Source: Escherichia coli (GTDB lineage: Bacteria > Pseudomonadota > Gammaproteobacteria > Enterobacterales > Enterobacteriaceae). From it: a stretch of DNA of 64,000 nucleotides. Numbering within the stretch: the first letter of the stretch is position 1; the number at the start of each line of letters is the position of its first letter. Where the stretch lies: assembly GCF_003334765.1 (NCBI RefSeq), contig NZ_QOWT01000006.1. The stretch is one strand, 5' to 3'. The notes under the pieces are model-generated. The model worked only from the letters and a program-made list of their open reading frames with translations, had not been told where the DNA came from and ran no database searches. Positions 1 to 64,000 of the stretch are shown piece by piece. The translations under genes and the position numbers were made by a program.

Positions 1-890
1 TCTGCCATTTCCCGTTGCATCAGCGTCATTAATTCACCGTTGTTATCGGTGTAGATATGTGCTGGAAACAGCGTCGCACCAGCTTTATCACCACAAAAGC
101 TGACGTTCATAATCGACTGTTCGCGGATGTTGAGTGCAAATGACGTTTCCAGCCACAGAATGCCGCCGTTATGAAATTCAATGGTGCCAAACAGCGAATC
201 TTCGACGCTGTAAGTTGCCGGATCCCACTCACCAAATTGACCACAGCTCTTTTGCGTGCCGATCTTTTGAAAGCTATGCGCATTCACGCTTTTCACCGCC
301 GGAAAGCCCAGCACATACATCGCAGCATCCAGCATATGAATGCCGATGTCGATCAGCGGGCCACCACCCTGCAGTTCTTTATTGGTAAAGACACCCCAGC
401 CGGGAACGCCGCAGCGACGCAGGGCGCGGGCGGTGGTAACGTAAATCTCTCCCAAAACGCCGTTGGTCACCTGTTCACGCAGCTGTTGCGTATCGAGCGC
501 AAAACGATGGTGAAAGTCGTAGGCCAGCACCTTGCCCAGTTTGCGCGCGGTATCGCACATTTCCCGCGCCTGTTCTGGCGTCATGGCGGGCGGTTTTTCG
601 CACATCACATGGCAGCCCGCTTCCAGTGCCATCAGGGTATGTTCGTAATGAAAACGGTTAGGTGAGCAGACGCTAACCACATCAGGTTTCACCGCCAGCA
701 GCATGGCCTGCGGATCGTCCCACACGGATGCATTCCCGTATTTTTCTGCCAGCGCCTGCGCCTGGGAAAGGCGGCTGTCACAGACAGCCACCAGTTCCAG
801 ATCGTTGCGGGTGCAGTAGTACGAAGCATGAACCTTATCCGCCACCTGGCCTGCGCCTATTATCGCGACCCGCAGCGGAGAGCTTGTCAT
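1..890 (-). CDS. ycjS: Gfo/Idh/MocA-family NAD-dependent oxidoreductase, 5' part only (3' end lies beyond window start)
   Basis: Minus-strand ATG at 888-890 translates MTSSPLRVAIIGAGQVADKVH... (Rossmann GxGxxG); frame runs off position 1; sits upstream of ycjR as in the E. coli ycj cluster. Confidence 0.85.
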   Translation of the reverse strand, partial: MTSSPLRVAIIGAGQVADKVHASYYCTRNDLELVAVCDSRLSQAQALAEKYGNASVWDDPQAMLLAVKPDVVSVCSPNRFHYEHTLMALEAGCHVMCEKPPAMTPEQAREMCDTARKLGKVLAYDFHHRFALDTQQLREQVTNGVLGEIYVTTARALRRCGVPGWGVFTNKELQGGGPLIDIGIHMLDAAMYVLGFPAVKSVNAHSFQKIGTQKSCGQFGEWDPATYSVEDSLFGTIEFHNGGILWLETSFALNIREQSIMNVSFCGDKAGATLFPAHIYTDNNGELMTLMQREMA

Positions 891-911
891 TGCACTTTTC
901 ACAAAGACCTC

Positions 912-1700
912 TTAGCAGGTACGCAACCAGGCCAACGAATCACGGTACGCCTGGGCAGGATCTTCCGCCCGGATACGCCCTTCGTACACTACATAGCCCT
1001 GATAGTTATCCGCGCGCAGCTGTTCAAACAGCGCGTGGAAATCCAGGGTGCCGCTGCCCGGCTGGTAGCGATGGTTATCCGCAATATGCACATGACCGAG
1101 CAGGTCGCGGTTGTCATGCAGCGCCTGCGCCAGGTTATCTTCTTCGATATTCATGTGATAGAAATCGCCGATAATCTGTACATGTTTAAGATCGTTTTCG
1201 ACGATGTAACGGCGGGCATCGGCGAGGGTGTTGATCATATGATCCTGATAGCGGTTTAACGGTTCGAGATACACCACGGTTCCGGTACGCGCGGCGACCT
1301 GTTCCAGTACGCGCAGGGAATCACTCACCATTTTGCGGTCGCCGTCCAGGCTACGCGGCGAGGTCATCGGCGGTAAGCGGAAGGTAAACATGCCCCACGC
1401 AGCCGGAACGACGATGCCTTTACCGCCCACTTCTGCCAGCGCTTCGAGAATGCGCTCGATCTGCTTTAAGCCATTAAGACGACGCTCTTCGATAAAGTCG
1501 CCAATCCATCCGTCATAGCCACCGCAGGCGGTGGTCACCGGTAAACCGGTTTCTTTGATCGCCGCTTTGACTTCTTCGATGTTGTTAACCAGCAGTTTGC
1601 CGTCAATCTCAAAACCATCGAAGCCCATCTCTTTGATATAACGAAATTTCTCCAGAATGTTTTCCGGAAAGAACGCCTGATTCTGTGTGCCGATTTTCAT
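912..1700 (-). CDS. ycjR: sugar phosphate isomerase/epimerase (xylose-isomerase-like TIM barrel)
   Basis: ORF track 912..1709; start set at internal ATG (MKIGTQNQAFF...) giving 262 aa as recalled for YcjR; alternative start 1709. Confidence 0.9.
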   Translation of the reverse strand: MKIGTQNQAFFPENILEKFRYIKEMGFDGFEIDGKLLVNNIEEVKAAIKETGLPVTTACGGYDGWIGDFIEERRLNGLKQIERILEALAEVGGKGIVVPAAWGMFTFRLPPMTSPRSLDGDRKMVSDSLRVLEQVAARTGTVVYLEPLNRYQDHMINTLADARRYIVENDLKHVQIIGDFYHMNIEEDNLAQALHDNRDLLGHVHIADNHRYQPGSGTLDFHALFEQLRADNYQGYVVYEGRIRAEDPAQAYRDSLAWLRTC

Positions 1701-1718
1701 TTTTTTCATTCCTTTGAA

Positions 1719-2771
1719 TTAAAACGTAACGCCCATTTTGATGCTCTGTTCCGGATGCTGGTCGACATACTGCATATAGCTTTCCGGGCTATTGGCAAAG
1801 GTCACCACCGGGTCGATTAAATCTTCGCAATTGAGATAACCGTTCATCAGCAGTTCCCAACAGGTTTCTTCAATACGCTTGCGGCTCCAGCGCGGATAAT
1901 CCGGGTTCGGTTCGCTGCACGCGCGAGAGAAGACAATTTTGGCGTTATTGAAATGCGCTTCGCGTCCGAGGTTAAAACCTTCGGCAAACGGCTTGGCAAA
2001 CGCGACATAGGAGATGGTGCCGCCATAAGCCAGACCGCGGAGCGCCGATTGCAGCGCGTCGGCGTAGCCGCTGGTTTCGATAATCACATCGGCACCCTGC
2101 TTGCCGGTCAGCGTTTTGATCTCTTTACCTACATCAGTGCCGATGGGGTTAAGGCAGAAATCCGCGCCGTGGCGACGGGCAATATCACAGCGATGGGCGA
2201 TAGGATCGACGCCAATCACCACAGAAGCGCCAGCGCGTTTAGCCAGTTGGATGGCAATTTGACCGATTGCGCCAAGCCCTACCACCACCACAAAATCCCC
2301 TACGCGCACGTTGGCATCGCGCACGCCGCTCATGGCAAACTGCGCCGGGTCGTAGCAGACGGCGTTTTTCCAGGAGCTGCCTTGCGGCATTTTGCGCAGC
2401 TTGTAGTTATTCACTGCGTTAATGATGACCGTCTCGGAGAGCGGGCCGTAGCCGCATACGCTGTCGCCCACCGCGTAGTCGGTAACGTCGCTGCCGCACT
2501 CGATAATGTCGCCAACCACCATGTTGCCAAGCTGGAATTTGCCAAACTCAATGCCGCGCGGCGCATCTGCCGGACGCGGAGTGAACATCTGCCATTCGCC
2601 GTTAAAGTCTTCATCAATAAACGGGCTGGCGGCGCGGAAGTCGACCACTTCCGTTCCGTGTTTCGGTGCGCCGAAACGCACGCGGATCTTCACTTCATTA
2701 GCTAAAATCGCCCGATCTTCATACTCAACCAGCGCAGCAACACGCGGTGCTGTGGCTACTAACTTTTTCAT
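1719..2771 (-). CDS. ycjQ: Zn-dependent medium-chain dehydrogenase
   Basis: 350-aa ORF MKKLVATAPRVAALVEYEDRAILANEVK...; recognised as YcjQ. Confidence 0.92.
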   Translation of the reverse strand: MKKLVATAPRVAALVEYEDRAILANEVKIRVRFGAPKHGTEVVDFRAASPFIDEDFNGEWQMFTPRPADAPRGIEFGKFQLGNMVVGDIIECGSDVTDYAVGDSVCGYGPLSETVIINAVNNYKLRKMPQGSSWKNAVCYDPAQFAMSGVRDANVRVGDFVVVVGLGAIGQIAIQLAKRAGASVVIGVDPIAHRCDIARRHGADFCLNPIGTDVGKEIKTLTGKQGADVIIETSGYADALQSALRGLAYGGTISYVAFAKPFAEGFNLGREAHFNNAKIVFSRACSEPNPDYPRWSRKRIEETCWELLMNGYLNCEDLIDPVVTFANSPESYMQYVDQHPEQSIKMGVTF

Positions 2772-2801
2772 TTAAAACTCCTTGTAAAGAAACTGGCCGC
2801 T

Positions 2802-3644
2802 TTAGCCCTTCACGCCACCGGCGGTCAAACCACTCTTAATAAAACGTTCCGAAAGCGCATACATAATCACCACCGGCAATGCGGTCACCAGTGAGGCCGC
2901 CATCATCCGTCCCCAGATGTAATCTGGCGTACTGAACAGCGCGTTCAGGCCCACCGGTAAGGTGAAATTGCTGGCGCTGGAGAGGAAAATCGACGCAAAC
3001 AGATAGTCGTTCCACGCCACCATAAAGCAGTAGACGAACACGGATATCAGCCCGGACATCGCCAACGGCACGGTGATGCGGAAGATAATTTGCAGACGGT
3101 TGAGGCCATCCATCATCGCCGCTTCTTCGATCTCATCGGGGATGGTGTCGAAGTAGCTTTTCAGCATAAACACGGCGGTGGGCAGAGTTTGCGTCACCAT
3201 GGTGATGATCAGCGCCATCTCAGTGTCGTAAATGCCAAGCGCGGTGATGATTTTGAAAAGCGGCACCACCAGCAAAATGCCAGAGAACATATACACCGTG
3301 TAAAAGCTGGCGTTGATGGTCATCCGACCTTTAAAGCGCAGGCGGGAAAGCGCGTAAGCCCCAAGAATGCCGAGGAATACCGCCACCACGGATGAAACCA
3401 CAGACACCACCAGACTGTTACGGAAGTAGTCGACAAACGGGAAAATCATCGGGTTAAAAATGTCGACGTAATGCTCCAGCGTCCACTGCTGCGGCAGCAG
3501 CGTAGGATGCAGTGAGATCGCCTCTTTCGCGCCCTTGAACGAGGTCATCAGCATCACAAAAAATGGAAACAGCGTGATGATGAGAAACAGCGCCAGCTCG
3601 CAGTAAAAACCGATGCGACTGAGTGTGCGTTTATTTGTTGCCAT
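2802..3644 (-). CDS. ycjP: ABC sugar transporter permease (MalG-like)
   Basis: 280-aa hydrophobic ORF; 14-bp overlap with ycjO stop. Confidence 0.92.
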   Translation of the reverse strand: MATNKRTLSRIGFYCELALFLIITLFPFFVMLMTSFKGAKEAISLHPTLLPQQWTLEHYVDIFNPMIFPFVDYFRNSLVVSVVSSVVAVFLGILGAYALSRLRFKGRMTINASFYTVYMFSGILLVVPLFKIITALGIYDTEMALIITMVTQTLPTAVFMLKSYFDTIPDEIEEAAMMDGLNRLQIIFRITVPLAMSGLISVFVYCFMVAWNDYLFASIFLSSASNFTLPVGLNALFSTPDYIWGRMMAASLVTALPVVIMYALSERFIKSGLTAGGVKG

Positions 3645-4512
3645 TGAGGTTCACCCGTTTCCTGGTCAGCAGAATGACAGCGAAAATAATGATGAAGAGC
3701 ACCACCGAGATCGCCGCCGCTTTTCCTAAATCATTAAAGGCAAAGGCGGTTTTGTAGAGATATACACCGAGAATATCGACCTTGGTCGTCAGCAAATAAA
3801 CATCCGCGAACATGTAGAACATCCAGATGGTGCGCAGTGTCACCACCGTCGCCAGGACCGGCATAATTGCGGGCAGCGTGACGATACGAAACCGTTGCCA
3901 GGCATTAGCGCCATCCATCTCTGCCGCTTCGTACAGCGATTTGTCGATGGTCTGCAAAATCGCCAGAAACGAGATAAAGGCATACGGGAAGTAGCGCCAG
4001 ATGGCGAACAGCACCACCAGCACAAAGCTACTGCCCGGATTATCGAACCACAGCGGTGCCTGCTCATAGAGATGCAGAAGATCGACGCCGAGGTAGTTAA
4101 CAATGCCGTAGCCGTTGTTGAACATGTATTTCCAGGCGAACACCAGCGAAATGGACGGCGTTACGTAGGAGAGGATCACCAGCGAACGCGCGGTTTTGCG
4201 CAGGCGGAACTCGCGGTTGAAAAACATCGCCACCGCCAGCCCGAGCACGGTGCTGCCCGCCACCACCAGCGCGGTATACCAGACCGTCATCCACAGCGAA
4301 TGCCAGAAGCCGGGATCGGAGAGGATACGCACATAGTTGCTCACCCCAACAAACGTTGACTCGATGTTGGGATTGAGCGGCAGACGTAAAAAACTGATTT
4401 CGATATTCGACACCATCGGCCACGCCACCAGACCGCCCAGCAGTAATAAGCTGGGCGCGAGAAGCAGCAGCGCAAAGGGCATATCGGAACGACCTGAAAA
4501 AAGCCTGTTCAT
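3631..4512 (-). CDS. ycjO: ABC sugar transporter permease (MalF-like)
   Basis: 293-aa hydrophobic ORF. Confidence 0.92.
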   Translation of the reverse strand: MNRLFSGRSDMPFALLLLAPSLLLLGGLVAWPMVSNIEISFLRLPLNPNIESTFVGVSNYVRILSDPGFWHSLWMTVWYTALVVAGSTVLGLAVAMFFNREFRLRKTARSLVILSYVTPSISLVFAWKYMFNNGYGIVNYLGVDLLHLYEQAPLWFDNPGSSFVLVVLFAIWRYFPYAFISFLAILQTIDKSLYEAAEMDGANAWQRFRIVTLPAIMPVLATVVTLRTIWMFYMFADVYLLTTKVDILGVYLYKTAFAFNDLGKAAAISVVLFIIIFAVILLTRKRVNLNGNK

Positions 4513-4532
4513 TGCGGATTCCTGTCCTGGGT

Positions 4533-5825
4533 TTAGTGCTGTTCGATCAGTTCATCCAGTTTTTTCTGGCTCGCTTGCAGCGTAGTAGAGAGATCGGCTT
4601 TACCCACGGTGACGTTATGCACCATTGAACTCACCACGCCAGAACCCGTCACATCACCCATGCGGGTAAAGTTTTTATCCCCTACTGCGCCAAAAACCTG
4701 AATATTTGGCAGTTCACCGATTAGCTGATTCGGTAGTTCACCCAGCGCCTTAATAACGTCGTTGTCTTTCCAGGTGGCGGTAGTCACCACCGCTTTATTC
4801 ACCGGCAGCGCAGCACCTGGCGACATCATCACCCAGTCGGCAATGTTGTCTGCCTGCTCCATAAAGGTGACAAATTTTTCTGCTGCTTCCGTCTCTTCGG
4901 TCTTTTGCCCGGCGGTAATGGTCAGCGAGGTCAACATGCCGTAGACCGCAGAGTTTTTCTCGGTTGGCACCACGAAACCGACGTTTTTCGGGTCGCCTTC
5001 TTTAATCACAGCCGGAAGGATATAGGTGGAGTAAATCGCCATCGGCGCGGTGCCGTTCATAAAGGCGTCTTTCACTTCCATGATGTCGTTAGAACCCGGC
5101 ATAGTGTTGGCAGCAAGGTCGCGGTAATAGGTCAGTGCCTGCATCATCTCTGGTGTATCAAGGGTGATTTTGCCTTCGGCGTTAAAGACGTTAGCCTGGT
5201 TGGATAACGCAAACTGGGAGAAGGATTGTTCCGTCAACACGCTTTCTGCTGTAGGCAGCGCAATGCCGTATTTTTTATTCGCCGGGTCATTCAGTTTCTG
5301 TGCAACGTCCAGCAGCTGTTGCCAGTTTTTCGGCTCCTCAAGCCCCGCTTTTGCCAGCACATCTTTGCGATACCAGATACCGCCAATCCAGGCGCTGACA
5401 GGAACACCGGTCCATGCGCTACCATCTTCGGTACGCACAATACGCAGTACGCCATCGTAAAACGCGCCTTCACCAACGTTGCTGATGACTGTGGCAACCG
5501 CTTTGCGATCGATAAGCTGCTCTTTGTCCATCACTTTGGCGTAGTCATGGCTGGTTTCGATCACTTCCGGCAGCGAACCGCTACGTGAAAGAGTAATGAC
5601 TTTAGTGTTATAGGCATCTTCTTCCACGGGCACTTGCTTAACGGTGATGCCAGGGTTTTCTTTTTCAAAACGGGCAATCAATTTACTGATAACGGCCTGG
5701 CGCTCCTGCTCCACCGAAGAATGCATAAATTCGATGGATACATTCGTTTTATTTTCTTCTTTACAGCCTGAAATCAGGGCGCATGAAACCAGTGCTGATA
5801 ACAGCACGATTTTTGATTTAATCAT
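4533..5825 (-). CDS. ycjN: periplasmic sugar-binding lipoprotein of ABC transporter
   Basis: 430-aa ORF with lipoprotein-type signal (LSALVSCALISGC). Confidence 0.92.
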   Translation of the reverse strand: MIKSKIVLLSALVSCALISGCKEENKTNVSIEFMHSSVEQERQAVISKLIARFEKENPGITVKQVPVEEDAYNTKVITLSRSGSLPEVIETSHDYAKVMDKEQLIDRKAVATVISNVGEGAFYDGVLRIVRTEDGSAWTGVPVSAWIGGIWYRKDVLAKAGLEEPKNWQQLLDVAQKLNDPANKKYGIALPTAESVLTEQSFSQFALSNQANVFNAEGKITLDTPEMMQALTYYRDLAANTMPGSNDIMEVKDAFMNGTAPMAIYSTYILPAVIKEGDPKNVGFVVPTEKNSAVYGMLTSLTITAGQKTEETEAAEKFVTFMEQADNIADWVMMSPGAALPVNKAVVTTATWKDNDVIKALGELPNQLIGELPNIQVFGAVGDKNFTRMGDVTGSGVVSSMVHNVTVGKADLSTTLQASQKKLDELIEQH

Positions 5826-5838
5826 GAGATGTTCCTTT

Positions 5839-7518
5839 TTATTTAATCCACATAACCTGCCAGGGGCGCAGCGTTATTTCATTACCCAATATATCAACTT
5901 CACTAATCAGATCCCGACCATGCAGATTAGTAATATTTACATGCTGAATATTTTTACTGACATTAAACAATCCAGTCAGACAATTACCATCAGCGTTACT
6001 TCTTTGAATACGCATTACGGATGAATTAATCGTATCAATGGTAAAATTATTATCCGGATGAAACTCGTTATGGCTGCGACGAAGTGTAATTAAACGCGAC
6101 AACTCATGATATACCGCATGCCTTAATGTAGCTTCATCGTTCAGTTCTCGGGTTATCTCTTTACTGTGATATTTTTTACGGTTAATCGCACGGTTATATC
6201 CGATTTTTTCGACACCTGCGTAATCATTACGCGAGCCAAGAATACTTTGAATATATATCGCTGGCACACCGGGGAAACTTAACAAAATCGCATGGGCAAG
6301 GATAAACCTGGCGCAACGTTCTTCATCGCTACTCTCACGGCGGCTTAACGCATCCATATAGGTCACATTTATTTCATACGGACTGCGTGTACCGTCGGGA
6401 TTATTTTTCCAGTTTACTAATGCACCTTCCTGCTGTAACGCCTCGACCAGCTCTAATATTTCGCTTTCAGGCAACAAGCCCCGTAGCGGGTTTAGCCCGA
6501 TGCCATCGTGAGAGGCGAGGAAGTTAAACCAGGTGGTGTTGCTGGAAGGTAGTGTCAGGTTTTGCGCCCACGCACAAAGCGCCTCAACGTTCTGTTTTTG
6601 CACCGCATGCAGCACCAGTGGCGGCAGCGAGAACTGGTACACCATATGTGCTTCGTCATCGCCTGCGCCAAAGTAAGCAATGTTGTCTTTATGCGGAACA
6701 TTGGTCTCGGTAATGATCACTGTACCTGGCGCAACGTTATCAATAATCGACCGTAACAGTTTGATAATCAGATGTGTTTTTTCCAGATGGATGCAGCTTG
6801 TTCCCGGCTCTTTCCACATAAAGCCAACGGCATCCAGGCGGACATACTCAGCACCTTTCGCAAGGTAACAGAGTAAAACATCCACCATCGCCAGCAACAC
6901 TTCAGGGCTACGGTAATTCAGGTCAATTTGATCGTCACTAAAGGTGGTCCATAAATGGCGCGTTGAATGATCGCGCATCTGGAATGGCGTTAATAACGGT
7001 AACGCACGCGGGCGAGTGACGGCGCTGAGATCGGTTTGCGGGTCAACGGCAATAAAAAAATCTTCAAAACCTGGATGCTGTTGTAAATAGTTTTTAAACC
7101 ATTCACTTTTTGCCGACATATGGTTGCAGACAAAATCAAACATTAAATGACTGCATTCACCGAGTTGCTGAATATCCTGCCACTCCCCCGCTTCACTGGC
7201 GACCTGATGATAATCAATTACCGAAAAGCCATCATCAGATGACCATGGATAAAACGGCAACAAATGAACATGTGAAAAAATGCTTTGCAGCCATTGATGG
7301 TAAAACTGATTAAATGTGGGTAATGGTTTTAAATCATTGCTGTGAAATTGATCGGCATAGGTAATTAACACGACATCACTTTCATCCCAGTGTTTTTTAC
7401 GTCGCTGTGTAATTAATCGTTTCGCACTCTCAAGACGCGTTACAAGTTTCTGTAAATGAGTTGCGGTAAATGTTCCACCGTAGATTTCGTCCAGGTAATC
7501 CGTAATTTTCTGTTTCAT
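5839..7518 (-). CDS. ycjM: GH13 sucrose-phosphorylase-like glucosylglycerate phosphorylase
   Basis: ORF track 5839..7545; start set at internal ATG (MKQKITDYLDEIYGG) giving 559 aa as recalled for YcjM. Confidence 0.9.
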   Translation of the reverse strand: MKQKITDYLDEIYGGTFTATHLQKLVTRLESAKRLITQRRKKHWDESDVVLITYADQFHSNDLKPLPTFNQFYHQWLQSIFSHVHLLPFYPWSSDDGFSVIDYHQVASEAGEWQDIQQLGECSHLMFDFVCNHMSAKSEWFKNYLQQHPGFEDFFIAVDPQTDLSAVTRPRALPLLTPFQMRDHSTRHLWTTFSDDQIDLNYRSPEVLLAMVDVLLCYLAKGAEYVRLDAVGFMWKEPGTSCIHLEKTHLIIKLLRSIIDNVAPGTVIITETNVPHKDNIAYFGAGDDEAHMVYQFSLPPLVLHAVQKQNVEALCAWAQNLTLPSSNTTWFNFLASHDGIGLNPLRGLLPESEILELVEALQQEGALVNWKNNPDGTRSPYEINVTYMDALSRRESSDEERCARFILAHAILLSFPGVPAIYIQSILGSRNDYAGVEKIGYNRAINRKKYHSKEITRELNDEATLRHAVYHELSRLITLRRSHNEFHPDNNFTIDTINSSVMRIQRSNADGNCLTGLFNVSKNIQHVNITNLHGRDLISEVDILGNEITLRPWQVMWIK

Positions 7519-7688
7519 GTTGCCTTTCCGTGGTAGCGGTCCCATGAAACGAGAGACTACTCCGCAGAAAATAAACTGTCAATTGAGCACAAGGGTTTTA
7601 GTCACGCAGGAAATCATTTTTTACCAGGGAAAAAGCGTATTTGTGAGCTGACGCAAATAATCTATGGGGATGTAAATAAGGTGTGACA

Positions 7689-7716
7689 GAAAAAAAAACG
7701 GCGCATAAGCGCCGCT
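7689..7716 (-). terminator. rho-independent terminator downstream of pspE
   Basis: Hairpin cggcgc-ataa-gcgccg with a 9-nt A run on the plus strand (U run on minus-strand transcript). Confidence 0.6.
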
Positions 7717-7730
7717 CATGGTGAATTCTT

Positions 7731-8045
7731 TTAACCTTTGACCTTCGGCATTGCGATGTCTTTCAGGCCACCGGCGTTCTCAACGTGGGTATATCCCATC
7801 TCGCTAAGGATCTCTTTTGCTTGCCCTGACTGGCGTCCGGCATTGCAATACACTTTCACGGTGTCGTTTTTATCCGGAACGGCGGTGGCAATGCGCTCTT
7901 TCACTTCCTTCAGGGGAATATTGATGGCCCCCTGAACGTGCTCTTGCTGATACTGCTCTGGAACACGAACATCGATCCAGTGTTCAGCGGCGAAAACGGG
8001 CAGTGAAAACACCAGTGCCAGAGCAAGTAAGCCTTTTTTAAACAT
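7731..8045 (-). CDS. pspE: periplasmic rhodanese (thiosulfate sulfurtransferase)
   Basis: 104-aa ORF with signal peptide and rhodanese active-site region (VYCNAGRQSGQ). Confidence 0.93.
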   Translation of the reverse strand: MFKKGLLALALVFSLPVFAAEHWIDVRVPEQYQQEHVQGAINIPLKEVKERIATAVPDKNDTVKVYCNAGRQSGQAKEILSEMGYTHVENAGGLKDIAMPKVKG

Positions 8046-8119
8046 GTAAGCGTCCTTCTATGGATGAAAATTGCCATCCATTATACGCCTGAGATTTAAC
8101 AATTTTTGCGAAACTCCCC

Positions 8120-8341
8120 TCACCTTTTATAACGCTGTGCCAGTTTATTAGCAGCCCGACTTAACAGCGGTTCCAGCGCCACAGCCAGCAACATTTTCAG
8201 CGGTCGGCGAGCAACTGATTTTATCGCCCAGCCCGCCACACCCGCCGGGCCATAGCGCAGTGCGGTAAGAAGTACCAGCTTGCCTGCTAATTTGAAACCA
8301 GGCTTTACCTTTTGCCCGGCCTGTTGCCAGCGAGTATTCAT
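8120..8341 (-). CDS. pspD: phage shock protein D
   Basis: ORF track 8120..8353; internal ATG start [17 protein letters not shown]... (73 aa). Confidence 0.9.
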
Positions 8342-8349
8342 AACTTTCC

Positions 8350-8709
8350 TCACAGTTGACGGAAACGGCTACGTAACGTGAAAGTATCGGAAGTGACATA
8401 ACGTTCCATCTCGCGTAAACGCGTTTCACTTGCCGCCAGTTCACGGTCGACTTCATCCAGCAATTCGCTGCTGGAAGGTAGCTGCTCACCAAAGGCCATG
8501 TTGTCCGGCATTGGATCAAGCGCAAATGACAAAATGATGTAAGCAACCAGGGTAAACAGCGCCAGACCGAAGAAAATCGACAGCACCACCAGGATACGCA
8601 CCAGTTTTACCGGTACATCAAAATAGTTGGCAATCCCGGCGCAGACGCCGCGGACCATGCCCTGCTGTGGAATACGCCATAATTTTTTATTGAGATTAAT
8701 GCCCGCCAT
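8350..8709 (-). CDS. pspC: phage shock protein C
   Basis: 119-aa [33 protein letters not shown]... Confidence 0.93.
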
Positions 8710-8933
8710 TAGCGATCCCTCCAGTTCGGATGTTCTGCATCAAGAATAGATTCCAGCGCCTGAATACGTTCGCGCATCCGTTTTGCTTCATCAGCCAGTT
8801 GCGCTAATCGCTGCTGCTCACTTTGCGACAATTCACTGCGACCAGAACGATTGCTGTAATGCAGCCATAACCAGATCGGTAAAACAAACAGCACAAAAAT
8901 GGTTAACGGAATAGCCAGAAATAGCGCGCTCAT
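8709..8933 (-). CDS. pspB: phage shock protein B
   Basis: 74-aa ORF MSALFLAIPLTIFVLFVLPIWLWLHY...; 1-nt overlap with pspC start. Confidence 0.93.
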   Translation of the reverse strand: MSALFLAIPLTIFVLFVLPIWLWLHYSNRSGRSELSQSEQQRLAQLADEAKRMRERIQALESILDAEHPNWRDR

Positions 8934-8986
8934 AAGTACTCCTTAGACGATGAGCGGCGGCGCGTTCGGACGCCGCCTGGATGTTA

Positions 8987-9727
<741 letters not shown>

Positions 9728-9821
9728 TTATCTTTTTGATTTATAAAGATCTGATTGAAGAATCAACAGCAACATGCCAGGATGAGTTAGCGAATTACAC
9801 TAACAAGTGGCGAATTTCATC

Positions 9822-10799
9822 ATGGCAGAATACAAAGATAATTTACTTGGTGAGGCGAACAGCTTTCTCGAAGTGCTGGAACAGGTTTCGCATCTCGCAC
9901 CGCTGGACAAACCGGTGCTCATCATCGGCGAACGCGGCACCGGTAAAGAGCTGATTGCCAGCCGCCTGCATTATCTCTCCTCCCGTTGGCAAGGGCCGTT
10001 TATTTCCCTTAACTGCGCGGCGTTAAATGAAAATCTGCTGGATTCCGAACTGTTTGGTCACGAAGCGGGGGCGTTTACCGGTGCGCAAAAACGTCATCCA
10101 GGGAGATTTGAACGTGCCGACGGCGGTACGCTATTTCTTGATGAACTCGCTACGGCACCGATGATGGTGCAGGAGAAATTATTGCGCGTGATTGAGTACG
10201 GTGAACTGGAGCGCGTTGGCGGCAGCCAGCCATTGCAGGTGAATGTGCGGTTGGTATGCGCGACGAATGCCGATCTCCCGGCGATGGTCAATGAAGGCAC
10301 TTTTCGCGCTGACCTGCTCGACCGACTGGCTTTTGATGTTGTACAACTGCCACCACTGCGCGAGCGCGAAAGCGACATAATGTTGATGGCAGAATACTTT
10401 GCCATCCAGATGTGTCGGGAAATCAAGCTGCCTCTGTTCCCGGGGTTTACGGAGCGCGCCAGAGAAACATTGCTGAATTATCGTTGGCCGGGAAATATTC
10501 GTGAATTGAAAAACGTGGTGGAACGTTCAGTGTATCGCCACGGCACCAGCGATTATCCGCTTGATGACATCATTATTGATCCCTTTAAACGGCGTCCGCC
10601 TGAAGACGCTATCGCCGTTTCAGAAACCACCTCGCTTCCAACACTGCCGCTGGATTTACGTGAGTTTCAGATGCAGCAGGAAAAAGAGTTGCTGCAACTC
10701 AGTTTGCAACAAGGGAAATATAACCAGAAGCGCGCGGCTGAATTACTGGGGTTAACTTATCATCAGTTCCGCGCGTTGTTGAAAAAGCACCAGATTTAG
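9822..10799 (+). CDS. pspF: sigma-54-dependent transcriptional activator of the psp operon
   Basis: ORF track 9807..10799; internal ATG start MAEYKDNLLGEANSFLEVL...; AAA+ sigma-54 activator motifs (GERGTGKE, GAFTGA). Confidence 0.93.
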   Translation: MAEYKDNLLGEANSFLEVLEQVSHLAPLDKPVLIIGERGTGKELIASRLHYLSSRWQGPFISLNCAALNENLLDSELFGHEAGAFTGAQKRHPGRFERADGGTLFLDELATAPMMVQEKLLRVIEYGELERVGGSQPLQVNVRLVCATNADLPAMVNEGTFRADLLDRLAFDVVQLPPLRERESDIMLMAEYFAIQMCREIKLPLFPGFTERARETLLNYRWPGNIRELKNVVERSVYRHGTSDYPLDDIIIDPFKRRPPEDAIAVSETTSLPTLPLDLREFQMQQEKELLQLSLQQGKYNQKRAAELLGLTYHQFRALLKKHQI

Positions 10800-10820
10800 C
10801 GAAGTTGAGCAATACAACTT

Positions 10821-10900
10821 GCCGGATGCGGCGTGAATGCTTTATTCGGCATACATAATCAATACGTCGTTTGCAGGCCTGATAAGCGCAGCGCATCAGA
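10821..10900. repeat. REP/BIME palindromic element between convergent pspF and puuE
   Basis: gccggatgcggcgtgaatgctttattcggcatac plus a second inverted unit aggcctgataagcgcagcgcatcag, both matching the E. coli REP consensus. Confidence 0.7.
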
Positions 10901-10918
10901 CATTATTGCCTTGGGCTA

Positions 10919-12184
10919 TTAATCGCTCAGCGCATCCTGCAAAATTTTCATTGCCGCATCGAATTGCGCATCCGGGATGGTCAGCGGATACAGGAAGCGA
11001 ATCACGTTGCCGTATGCGCCACAGGTCAGCAGGAGCAGCCCCTGCGCCAGCGCGCGTTGCTGGATTTTCTGTGCAATCGCCGCTGACGGCTCGCCCGTTT
11101 GCGGATCGTTAAACTCTACCGCAATCATCGACCCCAGGCCGCGTACCGCAGCAATGGCCGGAACGCTTTCTTTGGCATCAATCAACGTGTTTTTGAGACG
11201 CTGGCCCAGTTGATTCGCGCGTTCGCAGAGTGATTCTTTGTCGATAATGTTGAGCACCGCGTGCGCGGCAGCCACCGCCAGCGGGTTACCGGCGTAGGTG
11301 CCGCCAAGCCCGCCCGGCGCGGGTGCGTCCATAATATTCGCGTTACCGACCACGCCCGAAAGCGGCATCCCGCCCGCGAGGCTTTTCGCCATCGTCATTA
11401 AATCCGGCTTATCGGAGTAATGATCCATGGCAAACAGCTTACCGGTACGCGCAAAGCCGCTTTGCACTTCATCAGCAATCATCACAATACCGTGCTCGTC
11501 GCACAGGCGGCGAATAGCGGCAACCAGCTCTTTTGGCGCAACGTTGAAACCGCCCTCGCCCTGCACCGGTTCGAAAATAATCGCCGCCACCTGCTTCGCT
11601 TCGATGTCTGATTTAAACAAGCGTTCGATGGCGTCGAGGGAGTCCTGTGTTGAAATGCCGTGTAAATCTGACGGATAAGGTACGTGATACACCGAACCAG
11701 GGAACGGGCCGAAGCCGATTTTGTACGGCGCAACTTTTCCGGTCAGCGCCATGGTCATATACGTACGACCGTGAAAGCCGCCGCTAAACGCAATCACGCC
11801 AGGGCGTCCGGTATGGGCGCGAGCAATTTTCACCGCGTTTTCCACCGCTTCCGCACCGGTGGTGAAGAACGCGGTTTTGGCCTGCCCGCTCACCGGGGCA
11901 AGGGCGTTGATTTTCTCCGCCAGGGTGACGTAGCTTTCATACGGCACAATCTGATACGCGGTGTGGGTAAACTGTTGCAGTTGCTGCTCCACCGCCGCGA
12001 CCAGATCAGGGTGGCGATGTCCGGTATTCAGCACCGCAATGCCTGCGGCGAAATCGATGTACTCGTTGCCCTCAACATCCTTCAGCGTGGCGTTTTCAGC
12101 CGACTGGGCGAAGAAGTTACACATCACGCCAACCCCGCGCGGAGTGGCAGAAAGACGACTCTGATGGAATTCATTGTTGCTCAT
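10919..12184 (-). CDS. puuE: 4-aminobutyrate aminotransferase (PLP-dependent)
   Basis: 421-aa ORF MSNNEFHQSRLSATPRGVGVMCNFFAQSAENATLKDVEGNEYIDF... Confidence 0.93.
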   Translation of the reverse strand: MSNNEFHQSRLSATPRGVGVMCNFFAQSAENATLKDVEGNEYIDFAAGIAVLNTGHRHPDLVAAVEQQLQQFTHTAYQIVPYESYVTLAEKINALAPVSGQAKTAFFTTGAEAVENAVKIARAHTGRPGVIAFSGGFHGRTYMTMALTGKVAPYKIGFGPFPGSVYHVPYPSDLHGISTQDSLDAIERLFKSDIEAKQVAAIIFEPVQGEGGFNVAPKELVAAIRRLCDEHGIVMIADEVQSGFARTGKLFAMDHYSDKPDLMTMAKSLAGGMPLSGVVGNANIMDAPAPGGLGGTYAGNPLAVAAAHAVLNIIDKESLCERANQLGQRLKNTLIDAKESVPAIAAVRGLGSMIAVEFNDPQTGEPSAAIAQKIQQRALAQGLLLLTCGAYGNVIRFLYPLTIPDAQFDAAMKILQDALSD

Positions 12185-12221
12185 GTTTCACACCTTTTGA
12201 CTCTTCACGGTTAATCGGAAA

Positions 12222-13502
12222 TTAAACGCCCAGACGATCGCGCAGGCTGTAATACGCCGCGCCCATCGCGGTAAACGGCACACGCAGCGTGCGCCCGCCG
12301 GGGAACGGGTAATGCGGCAGATTGGCGAAGGCATCGAAACGTTCGGCGTCGCCGCGCAGCAGTTCGGCAATCAAACGTCCGGCTAGATGAGTACAGGTCA
12401 CGCCGTGGCCGCTGTAGCCCTGCATGTAATAGATGTTGGTATCGAGGCGACCAAACTGCGGCATACGCGACAGGGTCAGCAGGAAGTTGCCCGTCCAGCG
12501 GTAATCAATTTTCACGCCCTTCAGCTGCGGGAAGGTTTTCAGCAGTTTCGGCACCACAAGGCGCTCAACGTCATCCGGGTCGCGCGCGCCGTAGACCACG
12601 CCGCCGCCGTACAGCAGGCGGTTGTCGGCGGTAAGACGGTAGTAATCAAGCAGATAGTTACAGTCTTCCACACAGTAGTTTTTCGGGATCAGCGAACGGG
12701 CTAAATCTTCCGACAGCCGTTCGGTGGTGATCACCTGCGTGCCGCACGGCATGCTGCGTTTCGCCAGTTCCGGCTCTACTTTATCGCCCAGATACGCATT
12801 CCCGGCGACAATCACATACTTCGCCGTCACCTGACCTTTGGCAGTTCGCACAACGGCTGGCGTGGTGTGCTGGATCTGCGTCACGGCAGAAAGTTCATAC
12901 ACGCGCCCGCCGTTGAGGCGGATGGCGTCCGCTTCGCCAATGGCAAGGTTTAGCGGATGAATATGCCCACCGCTGTGATCCAGCAGCGCACCGGTATAGC
13001 GATCGCTGGCTACTTCACGGCGAATGGCGTTGGCGTCCAGCAATTCCAGCTGTTTATTGCCGTAGCGTTCCCAGTTCTCTTTCTGCTCTTCAAGTGTGGC
13101 GAGCTGTTTATCATTCATCGCCACAAACAGGCCGCCGGGGCGGTAGTCGCAGTCAATCTGATAACGTTTGATACGTTCGCGGATGATCTCACCACCTTCG
13201 AACATCATGCTGCCGAGCATACGGGCGGTGTCCATGCCGTAGCTTTTTTCGATCACGTCGATGTCGCGGCTGTAGGAGTTCACAAGCTGTCCGCCATTGC
13301 GCCCGCTTGCGCCAAAGCCGATGCGTGAGGCTTCGAGAACCACTACGTCAAAGCCCGCTTCCGCCAGATGCAGCGCGGAGGAGAGCCCGGTATAGCCGCC
13401 GCCAACCACGCAAACGTCGCAGGTGATTGACTCATTCAGCGTGTCGAATGGTGCATATTTATTCGCACTGGCGGCGTAGTAACTGCTGGTATGTTCGGTC
13501 AT
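12222..13502 (-). CDS. puuB: gamma-glutamylputrescine oxidase (FAD)
   Basis: 426-aa ORF with N-terminal FAD motif (VCVVGGGYTGLSSA). Confidence 0.93.
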   Translation of the reverse strand: MTEHTSSYYAASANKYAPFDTLNESITCDVCVVGGGYTGLSSALHLAEAGFDVVVLEASRIGFGASGRNGGQLVNSYSRDIDVIEKSYGMDTARMLGSMMFEGGEIIRERIKRYQIDCDYRPGGLFVAMNDKQLATLEEQKENWERYGNKQLELLDANAIRREVASDRYTGALLDHSGGHIHPLNLAIGEADAIRLNGGRVYELSAVTQIQHTTPAVVRTAKGQVTAKYVIVAGNAYLGDKVEPELAKRSMPCGTQVITTERLSEDLARSLIPKNYCVEDCNYLLDYYRLTADNRLLYGGGVVYGARDPDDVERLVVPKLLKTFPQLKGVKIDYRWTGNFLLTLSRMPQFGRLDTNIYYMQGYSGHGVTCTHLAGRLIAELLRGDAERFDAFANLPHYPFPGGRTLRVPFTAMGAAYYSLRDRLGV

Positions 13503-13503
13503 T

Positions 13504-14991
13504 TCAGGCCTCCAGGCTTATCCAGATGGTTTTCAGTTCAGTGAATTTTTCAAGGGCATGCAGGGATTTGTCGCGACCGTTGCCGCTCTGCTTATAGCCG
13601 CCAAACGGCACGGTCATATCGCCGTCGTTGTAGTTATTGACGAAGACGGAACCGGCTTTCAGGCGTCGGCTCATGCGGTGCGCGCGGGAGAGGTCGCGCG
13701 TCCATACCGCCGCGCCAAGGCCGTACTGGCTGTCGTTGGCAAGCTGTAGCGCCTGTTCTTCTGATGTGAAACGCGTGACCACCAGCACCGGACCGAAAAT
13801 CTCTTCGCGACTTAAGGACGCATTCGGGTCCACATCCACAAAGATGGTCGGGCCGATGGCGGCAGCCAGCCCGGCGTTACGGCCATCCAACAACAGTTGC
13901 CCTTTGCTTTCGCCTTCCCGAATAAAGCTATGGACCGAGTCGGCGTGGGCGCAGTCGATTAAGGTGCCCATGGTGGTTGCGGGATCAAGTGGATGGCCCG
14001 GCTGCCAGTTTTGCGCCTGCTGTTTTAACAGGGCTAAGAATTCATCGGCGATGCTCTCTTCCAGCAACAGGCGCGTTCCGGCGATGCACACCTGTCCCTG
14101 GTTGTAGAAAATGCCTGCTGCGGTGGCGCTTGCCGCCTGTTGCAAATCCGGGCAGTCAGCGAAAACGATGTTGGCGCTTTTGCCGCCCGCTTCCAGCCAG
14201 ACGCGTTTCATGTTGCTGTCGCCCGCATCTTTCAGCAGCTGTTTCCCGGTACGGGTTGAACCGGTAAAGGCAATGGCGTCGATATCGTTATGACGCGACA
14301 GCGCCTGCCCGGCTTCATGACCAAAACCCGTCACCACGTTCAACACACCATCCGGCAAGCCTGCTTCTTTCGCCAGCCCCGCGAGACGAATCGCACTGAG
14401 CGGTGATTTTTCAGACGGTTTTAGAATCACGCTGTTTCCCGCCGCCAGCGCCGGGCCGAGTTTCCAGCAAGTCAGCAACAGCGGGAAGTTCCACGGCACG
14501 ATGGCGGCAATCACGCCGACCGGTTCACGCACGATCATCGCCAGCTCATGGCTACTGGTGGTCGCCACTTCGCCATACACTTTGTCGATCGCTTCGGCGT
14601 ACCAGCGAATGGCGCGCGCCGCGCCGGGAATATCATCACGCAGACTGTGACGAATCGGTTTGCCGGTGTCGAGAGTTTCCAGCAGTGCCAGCTCTTCGGC
14701 GTGGGCTTCCATTAAATCGGCGAGTTTATTCAGTACCGCTTTACGTTTAGCCGGAGAAGAGAGTGACCAGTCGCCGCGTTCAAATACGCCGCGTGCTGCG
14801 CTCATCGCACGGTCGATATCGACGCTCTTGCCGCGGGCAATTTTCGCCAGCGGTGCCTGGGTGACCGGATCAACGGTTTCAAAGGTTTCATTTTCCGCCG
14901 CAGCAGTATATTCACCGTTAATAAATAAGCGGTTTTCAATGGCGAGACTTAACGCTTTATCCTGCCAGTAAGCCAGATGATGAAAATTCAT
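13504..14991 (-). CDS. puuC: gamma-glutamyl-gamma-aminobutyraldehyde dehydrogenase (NAD(P)-aldehyde dehydrogenase)
   Basis: ORF track 13504..15087; internal ATG start MNFHHLAYWQDKALSLAIEN... giving 495 aa. Confidence 0.93.
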   Translation of the reverse strand: MNFHHLAYWQDKALSLAIENRLFINGEYTAAAENETFETVDPVTQAPLAKIARGKSVDIDRAMSAARGVFERGDWSLSSPAKRKAVLNKLADLMEAHAEELALLETLDTGKPIRHSLRDDIPGAARAIRWYAEAIDKVYGEVATTSSHELAMIVREPVGVIAAIVPWNFPLLLTCWKLGPALAAGNSVILKPSEKSPLSAIRLAGLAKEAGLPDGVLNVVTGFGHEAGQALSRHNDIDAIAFTGSTRTGKQLLKDAGDSNMKRVWLEAGGKSANIVFADCPDLQQAASATAAGIFYNQGQVCIAGTRLLLEESIADEFLALLKQQAQNWQPGHPLDPATTMGTLIDCAHADSVHSFIREGESKGQLLLDGRNAGLAAAIGPTIFVDVDPNASLSREEIFGPVLVVTRFTSEEQALQLANDSQYGLGAAVWTRDLSRAHRMSRRLKAGSVFVNNYNDGDMTVPFGGYKQSGNGRDKSLHALEKFTELKTIWISLEA

Positions 14992-15265
14992 TATGACTCC
15001 TGTTTCACGTCTATCAGATATATGCAGTTTGTGAACGTCAGGGCGCAGAGATCCCCGGGCCGTATGCCCGTTTATTTCTGGCGACATTCTTTATATACAC
15101 TTCATCCTTCAAGCCGCCTCTGCCTTGGCTGCGTTCGCTCCCCCGAATCACTTACCTGAGTAAGCTCATCGGGATTCGCTCACTTGCCGCCTTGATGCAA
15201 CTTGAATGATTTTGTGTATAGATTGCCGGGCGCATTGCGCTTACCCGGCTTACAGAACAAAAAGA

Positions 15266-15823
15266 TTAAAACGTGGTGGGCGTATGGGCGCTGATAATTC
15301 GGCAAATACCTGCCGACGTATTACTGAAACTGTGCGGGATGCCGGTATTAATGGCATAACTTTGCCCCGCGACGAGGTGGTAATCCTGACCATTAATCGT
15401 CAGAACAATTTCACCTTCCAGTACAGTGCCTATTTCCTCACCCTGATGCTTAATTCTTTCCCCAGTGGTTGTGCCCGGCTGGTACGTTTCAAAGATCATC
15501 GCCAGCGTGCGATTCGGGTTACCGTTATGAACCAGCTTCATTGACACACCCTGACTACCCATCTCAATTAAGTCGTCCTGATTAATGACGACCTGCGGCT
15601 CATCAGGTTTTTCCGGCTCGGAAAAGAATTCCGAGAGTGACAGACCATACACCTTCAGCAGCTTTTGCAGCGTACTGATGGCAGGGCTGACTTTATCTTG
15701 TTCTATCGTACTGATAGCACTGTGAGTCAGCCCGGAGAGTTCGGCGGCACGACGTTGTGAAAGCCCCTGCTGCTGGCGGATTTCCGACAAGCGTTTTCCT
15801 GGCGCCAGTCCCTCATCACTCAT
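15266..15823 (-). CDS. puuR: HTH/cupin transcriptional repressor of puu genes
   Basis: 185-aa ORF MSDEGLAPGKRLSEIRQQQGLSQRRAAELSGLTHSAISTIEQDK... Confidence 0.93.
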   Translation of the reverse strand: MSDEGLAPGKRLSEIRQQQGLSQRRAAELSGLTHSAISTIEQDKVSPAISTLQKLLKVYGLSLSEFFSEPEKPDEPQVVINQDDLIEMGSQGVSMKLVHNGNPNRTLAMIFETYQPGTTTGERIKHQGEEIGTVLEGEIVLTINGQDYHLVAGQSYAINTGIPHSFSNTSAGICRIISAHTPTTF

Positions 15824-15849
15824 ATTTGCATTTCCTTAAACTGTAGTGG

Positions 15850-16614
15850 TCAGAGTCGCTGTTTTTCAGCGATATGGTGCTGACAAGCGGTGATAAAGCC
15901 CTCGAACAATATACGCGAAAGCGCGTACTCGCTACTGTTCCATTCCGGGTGCCACTGTACGCCCAGCGCAAAAGGATGATTGATGACGCTAACCGCCTCA
16001 ACTAAGCCATCCGGCGAGCGAGCTTCAACACGCAACCGTGGGCTAACGACCTTCGCCCCTTGTCCATGTAGAGAGTTTACCCAAAAGTTGCTACATTCAG
16101 GTAACAACGCAGACAGTAATCCCCCCTCTTCAACCTGAACTTCATGCGACGGTGCATATTGCTGTTCCACCGGCAGTTCGGGATCTTCCCGATGTTCCAG
16201 CAATTCAGGCTGTTCGCACAGCTTGCGATGCAACGAACCACCGGTTGCCACCACCAGTTCTTGTAAACCCCGGCAGATGGCGAAAATGGGGATGCGCCTT
16301 TCGAGTGCGGCATTAATTATCGCCATGCTCAGAAGATCACGCCCGGGATCGGCGTCAGGCTCATCGCCGTTTTCACCATATAGGTGCGGCTGCACATTGC
16401 TGGGACTACCAGGAAGATAAATGCCATCGAGTTTCGGCAAAAGTTGTTCAAGTAATGACGGTTCCGCCAGCGCATGTGGTAGCGCAATAGGCAAGCCGCC
16501 TGCATGGATGATGGCATTCAGGTACTTTTCTTGCAGAGTCTGGGTCGCATGACCCTTAAGCCTGTTCCTGCACATTACGACACCGATAACCGGATTGTTC
16601 ATTATATTTTCCAT
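15850..16614 (-). CDS. puuD: gamma-glutamyl-GABA hydrolase (class I glutamine amidotransferase-like)
   Basis: ORF track 15850..16626; internal ATG start MENIMNNPVIGVVMCRNRL... (254 aa). Confidence 0.93.
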   Translation of the reverse strand: MENIMNNPVIGVVMCRNRLKGHATQTLQEKYLNAIIHAGGLPIALPHALAEPSLLEQLLPKLDGIYLPGSPSNVQPHLYGENGDEPDADPGRDLLSMAIINAALERRIPIFAICRGLQELVVATGGSLHRKLCEQPELLEHREDPELPVEQQYAPSHEVQVEEGGLLSALLPECSNFWVNSLHGQGAKVVSPRLRVEARSPDGLVEAVSVINHPFALGVQWHPEWNSSEYALSRILFEGFITACQHHIAEKQRL

Positions 16615-16825
16615 GCTCAATCTCACAAAGTGGACTAAATTATCGCCATTACTGCGCTTTAAATGACCTTTATGTTCAATATTTTTTCAATCTAGCAGTG
16701 GGTTTTCATTTTTGCAAACTCAATTTAACATTTGACAAACATTTAGTTTGCATACAGATTCGAATGGTGGTCATTATATTTTACGCTTTGATAACGAGCG
16801 GAAAACAAACCAAAGGCGAAGAATC

Positions 16826-18244
16826 ATGGAAACCAATATCGTTGAAGTAGAGAACTTTGTTCAGCAGTCAGAAGAGAGGCGGGGTAGCGCCTTTACGCAG
16901 GAAGTGAAACGCTACCTGGAGCGCTACCCGAATACGCAATATGTTGATGTTTTACTTACCGATTTAAATGGTTGCTTCCGTGGAAAGCGTATTCCTGTTT
17001 CAAGCCTGAAGAAGCTCGAGAAAGGGTGTTATTTCCCGGCCTCGGTATTTGCAATGGATATTCTGGGCAACGTAGTAGAAGAAGCAGGTCTGGGTCAGGA
17101 AATGGGCGAGCCGGATCGTACCTGTGTTCCTGTTCTCGGTTCCTTAACTCCTTCTGCCGCCGATCCAGAGTTTATCGGTCAGATGCTCCTGACCATGGTC
17201 GATGAAGATGGCGCTCCCTTTGACGTTGAGCCGCGGAACGTTCTTAACCGCCTGTGGCAGCAGCTGCGCCAGCGCGGATTGTTCCCGGTCGTAGCGGTAG
17301 AGCTGGAGTTCTATTTACTGGATCGCCAGCGCGACGCTGAAGGGTATCTGCAACCGCCCTGCGCGCCTGGCACCGATGACCGCAATACACAAAGCCAGGT
17401 TTACTCCGTTGATAACCTCAACCACTTCGCCGACGTGCTCAATGATATTGATGAACTGGCGCAGTTACAGCTGATTCCGGCAGATGGCGCGGTCGCTGAG
17501 GCCTCGCCGGGTCAGTTTGAAATCAACCTTTACCATACTGATAACGTGCTGGAAGCCTGCGATGATGCGCTGGCACTAAAACGCCTGGTGCGTCTGATGG
17601 CAGAAAAGCATAAGATGCACGCCACTTTTATGGCGAAGCCGTATGAAGAGCACGCGGGCAGCGGAATGCATATCCATATCAGTATGCAAAATAATCGTGG
17701 CGAGAACGTGCTTTCTGACGCGGAAGGCGAAGATTCGCCGCTGCTGAAAAAGATGCTCGCCGGGATGATTGACCTGATGCCGTCGTCGATGGCGTTGCTG
17801 GCACCAAACGTGAACTCGTATCGCCGCTTCCAGCCGGGAATGTATGTGCCGACGCAGGCGTCGTGGGGCCATAACAACCGCACCGTCGCCCTGCGTATTC
17901 CGTGCGGCGACCGTCATAATCACCGCGTGGAATATCGCGTGGCGGGTGCCGATGCCAACCCATATCTGGTGATGGCAGCGATTTTTGCCGGTATTTTGCA
18001 TGGCCTTGATAACGAGCTGCCGTTGCAGGAAGAAGTCGAAGGCAACGGGCTGGAACAGGAAGGCTTACCCTTTCCGATTCGCCAGAGCGATGCCCTGGGT
18101 GAGTTTATCGAGAATGATCACCTGCGCCGCTATTTAGGCGAACGCTTCTGCCATGTCTATCACGCCTGTAAAAATGATGAGCTGTTGCAGTTTGAGCGCC
18201 TCATCACAGAAACAGAAATTGAGTGGATGTTGAAAAACGCGTAA
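16826..18244 (+). CDS. puuA: glutamate-putrescine ligase (glutamine synthetase family)
   Basis: ORF track 16748..18244; internal ATG start METNIVEVENFVQQSEERRG... (472 aa). Confidence 0.93.
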   Translation: METNIVEVENFVQQSEERRGSAFTQEVKRYLERYPNTQYVDVLLTDLNGCFRGKRIPVSSLKKLEKGCYFPASVFAMDILGNVVEEAGLGQEMGEPDRTCVPVLGSLTPSAADPEFIGQMLLTMVDEDGAPFDVEPRNVLNRLWQQLRQRGLFPVVAVELEFYLLDRQRDAEGYLQPPCAPGTDDRNTQSQVYSVDNLNHFADVLNDIDELAQLQLIPADGAVAEASPGQFEINLYHTDNVLEACDDALALKRLVRLMAEKHKMHATFMAKPYEEHAGSGMHIHISMQNNRGENVLSDAEGEDSPLLKKMLAGMIDLMPSSMALLAPNVNSYRRFQPGMYVPTQASWGHNNRTVALRIPCGDRHNHRVEYRVAGADANPYLVMAAIFAGILHGLDNELPLQEEVEGNGLEQEGLPFPIRQSDALGEFIENDHLRRYLGERFCHVYHACKNDELLQFERLITETEIEWMLKNA

Positions 18245-18245
18245 T

Positions 18246-18267
18246 ACCCCTTGCGGGGTTGTTTCAT
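18246..18267 (+). terminator. candidate rho-independent terminator after puuA
   Basis: ccccttgcgggg hairpin followed by ttgtttcat. Confidence 0.45.
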
Positions 18268-18546
18268 CGGCCTGAGCGGAGCCAGGCCTGACATTTGCTG
18301 GTAATCCAGACATTTCCCGGATGTCGCGTTATGGAGCGCGGGCGGCAACGGGCTTCCGTTAACGATTAAGACTGTGACGAGGAAATGAGATGATGCCGAT
18401 GATTAAATCCCCGCATGGCGAGGGAGGCTGCGTATGCGCCCCTCCTGCTACTGACTGGACTCCGCCCCCTTTGCTTCCCTTGCTAAACAGGTTTGATTTC
18501 AGGTCGACACGACCGCAAACCTTATTACGCAGGGGAGGCAGCAATT

Positions 18547-19932
18547 ATGGCTATTAATTCACCACTGAATATTGCTGCGCAACCCGGCAAAACCCGTCTG
18601 CGAAAATCACTGAAATTGTGGCAGGTGGTGATGATGGGTCTGGCCTATCTCACGCCGATGACCGTATTTGATACTTTTGGTATTGTCTCCGGCATTAGCG
18701 ACGGTCACGTTCCGGCGTCCTATTTGCTGGCGCTGGCGGGTGTGCTGTTTACCGCTATCAGCTACGGCAAACTGGTTCGCCAGTTTCCGGAGGCCGGTTC
18801 GGCCTATACCTACGCGCAAAAGTCGATTAACCCGCACGTCGGATTTATGGTCGGCTGGTCATCGCTGCTGGATTATCTCTTTTTGCCGATGATTAACGTC
18901 TTGTTGGCGAAAATCTATCTCTCCGCCCTCTTCCCGGAAGTGCCGCCGTGGGTGTGGGTGGTAACCTTCGTCGCCATTTTAACCGCCGCGAATCTGAAGA
19001 GCGTCAACCTGGTCGCTAACTTCAATACCCTGTTTGTACTGGTGCAAATCTCCATCATGGTGGTGTTTATCTTCCTGGTAGTTCAGGGACTGCATAAAGG
19101 AGAAGGCGTTGGCACCGTCTGGTCACTTCAGCCGTTTATCAGCGAGAACGCGCACCTGATCCCGATTATTACCGGGGCGACGATTGTCTGTTTCTCCTTC
19201 CTCGGTTTCGATGCGGTGACCACGCTTTCGGAAGAGACGCCGGACGCCGCACGCGTGATCCCGAAAGCCATCTTCCTGACGGCGGTCTACGGTGGCGTTA
19301 TCTTTATCGCGGCGTCGTTCTTTATGCAGCTGTTCTTTCCCGATATCAGCCGCTTTAAAGATCCGGATGCCGCACTGCCTGAAATTGCGCTGTACGTCGG
19401 CGGCAAGCTCTTCCAGTCGATTTTCCTCTGCACCACGTTTGTGAACACGTTAGCCTCTGGCCTGGCTTCACATGCCAGCGTGTCGCGTCTGCTGTATGTG
19501 ATGGGGCGTGACAATGTGTTTCCGGAGCGCGTGTTTGGCTATGTGCACCCAAAATGGCGGACTCCGGCACTCAACGTCATTATGGTCGGGATTGTCGCGT
19601 TGTCGGCGCTGTTCTTCGATTTAGTTACCGCCACAGCGTTAATTAACTTCGGTGCTCTGGTGGCGTTTACCTTCGTGAATCTGTCGGTGTTTAATCATTT
19701 CTGGCGGCGTAAAGGAATGAATAAAAGCTGGAAGGATCACTTCCACTATTTGCTGATGCCGCTGGTTGGCGCGCTGACGGTGGGTGTGCTGTGGGTTAAC
19801 CTCGAGTCAACGTCACTGACACTCGGTCTGGTATGGGCTTCGTTAGGCGGCGCATATTTATGGTATCTGATCCGCCGCTATCGCAAAGTGCCGTTGTATG
19901 ATGGTGACAGAACGCCGGTGAGTGAAACGTAA
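18547..19932 (+). CDS. puuP: putrescine importer (APC-family permease)
   Basis: ORF track 18493..19932; internal ATG start [20 protein letters not shown]... (461 aa). Confidence 0.93.
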
Positions 19933-19938
19933 TAGTCG

Positions 19939-19980
19939 GATGCGCGGCGCATTATCCTGCCTGAGGGTAACGCGCCGCGC
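19939..19980. repeat. REP-like GC-rich palindrome downstream of puuP
   Basis: gcgcggcgc ... gcgccgcgc 9-bp inverted arms around a 24-nt loop. Confidence 0.4.
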
Positions 19981-20065
19981 CATTAACTATAAAAAGATGT
20001 ATGACCCGGATCACGAGTGCTATCATCCGCCCTTATGCTTAGCGCATTAACCCCAGGGGCAAATA

Positions 20066-20311
20066 ATGAACCACGATATCCCGCTAAAATATTTTGATAT
20101 TGCCGATGAGTACGCGACCGAATGCGCAGAGCCTGTCGCAGAGGCTGAACGCACACCGCTGGCCCACTACTTCCAGTTACTGCTCACCCGTTTGATGAAC
20201 AATGAAGAGATCAGCGAAGAAGCCCAACATGAAATGGCTGCTGAAGCGGGGATTAATCCCGTACGCATTGATGAGATCGCAGAGTTTTTGAATCAATGGG
20301 GTAATGAGTAA
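20066..20311 (+). CDS. ymjA: DUF2543 family small protein
   Basis: 81-aa [84 protein letters not shown]. Confidence 0.85.
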
Positions 20312-20340
20312 TGATTTAATTGCAGACGATCGGTCAGTAT

Positions 20341-20375
20341 CGTTGTCCGGATAAAGCGTTCACGCCGCATCTGGC
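20341..20375. repeat. REP element
   Basis: gttgtccggataaagcgttcacgccgcatctggc, close to the reverse complement of the REP consensus. Confidence 0.6.
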
Positions 20376-20623
20376 TAACAATGACACGCACTGCAGCGTG
20401 CTTTAATGGGTTTCTCACGATCGTACCGCTCTGCTCCTCGCTAAGTTGTTCTGTGAGTTATAGTTATAGAGAAATCACGGGTACGAATGTTGAACAGATG
20501 GCGACGTCACCTGTTCAACGACCAACCACACGGCCCTCATTACGACCCCTGAACACAAACGGTAATGGCAAATGTCATTAAATATTAGTAAGATAGCCTC
20601 TTTACATAAAATCCCTTAATATT

Positions 20624-22267
20624 ATGCGCCAGGTATTATCGTCTCTTTTGGTGATTGCTGGACTTGTGAGTGGTCAGGCAATCGCCGCGCCTGAATCTCC
20701 CCCGCATGCTGATATCCGCGACAGCGGTTTTGTCTATTGCGTCAGCGGGCAAGTCAACACCTTTAACCCATCCAAAGCGAGCAGTGGGTTAATTGTCGAT
20801 ACCCTTGCCGCCCAGTTTTATGATCGACTGCTGGATGTCGATCCCTATACCTATCGCCTGATGCCGGAACTTGCCGAAAGCTGGGAAGTACTCGACAACG
20901 GCGCGACCTATCGCTTCCACCTGCGTCGCGATGTTCCGTTTCAAAAAACCGACTGGTTTACTCCCACTCGTAAAATGAATGCCGACGATGTGGTGTTTAC
21001 CTTCCAGCGAATTTTTGACCGCAACAACCCGTGGCATAACGTCAACGGCAGCAACTTCCCCTACTTCGACAGCCTGCAATTTGCCGATAACGTGAAAAGC
21101 GTCCGCAAACTGGATAATCATACCGTTGAGTTCCGACTCGCCCAGCCGGATGCTTCTTTTTTGTGGCACCTCGCAACCCATTATGCTTCGGTCATGTCGG
21201 CAGAATATGCCCGGAAGTTAGAGAAAGAAGATCGCCAGGAGCAACTCGACCGTCAACCGGTCGGCACCGGTCCGTATCAGTTGTCGGAATACCGCGCCGG
21301 GCAATTTATTCGCCTACAACGTCATGATGACTTCTGGCGCGGTAAACCGTTAATGCCGCAGGTAGTGGTGGATTTAGGCTCCGGCGGCACCGGACGTCTG
21401 TCGAAACTCCTGACCGGGGAATGCGACGTTCTGGCCTGGCCTGCTGCCAGCCAGCTATCCATTTTGCGTGACGACCCGCGCTTGCGTTTAACGCTGCGTC
21501 CTGGGATGAACGTCGCCTATCTGGCATTTAACACCGCCAAACCGCCGCTAAATAATCCCGCTGTCCGCCATGCGCTGGCACTGGCGATTAATAACCAGCG
21601 CCTGATGCAATCCATCTATTATGGTACGGCTGAAACGGCGGCCTCTATTTTACCGCGCGCCTCGTGGGCCTATGACAACGAGGCTAAAATTACTGAATAC
21701 AATCCGGCGAAATCGCGCGAACAGTTGAAGTCGTTGGGGCTGGAAAATTTAACGCTGAAACTGTGGGTGCCCACACGTTCGCAGGCGTGGAACCCCAGTC
21801 CACTGAAAACTGCCGAACTGATTCAGGCGGATATGGCGCAGGTTGGCGTAAAAGTGGTGATTGTGCCGGTAGAAGGTCGCTTTCAGGAGGCGCGGTTGAT
21901 GGATATGAGCCATGATCTGACGTTATCCGGTTGGGCGACGGACAGTAACGACCCGGACAGTTTCTTCCGTCCGTTACTGAGCTGCGCGGCAATTCATTCG
22001 CAGACCAACCTCGCCCACTGGTGCGATCCGAAATTCGACAGCGTATTGCGTAAGGCGCTCTCTTCGCAGCAGCTGGCGGCGCGTATTGAAGCCTATGACG
22101 AAGCGCAGAGTATTCTGGCGCAGGAATTGCCCATTTTGCCGCTGGCGTCGTCATTGCGTTTGCAGGCCTATCGGTACGATATCAAAGGTCTGGTACTTAG
22201 CCCGTTTGGTAACGCCTCCTTTGCTGGGGTGTATCGCGAGAAACAGGATGAGGTGAAAAAACCATGA
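20624..22267 (+). CDS. sapA: periplasmic substrate-binding protein of SapABCDF ABC transporter
   Basis: 547-aa ORF with signal peptide; first gene of a five-gene ABC operon. Confidence 0.95.
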
Positions 22268-23229
22268 TTATCTTCACCTTACGCCGCATTTTGTTATTGA
22301 TTGTCACCTTGTTCCTGCTGACCTTCGTTGGCTTCAGCTTGAGCTATTTCACCCCTCATGCGCCGTTACAAGGCGCGTCACTGTGGAATGCCTGGGTGTT
22401 CTGGTTTAACGGCCTGATCCACTGGGATTTTGGTGTTTCCAGCATTAACGGTCAACCGATTGCCGAACAGTTAAAAGAGGTCTTCCCGGCGACGATGGAA
22501 CTGTGCATCCTCGCCTTCGGTTTTGCGCTGATTGTTGGCATCCCCGTGGGGATGATTGCCGGGATTACGCGCCATAAGTGGCAGGATAACTTGATCAACG
22601 CCATCGCCTTACTGGGCTTTTCAATCCCGGTGTTCTGGCTGGCGCTTCTGTTGACGCTGTTTTGTTCACTCACGCTAGGTTGGTTGCCCGTTTCAGGGCG
22701 TTTCGATCTGCTCTACGAAGTGAAACCGATTACCGGTTTTGCGTTGATTGATGCCTGGCTTTCGGACTCACCATGGCGGGATGAAATGATCATGAGCGCA
22801 ATCCGCCATATGATATTGCCCGTGATCACCCTGTCGGTTGCGCCAACAACTGAAGTGATCCGCCTGATGCGTATCAGCACTATCGAAGTGTATGACCAGA
22901 ACTATGTAAAAGCGGCGGCGACCCGCGGTTTGTCGCGCTTTACTATTTTGCGTCGCCACGTTCTGCATAACGCGTTACCGCCGGTTATTCCTCGCCTGGG
23001 CTTACAGTTTTCCACCATGCTGACGCTGGCGATGATCACCGAAATGGTTTTTAGCTGGCCGGGTTTAGGGCGCTGGTTAATTAACGCCATCCGCCAGCAG
23101 GATTACGCAGCCATTTCCGCCGGAGTGATGGTGTGTGGCTCACTGGTCATTATTGTTAACGTGATTTCTGATATTTTGGGTGCCATGGCTAACCCTCTGA
23201 AACATAAGGAATGGTATGCCTTACGATAG
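22264..23229 (+). CDS. sapB: ABC transporter permease
   Basis: 321-aa membrane ORF; 4-bp overlap with sapA. Confidence 0.95.
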
Positions 23230-24106
23230 CGTATACAGCGAAAAGCGCCCGCCGGGCACGCTGCGTACCGCCTGGCGCAAATTTTATAGTGACGCCTCTG
23301 CGATGGTCGGCCTGTACGGCTGCGCGGGGCTGGCTGTACTGTGTATTTTTGGCGGCTGGTTTGCGCCTTACGGCATCGACCAGCAATTTCTCGGTTATCA
23401 ATTATTGCCGCCGTCATGGTCGCGCTATGGCGAAGTTTCTTTCTTCCTGGGGACTGACGACCTCGGACGCGATGTTTTAAGCCGTTTACTGAGCGGAGCT
23501 GCGCCAACCGTGGGTGGCGCATTTGTGGTGACGCTTGCCGCGACGATCTGTGGCCTGGTACTGGGCACCTTCGCCGGGGCGACACACGGCCTCCGCTCAG
23601 CGGTGCTTAACCATATTCTGGATACCTTACTGGCGATCCCTTCGCTGCTGTTGGCAATTATCGTTGTAGCGTTTGCCGGACCGAGTTTGTCCCACGCTAT
23701 GTTTGCTGTCTGGCTGGCATTGCTGCCGCGTATGGTACGTTCGATTTACAGCATGGTGCATGACGAACTGGAAAAAGAGTACGTTATCGCCGCCCGTCTG
23801 GATGGCGCATCAACGCTGAATATTCTCTGGTTTGCTGTGATGCCAAACATCACCGCCGGGCTGGTCACCGAGATCACCCGCGCACTGTCGATGGCAATTC
23901 TCGATATCGCCGCGCTGGGCTTTCTCGATCTCGGCGCACAACTCCCCTCGCCTGAATGGGGAGCGATGCTCGGTGATGCGCTGGAACTGATTTATGTCGC
24001 CCCGTGGACTGTCATGCTGCCAGGTGCGGCAATTATGATTAGCGTGTTGTTGGTTAACCTCCTTGGCGATGGCGTTCGTCGTGCGATTATTGCGGGGGTG
24101 GAATAA
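23216..24106 (+). CDS. sapC: ABC transporter permease
   Basis: 296-aa membrane ORF; 14-bp overlap with sapB. Confidence 0.95.
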
Positions 24107-25098
24107 TGCCATTACTCGATATTCGTAACCTGACCATTGAATTTAAAACCGGTGATGAGTGGGTTAAAGCCGTCGACCGGGTAAGTATGACCTTAACCGA
24201 AGGTGAAATCCGCGGTCTTGTTGGTGAATCCGGTTCCGGCAAGAGTTTGATTGCGAAAGCGATTTGTGGGGTGAATAAAGATAACTGGCGTGTTACTGCT
24301 GACCGTATGCGTTTTGATGATATCGATTTGCTGCGTCTCTCCGCACGCGAACGGCGCAAACTGGTTGGCCATAACGTGTCGATGATTTTCCAGGAACCGC
24401 AGTCGTGTCTTGACCCTTCAGAACGTGTGGGCCGCCAGTTGATGCAAAACATCCCAGCCTGGACCTATAAAGGCCGTTGGTGGCAGCGTTTTGGCTGGCG
24501 CAAACGCCGTGCCATTGAACTGCTGCACCGCGTGGGGATTAAAGATCACAAAGATGCGATGCGCAGTTTTCCCTATGAGTTGACCGAAGGTGAATGTCAG
24601 AAAGTGATGATAGCCATTGCACTGGCGAATCAACCGCGTCTGCTGATTGCTGACGAACCGACCAACTCAATGGAGCCAACAACCCAGGCGCAAATCTTTC
24701 GCCTGCTGACGCGTCTCAACCAAAACAGCAATACCACTATTTTGCTTATCAGCCATGACTTACAAATGCTTAGCCAATGGGCGGATAAAATTAACGTGCT
24801 TTACTGCGGTCAAACAGTGGAAACCGCGCCGAGTAAGGAGTTGGTGACGATGCCACATCATCCTTATACCCAGGCGCTGATCCGCGCGATACCAGACTTC
24901 GGCAGCGCGATGCCGCATAAAAGTCGCCTCAATACGCTGCCCGGCGCTATCCCACTGCTGGAACAGTTACCGATTGGTTGTCGTCTGGGGCCACGTTGCC
25001 CGTATGCACAACGAGAATGCATTGTGACGCCACGTTTGACGGGGGCGAAAAATCATCTCTATGCCTGTCATTTCCCGCTGAACATGGAGAAAGAGTGA
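24106..25098 (+). CDS. sapD: ABC transporter ATP-binding protein
   Basis: 330-aa ORF with Walker A (GESGSGKS). Confidence 0.95.
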
Positions 25099-25099
25099 G

Positions 25100-25906
25100 A
25101 TGATCGAAACGCTGCTTGAAGTGCGTAATTTAAGTAAAACGTTCCGCTACCGGACCGGCTGGTTTCGTCGTCAGACCGTAGAAGCGGTAAAACCCTTGAG
25201 CTTTACGCTACGTGAAGGCCAGACACTGGCGATTATTGGCGAGAATGGTTCGGGTAAATCCACGCTGGCAAAAATGCTGGCGGGAATGATAGAGCCTACC
25301 AGCGGCGAGTTATTGATTGACGATCATCCACTGCATTTTGGCGATTATTCCTTCCGCAGTCAGCGTATTCGCATGATTTTTCAGGATCCTTCGACCTCGT
25401 TGAATCCCCGTCAACGTATCTCGCAAATTCTGGATTTTCCACTGCGCCTGAACACCGACCTGGAACCGGAACAGCGTCGCAAACAGATTATTGAAACGAT
25501 GCGTATGGTTGGGCTGCTACCGGATCACGTCAGTTACTATCCGCATATGTTGGCACCCGGACAAAAACAGCGTCTGGGTCTGGCGCGCGCGCTGATATTG
25601 CGCCCAAAAGTCATTATTGCCGATGAAGCCCTCGCTTCACTGGATATGTCGATGCGTTCGCAGTTGATTAATCTGATGCTGGAATTACAGGAAAAACAGG
25701 GCATTTCGTATATTTATGTTACCCAGCATATCGGAATGATGAAGCACATTAGCGACCAGGTGCTGGTGATGCATCAGGGCGAGGTTGTCGAGCGAGGCAG
25801 CACCGCGGATGTGCTGGCATCGCCGCTGCATGAACTCACCAAACGGCTGATTGCCGGTCATTTTGGCGAGGCATTGACGGCGGATGCGTGGCGTAAAGAT
25901 CGCTAA
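25100..25906 (+). CDS. sapF: ABC transporter ATP-binding protein
   Basis: 268-aa ORF with Walker A (GENGSGKST). Confidence 0.95.
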   Translation: MIETLLEVRNLSKTFRYRTGWFRRQTVEAVKPLSFTLREGQTLAIIGENGSGKSTLAKMLAGMIEPTSGELLIDDHPLHFGDYSFRSQRIRMIFQDPSTSLNPRQRISQILDFPLRLNTDLEPEQRRKQIIETMRMVGLLPDHVSYYPHMLAPGQKQRLGLARALILRPKVIIADEALASLDMSMRSQLINLMLELQEKQGISYIYVTQHIGMMKHISDQVLVMHQGEVVERGSTADVLASPLHELTKRLIAGHFGEALTADAWRKDR

Positions 25907-25932
25907 TTTTCTGAATCCTCCTTCCAGATTAT

Positions 25933-25977
25933 TCACCTCATTCTGACAAAAGATTAAATCTTGTCAGAATGAGGTGA
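25933..25977. repeat. 17-bp perfect inverted repeat (tcacctcattctgacaa / ttgtcagaatgaggtga) with 11-nt spacer
   Basis: Read directly from sequence; right arm overlaps the GTG start of ycjD. Confidence 0.8.
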
Positions 25978-26327
25978 TAGATAAAATTAAATCAAATGCG
26001 CGTGATTTAAGACGCAATCTCACTTTGCAGGAACGAAAGCTCTGGCGATATCTTCGCAGCCGACGTTTTAGTGATTTCAAATTTCGCCGTCAACATCCAG
26101 TGGGGAGCTACATTCTCGATTTTGCTTGCTGCTCGGCGCGTGTAGTCGTTGAGCTGGATGGTGGGCAGCATGATTTAGCAGTTGCCTATGATTCCAGGCG
26201 CACTAGCTGGCTTGAGTCGCAGGGCTGGACCGTGCTGCGTTTCTGGAATAACGAGATTGATTGTAATGAGGAGACGGTGCTGGAGAATATTCTGCAGGAA
26301 CTGAACCGCCGGTCACCCTCTCCCTGA
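25974..26327 (+). CDS. ycjD: DUF559 family protein (Vsr-like endonuclease fold)
   Basis: 117-aa ORF MIDKIKSNARDLRRNLTLQERKLWRYLRSRRFSDFKFRRQHPVGSYILDF...; start is GTG. Confidence 0.85.
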   Translation: MIDKIKSNARDLRRNLTLQERKLWRYLRSRRFSDFKFRRQHPVGSYILDFACCSARVVVELDGGQHDLAVAYDSRRTSWLESQGWTVLRFWNNEIDCNEETVLENILQELNRRSPSP

Positions 26328-26376
26328 AAGAGCGAGGGGGCAGACCGAGCCGAATAGCTGTTGTGGTGAAAACATG

Positions 26377-26450
26377 GAGACGGTGCTGGAGAATATTCGG
26401 CAAGGTCTGAACCGTCCCAGCCATCGCCATGAAAGGGTTAGGGGCTGTAT
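26377..26450 (+). repeat. degenerate tandem copy of the ycjD 3' end
   Basis: gagacggtgctggagaatattc... recurs about 106 bp downstream of its first occurrence at 26271 and aligns to the ycjD tail at roughly 75% identity. Confidence 0.6.
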
Positions 26451-26694
26451 GAGCCTGTTTGTTGCTGGGGTAACAATATTTGCACAATACGGTCCCCTCG
26501 CCCCTCTGGGGAGAGGGTTAGGGTGAGGGGAAAAGCGCCCCCCCTGCCGCAGCCTGCTCCGGTCGGACCTGGCAACTATAGCTACTCACAGCCAGGTTGA
26601 TTATAATAACCGTTTATCTGTTCGTACTGTTTACTAAAACGACGAATCGCCTGATTTTCAGGCACAACAAGCATCAACAATAAGGATTAAAGCT

Positions 26695-27483
26695 ATGGGT
26701 TTTCTTTCCGGTAAGCGCATTCTGGTAACCGGTGTTGCCAGCAAACTATCCATCGCCTACGGTATCGCTCAGGCGATGCACCGCGAAGGAGCTGAACTGG
26801 CATTCACCTACCAGAACGACAAACTGAAAGGCCGCGTAGAAGAATTTGCCGCTCAATTGGGTTCTGACATCGTTCTGCAGTGCGATGTTGCAGAAGATGC
26901 CAGCATCGACACCATGTTCGCTGAACTGGGGAAAGTTTGGCCGAAATTTGACGGTTTCGTACACTCTATTGGTTTTGCACCTGGCGATCAGCTGGATGGT
27001 GACTATGTTAACGCCGTTACCCGTGAAGGCTTCAAAATTGCCCACGACATCAGCTCCTACAGCTTCGTTGCAATGGCAAAAGCTTGCCGCTCCATGCTGA
27101 ATCCGGGTTCTGCCCTGCTGACCCTTTCCTACCTTGGCGCTGAGCGCGCTATCCCGAACTACAACGTTATGGGTCTGGCAAAAGCGTCTCTGGAAGCGAA
27201 CGTGCGCTATATGGCGAACGCGATGGGTCCGGAAGGTGTGCGTGTTAACGCCATCTCTGCTGGTCCGATCCGTACTCTGGCGGCCTCCGGTATCAAAGAC
27301 TTCCGCAAAATGCTGGCTCATTGCGAAGCCGTTACCCCGATTCGCCGTACCGTTACTATTGAAGATGTGGGTAACTCTGCGGCATTCCTGTGCTCCGATC
27401 TCTCTGCCGGTATCTCCGGTGAAGTGGTCCACGTTGACGGCGGTTTCAGCATTGCTGCAATGAACGAACTCGAACTGAAATAA
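26695..27483 (+). CDS. fabI: enoyl-[acyl-carrier-protein] reductase (NADH)
   Basis: 262-aa [54 protein letters not shown]...; SD aagga upstream. Confidence 0.97.
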
Positions 27484-27503
27484 TCGTTCTGTTGGTAAAG
27501 ATG

Positions 27504-27530
27504 GGCGGCGTTCTGCCGCCCGTTATCTCT
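27504..27530 (+). terminator. candidate terminator after fabI
   Basis: gggcggc-gttc-tgccgccc hairpin followed by a T-containing tract. Confidence 0.5.
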
Positions 27531-27626
27531 GTTATACCTTTCTGATATTTGTTATCGCCGATCCGTCTTTCTCCCCTTCCCGCCTTGCGTCAGGATAACG
27601 ATTTCCTTTACGACCAAGGAGCGCCC

Positions 27627-28754
27627 ATGGAACAACGCCACATCACCGGCAAAAGCCACTGGTATCATGAAACGCAATCCAGTACTACGGAGTATGACGT
27701 TCTGCCTCTGGTCCCGGAAGCCGCAAAGGTCAGCGATCCCTTTCTACTCGACGTGATCCTTGAAAAAGAAACGCTGGCCCCCTTCCTTTCATGGCTGGAC
27801 CCTGCGCGTGTTCTTGCAGTGGATTTGTTCCCTGACCAGCTTACCGTGACCCGTTCACAGACCTTCACCGCTTATGAACGCTTGTCGACGGCCCTGACGG
27901 TTGCTCAGGTTTGCGGCGTCCAGCGGTTATGTAACTACTATTCGGCGCGACTTACGCCGCTCCCCGGGCCTGATTCCACCAGGGAAAGTAATCATCGGTT
28001 GGCACAAATCACGCAATATGCCCGCCAACTGGCTAGCTCGCCTTCTATTATCGACAACCGATCGCGCCAGCATCTGAATGACGTCGGTCTTACTGCCTGG
28101 GACTGTGTGATCATTAGCCAAATCATTGGTTTTATTGGCTTTCAGGCGCGGACAATTGCGACATTTCAGGCTTATCTCGGGCATCCGGTACGCTGGTTAC
28201 CCGGGCTGGAGATACAAAACTACGCCGACGCGTCACTGTTTGCTGATGAATCATTACGCTGGCGAAGCAGCTATGAGGTGGAAAAACTACCTGAAGAGCA
28301 CACAAAAAGTTCAACTGCAGAACTTTGCCAACTGGCCGAAATACTCTCTCTCCACCCTATTTCACTTTCCCTTCTCGAAAAGTTGTTAAACAGCACACGG
28401 GGCAATACACAGCCGGATAATCAGCTTGCGGCGTTGTTATGCGCGCGTATAAATGGCAGTCCTGCTTGTTTTGCCACCTGTATGGATTCATCAAATGAAT
28501 ATAAAAAAATCAGCACCCTTATGCGCAAGGGCGAAAATGAAATTAACCAATGGGCTGACCGTCATTCTGTTGAGCGCGCTACCGTTCAGGCGATACAATG
28601 GCTGACCCGAGCACCCGATCGCTTTAGCGCCGCCCAGTTCAGCCCTTTACTCGAACACGAAAAATCATCAACGCAGATTATTAATCTGCTGGTATGGAGC
28701 GGGCTGTGTGGCTGGATAAATCGCTTAAAAATCGCGTTGGGTGAGACATATTAA
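27627..28754 (+). CDS. yciW: CMD-domain (carboxymuconolactone-decarboxylase-like) protein of unknown function
   Basis: ORF track 27549..28754; internal ATG start [19 protein letters not shown]... with SD aagga (375 aa). Confidence 0.88.
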
Positions 28755-28821
28755 CCTTGCCGCGTCAGACAGATTCGCGTAAAACTGTCAGCCGCTCTAA
28801 TGGCCACCAAAATAGACAATT

Positions 28822-30756
28822 ATGTTTCAGGACAACCCGCTGCTAGCGCAGCTTAAACAGCAACTGCATTCCCAGACGCCACGCGCTGAAGGGGTGGTAA
28901 AAGCCACAGAAAAAGGCTTTGGCTTCCTGGAAGTCGACGCGCAAAAAAGTTATTTCATTCCGCCGCCGCAGATGAAAAAAGTCATGCATGGCGACCGAAT
29001 TATCGCGGTGATCCACAGTGAAAAAGAACGTGAATCCGCAGAGCCAGAAGAACTGGTTGAACCGTTCCTGACTCGTTTCGTGGGTAAGGTTCAGGGCAAA
29101 AATGACCGTCTGGCCATCGTTCCTGATCATCCACTCTTAAAAGACGCCATTCCTTGCCGCGCAGCCCGTGGCCTGAACCACGAGTTTAAAGAAGGCGACT
29201 GGGCGGTTGCCGAAATGCGCCGTCATCCGCTGAAAGGCGATCGTTCTTTCTATGCAGAACTGACACAATACATCACTTTTGGTGACGATCACTTTGTACC
29301 GTGGTGGGTTACCCTTGCACGCCATAATCTGGAAAAAGAAGCACCAGACGGCGTCGCTACCGAAATGCTCGATGAAGGTCTGGTTCGTGAAGATCTGACC
29401 GCGCTGGATTTTGTCACCATCGACAGTGCCAGCACAGAAGATATGGATGACGCCCTTTTCGCTAAGGCGTTGCCGGATGACAAACTTCAGCTGATTGTGG
29501 CGATTGCCGATCCAACCGCGTGGATTGCTGAAGGCAGCAAGCTGGACAAAGCCGCGAAAATTCGCGCATTCACCAACTATCTGCCTGGCTTCAACATCCC
29601 TATGCTGCCTCGCGAGCTTTCTGACGATCTCTGCTCACTGCGCGCCAATGAAGTCCGCCCGGTACTGGCATGCCGCATGACGCTCTCCGCTGATGGCACC
29701 ATTGAAGATAATATCGAATTCTTTGCCGCCACCATCGAATCCAAAGCAAAGCTGGTGTATGACCAGGTTTCTGACTGGCTGGAAAATACCGGTGACTGGC
29801 AGCCTGAAAGTGAAGCAATTGCCGAACAAGTCCGTTTGCTAGCGCAAATTTGCCAACGCCGCGGCGAGTGGCGTCATAACCACGCACTGGTGTTTAAAGA
29901 TCGCCCGGATTACCGCTTTATTCTCGGTGAAAAAGGTGAAGTGCTGGATATCGTCGCCGAGCCTCGTCGCATTGCCAACCGTATCGTCGAAGAAGCGATG
30001 ATTGCCGCTAACATTTGTGCGGCCCGCGTACTGCGCGATAAGCTCGGTTTTGGCATCTATAACGTGCATATGGGCTTTGATCCGGCGAATGCCGACGCGC
30101 TGGCAGCGTTGCTGAAAACGCACGGTCTGCATGTCGATGCCGAAGAAGTGCTCACGCTGGACGGTTTCTGCAAACTGCGTCGTGAACTGGACGCGCAACC
30201 AACTGGTTTCCTCGACAGCCGCATTCGTCGCTTCCAGTCATTTGCTGAAATTAGCACTGAACCCGGTCCTCACTTTGGCCTCGGTCTGGAAGCATACGCC
30301 ACCTGGACTTCGCCGATCCGTAAATATGGCGACATGATCAACCACCGTCTGCTGAAAGCGGTTATCAAAGGCGAAACTGCGACGCGCCCACAGGATGAAA
30401 TCACTGTCCAAATGGCCGAGCGTCGCCGTCTCAACCGGATGGCAGAACGTGATGTTGGTGACTGGTTATACGCACGCTTCCTGAAAGACAAAGCCGGGAC
30501 CGACACCCGTTTCGCAGCGGAAATTGTCGATATCAGCCGTGGCGGCATGCGTGTTCGTTTGGTTGATAACGGCGCTATCGCCTTTATTCCGGCACCTTTC
30601 TTACACGCTGTGCGCGATGAACTGGTTTGCAGCCAGGAAAACGGCACTGTACAAATTAAAGGTGAAACGGTTTACAAAGTGACTGACGTTATTGACGTCA
30701 CTATTGCCGAAGTCCGCATGGAAACCCGCAGCATTATTGCGCGCCCGGTCGCGTAA
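28822..30756 (+). CDS. rnb: exoribonuclease II
   Basis: 644-aa [41 protein letters not shown]... Confidence 0.95.
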
Positions 30757-30765
30757 TCTCCTTTC

Positions 30766-30798
30766 ACGGCCCATTCCTCATGGATGGGCCGTTTATTT
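30766..30798 (+). terminator. rho-independent terminator after rnb
   Basis: cggcccat-tcctca-tggatgggccg hairpin followed by tttattt. Confidence 0.65.
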
Positions 30799-30991
30799 CC
30801 CCGCTCTACCTTCGTTATATCCAGGCAGATTTTTTAACTGACTTTCGTTTGAAAACTGGCGTTTTTCCAAAACTGGATTACAAATAAATATATAAAAAAA
30901 ACAATGCGTTTAGCCGCCGTTAATTTCATGTAAGTCATGTTGTTCCTTTTATTTAACCGCGGACTCCGCTGTTAACCGGAGGATATGCATC

Positions 30992-32977
30992 ATGAAAACC
31001 GTTAGGGAGTCCACAACGTTGTACAACTTTCTCGGATCGCACAATCCATACTGGCGGTTGACGGAAAGCAGCGATGTTTTGCGCTTTTCTACCACCGAAA
31101 CCACAGAACCTGATCGTACATTGCAGTTATCTGCCGAACAGGCTGCTCGCATCAGGGAAATGACGGTCATCACCTCCAGCCTGATGATGAGTCTGACCGT
31201 CGATGAAAGCGATCTTTCTGTGCATCTGGTAGGACGAAAAATCAATAAACGGGAATGGGCTGGCAACGCGTCTGCATGGCATGACACACCGGCGGTTGCT
31301 CGTGATTTATCACACGGGCTTTCCTTTGCTGAGCAGGTAGTTTCTGAAGCACATTCCGCAATAGTGATTCTCGACAGCCGGGGGAATATCCAACGCTTCA
31401 ATCGGTTATGTGAAGATTACACAGGGTTGAAAGAACACGACGTCATTGGGCAAAGCGTGTTTAAACTGTTTATGAGCCGTCGTGAAGCTGCGGCATCCAG
31501 GCGCAATAACCGTGTATTTTTTCGAAGCGGCAATGCATATGAAGTCGAACTGTGGATACCAACATGTAAAGGCCAGCGGCTGTTTCTGTTTCGCAATAAA
31601 TTTGTCCACAGCGGCAGTGGCAAAAACGAGATTTTTTTAATCTGTTCCGGCACCGACATTACCGAAGAGCGCCGCGCTCAGGAGCGACTGCGTATTCTGG
31701 CAAATACCGACAGTATCACCGGACTGCCGAATCGTAACGCAATGCAGGATTTAATCGATCACGCTATTAATCATGCAGATAACAATAAAGTTGGGGTTGT
31801 GTATCTTGATTTGGATAATTTCAAAAAGGTCAACGACGCCTATGGGCATTTGTTTGGTGACCAGTTATTACGCGACGTGTCATTGGCTATTTTAAGCTGT
31901 CTCGAACATGACCAGGTGTTGGCGCGTCCAGGTGGGGATGAGTTTCTGGTACTGGCATCCAACACCTCACAAAGCGCGCTGGAAGCAATGGCATCACGAA
32001 TTTTGACCCGCTTACGGCTCCCCTTTCGCATTGGTTTAATTGAAGTTTATACCAGCTGTTCAGTAGGTATTGCACTCTCTCCCGAACATGGTTCAGACAG
32101 CACGGCTATTATTCGTCACGCCGACACAGCAATGTACACAGCGAAGGAAGGCGGACGAGGACAATTTTGCGTTTTTACCCCAGAAATGAATCAACGGGTA
32201 TTTGAATATCTCTGGCTGGATACCAACTTGCGTAAAGCACTGGAAAACGATCAGTTGGTTATTCACTATCAACCGAAAATCACCTGGCGTGGCGAAGTGC
32301 GCAGTCTGGAAGCACTAGTACGTTGGCAGTCACCTGAACGTGGGTTGATTCCACCGTTGGACTTCATTTCCTACGCCGAAGAGTCAGGGCTAATTGTGCC
32401 TTTAGGCCGTTGGGTGATTCTCGATGTCGTACGCCAGGTGGCAAAGTGGCGGGATAAAGGCATAAACCTGCGAGTGGCGGTAAATATTTCTGCACGTCAG
32501 CTCGCCGATCAAACCATTTTCACCGCCCTGAAACAGGTTCTCCAGGAACTCAATTTTGAATACTGCCCTATAGATGTTGAACTGACAGAGAGTTGTCTGA
32601 TTGAGAATGATGAACTGGCACTGTCTGTTATTCAACAATTTAGCCAACTAGGTGCGCAAGTGCATCTGGATGATTTTGGTACCGGCTACTCTTCACTTTC
32701 GCAACTGGCGCGCTTTCCGATCGATGCCATCAAACTTGACCAGGTTTTTGTTCGAGATATTCACAAACAACCTGTCTCGCAGTCACTGGTCCGGGCGATC
32801 GTCGCTGTGGCCCAGGCATTGAATCTTCAGGTGATCGCCGAAGGTGTAGAGAGTGCAAAGGAAGATGCTTTTTTAACCAAGAACGGGATCAATGAGCGGC
32901 AAGGATTTTTGTTTGCCAAACCGATGCCCGCCGTCGCCTTCGAACGCTGGTATAAACGCTATCTGAAGCGCGCATAA
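30992..32977 (+). CDS. pdeR: GGDEF-EAL cyclic-di-GMP phosphodiesterase (PAS-GGDEF-EAL)
   Basis: 661-aa ORF with GGDEF-type (GGDEF variant) and EAL regions; recognised as YciR/PdeR. Confidence 0.93.
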   Translation: MKTVRESTTLYNFLGSHNPYWRLTESSDVLRFSTTETTEPDRTLQLSAEQAARIREMTVITSSLMMSLTVDESDLSVHLVGRKINKREWAGNASAWHDTPAVARDLSHGLSFAEQVVSEAHSAIVILDSRGNIQRFNRLCEDYTGLKEHDVIGQSVFKLFMSRREAAASRRNNRVFFRSGNAYEVELWIPTCKGQRLFLFRNKFVHSGSGKNEIFLICSGTDITEERRAQERLRILANTDSITGLPNRNAMQDLIDHAINHADNNKVGVVYLDLDNFKKVNDAYGHLFGDQLLRDVSLAILSCLEHDQVLARPGGDEFLVLASNTSQSALEAMASRILTRLRLPFRIGLIEVYTSCSVGIALSPEHGSDSTAIIRHADTAMYTAKEGGRGQFCVFTPEMNQRVFEYLWLDTNLRKALENDQLVIHYQPKITWRGEVRSLEALVRWQSPERGLIPPLDFISYAEESGLIVPLGRWVILDVVRQVAKWRDKGINLRVAVNISARQLADQTIFTALKQVLQELNFEYCPIDVELTESCLIENDELALSVIQQFSQLGAQVHLDDFGTGYSSLSQLARFPIDAIKLDQVFVRDIHKQPVSQSLVRAIVAVAQALNLQVIAEGVESAKEDAFLTKNGINERQGFLFAKPMPAVAFERWYKRYLKRA

Positions 32978-33124
32978 GTAGATGAATATATATACTTAGC
33001 GCTATATCCCGTCATTATATATCGTATTCCTGGATGATAATTAGCCGTTGCTGTTAAACACTTCTCTTTTAGCGGCAATTTTTGCATTATTCATTTTCCC
33101 CCTTTTGCTATAAGGATGTCCTTG

Positions 33125-33298
33125 ATGTCTGAATTTGATGCCCAGCGCGTTGCCGAACGTATTGATATTGTGTTAGATATCCTTGTGGCAGGCGATTACC
33201 ACTCTGCGATCCATAATCTCGAGATACTTAAAGCAGAACTCTTGCGCCAGGTTGCTGAATCTACGCCAGACATCCCGAAGGCACCGTGGGAGATTTAA
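33125..33298 (+). CDS. yciZ: UPF0509 small protein
   Basis: ORF track 33116..33298; start placed at second ATG ([57 protein letters not shown], 57 aa), which has proper SD spacing. Confidence 0.75.
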
Positions 33299-33387
33299 CA
33301 ATCGTGCCTTCAGGTTTTCCTATTTGAGGATGCCCGGCGCGTCAGTATTTTTTTATTAAGTATTATAACGTTATAAGAATTACAGCG

Positions 33388-34137
33388 ATGAATTCCCGAC
33401 AACAAACTATTCTACAGATGGTCATTGACCAGGGTCAGGTTAGCGTAACCGATCTGGCAAAAGCCACTGGAGTTTCTGAAGTTACCATTCGCCAGGATCT
33501 CAACACACTCGAAAAACTGAGTTACCTCCGCCGTGCACATGGCTTTGCTGTTTCGCTTGATAGTGATGACGTCGAAACCCGTATGATGAGCAACTATACG
33601 CTGAAGCGTGAACTCGCCGAGTTTGCCGCGTCGCTGGTTCAACCGGGCGAAACCATCTTTATCGAAAATGGCAGCAGCAATGCCCTACTCGCCCGGACTC
33701 TGGGCGAGCAGAAGAAAAATGTCACTATCATCACGGTCAGCAGCTACATCGCGCATTTGCTGAAAGACGCGCCTTGTGAAGTTATTTTGCTCGGTGGCGT
33801 GTATCAGAAAAAAAGCGAAAGTATGGTTGGCCCTTTGACACGCCAGTGCATCCAACAGGTGCATTTCAGCAAAGCATTTATTGGTATTGATGGCTGGCAA
33901 CCTGAAACTGGATTTACCGGTCGCGATATGATGCGTACCGATGTGGTCAATGCCGTGCTGGAAAAAGAGTGCGAAGCGATAGTCCTGACTGACAGCTCGA
34001 AATTTGGTGCTGTACATTCATACTCCATCGGTCCCGTTGAGCGATTCAATCGCGTGATTACCGATTCGAAAATACGCGCCAGCGATCTGATGCATCTTGA
34101 GCACAGTAAACTCACCGTTCACGTCGTTGACATTTAA
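33388..34137 (+). CDS. yciT: DeoR-family transcriptional regulator
   Basis: 249-aa ORF with N-terminal HTH. Confidence 0.9.
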
Positions 34138-34153
34138 CCATTTCCCTTCTCTA

Positions 34154-34183
34154 CGGATGATTTGCAGTTTGGCAAATCATCCG
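34154..34183. other. 12-bp perfect palindrome (cggatgatttgc / gcaaatcatccg) downstream of yciT
   Basis: Read from sequence; no adjacent T run. Confidence 0.5.
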
Positions 34184-34405
34184 CTCTAAGATGATTCCTG
34201 GTTGATAATTAAGACTATTTACCTGTTATTAACACTCTCAAGATATAAAATTATTATCAGCGATATAACAGGAAGTCATTATCACCTGCGTGATATAACC
34301 CTGCGCGCGAGCAGATTTCACGGAATAATTTCACCAGGCTTATTCTTAGCTATTATAGTTATAGAGAGCTTACTTCCGTGAATCATAAATTCAGGAGAGA
34401 GTATT

Positions 34406-34624
34406 ATGTTTGTAACGAGCAAAAAAATGACCGCGGCTGTTCTGGCAATTACTTTGGCAATGTCTCTGAGTGCCTGTTCTAACTGGTCTAAACGGGACCG
34501 CAACACCGCAATCGGCGCGGGTGCAGGGGCATTAGGCGGTGCAGTACTGACCGATGGCAGTACGTTGGGTACATTAGGTGGTGCAGCTGTCGGTGGTGTT
34601 ATTGGTCACCAGGTCGGTAAATAA
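34406..34624 (+). CDS. osmB: osmotically inducible lipoprotein B
   Basis: 72-aa ORF MFVTSKKMTAAVLAITLAMSLSACSNWSKRDR... with lipobox and Gly-rich body. Confidence 0.93.
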   Translation: MFVTSKKMTAAVLAITLAMSLSACSNWSKRDRNTAIGAGAGALGGAVLTDGSTLGTLGGAAVGGVIGHQVGK

Positions 34625-34719
34625 TCGTAAATAAATGTCGATTATCGACTCGCAATTATAATACGCTTGATTCTGTTCAGTACGAAATAACTGAATAATA
34701 CGCACAGTAAAATATTCGA

Positions 34720-34746
34720 AAGCCACGGATATATCCGTGGCTTTTT
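34720..34746 (+). terminator. rho-independent terminator between osmB and yciH
   Basis: agccacggatatatccgtggc hairpin followed by ttttt. Confidence 0.65.
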
Positions 34747-34749
34747 ATG

Positions 34750-35076
34750 TTAACCGCCTGCGAGTTTTACCTTCATCCCTTTCGCTTCAAGTAGTGATTT
34801 TAATAAATCACGCTTATCGCCCTGGATTTCAATAACTCCATCTTTAACTGCTCCGCCGCAGCCGCATTTTTTCTTCAGTTCCGCTGCAAGTTTTGTCAGT
34901 TCGGCATCATCGAGATCGACACCGGTAATCAGGCAAACGCCCTTACCTTTACGTCCACTGGTCTGACGCTGAATACGCACCACACCGTCGCCTTTAGGGC
35001 GTACAGGGGCCGCTTTGGGCTCATCAATACGTCCGGTTTCCGTTGAGTAGACCAGACGGCTGTTGGAATCACTCAT
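34750..35076 (-). CDS. yciH: SUI1/eIF1-family translation factor homologue
   Basis: ORF track 34750..35079; [20 protein letters not shown]... (108 aa from second ATG). Confidence 0.9.
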   Translation of the reverse strand: MSDSNSRLVYSTETGRIDEPKAAPVRPKGDGVVRIQRQTSGRKGKGVCLITGVDLDDAELTKLAAELKKKCGCGGAVKDGVIEIQGDKRDLLKSLLEAKGMKVKLAGG

Positions 35077-35813
35077 CATGCACTCCGCTGTAAAGAGGCG
35101 TTGATCGCTTTCAGCGTCTGCGCTGGATCTACCGATTGCGTTACCGGGCGACCAATCACCATATAATCAACACCAGCCGACAACGCCTGTTCTGGCGTCA
35201 TAATGCGGCGCTGGTCACCAGCTTCACTCCCCTGCGGACGAATGCCCGGCGTAACCAGTTTGAACTCCTGACCGAATACCTGTTTAAAGCGCACAGCTTC
35301 CTGAGCAGAACACACCACACCATCAAGGCCACATTTTTGCGTCAGTGCCGCCAGACGTTCTGCATAATCTGCAGGTGACAGTGTCATGCCAAGATCGACC
35401 AGGTCGCTGGCTTCCATGCTGGTCAACACTGTCACAGCAATCAAAAGCGGTGCATCTTTGCCAAACGGAACCAGTGCCTCACGCGCTGCGGTCATCATAC
35501 GCGCCCCACCAGAGGCATGAACATTCACCATCCACACGCCTAAGTCAGCTGCAGCAGCGACAGCGTGCGCTGCAGTGTTGGGGATATCGTGGAATTTCAG
35601 GTCAAGAAAGATATCAAAACCACGCTGTTGAAGTTCGCGCACAAACTGTGGCCCAAACAATGTAAACATCTCTTTGCCGACCTTCAGACGACAATCGCGT
35701 GGGTCGATCTTGTCGACAAAGGCCAGCGCGTCATCACGATTATGATAATCAAGGGCAACAACCACAGGAGAATTCGTAACAGCGCGGGAAGAAGATGAAG
35801 CAGTTAACGTCAT
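35076..35813 (-). CDS. pyrF: orotidine-5'-phosphate decarboxylase
   Basis: ORF track 35076..35873; internal ATG start [36 protein letters not shown]... (245 aa); stop overlaps yciH start. Confidence 0.95.
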
Positions 35814-36006
35814 GACCAGACCTTCTTGATGATGGGCACCGGAAGTGGCGCGAAACAGGTAAACGGCGAGCATTCTACCCGTGGAAATAAAAAATTAACA
35901 GTTGCGATTTCTCCCCTGGCAGGCTTTTTCTGCGCCGTCGTTGCCGGAGCACAATGGAACATTAATAATTAGTATGTTGTAACTAAAGTCGGATTTTTTT
36001 TAAAAA

Positions 36007-37176
36007 TTACAGGCCATCAAGACCGCGAATCGGTTTAATGGTTGACCAGGCCCGACAAGACGGACAATGCCAGTAGAGGGTGTATGCGGTAAAACCACAT
36101 TTCTGGCAACGATAACGAGGCTTACTACGTACCTTCTCGCCAACCATGTCACGCAGCACCATCAGGCTCTCTTTGGCACGCCCTTCTTCCGCTTCATTTA
36201 AGTGGTAATCCATTAACTTATGGAACACACGCATGGTCGGATGACGCTGAAGCTGGCGCGTAATATAGACCTGTGCGGCCTCACTACCGTCGCGCGCTTC
36301 GATGATATCAGCAAGCATCAATTCAGCATCGGCACCGGTGTTCTCTTCCACCGCACGCTGCAGGAATTCTGCCCATTCGGCAGTTTTACCCAACTGCTGA
36401 TAGCAGGTTTGCAACATTTCCAGCGTTTCGCTGACCAGTTCTCTGTCCTGGGATATCACGCGTTGCAGACTTTCGACGGCTTTGGCGTATTCTCCTTTCG
36501 CCATAAACACGCGTCCCATCATTATGGATACGCGGGCGCTGTTTTTATCTGCCGCCGCCCCTTTTTTTAGCAAGGTCATGGCACGATCGAGATCGTCGCT
36601 GGCCATATGCTGCAGGGCTAACTCACAGTAGAAATGGGCAATTTCGACGCGCTGTTTATCTTTACCCAGCTTCACCAGGCGTTCGGCAACATCAATTGCT
36701 TTCTGCCACTCACTGGTAGCCTGGTAGATTTGTAGCAACTGTTGCAGCGCGCCAATGCGGAAGTCAGTTTCATCGGTCAGCTGATTGAACATGTCTTCCG
36801 CGCGGTCATATAACCCGGCGGCCATGTAATCACGCCCCAGTTGTTGAATCGCCAACAGACGCTGTTCATAGGTCAGCGAGGCGCTTTCCATTAGGGTCTG
36901 ATGGATGCGAATAGCGCGATCAACTTCGCCACGCGAACGGAACAGGTTTCCGAGCGTAAGGTGGGCTTCAACGGTGCCTGTATCCTCTTTAAGCATATCG
37001 AGAAACAGGTCTACCGCTTTATCCTGTTGATTACTAAGCAGGAAGTTAACCCCCGCTACGTAATCACGCGACAAGCGGTTGGCTTCATCTTGCTTGTTTT
37101 GTTGCGCACTTCTGCGGCCCATATACCAGCCATAGGCAGCGGCTACAGGCAAAAGCAGAAACAACAACTCCAGCAT
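36007..37176 (-). CDS. lapB: LPS assembly protein B (TPR plus rubredoxin-like C-terminus)
   Basis: 389-aa ORF MLELLFLLLPVAAAYGWYMGRRSAQQNKQDEANRLSRDYVAGVNFLL... ending in CxxC...CxxC. Confidence 0.93.
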   Translation of the reverse strand: MLELLFLLLPVAAAYGWYMGRRSAQQNKQDEANRLSRDYVAGVNFLLSNQQDKAVDLFLDMLKEDTGTVEAHLTLGNLFRSRGEVDRAIRIHQTLMESASLTYEQRLLAIQQLGRDYMAAGLYDRAEDMFNQLTDETDFRIGALQQLLQIYQATSEWQKAIDVAERLVKLGKDKQRVEIAHFYCELALQHMASDDLDRAMTLLKKGAAADKNSARVSIMMGRVFMAKGEYAKAVESLQRVISQDRELVSETLEMLQTCYQQLGKTAEWAEFLQRAVEENTGADAELMLADIIEARDGSEAAQVYITRQLQRHPTMRVFHKLMDYHLNEAEEGRAKESLMVLRDMVGEKVRSKPRYRCQKCGFTAYTLYWHCPSCRAWSTIKPIRGLDGL

Positions 37177-37182
37177 AGAAAG

Positions 37183-37491
37183 TTATTCCTTCGCCGCTGA
37201 CGAGTGCGGCACTACAGCCACGTCAGTCGCGGGTGAAAGCTGGTTTTCCAGTCGCTTTATTTTACGTTCAGCGCGCGCCAGGGAAACACGAACTCGCAGC
37301 CAGAACAGGCCACAAATCAACCAACCGATAGCAAACCCCGCAGCAAACAATACCGCCAGCAATGTGGAAATACGGTACTCCCCTTGCGCTAACAGATAAT
37401 TAAACGTCACCTGTTGATCGTTCTGCGCACCCAACGTGACCGAAATCACGAAGATCGCTAACACCAGTAAGAAAATGAGTAAATATTTCAC
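37183..37491 (-). CDS. lapA: LPS assembly protein A (inner-membrane)
   Basis: 102-aa ORF MKYLLIFLLVLAIFVISVTLGAQNDQQ...; start is GTG. Confidence 0.9.
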   Translation of the reverse strand: MKYLLIFLLVLAIFVISVTLGAQNDQQVTFNYLLAQGEYRISTLLAVLFAAGFAIGWLICGLFWLRVRVSLARAERKIKRLENQLSPATDVAVVPHSSAAKE

Positions 37492-37639
37492 ATTACTTCC
37501 CGTTATGTGGTTAGAGCGAATAAATTATGGTCAACTTACCGCAATAGCCCTTTAAAGTACCATTTTCGCGCCGTCTGCGAAATGGCATCCACACGCATTG
37601 TTGATGATTTAAGGGCTAAATTCGGAAAATCAACCAGCG

Positions 37640-38404
37640 TTAACTTTCTTGTTCTCGTTGCGCTATTTCGCGATTTTCTTCCGCAGGTGGTGTTAATGGC
37701 CCACAAATTCGTTGCGCAAGCCACGTTGCCACCGCCACCAGCGCCCACGAAATCAACGTAGCTACTACCAGATCGCGTGGCCAATGCATCCCGAGCAGCA
37801 GGCGGCTTCCCATGACTCCCGTTGCCCAGACCAGCAAGATAGCAATGGTTAACGTTCGCCGACGCGGCCACAGCAAACCAACGGCCAGCAGTGCCCAACT
37901 GGCAGCAAACATCGTGTGACCGGAAGGAAAGGCAAACCCCGTCTCTTTCTGCCAGTGTGAACGCAAATATTGTGGGATATTTTTCTCTTCAGCCAACTGT
38001 TCTTTCACTAGATTTCCGCGTTCTGCTCGCTTTAAAGTGTAGAACTCATCAACCGGAATATGATGTGTTTTTTCCAGCCAGATAACAAAAGGTCGTGGTT
38101 CCTGGACTTTGTCTTTGATCCAGGATTTAACGCCTTGTCCCACAAGGATTGCGGCCGCCAGAATGGCAAATAATACAAAGGCAGCCTTAATGCGAAAACG
38201 CAGACACCAGAGAAACCAGCCGAATAAAATCAAATGTGTAATGACGCCCCAGGGCTGGGTGACAGTTTCAGTAACCCAAAAAGCCGCTTTTAGTAGCCAA
38301 CTTTGTTCTCCAGGTTGCCAACGCCAGCCAGAAATCCATACGGCTACTGGCATGACAAGCAATAGTGCAGCTCCCACTGCGGTACGTCTGGCAATCGAAC
38401 GCAT
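37640..38404 (-). CDS. pgpB: phosphatidylglycerophosphatase B (PAP2 family)
   Basis: 254-aa membrane ORF MRSIARRTAVGAALLLVMPVAVWISGW... Confidence 0.93.
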   Translation of the reverse strand: MRSIARRTAVGAALLLVMPVAVWISGWRWQPGEQSWLLKAAFWVTETVTQPWGVITHLILFGWFLWCLRFRIKAAFVLFAILAAAILVGQGVKSWIKDKVQEPRPFVIWLEKTHHIPVDEFYTLKRAERGNLVKEQLAEEKNIPQYLRSHWQKETGFAFPSGHTMFAASWALLAVGLLWPRRRTLTIAILLVWATGVMGSRLLLGMHWPRDLVVATLISWALVAVATWLAQRICGPLTPPAEENREIAQREQES

Positions 38405-38573
38405 GGCCTCTCCTTTTTGATAAGTCCCACAATCATAACTGAAAACGCCAGTTCCAGGAAAAATTGACAGATTTGTGCCATTCCGTGAACGATCGACGCG
38501 TCGTGATTAGGTGAACCCCTTCTCGTTATGGCAAAATAAGCCAATACAGAACCAGCATTATCTGGAGAATTTC

Positions 38574-39164
38574 ATGCAGCTTAAACGTGTGGCAGAAGCC
38601 AAACTGCCAACCCCATGGGGCGATTTCCTGATGGTGGGATTTGAAGAACTGGCAACCGGACACGATCATGTCGCGCTAGTCTATGGCGATATTTCCGGGC
38701 ATACCCCGGTACTTGCGCGCGTCCATTCCGAATGTCTGACCGGTGACGCCCTGTTCAGCTTGCGCTGCGATTGTGGCTTCCAGCTCGAAGCGGCATTGAC
38801 GCAAATTGCCGAGGAAGGCCGTGGTATTTTGCTGTATCACCGTCAGGAAGGTCGTAACATTGGTCTGCTGAATAAAATCCGCGCTTACGCACTGCAGGAT
38901 CAAGGTTACGATACCGTAGAGGCTAACCACCAGTTAGGCTTCGCCGCTGATGAGCGCGACTTCACTCTTTGCGCTGATATGTTCAAACTCCTTGGCGTCA
39001 ATGAAGTCCGCTTGTTAACCAATAACCCGAAAAAAGTCGAAATTCTGACCGAAGCAGGGATTAATATTGTTGAACGCGTACCATTGATTGTAGGTCGTAA
39101 CCCCAATAACGAACATTATCTCGATACCAAAGCCGAGAAAATGGGCCATTTGCTGAACAAATAA
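38574..39164 (+). CDS. ribA: GTP cyclohydrolase II
   Basis: ORF track 38511..39164; internal ATG start [40 protein letters not shown]... with SD ggaga (196 aa). Confidence 0.95.
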
Positions 39165-39185
39165 CCCTCTTGCATTGTGTAATTC

Positions 39186-39222
39186 ATTTGCTTGCCGGAA
39201 GCAAAATAACCGGCAAGCAAAT
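39186..39222. terminator. bidirectional terminator-like inverted repeat between convergent ribA and acnA
   Basis: atttgcttgccgg ... ccggcaagcaaat, 13-bp arms. Confidence 0.6.
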
Positions 39223-39227
39223 AGTTG

Positions 39228-41903
39228 TTACTTCAACATATTACGAATGACATAATGCAAAATGCCGTCGTTCTGGTAGTAGGTCAACTCCGTCGCGGTG
39301 TCGATACGACAACGGCAGGGTACGACTTCCTGGCTACCATCCGCGCGCGTAAGCGTCACCGGAACCGTCGCGCCGGGTTGTAGGTTTTGCAGATCGCCAA
39401 TATCAATCTTCTCTTCCCCGGTTAGCCCTAACGTTTTACGCGTTACGCCTTGCGGAAATTCCAGCGGCAGGATGCCCATGCCAATTAAATTCGAACGGTG
39501 AATTCGTTCAAACGATTCGGCAATCACCACACGAATACCAAGCAGACGCGGACCTTTTGCCGCCCAGTCACGACTGGAGCCTGATCCATACTCTTTCCCG
39601 GCAATCACCGCCAGCGGCGTTTGCTCCTGCTTATAGCGCATCGCAGCATCATAAATAGAGACTACGTCGCTGTCAGGTAAATGCCGCGTCATCCCCCCTT
39701 CAACGCCAGGCACCATTTCATTACGGATGCGAATATTGGCGAAGGTGCCGCGCATCATCACTTCATGGTTACCACGCCGCGAACCGTAGGAGTTAAAGTC
39801 TTTTCGCTCAACACCCCGACCTTGTAGATATCGACCCGCTGGGCTGTCGGGCTTAATACTGCCCGCCGGAGAGATATGGTCAGTGGTGACTGAATCCCCC
39901 AGCATTGCGAGGATCCGCGCACCGTGAATATCTTCCACTGGTGCTGGTGTTGCCTGCATTTCATCAAAGAAAGGCGATAAGCGAATATAGGTTGAGTCCT
40001 CCTGCCAACCGTAGGTATCGGATCGTGTGACGTTAATTCCCTTCCACTCTGCTGTGCCTTCAAAAACTTCTGCGTACTCTTTGCGGAACATTTCTGTGGA
40101 GACTTGTTCTACCGCACGGGCAATTTCTTGTGCCGATGGCCAGATATCTTTCAGATAAACCGGATCGCCTTTGCGATCATGGCCGATAGGCTCAGAAGCC
40201 AGGTTGATATTCATATTTCCCGCCAGCGCATAGGCAACCACCAGCGGCGGCGAGGCCAGCCAGTTAGTTTTAACCAGCGGATGGATACGGCCTTCAAAGT
40301 TACGGTTGCCGGACAGCACCGCACCGACGGTTAAATCGCCTTTTTTGATTGCCGTTTCGATAGGATCGGGCAGCGGCCCAGAGTTACCAATACAGGTGGT
40401 ACAACCGTATCCCACAAGGTTAAACCCCAGTTCGTCGAGATACGGTGTCAGTTTCGCTTTTGCCAGATAATCAGAAACGACTTTCGAACCCGGTGCCAGC
40501 GACGCTTTGACCCATGGTTGCCGCTTGAGGCCCAGAGTTACGGCTTTTTTCGCCAGCAAGCCTGCGGCCATCAGCACACTTGGGTTAGAGGTGTTGGTGC
40601 ACGAGGTTATCGCAGCAATGACCACAGCGCCATCAGGTAACTGATACTGATGTCCGTTCATAACATAATCGACCGGCTGGCGATCTTTATGCGTGGCATT
40701 CACTTCCAGTTCGTTACTGGCGGCAAATGCTTTTGGTACATCGGGCAGTGCAACGCGATCCTGTGGGCGTTTAGGCCCTGCCAGGCTCGCTTCAACGTCA
40801 TTCATATCCAGTTCTAACGTACTGGTAAAAATTGGTTCATCGCCCGGGTTACGCCACATGCCCTGCGCTTTGGCATATTTTTCGACCAACTCGACCTGAT
40901 CTTCGCTGCGCCCGCTTAAACGCATGTAATCGAGGGTTACAGCATCGATTGGGAAGAAGCCACAGGTGGCACCATATTCTGGCGACATATTGGCAATGGT
41001 GGCGCGATCCGCCAACGGTAGTGAATCCAGACCATCACCATAAAATTCGACGAATTTCCCCACCACGCCATGTTTGCGCAGCATTTGGGTAACAGTGAGA
41101 ACCAGGTCTGTGGCGGTAATACCTTCACGTAATTTTCCGGTAAGTTTGAAGCCCACTACATCCGGGATAAGCATGGAAACCGGCTGGCCTAACATTGCGG
41201 CTTCTGCTTCGATCCCACCAACGCCCCACCCCAGCACGCCAAGGCCGTTGATCATGGTGGTGTGCGAGTCAGTACCAACGAGTGTATCCGGATAAGCAAT
41301 CCATTCACCGTCCTGCAATTCACTCCACACTGCTTTGCCGAGATATTCGAGGTTAACCTGATGGCAAATGCCTGTGCCTGGCGGCACGACGCTAAACCGA
41401 CTGAACGCTTGCTTTCCCCATTTCAGGAACACATAACGTTCGTGGTTGCGCTCCATTTCCAGGCGTACGTTTTCTTCAAATGCCTCATCATCACCAAAAC
41501 GATCGACGGTCACCGAGTGGTCAATGACCAGGTCGACCGGTGAGAGCGGGTTAACCTTTGCAGTATCGCCGCCGAGGCGTTTAACCGCTTCGCGCATTGC
41601 CGCCAGATCAACAACGGCAGGTACGCCGGTAAAGTCCTGCATCAGCACCCTTGCCGGGCGGTAGGCAATTTCACGGTCAGCATGGGCATTTTTCAGCCAT
41701 CCTGCCAGCGCGTGGATATCCTCTTCGGTAACCGAGTTACCATCCTGCCAGCGCAGCAGGTTTTCGAGCAAAACTTTGAGTGACTTGGGTAGACGGGTGA
41801 TATCGCCCAGTGATTTAGCAGCAAGCGGCAGGCTGTAGTAGTGGTAAGTTTTATCTTTGGCCTGCAACGTGTCCTTACTGGCTTCTCGTAGGGTTGACGA
41901 CAT
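39228..41903 (-). CDS. acnA: aconitate hydratase A
   Basis: 891-aa [54 protein letters not shown]... Confidence 0.96.
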
Positions 41904-42066
41904 AGCTCCTCCTTAATGACAGGGTTGCGAAGCCCTGATTCTCTTCAGGGTGAATATTAAAGATAACACAAACATCGCGTAACGATTTGATAACAACCCA
42001 AATTGATAAAAGAGGAGAAACCTTGTGGCAAAGCAAATGACAACCCCGCCGCAGCGGGGTCAAGGA

Positions 42067-42162
42067 TCAGTGAGTAATGATCCAGAGGAGTTCGGCCCAG
42101 AAGAGCATCGACAGAGAAAACGCGCCCATCCAGGACCAATATTTCATATTTGTGTTGATCAT
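42067..42162 (-). CDS. candidate 31-aa hydrophobic small protein (MINTNMKYWSWMGAFSLSMLFWAELLWIITH)
   Basis: Hand-translated codon by codon; ATG start, TGA stop, followed within about 10 nt by a ccccgc-tgcg-gcgggg hairpin on the coding strand; below the ORF-track size cutoff. Confidence 0.4.
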   Translation of the reverse strand: MINTNMKYWSWMGAFSLSMLFWAELLWIITH

Positions 42163-42275
42163 AGGCTACACCCTTAACGGTTATTATTTTGTGTTGAGAT
42201 AACTCAAGCTGTTATTGCTGCGGTGTATTAAAAGCCCTTTAATTCATTAAAAATGGGTAATAAGAATGATGATAA

Positions 42276-42443
42276 TTATTGTTTCGGCTGATCATCTTCA
42301 GCAAACAGTTCTATAAAGGCTTGCTGCTGCGATGTTAGTTGCCAGTCGTCTGGAATAACGACGGAACATTCCCGTTTCGTTTCTGTTTCATTGTCACTAT
42401 GCTGGCATAATGGTGACGACTCCAGTTGCTCCTGACCGACCAT
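42276..42443 (-). CDS. yciX: small protein YciX
   Basis: ORF track 42276..42464; internal ATG start MVGQEQLESSPLCQHSDNETETKRECSVVIPDDWQLTSQQQAFIELFAEDDQPKQ (55 aa). Confidence 0.7.
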   Translation of the reverse strand: MVGQEQLESSPLCQHSDNETETKRECSVVIPDDWQLTSQQQAFIELFAEDDQPKQ

Positions 42444-42445
42444 AG

Positions 42446-42574
42446 TTATCCCCACACTTTCCAAATCAGCAGTGCGACAACCACCCAGAAAAGTGCAGAA
42501 CCAAGAAAAACCGCCAGCCAGGCTTTACGTTTTAATTCAGGATCGCGGCGGGGTTCCTGATTTCCAGAAGGCAT
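42446..42574 (-). CDS. ymiA: small single-TM protein (MPSGNQEPRRDPELKRKAWLAVFLGSALFWVVVALLIWKVWG)
   Basis: Hand-translated; SD gagg 8 nt upstream of ATG; stop lies 2 nt before the yciX ATG; alternative in-frame ATG at 42586. Confidence 0.6.
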   Translation of the reverse strand: MPSGNQEPRRDPELKRKAWLAVFLGSALFWVVVALLIWKVWG

Positions 42575-42904
42575 TGCTAACCTCATATAATCGCCATCAC
42601 TTATCAGCAAGACGTTGAACGATTGGTGTAATTAATCATACGATGAGACAAATCCTAAAGAAACTTTAGTCAAAAATCCAGCGAATTTACGAATCGTCTC
42701 CAGTGAATAATTCAATCTTTTGACCTGAAATAGATATTTGAAAACTGGAGTTTGCGAGGCGGGTAATTAGACACTACTTTACAGGTAATTTACCCTATAA
42801 ATATGAGGGATAAAAATATTGTGCACGGTATAGAAATAAGTAACAAAAGAGAATATATTCCGGCACCTTCGCTACATAAAAGGTGCCGAAAATAACGCAA
42901 GAAA

Positions 42905-43903
<999 letters not shown>

Positions 43904-44034
43904 TCAGAACATCGTTTTTTCGTCACACCTGGCGGGTGACTAATACGATTTAATAATAAAAAAGGTGCTAACTATAACCACTATATCATTTATAGCCTTA
44001 GTGTATAGGTGTGAAGAAAAAATAATATGCAATA

Positions 44035-44065
44035 AAAAAGGGCCGCTTTCGCGACCCTTTGTTTA
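44035..44065 (-). terminator. candidate rho-independent terminator after topA
   Basis: Imperfect hairpin gggtcgcg-aaa-gcggccc followed on the minus strand by a U run (plus-strand aataaaaaag). Confidence 0.5.
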
Positions 44066-44088
44066 TAAAAACCTGACAGAATTAAAGG

Positions 44089-46686
44089 TTATTTTTTTCC
44101 TTCAACCCATTTGCCATCAACATAAAATGCTGACCAGCCAGTCGCCTTTCCGTCTTTTTCCGAAGAGACATATTGCTGTTTGGTTTTACGGCTAAAGCGA
44201 ACCATGGTCTTATTACCTTCCGGATCCTGCTGTGGCGCATCGGCCAGATAACGCAGTTTTTCCGGCAGACGGTCGCGGAAGCGATAAAGCTCTTCCACCA
44301 GTGGCGCACGCGTTTCACGCGATTTCGGGAAAGTGTTGGCAGCCAGGAACACACCGGCAGCACCGTCACGCAGCACGAAATAAGCATCTGATTTTTCGCA
44401 CGGCAGCTCAGGTAATGGCACCGGATCTTCTTTCGGTGGTGCCACTTCGCCGTTACGTAAAATCTTACGTGTGTTTTTACACTCTTCGTTGGTGCAGGCC
44501 ATGTATTTACCGAAACGCCCCATTTTCAGGTGCATTTCAGAGCCACATTTTTCACACTCAACGATCGGGCCGTCATAACCTTTAATGCGGAATTCGCCCT
44601 CTTCGATCTCGTAACCGTCGCAGGTTGGGTTATTACCACAGACATGCAACTTACGTTTCGGATCGATGAGATAGCTGTCCATCGCCGTGCCGCATTTCGG
44701 GCAACGACGTTTTGCGCGCAGCGCGTTGGTTTCAGCATCTTCGCCTTCCAGCACGTTCAGCACTTCGTTTTCCGGCACCAGGTTAATGGTGGTTTTGCAA
44801 CGCTCTTTCGGCGGCAGCGCATAGCCAGAACAGCCAAGGAATACCCCGGTGCTCGCTGTGCGAATCCCCATTTTGCGACCACAAGTCGGGCAGTCAATGC
44901 TGGTCAGAACCATCTGGTTCGGGCGCATACCACCCTCTTCCGGATCTTTTTCAGCTTTATCTAACTGCTGGGTGAAATCCGAGAAGAAGTGATCCAGTAC
45001 AGCTTTCCACTCTGCTTCGTGATTTGCCACCTGGTCGAGGCTGTTTTCCATCTGCGCGGTAAAGTCGTAGTTCATTAACTCGCGGAAATTTTCTTCAAGG
45101 CGATCGGTGACGATTTCGCCCATTTTTTCCGCATAGAAACGACGATTTTCTACTCGCACGTAGCCACGATCCTGAATGGTCGAAATGATCGACGCATAGG
45201 TAGACGGACGACCGATACCGCGTTTTTCCAGCTCTTTAACCAGCGATGCTTCACTGAAACGGGCTGGCGGCTTGGTAAAGTGCTGGGCTGGTGTAAGTTC
45301 AACGAGCGTCAGAGCATCGCCTTTATTAACTGCTGGTAAGATGCGATCTTCATCGCCTTTACGCAACGCAGGCATCACTTTTGTCCAGCCATCAAAACGC
45401 AAAATACGACCGCGTGCTTTCAGGCGGAAATCGCCCGCACCAACGGTCAGCGTCGTGGAGTCATATTTCGCTGGGGTCATCTGGCAGGCAACGAACTGAC
45501 GCCAGATTAACTGGTACAGTTTCTGCGCATCTGCTTCCATATCCTTCAGCGATTCCGCCATCACATTGACGTCAGAAGGACGAATCGCTTCGTGCGCTTC
45601 CTGTGAGTTTTCTTTGCTGGCGTACTGATTCGGACTTTCCGGCAGATATTTCTTACCAAAATTATCGCTGATATAACCGCGAACCATATTTACCGCGTCC
45701 TGACTCAGGTTAGTGGAGTCGGTACGCATGTAAGTGATATAGCCTGCTTCATACAAACGCTGCGCCATCATCATGGTTTTTTTCACGCCAAATCCAAGAC
45801 GGGTGCTGGCAGCTTGTTGCAGCGTAGAGGTAATAAAAGGAGCGCCAGGTTTACTGGTTGTCGGTTTGTCTTCACGTTCCAGCACGCTGTAGCGCGCTTT
45901 TTCCAGCAGACTTACCGCAGCCTGAGTTTGTTCTTTGTTGACCGGACGGAACGGTTTGTCGTTCTGATGAGTCACCTGTAACGCCAACGCTTCACCAGAT
46001 GGCGTGGTCGTGCTGGCATCGACTTCCCAGAACTCTTCCGGCACGAACGCTTTAATTTCACGCTCACGCTCGACCACCAGGCGAACCGCCACCGACTGCA
46101 CACGACCGGCAGACAGACCACGAGCGATCTTTTTCCATAGCAGCGGCGAAACCATATACCCCACCACGCGGTCCATAAAGCGACGCGCCTGCTGGGCATT
46201 AACACGATCAATATTCAGCTCACCCGGTTTGTTAAATGCCTGGCGGATCGCGTTTTTAGTAATTTCGTTAAACACCACTCGGCTATAGCGCGCATCATCA
46301 CCCCCAATCACTTCCCGCAGGTGCCATGCAATGGCTTCCCCTTCGCGGTCAAGGTCGGTTGCGAGATAGATGTGGTCGGCTTTTTCAGCCAGTTGTTTCA
46401 GTTCAGAGACGACCTTCTCTTTACCAGGCAACACTTCATAGTGCGCCTCCCAATTGTGCCACGGGTCAACCCCCATACGGTTGACGAGAGCGCCACGTTC
46501 ATCCTTTTTAGGCTTTTTAGCCGTCTTGGTGGAGGTAGAGTCGGCACTCTTTTTGGCAGCTGAGCCACTGGTCGGCAAATCGCGGATGTGACCGACGCTG
46601 GATTTCACCACGTAGTCACTACCCAGATACTTGTTGATCGTTTTGGCTTTTGCCGGGGACTCAACGATGACAAGAGCTTTACCCAT
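44089..46686 (-). CDS. topA: DNA topoisomerase I
   Basis: ORF track 44089..46728; internal ATG start [38 protein letters not shown]... (865 aa); C-terminal zinc ribbons. Confidence 0.96.
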
Positions 46687-47065
46687 ATTCACCTTACCTA
46701 ATTTGATTCTTCCAGGAATGCGTCGCACGTTGATAAACCTTCCACTGGCAACGAGTTACCGATATGGACTCGCTCTCTGCGGATATCAACCCCTTGTCGT
46801 GACTCTGTTCACGAAAATTCAGGTGACTGAGTTAACAGGTCTTGGCCTACAGGCGCTATAGCACGACGGAATTTTGGTCGAATGTCAAGCAAATCTATTG
46901 CCAGATTGACGAAAGCGTCACACTGTACCTGATAAAATCCGATACGCAACTTTATTAGCATGCAAAATCCAAAGTTGCCAGTAAGGCGCTCTTGCCACCA
47001 GCGTGGTATATTTGTCTGCAAGCCATGCCTGGCGTAGACTAATGTCCTTGTTTAAGGAGTAAATA

Positions 47066-47317
47066 ATGAACAAAGAGACACAACCCATCGACCGCGAAAC
47101 GCTGTTGAAAGAGGCCAACAAAATCATTCGTGAGCATGAGGATACGCTCGCAGGGATTGAAGCCACCGGCGTCACGCAGCGTAATGGCGTGCTGGTATTT
47201 ACCGGCGACTACTTTTTAGATGAACAAGGATTGCCAACAGCCAAAAGCACCGCGGTGTTTAATATGTTCAAACACCTGGCCCATGTGCTTTCAGAAAAAT
47301 ATCATCTGGTTGATTAA
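47066..47317 (+). CDS. yciN: DUF2498 small protein
   Basis: 83-aa [53 protein letters not shown]... Confidence 0.9.
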
Positions 47318-47320
47318 AGC

Positions 47321-47354
47321 AAAACGCGAGGTCTTAGCCTCGCGTTTGTCTTTT
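47321..47354. terminator. bidirectional terminator between convergent yciN and sohB
   Basis: aaaacgcgagg-tctta-gcctcgcgtttgtctttt. Confidence 0.6.
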
Positions 47355-48402
47355 ACATCAATGGCTTTTGACCCCGCTGCCACCAGCGTAGCAACAATCG
47401 ATCGGCGCTCTCTGCCGCGCTGCCGGTGAATCGGTCAATGAGTCGTTTACGCTGCATATAGCGTACATTGACCACTTCACGGCCTTCCATCAGGCTAAGA
47501 ATAACTTCATCACTGGTGTTGATTTCATCAACCAGGCCTTTCTCTACCGCCTGTTGTCCGTACCAGTGTTCACCCGTTGCCACCTGTTCAATATCCAGAG
47601 AAGGACGCATACGCTTCACAAAATCTTTAAACAACTGATGCGTTTCGTTCAACTCTTCGCGGAATTTCTCCCGCCCTTCTTCGGTATTTTCACCCAGCAA
47701 CGTCAGCGTGCGCTTATACTGCCCGGCAGTGTGCAGTTCGATATCAATATCTTTGCTTTTCAGGAAGCGGTTAAAGTTGGGCATTTGCGCCACCACGCCA
47801 ATGGAACCCACAATAGCAAACGGTGCGGAAACAATTTTGTCCGCCACACAGGCCATCATGTAACCGCCGCTGGCAGCGACTTTGTCTACCGTAACAGTTA
47901 AAGGAATGTTTTTATCGCGCAGACGCTGCAGTTGCGAAGCCGCCAGCCCGTAACCATGCACCATGCCACCAGGGCTTTCCAGACGGAGCACAACCTGATC
48001 CTGCGGTTTGAATGCTGCGAGTACAGCCGTTATCTCTTCACGTAGCGAGTTCACTTCATGGGCGTCCATGCTGCCTTTAAAATCCAGCACCCAGACGCGG
48101 GGTTTACTGTCAGTTGCCACCTCGCCCAGTTTGGCTTTCGCTTTTGCTGCTTTCGCTTCTTGCTTATGCTTTTTCTTCTGCGCTTTGTGCCACTGTTTTT
48201 GCTGATGTGAGTCCATCAGCGCCGCGGCCAGTTCTTCTTTCATCTCCTTATACTGTTCGCTGAGATTGTTGACCCGTAACTCGCCACGCTGGCGTTTATT
48301 ACGTTGAGCAACATTGACAATAATGGCGGCAATCGCCGCAATCGCTAGCACAACGGTAACGATTTTCGCCAAAAACAAACCATATTCAGACAACAATTCC
48401 AC
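47353..48402 (-). CDS. sohB: S49-family inner-membrane peptidase
   Basis: 349-aa ORF MELLSEYGLFLAKIVTVVLAIAAIAAIIVNVAQ...; start is GTG. Confidence 0.93.
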   Translation of the reverse strand: MELLSEYGLFLAKIVTVVLAIAAIAAIIVNVAQRNKRQRGELRVNNLSEQYKEMKEELAAALMDSHQQKQWHKAQKKKHKQEAKAAKAKAKLGEVATDSKPRVWVLDFKGSMDAHEVNSLREEITAVLAAFKPQDQVVLRLESPGGMVHGYGLAASQLQRLRDKNIPLTVTVDKVAASGGYMMACVADKIVSAPFAIVGSIGVVAQMPNFNRFLKSKDIDIELHTAGQYKRTLTLLGENTEEGREKFREELNETHQLFKDFVKRMRPSLDIEQVATGEHWYGQQAVEKGLVDEINTSDEVILSLMEGREVVNVRYMQRKRLIDRFTGSAAESADRLLLRWWQRGQKPLM

Positions 48403-48621
48403 GAGTCCCCACCTTGGTTAAACAACGCTTTGGCTCACAGTTTACAACAGGCATGTTAAGCCGTCTCGCAGAGATGTTATTGCAGCGAAAGTATGACAAA
48501 GTATCCATTTTGCGGTGTTATCGCCCCAGGCTGATTGAAATGCCCTTCTGTTTCAGGCATAAAGCCCCAAAGTCATAAAGTACACTGGCAGCGCGACAGA
48601 CAACGTCGTTGAGGAGTAGCC

Positions 48622-49380
48622 ATGCATTACCAGCCAAAACAAGATTTACTCAATGATCGCATTATCCTGGTGACGGGAGCCAGCGATGGTATTGGTCGTG
48701 AAGCCGCGATGACGTATGCACGCTATGGTGCGACAGTGATTCTGTTGGGCCGTAATGAAGAAAAATTACGTCAGGTAGCCAGCCACATAAACGAAGAAAC
48801 TGGGCGTCAGCCACAGTGGTTTATTCTCGATTTGCTGACCTGCACGTCCGAAAATTGCCAACAACTGGCACAGCGCATTGCCGTTAATTATCCGCGTCTG
48901 GATGGTGTTTTGCATAATGCCGGATTGCTCGGCGATGTTTGCCCAATGAGCGAACAAAATCCGCAGGTCTGGCAGGACGTCATGCAGGTCAACGTTAATG
49001 CCACCTTTATGCTCACCCAGGCACTGCTTCCTTTATTACTCAAATCGGACGCCGGTTCACTGGTCTTTACTTCATCAAGCGTTGGACGTCAGGGACGAGC
49101 CAACTGGGGTGCATATGCAGCGTCGAAATTTGCCACCGAAGGGATGATGCAGGTACTGGCCGATGAATATCAGCAGCGCCTGCGTGTCAACTGCATTAAC
49201 CCAGGCGGTACGCGCACCGCAATGCGTGCCAGCGCCTTCCCGACCGAAGATCCACAGAAACTTAAAACACCCGCTGATATCATGCCGCTCTACCTCTGGC
49301 TGATGGGCGATGACAGCCGCCGTAAAACCGGCATGACCTTTGACGCCCAACCGGGCCGTAAACCAGGAATTTCCCAATGA
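48622..49380 (+). CDS. yciK: short-chain dehydrogenase/reductase
   Basis: 252-aa ORF with TGASDGIG NAD(P)-binding motif. Confidence 0.9.
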   Translation: MHYQPKQDLLNDRIILVTGASDGIGREAAMTYARYGATVILLGRNEEKLRQVASHINEETGRQPQWFILDLLTCTSENCQQLAQRIAVNYPRLDGVLHNAGLLGDVCPMSEQNPQVWQDVMQVNVNATFMLTQALLPLLLKSDAGSLVFTSSSVGRQGRANWGAYAASKFATEGMMQVLADEYQQRLRVNCINPGGTRTAMRASAFPTEDPQKLKTPADIMPLYLWLMGDDSRRKTGMTFDAQPGRKPGISQ

Positions 49381-49967
49381 GTGATGAACGCTACCAACAG
49401 CGTCAGCAGCGAGTGAAAGAAAAAGTAGATGCTCGTGTGGCCCAGGCCCAGGATGAACGCGGTATTATCATCGTCTTTACCGGCAATGGAAAAGGCAAAA
49501 CCACCGCGGCATTTGGTACGGCAACACGCGCAGTTGGTCACGGAAAAAAAGTAGGCGTCGTGCAGTTTATTAAAGGCACCTGGCCTAATGGCGAACGCAA
49601 TCTGCTGGAGCCACATGGCGTTGAGTTTCAGGTGATGGCAACGGGCTTTACCTGGGATACACAAAACCGCGAGTCTGATACCGCCGCCTGCCGCGAAGTC
49701 TGGCAACATGCAAAGCGGATGCTTGCTGATTCCTCACTGGATATGGTTTTGCTTGATGAACTGACGTATATGGTGGCGTATGACTATTTGCCACTGGAAG
49801 AAGTGGTGCAGGCGTTAAATGAACGTCCACATCAACAGACGGTGATTATCACGGGTCGTGGTTGTCATCGGGATATTCTTGAACTGGCAGATACGGTAAG
49901 TGAATTACGCCCCGTCAAACATGCGTTTGATGCCGGTGTAAAAGCGCAGATAGGGATCGATTATTAA
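49377..49967 (+). CDS. cobO: corrinoid (cob(I)yrinic acid a,c-diamide) adenosyltransferase
   Basis: 196-aa ORF with P-loop (GNGKGKTTAAFG); 4-bp overlap with yciK. Confidence 0.93.
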   Translation: MSDERYQQRQQRVKEKVDARVAQAQDERGIIIVFTGNGKGKTTAAFGTATRAVGHGKKVGVVQFIKGTWPNGERNLLEPHGVEFQVMATGFTWDTQNRESDTAACREVWQHAKRMLADSSLDMVLLDELTYMVAYDYLPLEEVVQALNERPHQQTVIITGRGCHRDILELADTVSELRPVKHAFDAGVKAQIGIDY

Positions 49968-49977
49968 TCTGTAAAAA

Positions 49978-49998
49978 TGCCGGATATGACGTCCGGCA
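49978..49998. terminator. hairpin between convergent cobO and rluB
   Basis: tgccgga-tatgacg-tccggca. Confidence 0.45.
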
Positions 49999-50006
49999 TA
50001 CTTTGA

Positions 50007-50882
50007 TTAACCGTTATTATTACGTCCGCCAGAACGACGACCGCCGCTCACCTGACTGTGACGTTTCACCGCACGACGAATCTGATTCGCCTTCATGCGA
50101 CGACGGTCTTTTTCTACAGCGACTTTAGAGCTGGTTTCTGGCGGTAGCTCCACCAGTTCGCGCAGATAGTTAGTCTGGGCGAGGTCCAGCTCCGTCCAGC
50201 CACCGCGTGGCAGACCTTTTGGCAGTGGGATATCACCGTAACGAACACGGATCAGGCGGCTCACCTGCACACCAACCGCTTCCCACAGACGACGAACTTC
50301 ACGGTTACGGCCTTCGGTCAGAGTCACGTTGTACCACTGGTTGATCCCTTCGCCGCCGCTGAACTTGATGGTTTTAAAAGCTGCCGGACCATCTTCCAAC
50401 TGCACGCCACGACTCAAATCACGCAGTTTCGCGTCGTCAACCTGACCAAATACACGCACGGCATATTCACGTTCAACTTCACGGCTTGGGTGCATTAAAC
50501 GGTTTGCCAGTTCACCATCGGTGGTGAACAGCAGCAGACCACAGGTATTAACGTCCAAGCGACCCACGGCAATCCAGCGTGCGCCACGCAGTTTTGGCAG
50601 ACGGTCAAACACCGTTGGACGTCCTTCCGGATCGTTACGGGTACACAACTCACCTTCCGGTTTGTAATAGGCCAGAACGCGACAAATTTGTTCAGCGGAC
50701 TCACGTACCGAAATCAGGTGACCATCGATACGGATTTTCAATCCAGGGGTAACTTCAACACGATCGCCGAGTTTAGCAATTTTGCCATCAACACTCACAC
50801 GACCGGCTTCAATAATAGATTCGATTTCACGGCGAGAACCGTGGCCGGCACGCGCCAGCACTTTCTGTAGCTTTTCGCTCAT
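50007..50882 (-). CDS. rluB: 23S rRNA pseudouridine synthase (RsuA family)
   Basis: 291-aa [45 protein letters not shown]...; Arg/Gly-rich C-terminus. Confidence 0.93.
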
Positions 50883-51092
50883 AGAGCTTCCTTTTGGTGT
50901 CGCCTTCCCAGGCGTCTGATATGCTTTTGTGCAACAGTGAGTCAGAACTTACATCTGACTCACTGATAGTAAAGTCTGTTTGAACTCTTCAGGCCTTAAG
51001 TAAACGACTCGACGTTTATCGGCCTGGCTTTGAGGCGCAACATACTACACTATCTTTATGGTTAAAGCTTGTTTCGATTAACATCAGCTTAA

Positions 51093-52988
51093 TTACCAGC
51101 CACCACCGCCTCCGCCACCCGCGCCGCCGCCAGCACCACCACCGGAATAACTTCGCCCCAACAAACTGGTATTGGCCCCGCAACTTAGGTGCGTCTGTAA
51201 TGAGAATAAAACGCCGTTACGGGCAATCTCTGGAGCGCGAATCGCCGAAGAAAGCGAAGGGGCAATGCGTAACGCCCATTCCCTCCCCAAATTTGCCGAT
51301 ATAGCCCAACCTAGCAACGCGTAATCCAGTTTCCGTGTTTCCCCTTTCCGCCGACGTCCACTGTGTGTTGCTGCCTCTTTACGCGCAAGATAGTTAACGA
51401 TAGCTTCACCGTGGGCATAACGTTGCTGTCCAGTTTGGGTAAACTTTGGCAGAAAAATATACCCCATGCCAGTGAGATAACCGGTCAGGCAAACAGCGGT
51501 AAAATAACCCGCTGGCATATACCAGTAAAAGAATACATCTCCGACATTGATGTAGAGAGAATAGAAGGCCACGCCTGAACAAATCAGTGGTAAAAACAAA
51601 GTGATGATTACACGATTAACGCAAGGCTTGTCATCATCGCGGGCAAACAAAAGCTCAAGGGAACAAAATAAAAAAGGAATAATCCAGCAGATCATAATAA
51701 ACATATCGCCCACCAGACTCATTCCTGCCCAGCCTACAGGACTCAAGTTACCGTAAAGAATGACCGCCAATATTGCCAGTCCACCCCATTGCAAAAAAGT
51801 ATCAGACCGGTAAAACGAAGACTTTTTACGCGGCAGATAAAATTTCTGCATCCGTAAAAATGCCCTGCGTAAGACTCTGTTGCGTCTCCCCGTAAGAACG
51901 ACCTTATCGCCTTTACGAAATAACGCTTCCAGTAATAACTGCTCTGCGGGCAGTAATACCGCATTATTTCTGGTCGCGCCTTCATTAACACGAATCAGGA
52001 TTTGCTGGTTCTTGTCAGACTGATCTTCCAGATGAATTTTTCCTTTCACAATCAGATTTACGATATCGGCACAAAAACCTTTATCGTCGTAAACTAGCTT
52101 CGCATCGAGACGTAACATGCCGGGCGTGTAATCTGGCGGAATGACATCGGTTTCAATCACATCTACCGGCGTAAATTGCGGCCTGCGCTTCCAGAGATAT
52201 AACCATCCACAAACCAGGAACAGACACGGAAACCAAATTAACAACGATGACGTGGAGGGTAAAAGAAGATGGCTGAAAATATTCGTCGTTTGCGGAGCCG
52301 AGGCATTGCTAAGTAAAGCGTGAGGCCAGCGGTAGAGGACCGTGAAATCTTCACGATAAAACGGATCGCGGGATTCAATTCTTCCGTCCTCAAGGATGCG
52401 GCCATTACGATATGTGTCGCCCTCTTCTCCGGTAAAGAGATCGATTTCGCTAAATGGATTACCCGCAATATTAGAGAACTGGAGAGAAAAACGGGTCTTA
52501 TAAATTTCAAACGGCCAGTGGTTACCGGTCACGTTCCAGATTAGCAGATCAGAATCCCCCTCACGCAGGAAAGCATTTTTAACCTGATAATGAATTTGAT
52601 AATGATAGTCGCCTTGAGGCAAGAAACGTTGTTTATCGCCCACGACAATACTCATTAACCCGATATGCCAGTCAAGATGCCAGGGTTCAGGAATACCATC
52701 ACGGGTGACGCCAACAATATGATAGTTCAGCAGTGCAGCGTCCCCATCAGGCTGCATCCATAGTCGTGGTAAATCACGATAAAAGCCGTGCTTAATCTGC
52801 TGATTTCGCGCCTGAAAATGAATATTTTCTTTGATGTCGAGCACCCCATCTGGTTGCAGAGTGGCTTCAACATCAAAGAGCGAGATCCCTTCTTCATAAG
52901 AAGGGATCTCCGTGTTTTCTGCATAACTTAGAGATGATACAAACAGCCCTGCTATCAACAGCAAAATGCAGCGAAACTTCCCTGCCAT
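51093..52988 (-). CDS. yciQ: DUF2207 family membrane protein
   Basis: 631-aa ORF with signal peptide, several TM segments and Gly-rich C-terminus (GGGAGGGAGGGGGGGW). Confidence 0.88.
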   Translation of the reverse strand: MAGKFRCILLLIAGLFVSSLSYAENTEIPSYEEGISLFDVEATLQPDGVLDIKENIHFQARNQQIKHGFYRDLPRLWMQPDGDAALLNYHIVGVTRDGIPEPWHLDWHIGLMSIVVGDKQRFLPQGDYHYQIHYQVKNAFLREGDSDLLIWNVTGNHWPFEIYKTRFSLQFSNIAGNPFSEIDLFTGEEGDTYRNGRILEDGRIESRDPFYREDFTVLYRWPHALLSNASAPQTTNIFSHLLLPSTSSLLIWFPCLFLVCGWLYLWKRRPQFTPVDVIETDVIPPDYTPGMLRLDAKLVYDDKGFCADIVNLIVKGKIHLEDQSDKNQQILIRVNEGATRNNAVLLPAEQLLLEALFRKGDKVVLTGRRNRVLRRAFLRMQKFYLPRKKSSFYRSDTFLQWGGLAILAVILYGNLSPVGWAGMSLVGDMFIMICWIIPFLFCSLELLFARDDDKPCVNRVIITLFLPLICSGVAFYSLYINVGDVFFYWYMPAGYFTAVCLTGYLTGMGYIFLPKFTQTGQQRYAHGEAIVNYLARKEAATHSGRRRKGETRKLDYALLGWAISANLGREWALRIAPSLSSAIRAPEIARNGVLFSLQTHLSCGANTSLLGRSYSGGGAGGGAGGGGGGGW

Positions 52989-53015
52989 AGTCTTCCATCC
53001 GTGGAACGCAATTTG

Positions 53016-53636
53016 TTATAAGAAAGGCTTCACATCACCTACGCCTTCACGCACCACGACCGGCGTATCATCGGTAAGATCAATAACCGTTGTCGGTTTC
53101 TGCCCGAGATAGCCGCCGTGAATAATCAAATCTACCTGTTTTTCCAGACGATCTTTAATTTCTTCCGGGTCCGATTCGGTAAATTCGCTGCCTGGCAGCA
53201 TTAGCGAAGTGGAAAGCATCGGTTCGCCCAATGCTTCAAGTAACGCCTGAGCGATAGGGTTAGAAGGCACACGCATACCGATGGTTTTGCGTTTTTCCTG
53301 CAACAGACGGCGTGGCACTTCCTTCGTCCCCTTCAGGATGAAGGTATAGTTGCCCGGCGTGTTGTTTTTCATTAAACGAAACGCAACGTTATCAACAAAT
53401 GAATAGGTCGAGAGTTCAGAAAGATCGCGACACATCAGGGTAAAGTTGTGACCGTCCGGCAGCTGGCGAATACGACAAATACGCTCCATCGCGTTTTTAT
53501 CTTCAATTTTACAGCCGAGCGCATAGCCGGAATCAGTTGGATAAACAATCACCCCGCCTTTACGCACGATCTCCACCGCCTGGTTGATCAGACGTTGCTG
53601 TGGGTTATCAGGATGAATATAAAAAAACTGGCTCAT
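53016..53636 (-). CDS. yciO: YrdC/Sua5-family L-threonylcarbamoyladenylate synthase-like protein
   Basis: ORF track 53016..53672; internal ATG start MSQFFYIHPDNPQQRLINQAVEIVRKGGVIVYPTDSGYALGC... (206 aa). Confidence 0.9.
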   Translation of the reverse strand: MSQFFYIHPDNPQQRLINQAVEIVRKGGVIVYPTDSGYALGCKIEDKNAMERICRIRQLPDGHNFTLMCRDLSELSTYSFVDNVAFRLMKNNTPGNYTFILKGTKEVPRRLLQEKRKTIGMRVPSNPIAQALLEALGEPMLSTSLMLPGSEFTESDPEEIKDRLEKQVDLIIHGGYLGQKPTTVIDLTDDTPVVVREGVGDVKPFL

Positions 53637-54514
53637 AATTCCCTCTCTGTGGTGTTCTGCGGCTGTTCCCATAGCTGCCAGACGCCTTCAACGCCTGCGG
53701 GCAGCCAGAGTTTACGACCCAGTTCGATCCACGGGCATGGCTGATGAAAATCAGATCCTTGTGATGCCCATAAATGATGCTGACGCGCAAGGGCCGCCAG
53801 CTGGGTACGTTCATTGGGCGATTGCTGGCACTGCGCGACTTCCATCGCGTCACCGTGGTGTTCGGCAAAATGCGCAACCAATCTTTTCAGCCATTTAGCA
53901 CTAAGATTGTACCGCCCAGGATGAGCTAGCACCGCCTTACCGCCAGAATGATGAATGACATCAATAGCTTGTTCTATTGTACACCACTGTGGCGGAACGT
54001 ATCCGGTTTTCCCGCGCGCCAGATACTTTTTAAAGACATCCGCCATTGAACTGGCTTTGCCGCACTCAACAAGGAAACGCGCAAAATGACCGCGCGTCAC
54101 TGCGCCGCCCTGCGCCAGTCGTTGTGCGCCTTCCAGCGCCCCAGGTATTTGCGCTTTTTCAAGTCTTTCGGCAATCAGCTGCGCCCGCTGATTGCGCCGT
54201 TCTGTCTGCTGCGCGAGGAACTCACACATTAGCGGATGAGTAATATCAATATTCAGCCCGACAATATGAATTTCATGATTTTCCCAGACCGTGGAAATTT
54301 CCACGCCGGGAATAAGATTCAACGCCAGTCCCGAACGTGAAATTTCCTCTCTTGCTGGCGCGATTGCAGCTGTGGTGTCATGGTCGGTGATCGCCAGGGT
54401 GCCGACGCGCATCTCGACTGCACGGTGCACCAATGCTTCTGGCGTCAGGCAGCCATCGGAAGCTGTGGTATGGCTGTGCAGGTCGTAAATCACTGCATAA
54501 TTCGTGTCGCTCAA
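53633..54514 (-). CDS. trpH: PHP-domain phosphoesterase (5'-3' exoribonuclease RNase AM)
   Basis: 293-aa ORF MSDTNYAVIYDLHSHTTASDGCLTPEALVHRAVEMRVGTLAITDHD...; start appears to be TTG; 4-bp overlap with yciO. Confidence 0.9.
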   Translation of the reverse strand: MSDTNYAVIYDLHSHTTASDGCLTPEALVHRAVEMRVGTLAITDHDTTAAIAPAREEISRSGLALNLIPGVEISTVWENHEIHIVGLNIDITHPLMCEFLAQQTERRNQRAQLIAERLEKAQIPGALEGAQRLAQGGAVTRGHFARFLVECGKASSMADVFKKYLARGKTGYVPPQWCTIEQAIDVIHHSGGKAVLAHPGRYNLSAKWLKRLVAHFAEHHGDAMEVAQCQQSPNERTQLAALARQHHLWASQGSDFHQPCPWIELGRKLWLPAGVEGVWQLWEQPQNTTEREL

Positions 54515-54589
54515 GGCGCACTCCCGTTCTGGATAATGTTTTTTGCGCCGACATCATAACGGTTCTGGCAAATATTCTGAAATGAGCTG

Positions 54590-54625
54590 TTGACAATTAA
54601 TCATCGAACTAGTTAACTAGTACGC
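54590..54625 (+). promoter_or_regulatory. trp promoter and TrpR operator
   Basis: -35 TTGACA (54590-54595), -10 TTAACT (54613-54618), with the palindromic operator cgaactagttaactagtacg spanning the -10. Confidence 0.85.
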
Positions 54626-54651
54626 AAGTTCACGTAAAAAGGGTATCGACA

Positions 54652-54696
54652 ATGAAAGCAATTTTCGTACTGAAAGGTTGGTGGCGCACTTCCTGA
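54652..54696 (+). CDS. trpL: trp operon leader peptide ([14 protein letters not shown])
   Basis: 14-codon ORF with tandem Trp codons at 54679-54684. Confidence 0.9.
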
Positions 54697-54737
54697 AACG
54701 GGCAGTGTATTCACCATGCGTAAAGCAATCAGATACC

Positions 54738-54767
54738 CAGCCCGCCTAATGAGCGGGCTTTTTTTTG
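54738..54767 (+). terminator. trp attenuator (3:4 terminator hairpin)
   Basis: cagcccgcc-taatga-gcgggc followed by an 8-nt T run, 21 nt upstream of trpE. Confidence 0.9.
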
Positions 54768-54787
54768 AACAAAATTAGAGAATAACA

Positions 54788-56350
54788 ATGCAAACACAAA
54801 AACCGACTCTCGAACTGCTAACCTGCGAAGGCGCTTATCGCGACAATCCCACCGCGCTTTTTCACCAGTTGTGTGGGGATCGTCCGGCAACGCTGCTGCT
54901 GGAATCCGCAGATATCGACAGCAAAGATGATTTAAAAAGCCTGCTGCTGGTAGACAGTGCGCTGCGCATTACAGCTTTAGGTGACACTGTCACAATCCAG
55001 GCACTTTCCGGCAACGGCGAAGCCCTGCTGGCACTACTGGATAACGCCCTGCCTGCGGGTGTGGAAAGTGAACAATCACCAAACTGCCGTGTGCTGCGCT
55101 TCCCCCCTGTCAGTCCACTGCTGGATGAAGACGCCCGCTTATGCTCCCTTTCGGTTTTTGACGCTTTCCGTTTATTGCAGAATCTGTTGAATGTACCGAA
55201 GGAAGAACGAGAAGCCATGTTCTTCGGCGGCCTGTTCTCTTATGACCTTGTGGCGGGATTTGAAGATTTACCGCAACTGTCAGCGGAAAATAACTGCCCT
55301 GATTTCTGTTTTTATCTCGCTGAAACGCTGATGGTGATTGACCATCAGAAAAAAAGCACCCGTATTCAGGCCAGCCTGTTTGCTCCGAATGAAGAAGAAA
55401 AACAACGTCTCACTGCTCGCCTGAACGAACTACGTCAGCAACTGACCGAAGCCGCGCCGCCGCTGCCAGTGGTTTCCGTGCCGCATATGCGTTGTGAATG
55501 TAATCAGAGCGATGAAGAGTTCGGTGGCGTAGTGCGTTTGTTGCAAAAAGCGATTCGCGCTGGAGAAATTTTCCAGGTGGTGCCATCTCGCCGTTTCTCT
55601 CTGCCCTGCCCGTCACCGCTGGCGGCCTATTACGTGCTGAAAAAGAGTAATCCCAGCCCGTACATGTTTTTTATGCAGGATAATGATTTCACCCTATTTG
55701 GCGCGTCGCCGGAAAGCTCGCTCAAGTATGATGCCACCAGCCGCCAGATTGAGATCTACCCGATTGCCGGAACACGCCCACGCGGTCGTCGCGCCGATGG
55801 TTCACTGGACAGAGATCTCGACAGCCGTATTGAACTGGAAATGCGTACCGATCATAAAGAGCTGTCTGAACATCTGATGCTGGTTGATCTCGCCCGTAAT
55901 GATCTGGCACGCATTTGCACCCCCGGCAGCCGCTACGTCGCCGATCTCACCAAAGTTGACCGTTATTCCTATGTGATGCACCTCGTCTCTCGCGTAGTCG
56001 GCGAACTGCGTCACGATCTTGACGCCCTGCACGCTTATCGCGCCTGTATGAATATGGGGACGTTAAGCGGTGCGCCGAAAGTACGCGCTATGCAGTTAAT
56101 TGCCGAGGCGGAAGGTCGTCGCCGCGGCAGCTACGGCGGCGCGGTAGGTTATTTCACCGCGCATGGCGATCTCGACACCTGCATTGTGATCCGCTCGGCG
56201 CTGGTGGAAAACGGTATCGCCACCGTGCAAGCGGGTGCTGGTGTAGTCCTTGATTCTGTTCCGCAGTCGGAAGCCGACGAAACCCGTAACAAAGCCCGCG
56301 CTGTACTGCGCGCTATTGCCACCGCGCATCATGCACAGGAGACTTTCTGA
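54788..56350 (+). CDS. trpE: anthranilate synthase component I
   Basis: 520-aa [53 protein letters not shown]... Confidence 0.97.
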
Positions 56351-57945
56351 TGGCTGACATTCTGCTGCTCGATAATATCGACTCTTTTACGTACAACCTG
56401 GCAGATCAGTTGCGCAGCAATGGGCATAACGTGGTGATTTACCGCAACCATATTCCGGCGCAAACCTTAATTGAACGCCTGGCGACCATGAGCAATCCGG
56501 TGCTGATGCTTTCTCCTGGCCCCGGTGTGCCGAGCGAAGCCGGTTGTATGCCGGAACTCCTCACCCGCTTGCGTGGCAAGCTGCCCATTATTGGCATTTG
56601 CCTCGGACATCAGGCGATTGTCGAAGCTTACGGGGGCTATGTCGGTCAGGCGGGCGAAATTCTCCACGGTAAAGCCTCCAGCATTGAACATGACGGTCAG
56701 GCGATGTTTGCCGGATTAACAAACCCGCTGCCGGTGGCGCGTTATCACTCGCTGGTTGGCAGTAACATTCCGGCCGGTTTAACCATCAACGCCCATTTTA
56801 ATGGCATGGTGATGGCAGTACGTCACGATGCGGATCGCGTTTGTGGATTCCAGTTCCATCCGGAATCCATTCTCACCACCCAGGGCGCTCGCCTGCTGGA
56901 ACAAACGCTGGCCTGGGCGCAGCAGAAACTAGAGCCAGCCAACACGCTGCAACCGATTCTGGAAAAACTGTATCAGGCGCAGACGCTTAGCCAACAAGAA
57001 AGCCACCTGCTGTTTTCAGCGGTGGTGCGTGGCGAGCTGAAGCCGGAACAACTGGCGGCGGCGCTGGTGAGCATGAAAATTCGCGGTGAGCACCCGAACG
57101 AGATCGCCGGGGCAGCAACCGCGCTACTGGAAAACGCAGCGCCGTTCCCGCGCCCGGATTATCTGTTTGCTGATATCGTCGGTACTGGCGGTGACGGCAG
57201 CAACAGTATCAATATTTCTACCGCCAGTGCGTTTGTCGCCGCGGCCTGTGGGCTGAAAGTGGCGAAACACGGCAACCGTAGCGTCTCCAGTAAATCTGGT
57301 TCGTCCGATCTGCTGGCGGCGTTCGGTATTAATCTTGATATGAACGCCGATAAATCGCGCCAGGCGCTGGATGAGTTAGGTGTATGTTTCCTCTTTGCGC
57401 CGAAGTATCACACCGGATTCCGCCACGCGATGCCGGTTCGCCAGCAACTGAAAACCCGCACCCTGTTCAATGTGCTGGGGCCATTGATTAACCCGGCGCA
57501 TCCGCCGCTGGCGTTAATTGGTGTTTATAGTCCGGAACTGGTGCTGCCGATTGCCGAAACCTTGCGCGTGCTGGGGTATCAACGCGCGGCGGTGGTGCAC
57601 AGCGGCGGGATGGATGAAGTTTCATTACACGCGCCGACAATCGTTGCCGAACTGCATGACGGCGAAATTAAAAGCTATCAGCTCACCGCAGAAGACTTTG
57701 GCCTGACACCCTACCACCAGGAGCAACTGGCAGGCGGAACACCGGAAGAAAACCGTGACATTTTAACACGTTTGTTACAAGGTAAAGGCGACGCCGCCCA
57801 TGAAGCAGCCGTCGCTGCGAACGTCGCCATGTTAATGCGCCTGCATGGCCATGAAGATCTGCAAGCCAATGCGCAAACCGTTCTTGAGGTACTGCGCAGT
57901 GGTTCCGCTTACGACAGAGTCACCGCACTGGCGGCACGAGGGTAA
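56350..57945 (+). CDS. trpD: bifunctional anthranilate synthase component II / anthranilate phosphoribosyltransferase
   Basis: 531-aa [37 protein letters not shown]...; 1-nt overlap with trpE stop. Confidence 0.97.
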
Positions 57946-59307
57946 ATGATGCAAACCGTTTTAGCGAAAATCGTCGCAGACAAGGCGATTTGGGTAGAAG
58001 CCCGCAAACAGCAGCAACCGCTGGCCAGTTTTCAGAATGAGGTTCAGCCGAGCACGCGACATTTTTATGATGCGCTACAGGGTGCGCGCACGGCGTTTAT
58101 TCTGGAGTGCAAGAAAGCGTCGCCGTCAAAAGGCGTGATCCGTGATGATTTCGATCCAGCACGCATTGCCGCCATTTATAAACATTACGCTTCGGCAATT
58201 TCGGTGCTGACTGATGAGAAATATTTTCAGGGGAGCTTTAATTTCCTCCCCATCGTCAGCCAAATCGCCCCGCAGCCGATTTTATGTAAAGACTTCATTA
58301 TCGACCCTTACCAGATCTATCTGGCGCGCTATTACCAGGCCGATGCCTGCTTATTAATGCTTTCAGTACTGGATGACGACCAATATCGCCAGCTTGCCGC
58401 CGTCGCTCACAGTCTGGAGATGGGGGTGCTGACCGAAGTCAGTAATGAAGAGGAACAGGAGCGCGCCATTGCATTGGGAGCAAAGGTCGTTGGCATCAAC
58501 AACCGCGATCTGCGTGATTTGTCGATTGATCTCAACCGTACCCGCGAGCTTGCGCCGAAACTGGGGCACAACGTGACGGTAATCAGCGAATCCGGCATCA
58601 ATACTTACGCTCAGGTGCGCGAGTTAAGCCACTTCGCTAACGGTTTTCTGATTGGTTCGGCGTTGATGGCCCATGACGATTTGCACGCCGCCGTGCGCCG
58701 GGTGTTGCTGGGTGAGAATAAAGTATGTGGCCTGACGCGTGGGCAAGATGCTAAAGCAGCTTATGACGCGGGCGCGATTTACGGTGGGTTGATTTTTGTT
58801 GCGACATCACCGCGTTGCGTCAACGTTGAACAGGCGCAGGAAGTGATGGCTGCGGCACCGTTGCAGTATGTTGGCGTGTTCCGCAATCACGATATTGCCG
58901 ATGTGGTGGACAAAGCTAAGGTGTTATCGCTGGCGGCAGTGCAACTGCATGGTAATGAAGAACAGCTGTATATCGATACGCTGCGTGAAGCTCTGCCAGC
59001 ACATGTTGCCATCTGGAAAGCATTAAGCGTCGGTGAAACCCTGCCCGCCCGCGAGTTTCAGCACGTTGATAAATATGTTTTAGACAACGGCCAGGGTGGA
59101 AGCGGGCAACGTTTTGACTGGTCACTATTAAATGGTCAATCGCTTGGCAACGTTCTGCTGGCGGGGGGCTTAGGCGCAGATAACTGCGTGGAAGCGGCAC
59201 AAACCGGCTGCGCCGGACTTGATTTTAATTCTGCTGTAGAGTCGCAACCGGGCATCAAAGACGCACGTCTTTTGGCCTCGGTTTTCCAGACGCTGCGCGC
59301 ATATTAA
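57946..59307 (+). CDS. trpC: bifunctional indole-3-glycerol-phosphate synthase / phosphoribosylanthranilate isomerase
   Basis: 453-aa [36 protein letters not shown]... Confidence 0.97.
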
Positions 59308-59318
59308 GGAAAGGAACA

Positions 59319-60512
59319 ATGACAACATTACTTAACCCCTATTTTGGTGAGTTTGGCGGCATGTACGTGCCACAAATCCTGATGCCTGCTCTGCGCCAGC
59401 TGGAAGAAGCTTTTGTCAGTGCGCAAAAAGATCCTGAATTTCAGGCTCAGTTCAACGACCTGCTGAAAAACTATGCCGGGCGTCCAACCGCGCTGACCAA
59501 ATGCCAGAACATTACAGCCGGGACGAACACCACGCTGTATCTCAAGCGTGAAGATTTGCTGCACGGCGGCGCGCATAAAACTAACCAGGTGCTGGGGCAG
59601 GCGTTGCTGGCGAAGCGGATGGGTAAAACCGAAATCATCGCCGAAACCGGTGCCGGTCAGCATGGCGTGGCGTCGGCCCTTGCCAGCGCCCTGCTCGGCC
59701 TGAAATGCCGTATTTATATGGGTGCCAAAGACGTTGAACGCCAGTCGCCTAACGTTTTTCGTATGCGCTTAATGGGTGCGGAAGTGATCCCGGTGCATAG
59801 CGGTTCCGCGACGCTGAAAGATGCCTGTAACGAGGCGCTGCGCGACTGGTCCGGTAGTTACGAAACCGCGCACTATATGCTGGGCACCGCAGCTGGCCCG
59901 CATCCTTATCCGACCATTGTGCGTGAGTTTCAGCGGATGATTGGCGAAGAAACCAAAGCGCAGATTCTGGAAAGAGAAGGTCGCCTGCCGGATGCCGTTA
60001 TCGCCTGTGTTGGCGGCGGTTCGAATGCCATCGGCATGTTTGCTGATTTCATCAATGAAACCAACGTCGGCCTGATTGGTGTGGAGCCAGGTGGTCACGG
60101 TATCGAAACTGGCGAGCACGGCGCACCGCTAAAACATGGTCGCGTGGGTATCTATTTCGGTATGAAAGCGCCGATGATGCAAACCGAAGACGGGCAGATT
60201 GAAGAATCTTACTCCATCTCCGCCGGACTGGATTTCCCGTCTGTCGGCCCACAACACGCGTATCTTAACAGCACTGGACGCGCTGATTACGTGTCTATTA
60301 CCGATGATGAAGCCCTTGAAGCCTTCAAAACGCTGTGCCTGCACGAAGGGATCATCCCGGCGCTGGAATCCTCCCACGCCCTGGCCCATGCGTTGAAAAT
60401 GATGCGCGAAAACCCGGATAAAGAGCAGCTACTGGTGGTTAACCTTTCCGGTCGCGGCGATAAAGACATCTTCACCGTTCACGATATTTTGAAAGCACGA
60501 GGGGAAATCTGA
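59319..60512 (+). CDS. trpB: tryptophan synthase beta chain
   Basis: 397-aa [35 protein letters not shown]... Confidence 0.97.
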
Positions 60513-61318
60513 TGGAACGCTACGAATCTCTGTTTGCCCAGTTGAAGGAGCGCAAAGAAGGCGCATTCGTTCCTTTCGTCACGCTCGGTGATCCGGGCAT
60601 TGAGCAGTCATTGAAAATTATCGATACGCTAATTGAAGCCGGTGCTGACGCGCTGGAGTTAGGTATCCCCTTCTCCGACCCACTGGCGGATGGCCCGACG
60701 ATTCAAAACGCCACTCTGCGCGCCTTTGCGGCAGGTGTGACTCCGGCACAATGTTTTGAAATGCTGGCACTGATTCGCCAGAAACACCCGACCATTCCCA
60801 TTGGCCTGTTGATGTATGCCAATCTGGTGTTTAACAAAGGCATTGATGAGTTTTATGCCCAGTGCGAAAAAGTCGGCGTCGATTCGGTGCTGGTTGCCGA
60901 TGTGCCAGTTGAAGAGTCCGCGCCCTTCCGCCAGGCCGCGTTGCGTCATAATGTCGCACCTATCTTCATCTGCCCGCCAAATGCCGATGACGACCTGCTG
61001 CGCCAGATAGCCTCTTACGGTCGTGGTTACACCTATTTGCTGTCACGAGCAGGCGTGACCGGCGCAGAAAACCGCGCCGCGTTACCCCTCAATCATCTGG
61101 TTGCGAAGCTGAAAGAGTACAACGCTGCACCTCCATTGCAGGGATTTGGTATTTCCGCCCCGGATCAGGTAAAAGCAGCGATTGATGCAGGAGCTGCGGG
61201 CGCGATTTCTGGTTCGGCCATTGTTAAAATCATCGAGCAACATATTAATGAGCCAGAGAAAATGCTGGCGGCACTGAAAGTTTTTGTACAACCGATGAAA
61301 GCGGCGACGCGCAGTTAA
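60512..61318 (+). CDS. trpA: tryptophan synthase alpha chain
   Basis: 268-aa [43 protein letters not shown]...; 1-nt overlap with trpB stop. Confidence 0.97.
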
Positions 61319-61323
61319 TCCCA

Positions 61324-61351
61324 CAGCCGCCAGTTCCGCTGGCGGCATTTT
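61324..61351 (+). terminator. trp operon terminator (trp t)
   Basis: cagccgccag-ttc-cgctggcggc hairpin followed by atttt, 6 nt after the trpA stop. Confidence 0.8.
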
Positions 61352-61698
61352 AACTTTCTTTAATGAAGCCGGAAAAATCCTAAATTCATTTAATATTTAT
61401 CTTTTTACCGTTTCGCTTACCCCGGTCGAACGTCAACTTACGTCATTTTTCCGCCCAACAGTAATATAATCAAACAAATTAATCCCGCAACATAACACCA
61501 GTAAAATCAATAATTTTCTCTAAGTCACTTATTCCTCAGGTAATTGTTAATATATCCAGAATGTTCCTCAAAATATATTTTCCCTCTATCTTCTCGTTGC
61601 GCTTAATTTGACTAATTCTCATTAGCGACTAATTTTAATGAGTGTCGACACACAACACTCATATTAATGAAACAATGCAACGCAACGGGAGAAATAAC

Positions 61699-61878
61699 AT
61701 GGCCGAACATCGTGGTGGTTCAGGAAATTTCGCCGAAGACCGTGAGAAGGCATCCGACGCAGGCCGTAAAGGCGGTCAGCATAGCGGCGGTAATTTTAAA
61801 AATGATCCGCAACGCGCATCTGAAGCGGGTAAAAAAGGCGGTCAACAAAGCGGTGGTAATAAATCAGGCAAATCCTGA
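61699..61878 (+). CDS. yciG: KGG-repeat stress-induced small protein
   Basis: ORF track 61642..61878; internal ATG start MAEHRGGSGNFAEDREKASDAGRKGGQHSGGNFKNDPQRASEAGKKGGQQSGGNKSGKS (59 aa). Confidence 0.85.
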   Translation: MAEHRGGSGNFAEDREKASDAGRKGGQHSGGNFKNDPQRASEAGKKGGQQSGGNKSGKS

Positions 61879-61963
61879 TTCACCGTTAATTATTAATATC
61901 AGCTGATAAAGATAATTGCATCTGCGGGCCGTATGGCTCGCAGTGATTTCACTGGAGAAAAAT

Positions 61964-62464
61964 ATGAATATGAAGACCATTGAAGATGTATTTATTCACC
62001 TGCTTTCAGATACCTACAGCGCAGAAAAACAATTAACCCGGGCACTGGCAAAACTCGCAAGAGCAACATCAAATGAAAAATTAAGTCAGGCTTTTCATGC
62101 GCACCTCGAGGAAACTCATGGACAGATTGAACGTATTGATCAAGTTGTGGAGTCCGAATCGAACCTGAAAATTAAGCGCATGAAATGTGTGGCAATGGAA
62201 GGTCTTATTGAAGAAGCTAATGAGGTCATCGAAAGTACCGAGAAAAACGAAGTGCGTGATGCCGCACTGATTGCCGCAGCACAGAAAGTCGAGCATTATG
62301 AGATTGCCAGTTACGGGACATTAGCGACGCTGGCTGAACAATTAGGTTACCGTAAAGCAGCGAAGCTTCTGAAAGAAACCCTGGAAGAAGAAAAGGCCAC
62401 CGACATCAAACTGACTGATCTGGCCATTAATAACGTAAATAAGAAAGCCGAAAATAAAGCCTGA
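61964..62464 (+). CDS. yciF: DUF892 ferritin-like stress protein
   Basis: ORF track 61916..62464; internal ATG start MNMKTIEDVFIHLLSDTYSAEKQLTRALAKLA... (166 aa). Confidence 0.9.
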   Translation: MNMKTIEDVFIHLLSDTYSAEKQLTRALAKLARATSNEKLSQAFHAHLEETHGQIERIDQVVESESNLKIKRMKCVAMEGLIEEANEVIESTEKNEVRDAALIAAAQKVEHYEIASYGTLATLAEQLGYRKAAKLLKETLEEEKATDIKLTDLAINNVNKKAENKA

Positions 62465-62509
62465 AATATGAATTTTAACTTTTAGTCATTTTATAAAGAG
62501 GACATTTTC

Positions 62510-63016
62510 ATGAATCGTATTGAACATTATCATGACTGGTTACGTGACGCCCACGCAATGGAAAAGCAAGCCGAATCTATGCTTGAATCCATGGCCAGCC
62601 GTATAGATAATTATCCTGAACTACGCGCTCGTATTGAACAACATCTTAGTGAAACCAAAAACCAGATTGTTCAACTGGAAACTATTCTTGATCGTAATGA
62701 CATTTCACGTTCAGTCATTAAAGATTCCATGAGTAAAATGGCTGCGCTTGGGCAGTCAATCGGTGGTATATTCCCTTCTGATGAAATAGTCAAAGGCTCT
62801 ATTAGCGGATATGTCTTCGAGCAATTTGAAATCGCCTGTTACACCTCACTATTAGCAGCAGCAAAAAATGCCGGTGATACAGCTTCAATTCCAACCATCG
62901 AAGCGATTTTAAATGAGGAAAAGCAAATGGCCGACTGGCTGATTCAGAATATTCCGCAAACAACTGAGAAATTTTTAATTCGCTCTGAAACTGATGGCGT
63001 AGAAGCGAAGAAATAA
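62510..63016 (+). CDS. yciE: DUF892 ferritin-like stress protein
   Basis: 168-aa ORF MNRIEHYHDWLRDAHAMEKQAESMLESMASRIDNYPELRARIEQHLSETK... Confidence 0.9.
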   Translation: MNRIEHYHDWLRDAHAMEKQAESMLESMASRIDNYPELRARIEQHLSETKNQIVQLETILDRNDISRSVIKDSMSKMAALGQSIGGIFPSDEIVKGSISGYVFEQFEIACYTSLLAAAKNAGDTASIPTIEAILNEEKQMADWLIQNIPQTTEKFLIRSETDGVEAKK

Positions 63017-63040
63017 TACCCTTTATACCATGTCCTTATT

Positions 63041-63068
63041 GACCCCGTATATTACGGGGTCGTTTTTG
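63041..63068 (+). terminator. rho-independent terminator after yciE (shared with convergent ompW remnant)
   Basis: gaccccgta-tat-tacggggtc hairpin followed by gtttttgtg. Confidence 0.7.
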
Positions 63069-63075
63069 TGCGGAA

Positions 63076-63195
63076 TTAAAAACGATATCCTGCTGAGAAC
63101 ATAAACACCCACGGATCGAGGCGTACGCTATCGTGTTGCTGTGCACCGCCCAGCTTATAATTGGCGGTGGTATCGATATCCATGTACCACACTGG
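63076..63195 (-). pseudogene. ompW: displaced 3' fragment of ompW (last 39 codons only, no start)
   Basis: Minus strand encodes PVWYMDIDTTANYKLGGAQQHDSVRLDPWVFMFSAGYRF* (OmpW C-terminus); an in-frame TGA lies immediately 5' and the upstream sequence is unrelated AT-rich DNA. Confidence 0.75.
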
Positions 63196-63504
63196 TAGGT
63201 TTCAAAAAACACAATAACCAATTGTATTTGAAGCAAAAAACAAGACTTTGAGATGTTTTTTTTGTACCTTTTTTTATGCTTTTAACTGTCTGATTTTATT
63301 GAAATCTTTTTTAGTTTTGCAGAAGGAATTTTTTACTTGATTGTAACTTTTTCGTTTTTTTGGGGCTAATTGACGCGCAATGCTGGGCGGGGAGCGCACA
63401 GCCAAAAAAACCGAAATTGACCGCTAATTACTGCCAATCATCATCGCTCTGATTGAGCGTAAATCATTCAGGTTATTCAGTTCTTCCTTCTGCTCTCGCT
63501 GACG

Positions 63505-63675
63505 TCAATAAATCCCATCATTGCGATCAACCTCATCCTTAACCATTGATGCGAGCAGTTCTTCCAGTTTCTGCGCTGACAGCTTTACCTGGTGATCTTC
63601 AGCATCTTCCCGGGCTATTGTGGTTCGCGCAGTGGCTGATTTTGCTGACATCACCACAGGGGGCAGACGGACCAT
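63505..63675 (-). CDS. hypothetical 56-aa protein within the prophage arm (MVRLPPVVMSAKSATARTTIAREDAEDHQVKLSAQKLEELLASMVKDEVDRNDGIY)
   Basis: Internal ATG of the 93-aa track ORF 63505..63786, whose own start is TTG; ggagg SD about 10 nt upstream; same strand as the tfa-like gene; no family recognised. Confidence 0.3.
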   Translation of the reverse strand: MVRLPPVVMSAKSATARTTIAREDAEDHQVKLSAQKLEELLASMVKDEVDRNDGIY

Positions 63676-63789
63676 TGAACCATGGCCTCCGGAACAAATA
63701 AGGGCAAAAATAACAACCACTATCGAAAGCTCACAAACTAACCGCAGCACGTTCCTGCATACGACGTGTCTGCGGCATAATCCCAATGA

Positions 63790-64000
63790 TTACTCCCTGA
63801 CAGGATTTGCAGGCCACTCAATATCAGGTGCAGTTGATGTATCAACACGATTCAACAATACCCGATATTTATTCCATGCCTCCAGCAACGATCTTTCTTC
63901 CTCCGTTGCGATTTCCAGATCTACAGCATCCTGCAGTGGCGCAATATACTCACTGAATTCCTGGATGTAGAACTGTGTGGTGACGGTCTTCCAGCCATTC
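63790..64000 (-). CDS. phage tail fibre assembly protein, C-terminal part (N-terminus beyond window end)
   Basis: Hand-translated: ...[69 protein letters not shown]; the W-x-K/R-YR-x-x-L-x-RVD-x-S-x-APDI-x-WP signature matches what I recall of lambdoid/P2 Tfa C-termini. Confidence 0.6.

Follow-up and report, generated by a model that had tools for sequence, protein, structure and literature searches.

Which sugar the ycj operon of Escherichia coli takes up and breaks down is the question raised by the first 7,518 nucleotides of the 64-kb stretch of DNA analysed here (64,000 nucleotides, referred to below as the window). The substrate had been described in an earlier, sequence-only reading as only partly defined, and the literature agrees: a thermal-shift screen of the binding protein YcjN that included kojibiose, glucose and maltose identified no stabilising ligand in a 2024 study (PMC11543891), and kojibiose, which releases the repressor YcjW in vitro, gave little growth, K-12 failing to grow when it was the only carbon source and the authors doubting that it is the natural inducer (PMC6599011). 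The operon, its repressor, several of its enzyme activities and two crystal structures were all published before, and the annotation examined here is right but adds no novelty to them.

Identity and gene content of the locus

Window positions 1-9000 were found by megablast to be 100% identical to E. coli FORC 064 (NZ_CP022664.1, 2697012-2706011) and likewise to many other strains, and the gene coordinates in Table 1 were taken from the RefSeq annotation of NZ_CP022664.1, moved onto the window and re-translated. Positions 1-7518 almost certainly constitute the promoter-proximal two thirds of the ycjMNOPQRSTUV-ompG operon. The seven co-directional genes ycjM to ycjS had been read from the sequence, with an end coordinate that falls exactly on the annotated ycjM start codon; the minus strand of all seven is an addition. 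Low identity had been named as the observation that would overturn the assignment to YcjM-S, and this objection fails, since the proteins differ from those of K-12 MG1655 by 0-2 residues (2, 1, 0, 1, 0, 0 and 1 from YcjM to YcjS; 99.6-100% identity), with 6 nucleotide differences in about 10 kb. The intergenic distances from ycjM to ycjS are 13, 20, -14, 30, 18 and 9 nt, and ycjS runs past the window edge, codons 1-300 of 351 lying inside and the last 154 nt beyond the window start.

Table 1. Features of the ycj locus, in window coordinates
Feature	Position	Strand	Description
ycjS	<1-902	minus	Gfo/Idh/MocA NAD(H) oxidoreductase; GTG start at 902
ycjR	912-1700	minus	Xylose-isomerase-like TIM-barrel 3-keto-glycoside C4 epimerase
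ycjQ	1719-2771	minus	MDR-superfamily dehydrogenase
ycjP	2802-3644	minus	ABC permease, MalG/UgpE-like
ycjO	3631-4512	minus	ABC permease, UgpA/MalF-like
ycjN	4533-5825	minus	Lipoprotein substrate-binding protein
ycjM	5839-7518	minus	GH13 sucrose-phosphorylase-family enzyme (glucosylglycerate phosphorylase)
ycjM Shine-Dalgarno GGAAAGG	7522-7528	minus	Read from the sequence
YcjW operator O1, TGGGACCGCTACCA	7544-7531	minus	14-bp LacI-type imperfect palindrome, central CG, 13 nt ahead of the ycjM start codon
Candidate sigma-70 promoter of the operon	7554-7582	minus	-35 TTGACA 7582-7577, 17-nt spacer, -10 TAGTCT 7559-7554
Predicted intrinsic terminator after pspE	7696-7717	minus	9-bp stem, 6 GC pairs, T-run

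The locus is the same as the K-12 operon and YcjW regulon (b1309-b1320), with the same gene order between pspE and ycjX and an identical 212-nt pspE-ycjM intergenic region, promoter and operator included, and in 4963 of 5426 complete genomes of the species pspE is followed downstream by the order M-N-O-P-Q-R-S. The ATP-binding subunit and the LacI-type regulator had been expected beyond the window start, which is where ycjV and ycjW are placed in the 100%-identical genome; ycjW is divergent and follows ompG there and in more than 60 related loci. K-12 differs in ycjV, where a 1-nt deletion at nt 954 splits the gene into ycjV and ymjB, whereas the 100%-matching genome has an intact 360-aa ycjV; by this identity the source genome of the window probably carries the intact allele.

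Promoter, operators and control by YcjW

Between the psp transcript and the ycj promoter lies the predicted terminator downstream of pspE. The candidate promoter was missed by a simple consensus scan because its -10 element matches at only 3 of 6 positions; in an alignment of 12 genera, TTGACA and the -10 core AGTAG are invariant while the surrounding bases vary. Nearly all of the leader of about 28 nt delimited by this candidate promoter is filled by the operator, whose 14-mer has its sole match within the window at that position. In the matching genome an identical second copy of the 14-mer precedes ycjU by 17 nt (0.02 expected by chance).

Of 71 related loci, Firmicutes included, 69 have the operator upstream of their ycjM homologue, and 35 of 49 Enterobacterales have it upstream of ycjU; in 1.56 Mb of sequence, 113 of the 125 instances of the motif fall at these two places, compared with 0 after shuffling. 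When compared by position, both copies agree with the YcjW sites published in PMC6599011, namely two ChIP-seq peaks and an EMSA probe; in that study YcjW was found to bind two sites (ChIP-seq, EMSA) and deletion of ycjW to derepress the operon. It is nearly certain that YcjW represses the ycj operon through these two operators.

Conservation and composition of the cassette

The gene order M-N-O-P-Q-R-S-T-U with a divergent W is shared by Enterobacterales and by Firmicutes such as Listeria and Bacillus-like species, and a conserved cassette around YcjN has also been noted in PMC11543891. Third-position GC content (GC3) is 0.43 in ycjM and ycjW, 0.57 in ycjN, 0.72 in ycjO and ycjP and 0.62-0.64 in ycjQ, ycjR and ycjS, a mosaic that could reflect the joining of modules of different origin.

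This sharp difference between genes (0.43 to 0.72) favours an alternative in which the operon is a patchwork of independent modules sharing a promoter and serving several unrelated substrates, with ycjM acting on glucosylglycerate, ycjNOPV on uptake, ycjQRS on gulosides and ycjTU on kojibiose. Two Paenibacillus loci with the arrangement W-Q-R-S-T and no M-N-O-P nearby point the same way, as do the second operator before ycjU, which hints at a sub-unit under separate control, and the two different phosphorylase substrates that have been reported (PMC6599011, PMC11543891). However, the content, order and operator of the cassette are kept from Enterobacterales to Firmicutes, where its proteins retain 50-80% identity, and such co-inheritance is hard to square with functionally unrelated modules; the patchwork is therefore regarded as unlikely, if with an appreciable chance of being right.

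Enzymes encoded by ycjM, ycjQ, ycjR and ycjS

The GH13 phosphorylase read from the sequence is YcjM, a member of the sucrose phosphorylase family whose motifs RLD229, ITE271 and SHD338 align with sucrose phosphorylase structures, giving Asp229, Glu271 and Asp338 as catalytic nucleophile, acid/base and transition-state residues, respectively. Its catalytic domain is homologous to those of GH13 subfamily 18 (PDB 1R7A and 7QQJ; glucosylglycerol phosphorylase 7XDQ), with E values from 1e-44 to 3e-57, but YcjM has about 45 additional N-terminal residues and its reported acceptor is D-glycerate. Assignment as sucrose phosphorylase proper was considered and rejected: the score of 222.7 bits is under the 334.4-bit equivalog cut-off of TIGR03852, which is consistent with another acceptor specificity, and YcjM was therefore placed in the family only. 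Its K-12 RefSeq name is glucosylglycerate phosphorylase, and phosphorolysis of 2-O-alpha-D-glucosyl-D-glycerate has been reported (PMC6599011, PMC11543891).

The three sugar-tailoring enzymes that had been proposed (a dehydrogenase, an isomerase/epimerase and an oxidoreductase) were likewise recovered. YcjQ, identical in sequence to K-12 and named D-guloside 3-dehydrogenase in RefSeq, is an MDR-type dehydrogenase with a Rossmann cofactor domain (ADH_zinc_N, PF00107; E 3.5e-26, residues 168-289); the GroES-like catalytic domain ADH_N, the one expected to carry the catalytic zinc ligands (Cys, His-Glu), is matched only marginally, at E 0.009 over 29 of 104 model positions, and in a weak 0.9-bit alignment G-N-M stands opposite the G-H-E of threonine dehydrogenase. 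YcjR, also identical to its K-12 counterpart, matches PDB 6WN6 ('3-keto-D-glucoside 4-epimerase') over residues 1-262 (E 1e-179). It has the TIM-barrel fold and metal-dependent enolisation chemistry in common with the D-tagatose and D-psicose 3-epimerases (sequence relation E ~1e-22), but the PDB title and the K-12 annotation place its action at C4 of 3-keto-pyranosides. YcjS (K-12 RefSeq name D-glucoside 3-dehydrogenase) is a Gfo/Idh/MocA oxidoreductase with the Rossmann motif IIGAGQVA at residues 14-21 (GxGxxG/A), and its NCBIfam matches, at family level, include IolG (E 5e-30) and glycoside 3-dehydrogenases.

None of the seven ycj proteins reached an NCBIfam equivalog cut-off, so that the enzyme specificities rest on published biochemistry, for which the K-12 RefSeq names, the title of PDB 6WN6 and the summaries in PMC11543891 and PMC11116085, which cite papers from the Raushel laboratory, were used. 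As summarised there, YcjQ oxidises D-gulosides at C3, YcjR epimerises the 3-keto sugar at C4 and YcjS reduces 3-keto-D-glucosides, while YcjT and YcjU, both encoded downstream, are kojibiose phosphorylase and beta-phosphoglucomutase.

Among proteins of solved structure, YcjS is most closely related to DgpA (E 7e-63) and DgpA1 (PDB 9M3D; 40% identity over 273 aa), which act as 3''-oxidases in the puerarin C-glycoside pathway. These gut-bacterial Gfo/Idh/MocA oxidoreductases (PDB 7XR9, 9M3D) act, like YcjS, on the glucosyl C3 (PMC11239390), which raises the alternative that YcjQ, YcjR and YcjS carry out an oxidative 3-keto-glycoside deglycosylation of plant or dietary glycosides and that the guloside-to-glucoside conversion seen in vitro is a side activity. 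Weak NCBIfam matches of YcjS to Bacteroides glycoside and disaccharide 3-dehydrogenases and to levoglucosan dehydrogenase fit this alternative, and the TIM-barrel fold of YcjR is used by enzymes acting beside a 3-keto group. DgpA is partnered by the DgpB/C lyase that cleaves C-glycosides, whereas the partners of YcjS are an epimerase and a dehydrogenase of another superfamily. Against the alternative, the PDB matches of YcjR at E<=1e-5 comprise its own structure and ketose 3-epimerases, with no DgpB/C-type lyase among them, the conserved cassette has no lyase or hydratase gene, and its two phosphorylases and beta-phosphoglucomutase indicate disaccharide-like products. Deglycosylation is accordingly judged improbable.

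The transporter

The reading of a binding protein with two permeases was borne out. YcjN matches PDB 8VQK over its full length (E 5e-283) and has an export signal in the lipobox ISGC with Cys21, the residue at which it is lipidated, its fold being of cluster D-I and maltose-binding-protein-like (PMC11543891). The permeases resemble MalF, MalG, UgpA and UgpE, and their translations contain the EAA loops YEAAEMDGANAWQ (YcjO, identical to K-12) and EEAAMMDGLNRLQ (YcjP, matching the MalG profile with E 4.5e-42, under the equivalog cut-off). With two EAA-loop permeases, a binding protein and the ATPase gene ycjV outside the window, the system has the make-up of a type I ABC importer of the CUT1 class.

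The overlaps of 14 bp reported for ycjO/ycjP and for sapB/sapC are both exact, the former being ATGGCAACAAATAA at 3631-3644 on the minus strand, where the ycjO stop lies over the ycjP start, and the latter ATGCCTTACGATAG at window positions 23216-23229. The Shine-Dalgarno sequence of ycjP, GGTGA, falls within ycjO at a distance of 6 nt from the ycjP ATG, and the -14 junction is kept in 48 of the 51 related loci that could be scored, namely those whose aligned Met1 is a start codon. This conserved layout, with the ycjP start and its Shine-Dalgarno sequence within ycjO, suggests that the two genes are translationally coupled. Overlaps of this kind are frequent: the annotation of the same neighbourhood has at least ten more between same-strand genes, with lengths of 1-14 nt.

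MalEFGK2 with LamB, and Ugp, share the CUT1 layout of an outer-membrane channel, a binding protein, two EAA-loop permeases and one MalK-like ATPase. Compared with MalEFGK2, whose binding protein is soluble in the periplasm, the ycj system has a lipoprotein in this role, and one that is unresponsive to maltose (PMC11543891); the ycj NCBIfam scores are far under the equivalog cut-offs for MalF, MalG and Ugp, and the ycj operon differs from both systems in containing catabolic enzymes. That YcjNOPV is mainly a maltose importer is claimed in a 2025 study (PMC13053599), and the MalF/MalG-like permeases and the fold of YcjN agree with this. The claim is nonetheless considered very improbable: in the same assay in which the maltose-binding protein shifted by 8.6 C, purified YcjN was not stabilised by maltose (PMC11543891), the 2025 hosts were K-12 and BL21 and the text of that study is silent on the K-12 ycjV pseudogene (PMC13053599), and E. 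coli already has MalEFGK2, with no other member of the ycj operon acting on alpha-1,4 glucosides.

Selection and loss within E. coli

When this lineage is compared with a strain of 95.4% identity, dN/dS is 0.00-0.10 for all twelve genes, and purifying selection maintains every ycj gene within E. coli. In 4963 of 5426 genomes, at least 80% of window 1-7730 is retained, and the exact intact ycjV allele across the K-12 frameshift site is present in 4379 of 4996. About 7% of complete genomes are without the whole island, and in genomes lacking it homology stops at window position 7712, within the pspE terminator. Several independent IS1-associated deletions were also seen. That the operon is a cryptic remnant decaying in E. 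coli, as the frameshifted ycjV of K-12, these losses and deletions and the non-synonymous nature of 6 of 6 nucleotide differences from K-12 in ycjM-ycjT might suggest, is largely refuted by the dN/dS values of twelve genes in divergent lineages, is opposed also by the retention of the island and of the intact sequence at the ycjV frameshift site, and is scarcely credible, the 6 of 6 not being significant (about 0.18) because about 75% of random changes are non-synonymous.

Discussion

The best overall explanation, held with high confidence, is that the locus is the ycj operon, controlled by YcjW and devoted to the uptake and catabolism of a sugar. An oligosaccharide or glycoside would enter through OmpG and be captured by YcjN, to be imported by YcjO and YcjP with YcjV supplying the power, and the conserved 14-nt overlap may serve to make the two permeases in a fixed ratio. 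In the cytoplasm, YcjQ, YcjR and YcjS would change the configuration of a sugar unit from gulo to gluco, and the resulting alpha-1,2-glucoside would be split by phosphorolysis, through YcjM or YcjT, into glucose-1-phosphate and either glycerate or glucose, which would feed glycolysis. Whether the sequence from guloside to glucoside to phosphorolysis is a real physiological flux is put at about even; we know of no natural guloside substrate.

A more specific proposal, offered tentatively and on balance doubtful, is that the cassette is one unit exchanged between Firmicutes and Enterobacterales for a single natural glycoside that needs all of its enzymes, and that this substrate has been missed partly through the frameshifted ATPase of K-12. 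A gulo- or galacto-configured alpha-1,2-linked glycosyl-glucose or glycosyl-glycerate would be an example of such a glycoside. If the proposal is true, natural strains with intact ycjV would show a growth phenotype.

The ycj operon is among the better-characterised 'orphan' catabolic operons of E. coli. The conservation of cassette and operator across two phyla, the strong purifying selection on every gene and the presence in most natural E. coli, though not in K-12, of the intact sequence at the ycjV frameshift site make the substrate question slightly more tractable, as together they indicate that the substrate is best sought in a non-K-12 strain and that it probably requires all of the enzymes.

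Gene content and annotation

The ycj locus was already known; its observation here is confirmed and its interpretation as a sugar-utilisation and transport cluster is supported, with computational evidence for locus identity, for the anatomy of promoter and operator, for co-inheritance of cassette and operator and for purifying selection. A megablast search with window 1-9000 gave a match in 5,423 of 5,426 complete E. coli genomes, and the segment was identical over its full length (100%) to FORC 064 and many other strains. Gene coordinates were taken from the RefSeq annotation of the FORC 064 record, the window position being the locus coordinate minus 8,000. All frames from ycjM to ycjS were open on re-translation, with proper start and stop codons, and a mechanical ORF list was concordant. 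The longest ORFs of ycjM (568 aa, ATG at 7545) and ycjR (265 aa) begin slightly 5' of the annotated starts. The in-frame ATG of ycjM (7543-7545), 27 nt 5' of the annotated start, overlaps the operator of the regulator YcjW, and the annotated start (7518) has a better ribosome-binding site (GGAAAGG) than this upstream ATG and agrees with K-12. The four largest plus-strand (antisense) ORFs, of 148-250 aa, were rejected as shadow ORFs, with no NCBIfam match and no annotation in the genome records compared.

Features of the ycjM-ycjS region and of the sapB/sapC junction (window coordinates)
Feature	Position	Strand	Basis or remark
ycjS	<1-902	minus	RefSeq transfer; cut by the window edge after codon 300 of 351
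ycjR	912-1700	minus	RefSeq transfer
ycjQ	1719-2771	minus	RefSeq transfer
ycjP	2802-3644	minus	RefSeq transfer
ycjO/ycjP overlap	3631-3644		14 nt
ycjO	3631-4512	minus	RefSeq transfer
ycjN	4533-5825	minus	RefSeq transfer
ycjN 5' end	5760-5825	minus	Includes the Cys21 codon
ycjM	5839-7518	minus	RefSeq transfer
YcjW operator	7544-7531		Imperfect palindrome in the ycjM leader
Transcript start	~7547-7545		Predicted
-10 box TAGTCT	7559-7554		12-genera alignment
TTGACA box	7582-7577		12-genera alignment
Intrinsic terminator	7717-7696	minus	3' of pspE
pspE	7731-8045		Next to ycjM-ycjS; followed by the remaining psp operon
sapB/sapC overlap	23216-23229		14 nt

Comparison with K-12 and genes beyond the window

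The identification of the genes as ycjMNOPQRS in the sequence-only reading was checked for low identity to the MG1655 proteins, and between zero and two residue differences per protein were found: YcjO, YcjQ and YcjR do not differ, YcjN, YcjP and YcjS have a single substitution each and YcjM has two. Given this near-identity of all seven proteins, the identification stands. The 212-nt pspE-ycjM intergenic region is also the same in MG1655. From ycjM to ycjT six nucleotide differences separate this lineage from K-12, all six being non-synonymous (YcjM L439I and P505Q, YcjN T238A, YcjP G16E, YcjS I299M, YcjT R241W). Relaxed selection as the explanation of this ratio was rejected (p ~0.18; dN/dS 0.00-0.10).

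The ATP-binding subunit and the regulator had been placed beyond the window start, and in the 100%-matching genome ycjT, ycjU (pgmB), the gene of an ABC ATPase, ompG and ycjW do follow there. The ATPase gene, ycjV, lies downstream of ycjU and is intact in that genome, with 360 aa (L001, the FORC 064 locus, 3831-4913). In K-12 the gene (L004, the MG1655 locus, 11821-12902) has lost one nucleotide, at nt 954, and is split into the pseudogenes ycjV and ymjB. A 71-mer spanning the frameshift site had an exact match in 4,379 of 4,996 E. coli genomes, K-12 derivatives falling in the 98.6% class; E. coli therefore usually carries the intact allele here, the frameshifted K-12 form being in the minority. 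Consequently, K-12 may be a poor model for identifying the substrate of the ycj operon.

Gene junctions

The intergenic distances from ycjM to ycjS, in transcription order, are 13, 20, -14, 30, 18 and 9 nt. Overlaps of 14 bp claimed for ycjO/ycjP and sapB/sapC proved exact to the nucleotide (ATGGCAACAAATAA and ATGCCTTACGATAG, respectively). A Shine-Dalgarno sequence, GGTGA, is located within ycjO, 6 nt ahead of the ycjP ATG. Among loci of other genera that have a start codon at the position aligned to E. coli Met1, 48/51 keep the -14 junction, and the overlap is thus a conserved feature and no accident of annotation. It is not unusual, as many neighbouring gene pairs overlap too, with overlaps of 1-11 nt at pspB/C, ycjS/T, ycjT/U, sapA/B, sapC/D, ymjE/puuP, yciK/cobO, yciO/rnm, trpE/D and yciH/pyrF. 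Translational coupling of ycjO and ycjP may reasonably be inferred from this arrangement.

Promoter, operator and regulation

In an alignment of the upstream regions of 12 genera, TTGACA is invariant and is followed by a variable spacer of 17 nt and then by AGTAG, a likewise invariant core that yields the -10 box TAGTCT, with the operator ~10 nt further 3'. The conserved boxes form a phylogenetic footprint of the candidate ycjM promoter, from which the transcript start was predicted. A simple promoter scan, which returned fewer sigma-70-like sites than in shuffles, missed this candidate promoter because its -10 box is weak; phylogenetic footprinting found it instead.

The operator, which formed no part of the sequence-only reading, is an imperfect palindrome centred on CG (TGGGACCGCTACCA). 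Its symmetric skeleton, TGGNANCGNTNCCA, has exactly two matches in the 25-kb matching locus (0.02 expected by chance), which are mutually identical; the second lies 17 nt 5' of the ycjU start, inside the end of ycjT. An inverted-repeat search of the pspE-ycjM intergenic region returned only the 8-nt pair GTTTCATG/CATGAAAC, the imperfect palindrome being missed. YcjW binding has been confirmed by EMSA, ycjW deletion strongly derepresses ycjM, ycjT, ycjU and ompG, and 0.5-1 mM kojibiose frees YcjW from DNA while sucrose and trehalose do not (PMC6599011). The operator occupies most of the short ycjM leader, a position consistent with a repressor that blocks the polymerase. An Rfam search with a permissive E-value limit over window 1-10000 yielded a lone chance snoRNA match (E 0.47) and no known RNA element.

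In the ycjW deletion pspE mRNA also rises, yet no YcjW site is found near pspE (Luhachack et al., PMC6599011). Transcription from the derepressed ycjM promoter cannot reach pspE, since the only skeleton match within the 64-kb window, that in the ycjM leader, is downstream of the strong intrinsic terminator of pspE.

Protein families and structures

None of the seven proteins reached an NCBIfam equivalog cut-off, and their specificity can therefore not be assigned from profiles. Family-level matches were to sucrose phosphorylase/TreS for YcjM, UgpB for YcjN, UgpA/MalF for YcjO, MalG/GlcU/UgpE for YcjP, MDR dehydrogenases (threonine, inosose and others) for YcjQ, psicose and 5-keto-gluconate epimerases for YcjR, and IolG, UDP-GlcNAc 3-dehydrogenase, levoglucosan dehydrogenase and Bacteroides glycoside 3-dehydrogenases for YcjS. 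A search of solved structures identified YcjR as PDB 6WN6, titled '3-keto-D-glucoside 4-epimerase', and YcjN as PDB 8VQK, the next-best structure being that of an uncharacterised Enterobacter cloacae homologue (7V09). The nearest solved relatives of YcjM are sucrose, sucrose-6F-phosphate and glucosylglycerol phosphorylases, with which its GH13 catalytic motifs align (Asp229, Glu271, His337-Asp338), and those of YcjS are the C-glycoside 3''-oxidoreductases DgpA/DgpA1 (40% identity over 273 residues). YcjQ matched solved MDR enzymes in the Rossmann domain alone; in Pfam, ADH_zinc_N scored 3.5e-26 and the catalytic ADH_N domain was marginal. In a weak alignment the zinc-ligand motif G-H-E of threonine dehydrogenase stands opposite G-N-M in YcjQ. 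The zinc label in its RefSeq product name, 'zinc-dependent alcohol dehydrogenase', may be a family name and not a property.

The N-terminus of mature YcjN is predicted to be Cys21-Lys-Glu, position +2 being Lys and not Asp. Under the Lol sorting rule, a lipoprotein lacking Asp at +2 goes to the outer membrane. The rule thus predicts an outer-membrane YcjN, which would be odd for an ABC binding protein docking on an inner-membrane permease. Acylation of YcjN at Cys21 has been reported, in a 2024 paper that does not mention its sorting (PMC11543891).

Related loci in other genera and phyla

Related loci were collected with YcjQ from a GTDB set of genomes with a single representative for each species; this returned 80 loci, onto which the E. 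coli proteins were mapped by tblastn. The full set M-N-O-P-Q-R-S-T-U-V-ompG with divergent ycjW, positioned between the psp genes and ycjX, was found in Escherichia, Citrobacter, Enterobacter, Lelliottia, Leclercia, Salmonella enterica subsp. arizonae and diarizonae, Trabulsiella, Atlantibacter, Superficieibacter and others, and in other contexts in Rahnella, Budvicia, Limnobaculum and Buttiauxella. Listeria, Gottfriedia and Bacillus species, Peribacillus and Neobacillus have the order M-N-O-P-Q-R-S-T-U, lacking ycjV and ompG, and their divergent ycjW sits at the opposite side; identity of these Firmicutes proteins to those of E. coli is 73-79% in YcjQ, 68-80% in the permeases and 48-61% in the remaining proteins. 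The operator motif occurs within 200 nt 5' of the ycjM homologue in 69/71 loci (53/53 Enterobacterales and 16/18 Firmicutes, in the latter often in two or three copies) and within 60 nt 5' of ycjU in 35/49 Enterobacterales. Of its 125 instances in a total of 1.56 Mb, 113 fall upstream of ycjM or ycjU (shuffle: 0), and the consensus across loci nears the perfect palindrome TGGGAGCGCTCCCA. The cassette and operator shared with Firmicutes point to movement of regulator, operator and pathway between phyla as one unit.

Firmicutes had already been noted within the YcjN similarity cluster sharing the ycj neighbourhood (PMC11543891). Two Paenibacillus loci are without M-N-O-P. At the ycjM/ycjN junction, several Listeria loci carry a further site, mostly a near-match, TGGGAGCGCTCCAA, with one mismatch to the pattern, two of these loci having an exact operator site, TGGGAGCGATTCCA, instead.

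Maintenance, loss and composition

Between this lineage and 95.4%-identical Ecol_732, dN/dS ranged from 0.00 (ycjO) to 0.10 (ycjM, ycjS) across all twelve ycj genes, values resembling those of pspA and pspF, which excludes the operon as a decaying remnant. Ecol_732 lacks the whole puu (putrescine utilisation) cluster, which the window has between pspF and ymjA; in the corresponding Ecol_732 interval (L086 16819-18466) a small pseudogene fragment is all that is present.

At least 80% of window 1-7730 was present in 4,963/5,426 complete E. coli genomes, and six matches to this interval sit on plasmid-labelled records. The island is dispensable: 386 genomes (~7%) had no match to it at all, and nearly all of these still have the psp genes. 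In sampled island-less genomes homology is lost within the pspE terminator, at window 7712, and the pspE-ycjX gap is 118 nt (L087, an island-less locus, 5902-6019), with a spacer unrelated to either island flank. This clean pspE-ycjX junction is the common island-less form. Other strains carry differing IS1-flanked deletions between ycjW and ycjM that remove ycjM-ompG (e.g. L005 7836-9039). The NCTC9966 IS1 deletion was rejected as the source of most island-less genomes, at most 14 sharing such a junction. GC3 is 0.43 in ycjM and ycjW (L001 1772-2770), 0.57 in ycjN, 0.62-0.64 in ycjQRS and 0.72 in ycjO/P, a mosaic that suggests distinct histories for ycjM and ycjW, which lie at either end of the island.

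Pathway and substrate

YcjM is a glucosylglycerate phosphorylase (PMC6599011, PMC11543891; K-12 RefSeq name), YcjQ and YcjS are NAD-dependent dehydrogenases that act at C3 of gulosides and glucosides (PMC11543891, PMC11116085; RefSeq names), YcjR is the C4 epimerase linking the two 3-keto sugars (PDB 6WN6 title; PMC11543891, PMC11116085), and YcjT and YcjU are a kojibiose phosphorylase and a beta-phosphoglucomutase (PMC6599011, PMC11543891, PMC11116085). Uptake would proceed via OmpG and YcjN and then YcjOP-YcjV, YcjQ, YcjR and YcjS would invert a gulo-configured unit to gluco, and the resulting alpha-1,2-glucoside would be phosphorolysed by YcjM or YcjT. That guloside inversion followed by phosphorolysis is the actual route stands at roughly even odds; the mosaic GC3 (0.43 for ycjM/ycjW against 0.57-0.72 elsewhere), the two Paenibacillus loci lacking M-N-O-P and the failure of the 2024 study to find a YcjN ligand (PMC11543891) count against it. 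The last result also bears out the earlier remark that the physiological substrate is only partly defined. A 2025 paper, whose text does not contain the word 'pseudogene', reports that YcjNOPV 'primarily transports maltose' and takes up ethidium bromide too (PMC13053599). This claim conflicts with the lack of a thermal shift of purified YcjN with maltose (PMC11543891), and a mainly maltose-transporting YcjNOPV is considered unlikely.

The strongest new point in favour of one common substrate for the enzymes is that the full gene set is conserved across phyla.

Follow-up and report, generated by a model that had tools for sequence, protein, structure and literature searches.

Do the repeats around ycjD, a small gene between sapF and fabI in Escherichia coli, represent the two ends of one mobile or duplicated element, or are they separate features that adjoin? 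The first-pass annotation of the window (the whole 64-kb stretch of DNA that was analyzed) had described ycjD as bracketed by a perfect inverted repeat over its start codon and by a degenerate copy of its own 3' end, followed by a GC-rich palindromic block, and had taken this architecture as a sign of past duplication or mobility. The three repeats adjacent to ycjD are real but mutually unrelated; they are independent neighboring features. Overall, the locus is best explained by these three adjoining features together with a module of YcjD and the repeat BoxC, a reading to which we assign a probability of roughly 0.7. Taken jointly, the hairpin of the sap operon, the description of the DUF559/BoxC module and the tail duplication in Escherichia are very likely correct. 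The features of the locus are the following:

25100..25906, plus strand: sapF, the last gene of sapABCDF (ORF; RefSeq annotation of the identical K-12 stretch)
25933..25977, no strand assigned: sapF-distal hairpin, a perfect 17-bp inverted repeat with an 11-nt loop; the right arm holds the ycjD GTG
25974..26327, plus strand: ycjD, 117 aa, DUF559 / Vsr-fold PD-(D/E)XK nuclease-like (NF007294, 3hrl, Foldseek)
25978..26547, plus strand: ycjD-type segment replacing the ~8-kb eefRABCD of other phylogroups (approximate borders, from the comparison of the A42 junction)
26270..26375, plus strand: tandem unit 1, the last 13 ycjD codons, a truncated antisense BoxC and a spacer (self-alignment; alleles)
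26313..26340, minus strand: truncated BoxC/TMECO at the ycjD stop, with C-arm 26316-26324, loop TGAAA (stop inside) and G-arm 26330-26340
26376..26481, plus strand: tandem unit 2 (the 'tail copy'), non-coding in K-12 and ~73% identical to unit 1 (unit alignment)
26416..26444, minus strand: decayed BoxC/TMECO of unit 2, CCCAGCCATCGCCA TGAAA GGGTTAGGGG (alignment of the two units)
26495..26530, plus strand: BoxC / PIT / TMECO no. 9, type A with one mismatch, inverted relative to the ycjD-tail elements
26695..27483, plus strand: fabI (envM), context gene (ORF; RefSeq annotation)

On the left side, the arms of the inverted repeat (25933-25949 and 25961-25977, 17 nt each) are 100% complementary, and the annotated GTG of ycjD at 25974 lies within the right arm, just as first described. 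The RNA fold of the repeat reaches -28.9 kcal/mol (z = -7.8), a value matched by 0 of 200 shuffles. The same hairpin can be observed 3' of sapF in the eef+ strain A42 and in the divergent Escherichia L098, where the stem differs from the K-12 form by 3 compensatory pairs and the loops differ too. The 17-mer has no further close copy in the 64-kb window (shuffle mean of 0.17 matches with <=3 mismatches) and is found at a single place in each of 3317 genomes, which rejects a dispersed repeat. Its sequence is also unrelated to any feature on the right side of the ycjD locus, and no repeat of the 17-bp type was found upstream of the ycjD homologues checked in Enterobacter and Klebsiella. Since the repeat is present in ycjD-less genomes and occurs once per genome, it does not mark the end of any ycjD element. 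Together, the comparisons show that this is the hairpin closing the sap operon transcript and that it is older than ycjD at the site; it belongs to the 3' end of sapF and does not bracket ycjD. Like an intrinsic terminator, it has a stable stem, but in K-12 the stem is followed by AUAGAUAAAAUU with no U-tract, and an intrinsic terminator scan of the K-12 region returned none at the 17-bp hairpin. In the eef+ form, UUCAUUACUUUU follows the stem. For K-12, the term terminator-derived or processing hairpin is more apt than intrinsic terminator.

The practical message for the locus is that the K-12 allele of ycjD has lost its ATG and starts inside the stem of the sap operon hairpin; K-12 reads GTG/ATA, whereas other alleles, such as that of strain M8, keep the ATG intact. 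Because ycjD starts at the right edge of the hairpin, its start codon and the sole Shine-Dalgarno-like GAGG would be buried in the stem, so that the gene is probably poorly translated and read through from sapF.

The gene is variably present across genomes, as had been anticipated. It is found in 3375 of 5426 complete E. coli genomes, and in the remainder the eefRABCD efflux operon takes its place. When A42 is compared to K-12, the common sequence ends at the right edge of the hairpin and restarts around ...ccgcagc.... This polymorphism of ycjD versus eefRABCD at sapF-fabI has already been published (PMC12817139), and the same alternative was recovered here; in that study, however, ycjD is treated as a hypothetical ORF, and BoxC, the tail duplication and the sapF hairpin go unmentioned. 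The ycjD homologues occupy at least 7 chromosomal contexts in Enterobacterales, which may reflect mobility over evolutionary time. Within genera and families (Enterobacter group, Xanthomonadales, Comamonadaceae) the gene locus is constant. Plasmid carriage of the YcjD-type gene is rare (35 of 72,556 records, many of them chromids or mislabelled chromosomes), and a defense-system scan with PADLOC gave no match; carriage on plasmids or in defense islands was rejected on these grounds. From the architecture proposed in the first-pass annotation, past duplication or mobility is retained for the duplicated tail and for the contexts of the homologues, but not for the 17-bp repeat as an element end.

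The very large DUF559 family, represented in E. coli by YcjD, has no assigned function. The expected Vsr-like endonuclease fold is well supported: YcjD scores 267.8 bits against the NCBIfam equivalog NF007294 (cut-off 218) and matches PDB 3hrl with E = 1e-33, while PF04480 is precomputed for its close homologues. In Foldseek, 3hrl is the best match, followed by the homing endonuclease I-Bth0305I (E = 2e-5, TM-score 0.65-0.82). The clade of Vsr, DUF559 and I-Bth0305I forms group 58 of the PD-(D/E)XK nucleases (PMC3424549). The residues D49, E60, D62 and H66 are invariant across 22 homologues and are also present in K-12 YcjD, from which nuclease activity is predicted. From these D/E/D/H residues and the low dN/dS of 0.15-0.18 (0.18 versus the L098 allele), ycjD is probably a functional gene.

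On the right side, the ycjD tail does recur 106 nt further on. Positions 26270-26308 and 26376-26414 are 90% identical over 39 nt (spacing 106 nt), and the two units share 77 identical positions over 106 nt (~73%), with an alignment score of 88 versus 0 +/- 8 for shuffled sequences. As the likeness spans the whole 106-nt unit, the duplication is tandem and complete, extending beyond the ~70 nt first seen. Natural ycjD alleles contain one unit, two units or block indels of 12-13 nt. Exactly one tandem unit is missing from allele EC21Z-063, and unit 2 is read as the end of the ORF in alleles P0004, P0012, P0018, P0022 and P0074. Tandem tail units are also found in Klebsiella, Pseudocitrobacter, [Erwinia] mediterraneensis and Variovorax. 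The BoxC at the K-12 ycjD stop has lost its third block via a 12-nt deletion, and the full three-block CCCTCACCCCAACCCTCTCCC-loop-GGG.GAGGG is seen at this position in alleles CB6886 and L098. In CB6886, 13 extra nt in the BoxC of unit 2 also restore the three-block outline. Since both K-12 tails keep the hairpin part only, they are truncated relics and not members of BoxC by the strict pattern. Alleles and alignments show the tail copy to be a tandem duplication, specific to Escherichia, that comprises tail, BoxC and spacer. It may have arisen by slippage or unequal recombination at the hairpin-forming repeats, and the same process would still be yielding the one-unit, two-unit and block-indel alleles.

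Earlier work on the BoxC/PIT/TMECO intrastrand-triplex repeats is reportedly that of Bergler (1992) and of Hoyne and Maher (2000, 2002). BoxC, first reported in the paper on envM (= fabI), has been on record in E. coli since 1992 and was renamed PIT, then TMECO. The GC-rich palindromic block, present at 26495-26530 as described, is one of these elements. Its sequence, CCCTCGCCCCTCTGGGGAGAGGGTTAGGGTGAGGGG, is identical to entry 9 in Table 1 of Holder et al. 2015 (MG1655 1,351,204-1,351,239). It fits the published TMECO pattern, 5'-CCCTCNCCC N3-6 GGGNGAGGG N3 GGGNGAGGG-3' (Holder 2015, PMC4666352), and is intergenic, between ycjD and fabI. Instead of being a by-product of ycjD duplication, the block is thus a known dispersed repeat; BoxC-like places are multicopy, with a median of 16 per E. 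coli genome. The ycjD 3' end itself (26315-26339) is 80% complementary to the left part of the GC block. The TMECO elements were described as always intergenic, without an associated gene or flanking consensus, and their loci as unusually variable (PMC4666352). Where this paper cites earlier experiments, PIT/BoxC is reported to be without promoter, terminator or other activity. MG1655 has 17 BoxC loci besides TMECO no. 9; of its five BoxC doublets, four are arranged like the pair around the gene, the sense copy preceding the antisense one across a gap of 16-27 nt (geometry taken from the published table; hrpB-mrcB read directly). An Rfam scan of the ycjD region at E <= 1 returned meaningless miRNA matches to the palindrome only, and six related loci, scanned with gathering thresholds, matched no family. 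A second DUF559 5'-end remnant after TMECO no. 9, suspected from a by-eye likeness to the N-terminal region in Variovorax, was rejected by hmmsearch in three frames (E > 1).

The new result is that widespread YcjD-like nuclease genes end inside BoxC and are often flanked by it. A total of 80 YcjD-like DUF559 loci was compared, from Gamma-, Beta- and Alphaproteobacteria, Melainabacteria, Planctomycetes, Elusimicrobia, cyanobacteria and others. An antisense three-block motif of the BoxC type is present at the 3' end in about 58-60 of the 80, and in 12 of 325 neighboring ORFs (>=200 aa) that served as control (73% versus 3.7%; odds ratio 69, Fisher p = 1e-39). The motif mostly starts +17 to +32 nt past the codon-105 equivalent, with an interquartile range of +22 to +25 nt. 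Within 100 nt upstream of the gene, an inverted (sense) copy is found in 42/80 loci; a strict finder detects both ends in 33/80, and the median unit then measures 431 bp. The two ends resemble each other more within loci (identity 0.85) than between loci (0.72, p = 1e-12), and in four loci they are identical. Likewise, the gene-end motif is closer to solitary copies of the same locus (0.79) than to those of other loci (0.71, p = 0.01).

About 100 enterobacterial homologues (55-67% identity) end in PSPRPSP, which corresponds to the reverse complement of GGGAGAGGG-CCG-GGGTGAGGG; the DNA of such ends was verified in Enterobacter and Klebsiella. In the AT-rich Gastranaerophilales, the GC-rich motif directly follows the stop codon. 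Depending on the taxon, the stop codon is located before, inside or after the hairpin, and in some cases the motif contains the start codon. As the stop position shifts among taxa, it is the DNA that is conserved, not the peptide. These loci show a common compact module, of which ycjD is the Escherichia copy: a DUF559 gene for 110-120 aa whose 3' end lies in an antisense BoxC/TMECO motif of three blocks (C-block, gap, C-arm, loop and G-arm). In most non-enteric taxa, the second, inverted copy lies ahead of the conserved N-terminal helix by 20-85 nt (10th-90th percentile). In enterobacteria this upstream copy is absent, and a sense BoxC is found 11-114 nt downstream of the antisense one; in K-12 it is TMECO no. 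9. The order is thus gene-antisense-sense in enterobacteria versus the general sense-gene-antisense, and a plasmid copy in Synechocystis has the reverse geometry. The true repeat bracket of the family is this inverted pair of BoxC type, seen in other taxa, of which E. coli keeps the 3' half only.

Most BoxC copies persist without an adjacent gene, as DUF559 sequence lies beside only 1 of 104 solitary motifs. The idea that solitary BoxCs are 5'-truncated DUF559 copies was rejected, since the single case with DUF559-like coding upstream is itself a second intact gene. Copies from the same genome are not each other's closest relatives, and diverged lineages co-exist; recent multiplication within a genome was thus not apparent. 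A search for target-site duplications at the unit ends found none above the control, with a longest shared flank word of 4.3 nt on average, versus 3.9 nt in mismatched controls. In E. coli, the median number of other BoxC-like places is 18 in ycjD+ versus 5 in ycjD- genomes (p = 6e-10), a comparison that covers few independent lineages and is confounded by phylogeny. The ycjD- genomes still hold 1-16 BoxC-like copies. The TMECO counts in Table S1 of Holder 2015 point in the same direction, with 2 in B2 strains and 29 in 55989 (PMC4666352). A Caulobacter genome with the DUF559 gene vsrA (CCNA_02930), for which a phenotype is known, contains 17 TMECOs.

A mechanism can be proposed. YcjD would be a nuclease with BoxC DNA as its target, probably folded into a hairpin (extruded or single-stranded) or a triplex. 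Gene and repeats may then form one selfish or semi-domesticated system that works like RAYT with REP/REPIN, and the single BoxCs and sense-to-antisense doublets that lack a gene would derive from it as non-autonomous forms. That YcjD and BoxC constitute one such nuclease-repeat system, including the predicted binding, is a tentative proposal that we regard as possible, with the odds somewhat against it.

Other explanations have to be weighed against the combination of independent features and a YcjD/BoxC module. A mobile or duplicated ycjD cassette, with the 17-bp repeat as its left end and the tail copy and GC palindrome as its right end, is hardly tenable. The presence of the gene in 3375/5426 genomes only would fit, as would the exact start of ycjD-specific DNA at the right edge of the hairpin, but the hairpin stands in eef+ genomes without ycjD, its stem kept by compensatory changes. 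It is moreover unrelated to the right-side sequence, unique per genome and without a counterpart upstream of the homologues in other genera. It is also unlikely that BoxC at the DUF559 gene is a cis element only (3' stabilizer, terminator, stop/start context or autoregulatory site), with the dispersed copies having spread separately. The stop and sometimes the start codon do lie inside the motif, whose hairpin part is a stable RNA stem. However, the stop position relative to the hairpin varies by taxon, no U-tract follows the motif, and no Rfam family matches the ycjD region or the six related loci; the earlier experiments, as cited in PMC4666352, report PIT elements without terminator or promoter activity. 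Furthermore, sequence and third block are kept across phyla and the inverted ends co-vary, neither of which a simple terminator needs.

The fold of YcjD raises two further possibilities. The closest characterized fold neighbor is I-Bth0305I (E = 2e-5, TM-score 0.65-0.82), and YcjD could be a free-standing homing-type endonuclease that cuts gene-less BoxC sites and is copied in by repair, BoxCs being landing pads and not products. The many different intergenic contexts, the scarcity on plasmids (35/72,556 records) and the diverged lineages co-existing within one genome would agree with this. Still, we consider it quite unlikely: the gene keeps to one locus within genera and families (Enterobacter group, Xanthomonadales, Comamonadaceae), E. 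coli genomes that lack it have an 8-kb operon at the site instead of an empty BoxC, and sapF-fabI is the sole occupied BoxC locus seen in this species. Improbable, too, is an ordinary Vsr-like T:G mismatch endonuclease that serves some cytosine methyltransferase, with BoxC accumulating as the mark of an unstable hot spot. In favor, VsrA, a DUF559 protein of Caulobacter, has a functional connection with the methyltransferase ScmA (PMC12907096), and TMECO loci are unusually variable. Random accumulation, however, cannot give a fixed register and orientation or the enrichment of 73% versus 3.7%, and it leaves a GC-rich motif in AT-rich genomes unexplained.

BoxC forms a triplex in vitro and marks unstable loci, and was previously without a known function, origin or partner protein. 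The link between gene and repeat gives it a candidate partner enzyme, and its fixed nature across phyla makes both the role of BoxC and that of DUF559 testable with one small protein and one 36-nt DNA. If the link is functional, it would explain the breaks of short-read assemblies at YcjD-type genes as well as the indel and duplication polymorphism of ycjD, and the REP/RAYT paradigm would gain a counterpart based on PD-(D/E)XK.

Compared to known repeats, the motifs at the DUF559 gene ends fit or nearly fit the BoxC/PIT/TMECO pattern, CCCTCNCCC-N3-6-GGGNGAGGG-N3-GGGNGAGGG. The TMECO literature places these elements between genes, whereas here the ycjD-family ORF has an antisense copy as its 3' end, and in many phyla the gene lies between inverted copies. 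With the Vsr/DUF559/I-Bth0305I clade, YcjD shares the fold and the catalytic motif. Vsr is nevertheless linked to dcm and acts in T:G mismatch repair, and I-Bth0305I resides in a phage group I intron, whereas YcjD is stand-alone and repeat-linked.

Insertion sequences and MITEs are reportedly reviewed by Mahillon and Chandler (1998). The YcjD unit resembles them in its ~430 bp, its inverted ends of ~35 nt and an ORF that ends inside the right end, and the gene-less BoxC doublets resemble internal-deletion derivatives. It differs from insertion sequences in that no known transposase fold, no target-site duplication signal and no multicopy bursts were seen. The REP/REPIN-RAYT systems, said to have been described by Nunvar (2010), Bertels and Rainey (2011) and Ton-Hoang (2012), offer another likeness: a single- or low-copy gene with inverted hairpin repeats at its flanks, dispersed singles and inverted doublets, a gene locus that is stable within the genus, and no sign of target-site duplication. 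RAYT is, however, an HUH/Y1 transposase related to IS200/IS605 whose activity on the repeat was demonstrated, whereas YcjD is known here from sequence and fold. As this fold is Vsr-like PD-(D/E)XK, YcjD is not a member of REPIN-RAYT but an architectural analogue only. The YcjD-type DUF559 proteins might, as a somewhat doubtful further reading, be the cognate nucleases of BoxC, recognizing its hairpin or triplex, generating or maintaining its copies and causing local instability; they would constitute a second, HUH-independent repeat-plus-enzyme system, REPIN-RAYT-like in its architecture, in Proteobacteria, cyanobacteria, Melainabacteria and other phyla.

The window carries K-12-like E. coli DNA with the gene order sapD-sapF-ycjD-fabI-yciW, and all features under study lie in the 788-bp spacer between sapF and fabI (also named envM). 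The three repeats that the first-pass annotation described around the DUF559 gene ycjD, namely a 17-bp inverted repeat at the GTG start, a copy of the gene's tail and a GC-rich block, are all real.

Repeats in the sapF-fabI spacer (window coordinates, strand as presented)
25933-25949 and 25961-25977: arms of a perfect 17-nt inverted repeat with an 11-nt loop; the right arm holds the annotated GTG start of ycjD at 25974
26270-26308 and 26376-26414: direct repeat of 39 nt, 90% identity, 106-nt spacing
26270-26375 and 26376-26481: two full 106-nt tandem units, 77 identical positions in a global alignment
26495-26530: GC-rich block

Earlier work already covers the GC-rich block and the presence/absence polymorphism of ycjD. 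What is new is that YcjD-type nuclease genes are physically coupled to BoxC-type repeats and that this coupling is conserved.

Holder et al. 2015 list the block, CCCTCGCCCCTCTGGGGAGAGGGTTAGGGTGAGGGG, as entry 9 of their Table 1 (MG1655 1,351,204-1,351,239), a type A TMECO with one mismatch. TMECO, BoxC and the PIT elements described by Hoyne and Maher are treated there as one repeat, with 23 copies in MG1655. The elements fold into a triplex in vitro, have neither promoter nor terminator activity and are associated with locally variable DNA; they were described as "always intergenic", and no common flanking gene, flanking consensus or gene class was found (Holder et al. 2015, PMC4666352). Since BoxC was first described in the 1992 envM paper, according to a reference in the same work, the window copy is probably the founding one.

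The left part of this block has its complement in the 3' end of ycjD (26315-26339). In a protein search, nearly all of about 100 enterobacterial homologues (55-67% identity; Enterobacter, Klebsiella, Kluyvera, Lelliottia, Phytobacter and others) terminate in LPSPRPSP, with longer ORFs showing ...PSPRPSPWKGEGE. The PSPRPSP codons (CCC TCA CCC CGG CCC TCT CCC) are the reverse complement of type-B TMECO G-blocks. The gene of Enterobacter asburiae ends ...CCCTCACCCCGGCCCTCTCCC TGAAA GGGAGAGGG, and a sense type-A TMECO follows 11 nt further. The published TMECO regular expression detects a sense BoxC near the gene end in 11 of 17 enterobacterial loci; in nine of these it follows the antisense copy at a distance of 11-114 nt, and in two (L018, L019) it is merged with the ORF end or overlaps it. 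In the K-12 tail element the third block has been lost; a complete CCCTCACCCCAACCCTCTCCC-loop-GGG.GAGGG stands at the tail in L098, a divergent Escherichia lineage, and in strain CB6886 (the "12-nt longer" ST69-type allele). Downstream of the Klebsiella quasipneumoniae DUF559 gene (L011 4340-4560), three tandem units of ~66 nt, each with a ccctctccctcagcgagaggg hairpin, sit between the antisense and sense BoxC. At one Enterobacter locus, the two BoxC elements at the gene 3' end are collapsed into one (L019) or have types A and B swapped (L025); such differences within one genus point to rapid local recombination. Three Logan short-read contigs (L008, L009, L010) end 5 nt past the DUF559 stop codon, so short-read assemblies break at the BoxC repeat.

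The same arrangement was followed across many phyla. One genome per species was scanned with a 22-sequence alignment, which yielded 80 loci, and a purpose-written finder searched for a C-block and a 9-nt C-arm 1-6 nt apart, followed by a loop of 3-8 nt and the complementary G-arm. The antisense three-block motif occurs in about 60 of the 80 loci (58-60), its start falling in most cases +17 to +32 nt past the position that corresponds to YcjD codon 105, and at least a hairpin is found in 72. Among neighbouring ORFs of >= 200 aa, which served as control, only 12 of 325 carry a 3'-end motif of this type (odds ratio 69, p = 1e-39). A sense copy lies <=100 nt upstream of the gene in 42 of the 80 loci, its third block proximal to the gene. 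The layout read in ten units (from Variovorax, Gallionella-like MAGs, Melainabacteria, a cyanobacterium, Pirellula and others) runs C-arm, loop, G-arm, gap and G-block, then a short spacer and the ORF, then C-block, gap, C-arm, loop and G-arm. Both ends pass the strict finder in 33 loci, with a unit of 431 bp (400-473). As inverted repeats, these ends are 85% identical within a locus versus 72% across loci (p = 1e-12), and in four loci they are identical.

The stop codon stands before, in or after the hairpin, depending on the taxon, so the gene end is conserved as DNA and not as peptide; in AT-rich Gastranaerophilales the GC-rich motif stands immediately behind the stop codon. The gene-end motif is closer to the solitary copies of its own locus (0.79) than to those of other loci (0.71, p = 0.01). 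Four of the five BoxC doublets of MG1655 are arranged exactly like the copies that flank a gene, a sense element followed by an antisense one across 16-27 nt, as confirmed in the DNA at hrpB-mrcB. NGO0050 of Neisseria gonorrhoeae, the gene of the crystallised member (3hrl), is preceded at ~45 nt by a degenerate sense motif. The layout does vary: on a Synechocystis plasmid, the inverted motifs of one copy show the opposite geometry. The gap between third block and hairpin arm at the gene ends (L014-L093) reads CGG, CAG, CAA, TAA, TAG, CTG or CGA; these variants look like a CCGG/CpG deamination series, which would be curious for a Vsr-fold enzyme. No published link of the YcjD/DUF559 family to BoxC, PIT or TMECO was found in the literature searchable without subscription (titles, abstracts and keyword checks).

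YcjD scores above the cut-off of NF007294 and matches PDB 3hrl with E = 1e-33. Its AlphaFold model (mean pLDDT 82) matches 3hrl best, then the homing endonuclease I-Bth0305I (E = 2e-5) and, weakly, Vsr. D49, E60, D62 and H66 are invariant in the 22-sequence alignment, and dN/dS values of 0.18 (Escherichia) and 0.15 (Enterobacter) indicate purifying selection. PADLOC holds no entry for YcjD. Several ciliate and apicomplexan mitoribosomal proteins were also matched by Foldseek (model m3c6baa89fb6c; TM-scores to query 0.58-0.68), and mitoribosomes have apparently taken up a DUF559-like fold.

The inverted repeat at the gene start has a different owner. The expected variable presence of ycjD was borne out: only 3375 of 5426 complete E. 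coli genomes carry the ycjD form. The others, including O157:H7 and strain A42, hold a ~8-kb efflux operon in the slot (MFS, outer-membrane factor, RND pump, adaptor and TetR regulator genes). This eefRABCD-versus-ycjD alternative had been published before, with ycjD in phylogroups A, B1 and C and in ST69 and ST182; the same paper notes transcription and translation in antisense where ycjD begins (PMC12817139). eefRABCD (6892-14384 in locus L004) and the ycjD segment (window 25978-26547) fill exactly the same slot, bordered by the sapF hairpin on one side and by a shared ...ccgcagc...caactatagc... upstream of fabI on the other. Directly after the sapF stop, A42 reads gCACCTCATCCTGAcaggccccccTCAGGATGAGGTGttcattactttt, the same hairpin with another loop and a T-A to C-G exchange; in L098 it reads CACCTCATTCTGACAGG-N9-CCTGTCAGAATGAAGG. 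Folding four variants to a consensus retains 19 pairs, three of them by changes on both sides, and the hairpin as RNA has -28.9 kcal/mol (z = -7.8). In eef+ genomes the neighbouring genes converge on it and a U-rich run comes next; in K-12 the 5' end of ycjD has taken the place of that run. ycjD-specific DNA thus starts precisely where the right arm of an older sap hairpin ends. The 17-bp repeat belongs to sapF and not to ycjD, does not bracket the gene, and has no further copies in the genome: the K-12-type hairpin occurs exactly once in every one of 3317 genomes. On both of its strands the hairpin also carries symmetric sigma-70-like hexamers (CTGACA-16-CAGAAT with TG; window 25943-25970).

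Most alleles share the start context GAGGTG ATG GAT AAA. K-12 has GTG ATA at window 25974-25979 versus GTG ATG in M8, CB6886 and 10034940-2, which leaves the GTG within the hairpin stem as sole start; the ycjD ATG was lost in the K-12 lineage. Judging from hairpin position and start codons, ycjD may be read through from sapF and poorly translated.

The tail copy was rightly called a duplication, as the similarity fills complete 106-nt units (global alignment score 88 vs 0 +/- 8 in shuffles). In K-12 it is a tandem duplication of the last 13 codons, the antisense BoxC and the spacer. L098 has one tail, either the ancestral state or a secondary deletion. CB6886 carries two longer units, of 118 nt and of ~120 nt with 14 nt added (134 nt up to the sense BoxC). 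Exactly one 106-nt unit is deleted in EC21Z-063, where the gene is annotated as a pseudogene, and in several database alleles unit 2 is joined to the ycjD body, or the ORF crosses both units. A single tail is the state in other genera, which places the origin of the duplication within Escherichia; Klebsiella, Pseudocitrobacter, [Erwinia] mediterraneensis and Variovorax show comparable tandem units, making this a recurrent property of the region. It fits the instability reported at TMECO loci (Holder et al. 2015, PMC4666352). In E. coli ETEC6 an IS1 insertion splits ycjD, a natural disrupted allele.

Co-occurrence of gene and repeat was examined in a spread set of 60 E. coli genomes: ycjD+ genomes hold 10-26 other BoxC-like places (median 18) versus 1-16 (median 5) in ycjD- genomes (Mann-Whitney p = 6e-10). 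The direction is that of a functional link, but the comparison is phylogenetically confounded. Among ycjD- genomes, O157-type strains have ~12 and others 1-5; genomes that lack the gene clearly retain BoxC copies. In Table S1 of Holder et al. 2015 (PMC4666352), B2 strains have 2 TMECOs, strain 042 has 12, BL21 has 21 and 55989 has 29, and Caulobacter crescentus is listed with 17 and Azospirillum with very many; by keyword, the supplement sections that include this table have no entry for Salmonella, Citrobacter or Yersinia, and these three are likewise absent from the best 120 YcjD homologues. The vsrA gene of C. crescentus is a DUF559 gene with a phenotype (PMC12907096). YcjD-type genes are rare on plasmids; a plasmid search returned YcjD-like genes in seven Azospirillum replicon records. 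A YcjD nuclease that acts on the BoxC repeat is a tentative reading of these sequences, with a probability of roughly 0.35-0.4.

The gene has at least seven placements in Enterobacterales: sapF/fabI, hemW/yggN, cysP/Dyp peroxidase gene, LysR-family regulator gene/bcsG, and adjoining prlC, ybdK or metG. Its locus is stable within the Enterobacter group, in Xanthomonadales (upstream of a carboxylase gene) and in Comamonadaceae (upstream of a thiolase gene). Where one genome has several copies of the gene, these are not nearest relatives, and the unit ends show no detectable target-site duplication. The proposed mobility of the gene stands in part: the YcjD family looks like a mobile or selfish module, but the 17-bp repeat lies outside that module. 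RAYT transposases with their REP/REPIN repeats combine low copy number, a stable locus, flanking inverted repeats and dispersed copies without the gene. YcjD and BoxC resemble this system in all four respects, whereas the enzyme fold is entirely different.

Follow-up and report, generated by a model that had tools for sequence, protein, structure and literature searches.

A hairpin without a U-tract at the 3′ end of the Escherichia coli yciT mRNA

The yciT mRNA of Escherichia coli ends at a hairpin that is not followed by a U-tract. This end has been demonstrated by published experiments and is already on record, because two published maps put the 3′ end 4–8 nt past the stem. In the 64,000-nt stretch of E. 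coli DNA analyzed here (the window), the hairpin is encoded on the + strand by a perfect inverted repeat of 12 bp around a 6-nt loop (34154-34183). It is real and functional, yet ordinary, being one of a known class and having its own entries in published 3′-end tables, and none of the findings presented below will surprise a specialist. Their value lies in annotation, as the site marks the end of the yciT transcript and explains why terminator predictors that rely on U-tracts miss that end. In addition, the locus offers a small, clean case of selection on RNA structure, in which the position of a hairpin has been kept across the Enterobacteriaceae and its sequence replaced many times.

The hairpin and the mapped ends of the yciT transcript

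The window is E. coli K-12-like, with the gene order pdeR-yciZ-yciT-osmB; all four genes lie on the minus strand in MG1655, and a K-12 coordinate is obtained by subtracting the window coordinate from 1377734. The 311 bases around the site are found with at least 80% coverage in 5,411 of 5,426 complete E. coli genomes, in which the flanking annotation is yciT and osmB, and this palindrome-bearing region occupies a median of one place per genome. From the yciT stop codon (TAA, 34135-34137), an untranslated spacer of 268 nt extends to osmB (Table 1).

Table 1. Coordinates of the hairpin and of the flanking features in the window
Feature	Position	Strand	Basis or remark
yciT CDS, 249 aa, DeoR-type regulator	33388-34137	+	ORF; carries the yciT annotation in K-12 MG1655 and other E. 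coli genomes
5′ stem arm CGGATGATTTGC	34154-34165	+	100% complementary to the 3′ arm
Loop AGTTTG	34166-34171	+	Between the stem arms
3′ stem arm GCAAATCATCCG	34172-34183	+	100% complementary to the 5′ arm
U-poor tail CUCUAAGA	34184-34191	+	Contains the mapped yciT mRNA 3′ ends; 2 U in 8 nt
Untranslated yciT-osmB spacer past the hairpin, proposed Rho loading/termination zone	34184-34405	+	ORF positions
RcsB-box-like site TAAGATGATTCCTG of the osmB promoter region	34187-34200	.	1 mismatch to TN(G/A)GAN4TC(T/C)NA; aligns with Salmonella TAAGACTTTTCTGA
osmB CDS	34406-34624	+	ATG at 34406

The initial annotation had described a perfect 12-bp palindrome without a T run, and its arms, loop and spacer are as it stated: a spacer of 16 nt follows the yciT stop, and the 17th nt is the first base of the stem. 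Six of the twelve pairs are G-C, with G/C pairs at the base of the stem. The upstream flank, CCCTTCTCTA, contains no A-tract, and the sequence that follows the stem, CTCTAAGATG, has two T among its first 8 nt. The folding energy of the hairpin by itself is −18.1 kcal/mol. In a 111-nt context the fold reached z-scores of −4.8 (+ strand) and −5.2 (− strand), with none of 200 shuffles equally stable. Dinucleotide shuffling of the window yields, on average, 0.03 repeats with perfect 12-bp arms and a loop of 3–10 nt, and any such repeat is present in 2% of the shuffles, confirming that the palindrome is genuine and far beyond chance.

Within the 64-kb window, no second copy of the palindrome was found with up to 3 mismatches allowed, and no Rfam covariance model gave a match overlapping 34100-34250 at E values up to 10. 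As an intergenic palindrome after a gene, able to block 3′ exonucleases, the yciT hairpin resembles REP/BIME elements; however, these form a multi-copy family, whereas the yciT palindrome is single-copy and lacks the REP consensus. Membership in REP/BIME or in another repeat family was ruled out on the copy numbers per genome and in the window. A switch in which the 3′ arm would pair with a downstream GATGATT was likewise dropped, as this pairing is weak (−5.7 kcal/mol versus −18.1 kcal/mol for the hairpin) and restricted to Escherichia.

Two independent data sets locate the end of the transcript. In the Term-seq data of Adams et al. 2021 (PMC7815308, Supplementary file 1), a "primary" yciT 3′ end is listed at K-12 1343547 (−), which is window position 34187, 4 nt past the stem; the mean reads were 107,065 in LB at OD 0.4 and 37,489 in M63 at OD 0.4, and the end is missing from the LB OD 2.0 tab. 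TRS, applied to RNAtag-seq and term-seq by an independent laboratory with an independent method (PMC10687069), gave the yciT primary terminus as 1343543/1343544, that is, window 34190/34191 or +7/+8 from the stem. The R statistic of this terminus (1 minus local read-through) was 0.91–0.96, similar to fabI and rnb, and the TRS table lists the identical hairpin with −19.2 kcal/mol and a U count of 2. These published experiments show that steady-state read-through at the hairpin is low. The initial annotation had named 3′-end mapping as a check and the absence of 3′ ends as evidence against its proposal; both the published Term-seq and the RNAtag-seq data contain yciT 3′ ends at the site.

Hairpin position and stem sequence in the Enterobacteriaceae

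We compared yciT orthologues from 80 species-level Enterobacteriaceae genomes, 79 of which provided usable loci. A hairpin of −10 kcal/mol or lower, beginning within 30 nt of the yciT stop, was present in 73 of the 79 species (median −14.7 kcal/mol), compared to 13 of 79 with shuffled sequence and 8 of 79 in an interval 120 nt further downstream, although the species are related and the counts do not represent independent events. The stems fall into at least ten visibly different sequence types, among them GATGATTTGC/GCAAATCATC in Escherichia, Citrobacter and Salmonella, GCGCCCG/CGGGCGC in Enterobacter and Lelliottia, GCCCGC/GCGGGC in Kosakonia and Phytobacter, and CCCGATGC/GCATCGGG in Kluyvera; Trabulsiella, Atlantibacter, Franconibacter, Pluralibacter and others each have a different stem of their own. 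Enterobacter, Kosakonia, Kluyvera and others retain YciT at 74–83% identity, yet carry unrelated hairpins at the same place, and most inspected loci of these genera also keep the downstream osmB promoter elements. Five or more T within the 8-nt tail were seen at only about 6 of the 79 loci, leaving ~92% without a U-tract, and the tails are CU-rich in many species. Because the hairpin is so widespread but its stem so diverse, the conserved feature is an RNA structure, a hairpin at one position that mostly lacks a U-tract, rather than a DNA sequence. The computations establish both the hairpin structure and the conservation of its position.

Within Escherichia, Citrobacter and Salmonella, 99.5% of the stem cells in the alignment are paired. 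The loop sequence varies among Escherichia species, and Citrobacter and Salmonella have one extra pair and a 4-nt loop. Each of the twelve one-sided stem changes gives a G-U pair on the + strand, which on the − strand would be an A-C mismatch; a single compensatory change, from C-G to U-A, was also seen. These pairing-preserving changes point to the sense RNA, albeit through few independent events, and covariation in this alignment did not exceed the shuffle control (141–152 of 500). The structural argument therefore rests on the replacement of hairpins across genera and on the mapped 3′ ends, and not on covariation.

Two sequences stood out during the comparison. In E. coli FMU073332 (NZ_CP017844.1, locus 3079-3930), the match to the window stops in the 3′ arm of the hairpin (34178) and is followed by IS1, and osmB is absent, as though a deletion associated with IS1 had started at the hairpin. 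The same hairpin and a YciT 100% identical to that of the window are present on JAEWQO010000093.1, a contig of 3.6 kb whose label reads "MAG: Actinomycetes bacterium"; almost certainly, this contig is E. coli contamination or was mis-binned into the MAG.

Origin of the yciT 3′ end

We suggest that the mature yciT 3′ end is generated by Rho termination in the spacer and subsequent exonuclease trimming back to the hairpin, an account that we regard as somewhat probable and in which we infer both the Rho dependence and the trimming. The palindrome is the final stretch of the transcribed yciT mRNA, and its 12-bp stem-loop forms the mature 3′ end. RNA polymerase moving past yciT would continue into the untranslated spacer before osmB, where Rho would load on C/U-rich, G-poor RNA just beyond the hairpin and terminate transcription further downstream. 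3′-to-5′ exonucleases (PNPase, RNase II) would trim the resulting heterogeneous ends to the base of the stem, leaving a tail of 4–8 nt; the hairpin would thereby fix a precise 3′ end and protect the yciT mRNA from decay. Together, hairpin and Rho would keep yciT transcription out of the Rcs/sigma-S-controlled osmB promoter region, such that this stress gene would be separated from its constitutively expressed upstream neighbour by the hairpin and, probably, by Rho.

Such ends have been described by Dar & Sorek 2018 (PMC6061677), who found Rho-dependent transcripts with precise steady-state 3′ ends just past stable stem-loops; such stem-loops have neither a U-tract nor an upstream A-tract, shield the RNA from PNPase and RNase II, and precede a mild C-over-G bias. 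In its features, the yciT hairpin matches this known class of end hairpins. It is a stable stem-loop soon after the stop codon, lacks a U-tract (2 U in 8 nt) as well as an upstream A-tract, and the dominant steady-state yciT 3′ ends, a few nt past the stem, lie where the class has them. A mild excess of C over G and a bicyclomycin-sensitive region, both downstream of the yciT hairpin, would agree with the class. The bias is slight in E. coli (16 C versus 13 G in the first 100 nt past the hairpin) and mild across the family, with C exceeding G downstream in 64 of 78 species (means 20.2 versus 16.0). The bicyclomycin-sensitive region comes from DirectRNA-seq with and without BCM, in which Adams et al. 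(PMC7815308, Supplementary file 2) called Rho termination at K-12 1343365 (−), that is, at window 34369, on the same strand and 182 nt downstream of the 3′ end. Reads upstream/downstream were 101/25 without BCM and 259/233 with BCM (Rho score 3.63, p = 9.7e-9), in a coarse call that compares 800-nt windows. Unlike in the Dar & Sorek class, this sole yciT Rho call is distant from the 3′ end and possibly confounded by the osmB promoter: its peak falls on the predicted start of the proximal osmB promoter (end of the −10 element at 34359), and BCM-induced osmB transcription could therefore mimic read-through. The yciT 3′ end carries no Rho score of its own, since it is located 219 nt from the osmB ATG and thus falls outside Supplementary file 3 of the same study (PMC7815308). 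A full-text literature search for osmB together with bicyclomycin found nothing.

An intrinsic terminator would likewise release RNA at +7/+8 from the stem, and the hairpin could be a weak, non-canonical intrinsic (Rho-independent) terminator that, perhaps helped by NusA/NusG, releases RNAP despite the U-poor tail. In stem length, loop size, energy and location right after a gene, it is indeed like canonical intrinsic terminators; the 12-bp stem is stable with G/C pairs at its base, the ends at +4 to +8 fall into the usual release window, the R statistic is high, and a few orthologous hairpins (Leclercia L040, Cedecea-like L069) have 5–6 T in their tails. However, the yciT hairpin lacks the U-tract that defines such terminators, and a consensus terminator scan (threshold of at least 5 T in 8 nt) did not call the site, in line with the earlier view that it is not a typical intrinsic terminator. 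Because ~92% of the orthologous hairpins share this lack, a U-tract does not seem to be what selection maintains. The BCM-sensitive region downstream also argues against intrinsic termination, as does, weakly, the absence of yciT from the supplements of the Term-seq-based TERMITe catalogue of intrinsic terminators, which may not cover E. coli. We consider an intrinsic terminator of this kind unlikely. Alternatively, the 3′ end might be a processing product of a longer yciT-osmB co-transcript, cut in the spacer by an endonuclease (RNase E) and trimmed by exonucleases to the hairpin, with no dedicated termination. The spacer is A/U-rich (71 of its first 100 nt are A or T), most non-terminator 3′ ends were attributed to processing by Adams et al. 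(PMC7815308), and the hairpin would act as an exonuclease barrier all the same. Against this notion, osmB RNA is low under conditions in which yciT is expressed (base means in M9 glucose of 31.6 and 357.7, respectively), a Rho-sensitive region has been reported within the spacer, and no evidence of a yciT-osmB co-transcript was found, rendering processing without termination quite improbable in our view.

The palindrome could, finally, act as double-stranded DNA, as an operator for a dimeric regulator (YciT, RcsB or another factor) that controls the osmB promoters. The initial annotation had offered a protein-binding site and an RNA-stability element side by side, and it is the latter that the 3′ ends 4–8 nt past the stem support. 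With the predicted distal osmB start ~80–110 bp downstream and an RcsB box 3 nt away, a perfect palindrome would suit an operator, as would a stem, GATGATTTG/CAAATCATC, that is near-invariant across Escherichia, Citrobacter and Salmonella; moreover, deletion of yciT raises osmB 3.6-fold, and a palindromic motif is reported for YciT. Yet none of the 49 YciT ChIP-exo sites published by Gao et al. 2021 (PMC8464067), and no site of the other factors tested, lies at yciT or osmB, so that the suggested binding of this DeoR-family protein is not borne out; the YciT list, which covers M9 glucose only, contains neither b1283, b1284 or osmB nor any coordinate of the form 13415xx, 13416xx or 13435xx. Within 34154-34183, no RcsB box was matched at up to 2 mismatches, and the best match adjoins the palindrome (Table 1), placing the RcsB site that had been sought within the palindrome next to it instead. 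In addition, Enterobacter, Kosakonia, Kluyvera and others keep the RcsB box along with YciT while their hairpins are unrelated, and the substitutions seen in the stem maintain RNA pairing via G-U, not DNA symmetry. A DNA operator at this position is thus extremely improbable.

Elements and hairpins in the vicinity

As the initial annotation had noted, the hairpin lies upstream of the osmB promoters; the predicted −35 element (TTAACA) begins at 34229. The RcsB box, TN(G/A)GAN4TC(T/C)NA, has been structurally defined, and the Salmonella osmB box TAAGACTTTTCTGA at −73 to −59 has been validated by EMSA (PMC7913699). Its E. coli counterpart TAAGATGATTCCTG begins 3 nt past the stem and adjoins the palindrome without overlap; its first base (34187) is also the Term-seq 3′ end. 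The palindrome shares with this box its place in the osmB upstream region and, in its 5′ arm, the GATGATT heptamer, but it does not itself fit the RcsB consensus. This sharing of GATGATT was seen only in Escherichia and in some Enterobacter-type loci with a different hairpin. A second role of the hairpin, as an operator for an accessory factor or as a means for yciT read-through to modulate the activation of osmB by RcsB, comes to mind because the hairpin ends 3 nt before the RcsB box, its 5′ arm repeats GATGATT and its stem is near-invariant in three genera, although we regard such a role, or that of a true U-tract-independent intrinsic terminator, as very improbable.

In published RNA-seq data of a yciT deletion, osmB is elevated (log2 +1.83, padj 0.011), with no YciT ChIP-exo site listed nearby; rof, encoding a Rho modulator, and ytfK, an RcsB target, are also up. 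A polar effect, an indirect Rcs effect and regulation by YciT are alternative explanations of the osmB rise. Directly upstream of the predicted osmB −35 element lies AATTAAGACTATTTACCTGT (34208-34227), which hardly varies among Escherichia, Citrobacter and Salmonella and can be discerned in most other genera; its conservation exceeds that of the end of the yciT CDS, and its left half resembles an RcsB half-site. AATTAAGACTATTTACCTGT is probably a key osmB promoter element. At the other end of yciT, a perfect 14-bp palindrome, TTATAACGTTATAA (33363-33376), is situated 12–25 nt upstream of the ATG, just past a terminator-like hairpin of yciZ with a T run (33329-33343 plus tail). Conservation of this palindrome is confined to Escherichia; Citrobacter has a different sequence centred on CGATATCG. 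The palindrome may serve yciT as a promoter or operator.

A canonical bidirectional intrinsic terminator is found between the convergent osmB and yciH genes, where a perfect palindromic hairpin, AAAGCCACGGATATATCCGTGGCTTT (34719-34744), is flanked by A and T runs; published termini lie on either side of it, at K-12 1343019 for yciH and 1342984 for osmB. The other perfect inverted repeats of at least 12 bp in the window are mostly hairpins at gene ends that lack U-tracts. A ribA-like ORF (38511-39164) is followed after 21 nt by the hairpin at 39186-39222, which has perfect 13-bp arms, an 11-nt loop and no U-tract and abuts a convergent ORF of 891 aa. For ribA, the published primary terminus is K-12 1338507 (window 39227), 5 nt past this stem, and the listed Rho regions include one at 1337991, antisense to acnA; the ribA hairpin is a second example of the class to which the yciT hairpin belongs. 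Two more perfect inverted repeats without T runs, one with 17-bp arms and an 11-nt loop 27 nt after a 268-aa ORF (25933-25977) and the other with 12-bp arms and a 7-nt loop between two minus-strand ORFs (50935-50965), are likely further gene-end hairpins of the U-less type.

Follow-up and report, generated by a model that had tools for sequence, protein, structure and literature searches.

Among the small membrane proteins induced through the PhoQ-PhoP system, MgrB has PhoQ as its partner, and MgtS has MgtA and PitA. Another small protein, YmiC, was named by VanOrsdel et al. 2018 after the chromosomally SPA-tagged protein had been detected, and ymiC also gave a signal in their tetracycline-inhibited ribosome profiling (TetRP) (PMC6001520). 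A study from the Yadavalli lab lists ymiC as one of 17 small proteins for which the Ribo-RET signal at the start site is stronger in low Mg2+, and GFP-YmiC was seen there at the cell periphery (PMC11429745). In the same study reporter activity was PhoQ-dependent for a fragment 5' of ymiA and negligible for a fragment just 5' of ymiC (PMC11429745), and because of this pattern ymiC is placed in a ymiA-yciX-ymiC operon. Under low Mg2+, neither single deletion nor overexpression of ymiC produced a phenotype, and growth was delayed by overexpression of YmiA, not of YmiC (PMC11429745). Adams et al. 2021 included ymiC-acnA among candidate regulatory uORFs (PMC7815308). The locus also has a counterpart in the catalogue of RNA families: STnc180 was defined from cDNAs of a Salmonella Hfq study, in which Northern blots showed no small RNA but species of 500-2000 nt, and it was termed a likely processed mRNA fragment (PMC2515195).

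We analyzed the region between cysB and acnA in a stretch of 64,000 nucleotides of Escherichia coli DNA (NCBI RefSeq assembly GCF_003334765.1, contig NZ_QOWT01000006.1), hereafter the window. Positions are counted from its first letter, and an MG1655 position equals 1377734 minus the window position. The reading that we favor, with a probability of roughly 0.93, is that a short frame upstream of acnA is ymiC, a known gene for a 31-aa single-pass inner-membrane protein and the last cistron of the PhoQ-PhoP/low-Mg2+-induced ymiA-yciX-ymiC operon, and that the hairpin following it is the ancestral terminator of that operon. The genes and the ribosome-binding element of the locus are as follows.

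39228..41903, minus strand: acnA (annotation)
42067..42162, minus strand: ymiC coding sequence, 31 aa plus TGA, small membrane protein YmiC, b4741 (translation identical to MG1655, family HMMs)
42169..42175, minus strand: Shine-Dalgarno-like AAGGGTG, 6-12 nt 5' of the ymiC ATG (by eye from the sequence)
42276..42443, minus strand: yciX, middle gene of the operon (annotation)
42446..42586, minus strand: ymiA, first gene of the operon, with a transmembrane helix resembling that of YmiC (annotation, NCBIfam NF000536, hhalign)

Identity of the reading frame upstream of acnA

The ATG-to-TGA frame at 42067..42162 on the minus strand encodes MINTNMKYWSWMGAFSLSMLFWAELLWIITH. Four of the 31 residues are Trp, and residues 9-29 form a hydrophobic stretch of about 21 residues. 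Its counterpart in MG1655 is ymiC (b4741, YP_009518771.1) at 1335572..1335667, which has the same translation and is 100% identical to the window at the DNA level over the ymiC interval; the window protein is also identical to WP_001310756.1. The 1.1 kb surrounding ymiC is matched in 5,422 of 5,426 complete E. coli genomes, and among the matches listed for RefSeq E. coli the gene is annotated between yciX and acnA as "ymiC: small membrane protein YmiC". The protein passes the NCBIfam equivalog NF041484 (66.3 bits, cutoff 42) and matches Pfam PF23694 over the full model (31/31 positions, 87.4 bits, E = 4.8e-25); the same Pfam family is matched by all 11 YmiC orthologues (11/11). In other taxa GGTG or GGTA stands at the place of the E. 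coli Shine-Dalgarno-like element.

The length of the frame is no argument for a gene, since dozens of frames of 20-60 aa are found within this 2.5 kb and 31 codons are not beyond chance. Such an abundance of short ORFs is what one would expect if the frame were a chance opening in AT-rich intergenic DNA with an unrelated hairpin nearby, and a promoter scan of the minus strand found no sigma-70-like promoter directly upstream of ymiC, which would fit a chance frame but also agrees with the negligible published reporter activity of this segment. Conservation, family membership, annotation and experiment all run contrary to a chance origin, and we assign it practically no probability. It is because of the cross-species conservation and the published experiments, and not because of ORF length, that ymiC stands above chance.

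The preliminary description of this DNA, made from the sequence alone, had pointed to a clean, Trp-rich, single-helix-like frame of 31 aa flanked by yciX and acnA, and this frame is present as described, with both flanking genes on the same strand. It had also predicted that the frame is translated into a hydrophobic single-helix small protein; SPA tagging (PMC6001520) and Ribo-RET together with GFP fusion (PMC11429745) establish that the protein is genuine. Two of the checks that it proposed, initiation-site profiling and epitope tagging, had already come out positive in published work, the former as a low-Mg2+-induced Ribo-RET signal (PMC11429745) and the latter as chromosomal tagging (PMC6001520). 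What does not survive is the novelty implied by the word "candidate", as ymiC is already annotated in MG1655 and in essentially all RefSeq E. coli genomes: the frame at 42067..42162 is a known, experimentally validated gene (b4741), rediscovered rather than new.

Further upstream, a scan for PhoP boxes with up to three mismatches returned 185 matches where about 131 are expected by chance; 5' of ymiA it gave two weak overlapping matches at 42645-42672, which were rejected as no better than background. A strong terminator-like hairpin of 13 pairs lies at 42858-42891 (minus strand), directly 3' of cysB; it presumably terminates cysB transcription and stands between that gene and the ymiA promoter region. 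Within cysB itself, codon 38 (window 43767) encodes Lys38 in the window and Arg38 in MG1655, a single A/G difference which indicates that the window is not MG1655 DNA but that of a close relative. In several E. coli strains an IS1 element of some 777 bp has inserted into the cysB-acnA interval (window 41850-42950), with the IS1 transposase located between the split pieces of the match.

Coding constraint, distribution and resemblance to YmiA

In order to compare the frame across species, upstream regions were fetched by using the AcnA N-terminus as an anchor, regardless of whether they carried ymiC, and four divergent family representatives with DNA were added. A YmiC frame of 31-33 aa was found in 11 enterobacterial taxa, comprising E. 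coli, several Enterobacter, Pseudocitrobacter, Superficieibacter and four further assemblies; in every carrier it lies between yciX and acnA, and the gene order cysB-ymiA-yciX-ymiC-acnA is retained in other genera. Residues K7, Y8, W9, S10, W11, S18, L20 and W22 are invariant in the 11 taxa, each of which has either E or Q at position 24, so that the conserved core reads KYWSW..F.S.LFW. Met1 is supported as the start of the protein because Met6 is not conserved.

Substitutions were analyzed over 25 gap-free codons in the 11 taxa. Mean pairwise differences at codon positions 1, 2 and 3 of ymiC are 0.34, 0.20 and 0.51, and the pooled pN/pS is 0.36, with pS at 0.69 and thus near saturation; for four other frames taken as controls the values are 0.84-1.7, and for the antisense frame with the same third positions the value is 0.53. 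The ymiC frame is the only one open in 11/11 taxa. Conservation of the frame, the third check proposed in the preliminary description, thus shows purifying selection on the peptide. Among E. coli strains that are about 3% divergent over the interval the YmiC protein is identical, whereas YmiA, YciX and AcnA differ, and the only changes seen in ymiC inside the species are two synonymous substitutions and a swap of the TGA stop for TAA.

Among 1.84 billion proteins no more than 10 representative clusters reach E <= 1e-3, so the family is narrow. At two Citrobacter loci ymiC is absent and unrelated sequence is found instead, and neither Mangrovibacter nor any of the non-Enterobacteriaceae examined has the gene. 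In E. albertii, which lacks the entire ymiA-yciX-ymiC block, cysB and acnA are only about 262 nt apart; the block is likewise missing from Rahnella, Serratia, Yersinia, Photorhabdus and Providencia, where cysB adjoins acnA. Given these absences among relatives, ymiC is dispensable over evolutionary time.

The coding constraint also bears on the record of this locus as an RNA gene. The elements concerned are listed below.

42033..42235, minus strand: full-length match to Rfam RF02079 (STnc180), 198 bits, spanning the ymiC leader, ORF and terminator
42215..42228, minus strand: leader motif ATACACCGCAGCAA, 52 nt 5' of the ymiC ATG, nearly invariant
42194..42207, minus strand: small leader stem-loop TTGAG-TTAT-CTCAA, its sequence varying between genera

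The RF02079 covariance model matches over positions 1-208 of 208 and scores 198 bits, the gathering score being 50. Such a full-length match, together with the origin of the family in cDNAs of an Hfq study, could be taken to mean that the locus is an Hfq-associated non-coding sRNA in which the ORF is incidental. The model, however, matches nine loci that bear ymiC and no locus without the ORF, the substitutions show codon periodicity, the consensus structure has no convincing covariation outside the terminator, the YmiC protein has been detected (PMC6001520), and the Northern blots of the defining paper lack a small RNA (PMC2515195). We consider the sRNA explanation highly improbable. Because the family co-occurs with the ORF and the Northern blots show only long species, STnc180 is to be read as a segment of the ymiC mRNA and not as a separate non-coding RNA; the species of 500-2000 nt fit a ymiA-yciX-ymiC mRNA of roughly 600 nt. 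A match to the snoRNA snR69 in the region was dismissed as noise (21 bits, E = 0.98).

Within the leader, the motif ATACAC-N1-3-CAGCAA occurs 52-57 nt from the ymiC ATG in 9/11 taxa and is more conserved than the YmiC N-terminus. It is not convincing as a sigma-70 -10 element. The leader helix of the Rfam model, in which 5' ACACC pairs with the Shine-Dalgarno-like GGGUGU, does form in the minimum free energy (MFE) fold of the E. coli sequence, but RNAalifold did not recover this helix and gave it no covariation support. We rejected it as a supported structure: three taxa have GGTAA in place of GGTGT and yet keep the 5' motif. Since the helix is broken in these taxa, pairing with the Shine-Dalgarno element does not explain the conservation of the motif.

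YmiC appears to have a relative within its own operon. In tblastn searches the helices of YmiC and YmiA repeatedly cross-matched, and hhalign aligned the two families over 24 columns with 93.8% probability and a score of 32.0, where 600 column shuffles gave a mean of about 10 and a maximum of 21.4. Two YmiC orthologues also weakly touch the Pfam family YmiA-like, below significance (best E = 0.025). As judged from these alignments, the simplest reading is that ymiC would have arisen by tandem duplication and shortening of the ymiA helix; convergence keeps a small share of the probability, since only 24 columns of hydrophobic helix are compared. YmiC may be partly redundant with YmiA. If it is, the redundancy would explain the lack of phenotype in single deletions, and the apparent paralogy weakens verdicts of "no phenotype" that are drawn from single mutants.

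The hairpin after ymiC and the region upstream of acnA

A hairpin follows the ymiC stop codon almost immediately, and three of its alleles were counted among complete E. coli genomes.

42041..42062, minus strand: GC-rich hairpin GACCCCGC-TGCG-GCGGGGTT, 4 nt past the ymiC stop (terminator scan, folding)
42031..42040, minus strand: interrupted T-tract TCATTTGCTT, 3' of the hairpin and weak in K-12 (terminator scan, tail comparison)
K-12-type allele: good stem with interrupted T-tract, in 3,248/5,426 genomes (about 60%)
GGGGGTTTTCATTT allele: better T-tract, in 91/5,426 genomes
Allele with a 15-nt deletion: 3' arm lost, -2.3 kcal/mol, in 1,138/5,426 genomes (21%)

The core stem has 8 pairs and a folding energy of -15.9 kcal/mol, and in a context of 56 nt the energy is -20.5 kcal/mol (z = -2.4 against shuffles). 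The region holds 5 terminator-like sites where 1.1 +/- 1.2 are expected. In 9/11 taxa a GC-rich hairpin of -11 to -19 kcal/mol begins 5-14 nt past the ymiC stop, usually beside an A-tract and with 6-7 T in a T-rich tail behind it, and RNAalifold recovers the terminator helix with compensatory CG/GC and GC/AU changes between genera. Because the helix is kept with compensatory changes and T-rich tails are found across genera, we infer that the hairpin would be the ancestral intrinsic (Rho-independent) terminator of the ymiA-yciX-ymiC transcript.

In E. coli this terminator appears to be decaying. The tail after the hairpin, GTCATTTGCTTT, is T-rich but interrupted, with a longest T run of 3; 3' of the stem K-12 has GGGGTT-GTCATTTG, where most other genera have 6-7 T; TTTT occurs in a minor E. 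coli allele, and in 1,138/5,426 genomes the 3' arm is lost. Carriers of the deletion include Nissle 1917 and ATCC 11775, the type strain, and ymiC remains intact and annotated in the deletion allele. A text search of the supplements of Adams et al. 2021 found no RNA 3' end between MG1655 1335400 and 1335799, the nearest Term-seq ends being at 1333823 and 1335835 (PMC7815308); since low Mg2+ was not used for the cultures of that study, the missing 3' end could reflect low expression. Because the T-tract is interrupted and no 3' end is listed at the hairpin, read-through toward acnA is plausible in K-12. The preliminary description had noted a hairpin and a T-rich tract on the same strand just past the stop and had called them the small protein's own terminator: the hairpin stands, whereas the T-tract is weaker than described, having no run of more than 3 T, and the terminator belongs to the ymiA-yciX-ymiC operon rather than to ymiC and is degenerate in its T-tract in K-12.

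Between the hairpin and acnA lies a block at about 41950-42010 (minus strand), TTTATCAATTTGGGTTGTTATCAAATCGTTAC...TGTTTGTGTTATCTTTAAT, which is conserved in all Enterobacteriaceae examined, including taxa that lack ymiC. The published PhoP site TGTTTGTGTTATCTTTA is located inside it at 41958..41974. The position of this conserved PhoP-site block puts the proximal acnA promoter downstream of both ymiC and the hairpin, and not over the ORF, although the preliminary description had located the frame in the acnA promoter region. A distal acnA promoter, attributed to Cunningham et al. 1997, reportedly lies upstream of ymiC. In ORF lists the same conserved block yields a spurious "conserved" peptide that ends in ...FINLGCYQIVT..LCYL. 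A second hairpin, CAGGGCTTCGCAACCCTG, is found at 41920-41937, just 5' of the acnA Shine-Dalgarno element. The one Term-seq end that is reported for this interval, tagged "uORF" at MG1655 1335835, corresponds to window position ~41899, which is 4 nt into acnA and past the second hairpin; this hairpin and this end may constitute a separate 5'-UTR regulatory feature of acnA.

These observations bear on the possibility that ymiC is mainly a cis-regulatory uORF, or attenuator, of acnA and that its peptide is secondary. Under such a scheme a ribosome at the ymiC UGA, 4 nt before the hairpin, would impede its folding and allow read-through into acnA of transcripts that start from the ymiA promoter or from the distal acnA promoter. 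The scheme gains from the short stop-to-hairpin spacing in 9/11 taxa, from the weak or deleted terminator of E. coli, with which it is plausible that the ymiC ORF is carried on a transcript running into acnA, from a reported effect of PhoP on acnA in Salmonella, and from the place of ymiC-acnA on the candidate uORF list (PMC7815308). On the other hand, selection on amino acids (eight invariant residues, pN/pS 0.36) is not needed by a pure ribosome-occupancy device, the YmiC protein accumulates and goes to the membrane (PMC6001520, PMC11429745), the "uORF" Term-seq end is found not at the hairpin but 168 nt beyond the ymiC stop, within acnA, and taxa that lack ymiC retain the same proximal acnA promoter. 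Neither the MFE folds nor the consensus folds contain an alternative anti-terminator pairing with a terminator arm; given its absence, the remaining route to attenuation would be steric occlusion by the terminating ribosome, which is possible. Taken together, we regard a primarily regulatory role as unlikely.

A broader proposal, which we hold only tentatively and consider rather doubtful, is that the terminator is a translation-sensitive gate between the PhoPQ-induced transcript and acnA that is eroding in E. coli, and that YmiC is in addition a truncated and redundant duplicate of YmiA. If this were true, erosion of the gate would put aconitase A under low-Mg2+ control in the E. coli lineages concerned. 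A lineage-variable operon terminator could in any case alter the strength of the coupling between acnA and PhoPQ in E. coli.

Proposed role of YmiC and comparison with known systems

The favored reading, that of an operon-encoded membrane protein, suggests the following course of events. Under low Mg2+ PhoQ-PhoP induces the ymiA-yciX-ymiC transcript, which would end at the ancestral Rho-independent hairpin past the ymiC stop and upstream of the proximal acnA promoter. YmiC, which probably goes back to a duplicated and truncated YmiA helix, would act through a conserved helix face formed by K7, Y8, W9, S10, W11, S18, L20, F21 and W22 together with E/Q24. By analogy with other PhoPQ-induced small proteins, this face may bind a larger membrane protein.

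As a discovery the analysis adds little, since ymiC has been annotated since 2018 and its expression, regulation and localization are already characterized. Since raw sequence was enough to recognize this genuine 31-aa gene, the case serves as a good positive control for reading of this kind.

Several described systems can be set beside this locus. MgrB and MgtS resemble YmiC in that they are PhoQP-induced, fall into a similar size class, consist of single transmembrane helices and appear in the same screen (PMC11429745); they differ from it in having known partners, whereas YmiC has no known partner or phenotype. STnc180 (RF02079) covers the same nucleotides as the ymiC segment, but its entry describes a non-coding sRNA, while these nucleotides belong to a protein-coding mRNA. 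YmiA (b4522; NF000536; PF22868) is, like YmiC, a single-pass, Trp-rich, low-Mg2+-induced small membrane protein, and the two share the helix pattern K...W...F..S.LFW; YmiA, at 46 aa, has a conserved charged N-terminal tail of 18 residues (MRLAMPSG...KRK), which YmiC lacks. The closest system is the YmiC family itself (NF041484 / PF23694; b4741), from which the window ORF differs in nothing: sequence, coordinates and genomic context are all the same, and the ORF is the founding member of the family.

Follow-up and report, generated by a model that had tools for sequence, protein, structure and literature searches.

The stretch of DNA analysed here, the window, comprises 64,000 nt of contig NZ_QOWT01000006.1 from Escherichia coli, and all coordinates given below are positions in it. 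In the interval between cysB and acnA the window carries ymiA-yciX-ymiC, an E. coli operon of small proteins that is already annotated, with all three genes on the minus strand (Table 1). The corresponding RefSeq products are WP_001300896.1 (YmiA, 46 aa), WP_001297116.1 (YciX, 55 aa) and WP_001310756.1 (YmiC, 31 aa), and the window DNA matches, with 100% identity, records in which yciX (WP_001297116.1) is annotated, so that the names ymiA and yciX, proposed in a preliminary description of the sequence, are confirmed by the annotation of matching DNA. The region is 95-100% identical, and annotated with cysB, ymiA, yciX, ymiC and acnA, in 5,422 of the 5,426 complete E. coli genomes. The genes are hence already known, and the ymiA-yciX junction is an ordinary one for an operon. 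For the comparative part we used a set of 81 enterobacterial species loci; cysB and acnA flank ymiA in the window, as they do at almost all of 80 species loci.

The preliminary description placed the gene pair upstream of acnA. The pair indeed lies on that side, although not directly, as ymiC, which had been missed, and a terminator-like hairpin intervene. Transcription of the operon is driven from upstream of ymiA, the promoter activity immediately upstream of ymiC being negligible, and the induction of the operon by low Mg2+ depends on PhoQ (PMC11429745). ymiC sits on the 3'UTR of yciX and has no promoter of its own. YciX exceeds the 50-aa cut-off for small proteins and was outside the scope of that study (PMC11429745).

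The single transmembrane segment ascribed earlier to YmiA agrees with the hydropathy profile: among 19-residue Kyte-Doolittle windows the maximum, 2.54, falls at residues 24-42 (numbered in the 46-aa form), and the basic cluster KRK stands before it at residues 19-21. GFP-YmiA localises to the membrane (PMC11429745), and YmiA is an N-in, single-pass inner-membrane protein. It was validated earlier by epitope tagging (PMC11429745), and was detected as a 46-aa protein by PRM mass spectrometry at about 1,000-3,000 copies per cell (PMC12529367). The NCBIfam model NF000536 (YmiA) matches with 96.8 bits (cut-off 30), its 42 positions corresponding to residues 5-46, and the Pfam family PF22868 is present in all YmiA homologues.

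Table 1. Features of the ymiA-yciX-ymiC locus (window coordinates)
Feature	Coordinates	Strand	Remarks
Candidate -10 hexamer TATGAT	42635..42640	-	Inside the conserved upstream block; inferred
TTG start, 54-aa form of YmiA	42608..42610	-	2014 GenBank annotation, MLISDGDY...
33-nt leader ahead of ATG 42574	42575..42607	-	Conserved as nucleotides
ymiA CDS, RefSeq form	42446..42586	-	46 aa MRLAMPSGNQEPRRDPELKRKAWLAVFLGSALFWVVVALLIWKVWG + TAA (42448-42446); TetRP, Onc112/retapamulin profiling and peptide LAMPSGNQEPR in K-12
GAGG Shine-Dalgarno for ATG 42574	42581..42584	-	6-nt spacing; overlaps ATG 42586 and the Arg2 codon
M5 ATG, downstream in-frame start	42572..42574	-	42-aa form, 2006 annotation; invariant in 81/81 species
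YmiA transmembrane segment codons	42461..42517	-	Residues 24-42, LAVFLGSALFWVVVALLIW
ymiA-yciX junction	42444..42453	-	GGGG(A) SD-like run 42453-42449 in Trp45-Gly46 codons, TAA 42448-42446, CT 42445-42444
yciX CDS	42276..42443	-	55 aa + TAA 42278-42276
YciX conserved motif codons	42303..42353	-	P31-x-x-W-x-L-[TS]-x-x-Q-x-x-F-I-x-x-F47
Rfam RF02079 (STnc180) match	42033..42235	-	198 bits, gathering score 50; spans ymiC and the terminator, the 3' portion of the operon transcript
ymiC, third cistron	42067..42162	-	31-aa small membrane protein; NF041484 66.3 bits, cut-off 42
Terminator-like GC-rich hairpin after ymiC	42041..42062	-	Likely end of the ymiA-yciX-ymiC transcript

Start codons and leader of ymiA

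There are three candidate starts in the frame of ymiA: TTG at 42610 (54 aa), ATG at 42586 (46 aa, MRLAMPSG...) and ATG at 42574 (42 aa, MPSG...). The Shine-Dalgarno sequence (SD) of the last, GAGG, forms a duplex of -6.3 kcal/mol with the 3' end of 16S rRNA, and only 3.4% of random 20-mers from the window pair at least as strongly; ATG 42586 is preceded by a discontinuous match of -4.6 kcal/mol, a value reached or exceeded by 9.8% of such 20-mers. This is the order of strengths claimed in the preliminary description.

The experiments in K-12 select another start. In TetRP profiling the major initiation is at MRLAMP, that is, at ATG 42586, and both the start of the 42-aa form and the TTG of the 54-aa form give little signal (PMC4909307), and according to Onc112/retapamulin profiling ymiA "likely initiates with MRLAMP" (bioRxiv 10.1101/511675). 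The tryptic peptide LAMPSGNQEPR was also detected (PMC4909307); it cannot derive from the 42-aa form, and thus translation begins upstream of M5. Hence the published data favour YmiA being made in K-12 mainly as the 46-aa form from ATG 42586, and the 42-aa ORF with an open start, as initially described, is not supported: both profiling studies and the peptide favour the start of the 46-aa form, which RefSeq uses. The reasoning behind the shorter ORF was nevertheless sound, as no start other than ATG 42574 with its GAGG is invariant. We face a discrepancy, in which the strongest and sole invariant pair of an SD and an ATG is the one little used according to profiling in K-12.

The codon at -12 relative to the invariant ATG (42586 in the window) is ATG in 59 of the 81 species, GTG in four, and a non-start codon (ACG, AAG or GCG) in the remaining 18. 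Kosakonia (with ACG), Phytobacter and Trabulsiella are among the genera with ACG or AAG at -12, and E. fergusonii has GAG. At -33 an ATG is present in 70 species; non-Escherichia species have it in place of the TTG start of the 54-aa form. Both upstream starts are available in 52 species, only the one at -33 in 18, only the one at -12 in 11, and there is no species with neither, although this zero is weak evidence, since about 2.4 such species would be expected under independence. The SD of the -12 start has a duplex energy of -4.6 kcal/mol in all five Escherichia loci, compared with a mean of -2.4 kcal/mol elsewhere. By these patterns, the start of ymiA has turned over, the ATG codons at -12 and -33 appearing and vanishing between genera against the background of the universal ATG 42574 with its GAGG; Escherichia lost the -33 ATG and acquired a better SD for the -12 ATG.

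If the 42-aa form were ancestral and still a significant form of YmiA, the -12 and -33 codons would be lineage-specific N-terminal extensions or dual starts, and the leader mainly a conserved RNA or DNA element with a 5' regulatory role. The invariance of M5 and of its GAGG in all 81 species is in line with this possibility, as are the 18 species where the -12 codon cannot serve as a start and the NCBIfam YmiA model, which covers only residues 5-46. The leader agrees with it as well. Its diversity by codon position is 0.129/0.127/0.119, compared with 0.16/0.10/0.44 in the ymiA core, so the conservation is at the nucleotide level and codon periodicity is absent; the codon AGG of Arg2 is invariant in 81/81 species. 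Nevertheless, the low TetRP signal at ATG 42574, the placement of initiation at MRLAMP by two studies and the peptide that proves translation upstream of M5 all speak against a significant role of the 42-aa form in K-12, and each species has at least one in-frame upstream start, weak as this last argument is. We therefore consider an ancestral and still significant 42-aa form possible, but not the probable state of affairs, and retain the 46-aa form as the main product in K-12.

Judging by its conservation pattern, the 33-nt leader may be an undescribed element of post-transcriptional control, which could also select among the three in-frame starts. Several specific candidates for control elements in or upstream of the leader did not hold. 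A structured or riboswitch-like leader is not supported, as its folding z-score is +1.0, and an Rfam scan upstream of ymiA produced no match at E <= 1. A mini-uORF in the +1 frame, starting with an ATG at -23, would stop at a TGA that shares bases with the -12 ATG or, in species having ACG at -12, at a TAG two nucleotides before M5; its ATG, as estimated from codon tables, is retained in only about half of the species. Nor did we find, by eye, a canonical PhoP box upstream of ymiA: the best repeat, AGTTTC-N5-GATTTG, has four mismatches to (T/G)GTTTA-N5-(T/G)GTTTA, and the text of PMC11429745 does not mention a PhoP box. Thus, the dependence on PhoQ may be indirect or operate via a degenerate site.

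The ymiA-yciX junction

As described previously, two nucleotides (CT, 42445-42444) separate the TAA of ymiA from the ATG of yciX (42443-42441). Position 42443 corresponds to K-12 coordinate 1,335,291. The cistrons join as TGG-GGA-TAA-CT-ATG, and the SD of yciX (GGGG) lies within the last two codons of ymiA, hence a ribosome terminating on ymiA would sit over the yciX start. The yciX SD, GGGG(A), has a duplex energy of -5.5 kcal/mol, and 6.7% of random 20-mers from the window pair at least as strongly.

Taken alone, the 2-nt spacing is ordinary for operons, since tight junctions are frequent in the window: for 2.2% of its stop triplets, an ATG that opens 55 or more codons lies 0-4 nt further on, and junctions of this kind are found at 11 of its 101 ORFs with 100 aa or more. 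What exceeds chance is not the spacing itself, but its conservation in 80 of the 81 species. In each of these a yciX-like ORF begins 0-4 nt after the ymiA stop, with an ATG at 1-4 nt in 79 species (at 2 nt in 55) and a GTG at 0 nt in S. diarizonae; S. arizonae is the only species lacking a yciX-like ORF. The pattern TGGGGN-stop-(0-4 nt)-ATG is likewise retained in 80/81 species. The spacer between yciX and ymiC drifts, from 99 to 158 nt across species. In distant relatives, too, the two ORFs stand in tandem; they are 2 nt apart, overlap as GTGA or ATGA, or have between them 13 nt with its own GAGGA.

Given two cistrons on the same strand and the same transcript, with a 2-nt gap and the downstream SD inside the upstream ORF, translational coupling of ymiA and yciX is plausible on the sequence layout. 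Translation of yciX would be at least partly coupled to that of ymiA via termination-reinitiation or local hand-over of ribosomes, holding the two products at a fixed ratio. A literature search returned no experiment testing the dependence of yciX translation on that of ymiA.

One variant of coupling, the unmasking of a start site hidden in a hairpin, can be set aside. In E. coli the minimum-free-energy structure pairs a part of the yciX SD with the SALFW codons of ymiA, but its z-score relative to shuffled sequences is +0.3, and across 39 species no helix that is conserved or covaries was found to cover the SD, the consensus structure having an energy of -0.1 kcal/mol. As the hairpin is neither more stable than shuffled sequence nor conserved, coupling by unmasking is unsupported, and the coupling proposed here would not depend on it.

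Alternatively, the 2-nt spacing could merely reflect genome compaction, with ribosomes binding de novo to the GGGG(A) of yciX and the output of yciX being independent of ymiA. Given its pairing energy and suitable spacing, the SD could suffice for separate 30S binding; no conserved structure occludes it; one distant relative (L085) has the 13-nt spacer with a separate SD; and tight junctions, frequent in the window, are common in operons regardless of the strength of coupling. However, independent initiation does not readily agree with a distance held at 0-4 nt in 80/81 species next to a spacer that drifts by tens of nucleotides, nor with the ATGA or GTGA overlaps, a classic layout of coupled genes, in distant and non-syntenic copies. 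Moreover, gaps this short in E. coli operons generally yield measurable coupling. We regard fully independent initiation as unlikely, albeit deserving of consideration, and keep partial coupling as the preferred explanation.

The YciX family and its association with YmiA

YciX is acidic (12 D+E, 3 K+R) and mostly disordered, with one C-terminal helix confidently predicted at residues 38-51 (42291-42332), the only helix in the AlphaFold model. According to these predictions, it is probably soluble and largely disordered, and has a conserved helix motif towards the C-terminus, in which W34, L36, Q40, F43 and I44 are invariant. Over the whole of yciX dN/dS is 0.34, and over the C-terminal half 0.19; the diversity by codon position (0.23/0.15/0.49) has a clear third-position wobble, and by this comparison the ymiA and yciX frames both evolve as coding sequence. 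The ORF is 55-57 aa long in 74 of the 80 species having one.

The family is not restricted to Escherichia. A word-indexed search matched only Escherichia and Shigella, but this is an artefact of its insufficient sensitivity, and the orphan status is refuted by tblastn in the syntenic region and by a profile search, which yielded 74 clusters. YciX had no match in NCBIfam; Pfam gave none either with the protein or with an alignment of 45 sequences, and no remote homology was found among PDB sequences, PADLOC or PHROGs. A curated HMM for the family thus appears not to exist, and we define the family by the conserved motif.

Several YmiA-YciX fusions (P0004, P0013, P0038) were considered as candidates for a frameshift or natural fusion. 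These correspond to a 17-nt deletion between TGGTT repeats, which destroys the transmembrane segment. They come from short metagenomic contigs, the fusion junction occurs in none of the 5,426 complete genomes, and they are rare variants or assembly errors.

YciX is almost always joined to ymiA, and hence a partnership of YmiA and YciX in the PhoQP response to low Mg2+ is a concrete, testable hypothesis. One copy of the ymiA-yciX pair is situated outside the cysB-acnA synteny, beside a phage-type integrase; no non-syntenic pair was found in plasmid and phage collections. If developed to its extreme, the partnership would be an obligate module, in which YmiA is the membrane anchor, the disordered acidic YciX docks via its C-terminal helix and might modulate or neutralise the growth inhibition by YmiA, the junction fixes the stoichiometry, and the pair is mobile as a unit; together with the regulatory role of the leader, which is a separate point, we consider this scheme speculative and rather improbable.

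Still less probable, indeed very doubtful, is a pair resembling a toxin and its antidote, with YmiA as a harmful small membrane protein and YciX as a co-translated neutraliser. Overexpression of YmiA alone causes a growth lag of 8-10 h and longer cells, both effects being abolished in a start-codon mutant, although deletion of ymiA has no phenotype (PMC11429745). The pair travels together, including the integrase-adjacent copy. On the other hand, the pair has no match among the PADLOC (defence) or PHROG (phage) families and is absent from the plasmid and phage collections, the locus shows stable synteny throughout the family, and the induction by low Mg2+ via PhoQ fits a stress response. Besides, toxicity on overexpression is frequent among small membrane proteins.

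Finally, that yciX codes for nothing and is an ORF present by chance towards the 3' side of the ymiA mRNA, for which one could cite the lack of direct protein or ribosome-footprint evidence for YciX in a literature search, the missing Pfam, NCBIfam and PDB families and the Escherichia- and Shigella-only matches of the word-indexed search, is hardly credible, this reading being already largely refuted by the comparative data, that is, by the ORF in 80/81 species with mostly conserved length, the low dN/dS of the C-terminal half with third-position wobble, the invariant residues and the 74 clusters, and by the origin of the apparent restriction to Escherichia in search sensitivity.

Taken together, a known operon, YmiA produced mainly as the 46-aa form in K-12, yciX partly coupled to ymiA, and turnover of the ymiA start form the joint reading that we favour, with a probability of roughly 75%. 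What is new is modest: that the start codon has turned over, that the YciX family is broad, and that a copy of the pair exists outside the synteny. ymiA exemplifies N-terminal start codons that turn over between genera, and provides a lesson for annotation, being a small-protein gene where sequence logic and experiment in K-12 disagree about the start, and YciX represents a fast-evolving family widespread in enterobacteria rather than an orphan of Escherichia.

Comparison with known systems

The locus is that of the E. coli K-12 operon ymiA (b4522), yciX (b4523) and ymiC, with identical RefSeq sequence and the same flanking genes cysB and acnA. We see no difference between the two; only the 42-aa model of ymiA in the preliminary description was an older one.

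The 3' part of the operon also matches the covariance model of STnc180, an "enterobacterial sRNA" (RF02079), but the match lies downstream of ymiA-yciX and coincides with the ymiC coding sequence. The original report of STnc180 described signals of 500-2000 nt and interpreted them as probable processed mRNAs. Thus, given this coincidence and the lack of its own promoter, we rejected STnc180 as an independent non-coding transcript.

The pairs mgtS-mgtT and yriA-yriB likewise encode small proteins in one operon with PhoQ-dependent induction by low Mg2+ and tightly juxtaposed stop and start codons (PMC11429745). The two genes of each of these pairs, however, share an out-of-frame overlap, in contrast to the 2-nt gap between ymiA and yciX.

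In the classical coupled cistrons of E. coli, the genes are joined by ATGA or TAATG overlaps or by short gaps. With these ymiA-yciX shares the common strand, an SD of the downstream gene that lies within the upstream one, and a stop and a start within one ribosome footprint, and the ATGA or GTGA overlaps typical of such cistrons occur in its distant relatives. As a putative coupled pair, ymiA-yciX differs in having no conserved inhibitory hairpin.

Gene layout and the start of ymiA

The 1.1-kb region is matched at 95-100% identity in 5,422 of 5,426 complete E. coli genomes, with the annotated gene order cysB, ymiA, yciX, ymiC, acnA (products "YmiA family putative membrane protein", "protein YciX" and "small membrane protein YmiC"); hence, the locus is the already known ymiA-yciX-ymiC operon. 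When the ORFs were re-read on the minus strand, the coordinates and the 2-nt ymiA-yciX spacing of the preliminary description proved exact, and its single-TM peptide indeed has one strongly hydrophobic segment (residues 24-42, Kyte-Doolittle 2.54) after a KRK cluster. NCBIfam models match YmiA and YmiC above the cut-offs. The placement of the pair upstream of acnA holds for the gene neighbourhood, but not for immediate adjacency, as ymiC and a terminator-like hairpin, both missed initially, intervene.

Features of the ymiA-yciX-ymiC locus and of two Salmonella loci with deviating yciX
Feature	Position	Strand	Remark
ymiA frame LLISDGDYMRLAMPSGNQEPRRDPELKRKAWLAVFLGSALFWVVVALLIWKVWG*	42610-42446	-	translation
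ymiA candidate in-frame starts	TTG 42610, ATG 42586, ATG 42574	-	
ymiA stop TAA	42448-42446	-	
CT spacer		-	2 bases between ymiA stop and yciX ATG
yciX ORF	ATG at 42443, end at 42276	-	55 codons
ymiC	42162-42067	-	31 codons; between yciX and acnA
Terminator-like hairpin	42062-42041	-	between ymiC and acnA
S. enterica subsp. diarizonae / arizonae loci	L037 2139-2312 and L061 2139-2330		

The same description gave ymiA 42 aa and an ambiguous start, with a good SD at ATG 42574 and not at ATG 42586. The SD remark is borne out: GAGG at 42584-42581, 6 nt upstream of ATG 42574, pairs with the 3' end of 16S rRNA at -6.3 kcal/mol, whereas ATG 42586 has only a discontinuous match at -4.6 kcal/mol (3.4% and 9.8% of random 20-mers from the window reach these values, respectively). 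The 42-aa model, though, is superseded, and published K-12 data already favour ATG 42586. In TetRP profiling the major initiation signal falls on the MRLAMP start (PMC4909307). Relative to it, the start annotated in 2006 (42 aa) is 12 nt downstream and that annotated in 2014 (54 aa) 24 nt upstream, and both of these gave little signal. The tryptic peptide LAMPSGNQEPR, noted in the same paper, cannot come from the 42-aa form. Independently, Weaver et al. (bioRxiv 10.1101/511675) state that ymiA "likely initiates with MRLAMP", and the current RefSeq model has 46 aa.

Comparison of the ymiA loci of 80 Enterobacteriaceae species representatives and the window (n = 81) conflicts instructively with the K-12 experiments. 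All 81 loci share ATG 42574 and the AGG within its SD, whereas at the position of ATG 42586 (-12) there is an ATG in 59 loci, a GTG in 4 and an ACG, AAG or GCG in 18. An in-frame ATG 33 nt upstream of ATG 42574 is present in 70 loci, with CTG in Escherichia. At least one of these two upstream starts is kept in every species (neither: 0 loci vs about 2.4 expected), which is weakly non-random. The SD of the ATG at -12 is better in all five Escherichia loci (-4.6 vs a mean of -2.4 kcal/mol elsewhere). The 33-nt leader itself (42575-42607, minus strand) is kept at nearly every nucleotide in the 81 species and lacks codon periodicity, the diversity at the three codon positions being 0.129/0.127/0.119 vs 0.16/0.10/0.44 in the ymiA core; its conservation is at the nucleotide and not at the protein level, and no stable structure is predicted in it (z = +1.0). 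Our reading is start-codon turnover atop a conserved 5' element, with Escherichia now using the ATG at -12; a minor 42-aa proteoform is conceivable.

YciX and its junction with ymiA

A word-indexed protein search suggested that YciX is confined to Escherichia/Shigella, but this was a sensitivity artefact; short, fast-evolving proteins can appear orphan in such searches. Here, tblastn in synteny and a profile search revealed a family-wide distribution at 30-50% identity. The profile search over 1.84 billion representatives yielded 74 clusters, nearly all of 50-65 aa, while no family match was found in Pfam, NCBIfam, PDB, PADLOC or PHROG. The conserved part reads P-x-x-W-x-L-[TS]-x-x-Q-x-x-F-I-x-x-F, after which come acidic residues and KKQ; W34, L36, Q40, F43 and I44 are invariant. 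AlphaFold leaves the N-terminal part disordered and predicts a single confident helix, at residues 38-51. By its substitution pattern, yciX evolves as coding sequence: dN/dS is 0.34 for the whole ORF, with 0.72 for the N-terminal half, which is variable, and 0.19 for the C-terminal half, where the diversity (0.23/0.15/0.49) has the usual third-position excess. The dN/dS of the ymiA core is 0.13. A literature search found no direct experimental evidence for the protein.

A YciX-like ORF directly follows ymiA in 80 of the 81 loci (55-57 codons in 74). In 79 of them its ATG lies 1-4 nt past the ymiA stop (1 nt, 13 loci; 2 nt, 55; 3 nt, 9; 4 nt, 2), and in S. enterica subsp. diarizonae a GTG follows the stop at 0 nt, opening a 56-aa ORF with the motif intact. 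In subsp. arizonae yciX is lost and the distance from ymiA to ymiC is about 96 bp shorter. The junction is TGGGGN-stop-NN-ATG almost everywhere, hence the codons for the C-terminal Trp-Gly of YmiA double as the yciX SD. Its energy is -5.5 kcal/mol in E. coli and, over the species compared, averages -6.25 kcal/mol with a median of -5.4. In contrast to this gap, the yciX-ymiC spacer varies from 99 to 158 nt.

Thus, an operon, two frames under purifying selection and a family-wide tight junction in which the yciX SD falls within ymiA are observed. The suggestion of translational coupling made in the preliminary description is reasonable: it may proceed by termination-reinitiation or local ribosome hand-over, and would fix the ratio of YmiA to YciX. 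A literature search found no direct experimental evidence for it. Independent initiation of yciX at its own SD is a live alternative, as tight junctions (a stop triplet followed within 0-4 nt by an ATG opening at least 55 codons) are common in operons; in the window they occur at 2.2% of all stop triplets and at 11 of 101 ORFs of at least 100 aa. Coupling by unmasking finds no support, the E. coli junction hairpin being no stabler than shuffles (z = +0.3) and the 39-species consensus leaving the SD unstructured (-0.1 kcal/mol).

Expression and flanking sequence

Vellappan et al. (PMC11429745) treat the three genes as a single operon that is induced under low Mg2+, dependent on PhoQ, with negligible promoter activity directly upstream of ymiC; GFP-YmiA localizes to the membrane, ymiA deletion has no phenotype, and YmiA overexpression causes a lag of 8-10 h and cell elongation, effects abolished by a start-codon mutation. 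sPepFinder assigns ymiC to the 3'UTR of yciX, with no promoter of its own. The 46-aa YmiA was detected by targeted mass spectrometry at roughly 1,000-3,000 copies per cell. The cysB/ymiA intergenic region has been classed as a "promoter island", and a ChIP-validated AtoC-binding motif, GCGAGGCGGGTAATTAGACA, is reported at -199 to -180 from ymiA (about 42753-42772, minus strand); its reverse complement can be seen in the window.

The Rfam family STnc180 ("enterobacterial sRNA") matches 42033-42235 (minus strand) with 198 bits. As the match coincides with ymiC and the terminator hairpin, and the original Salmonella paper described 500-2000-nt signals and a likely processed mRNA, STnc180 corresponds in essence to the 3' end of the operon mRNA, which carries ymiC.

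The ymiC-acnA spacer has 149 nt in some lineages of E. coli, strain SSGNw1 among them, vs 163 nt in the window (about 41904-42066), implying an indel of 14 nt in the acnA promoter region. The distal acnA promoter, reportedly described by Cunningham, Gruer and Guest in 1997, is said to lie about 400 bp upstream of the acnA ATG; its TSS would presumably be at about 42310, in the 3' part of yciX, with ymiC then on the acnA leader. In strain YPE10 (NZ_CP041448.1) the window region 41850-42950 is matched as two pieces spanning 1,878 bp, and an IS1 family transposase is annotated under the match, which implies that an IS1 element has inserted at some point between cysB and acnA.

Distant and fused copies

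In three metagenomic "fusion" proteins (P0004, P0013 and P0038) the N-terminus of YmiA continues into full-length YciX through a deletion of 17 nt between TGGTT repeats (window about 42481-42497), which destroys the TM segment; this junction is absent from all 5,426 complete genomes of E. coli. P0039 is apparently a different fusion, via loss of the ymiA stop, as judged from the protein.

Distant members retain the tandem order. Locus L084 has the junction TGGGGC-TGA-GT-ATG, as in the main family, L088 a GTGA overlap, and L085 a 13-nt spacer with its own GAGGA. In L086 and L087 a ymiA-like/yciX-like pair with an ATGA overlap adjoins a phage-type integrase, outside the cysB-acnA synteny. Here (L086 1466-1698 and L087; Logan ERR15948566, ERR12057324) the ymiA-like ORF has 36 aa (...LLLWWWLI), the YciX-like partner is MSQDKEE...IPEHWQLTPEQRRFIDD..., and a 137-aa CxxC protein matching phrog_1244 also adjoins the pair. 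No copies of this type of pair were found in plasmid or phage collections.

The present analysis adds modestly to what is known of the operon: how broad the YciX family is and which motif it carries, how widely the junction is conserved in the family, a turnover of ymiA start codons next to a leader conserved in its nucleotides, and a copy of the pair outside the usual synteny.
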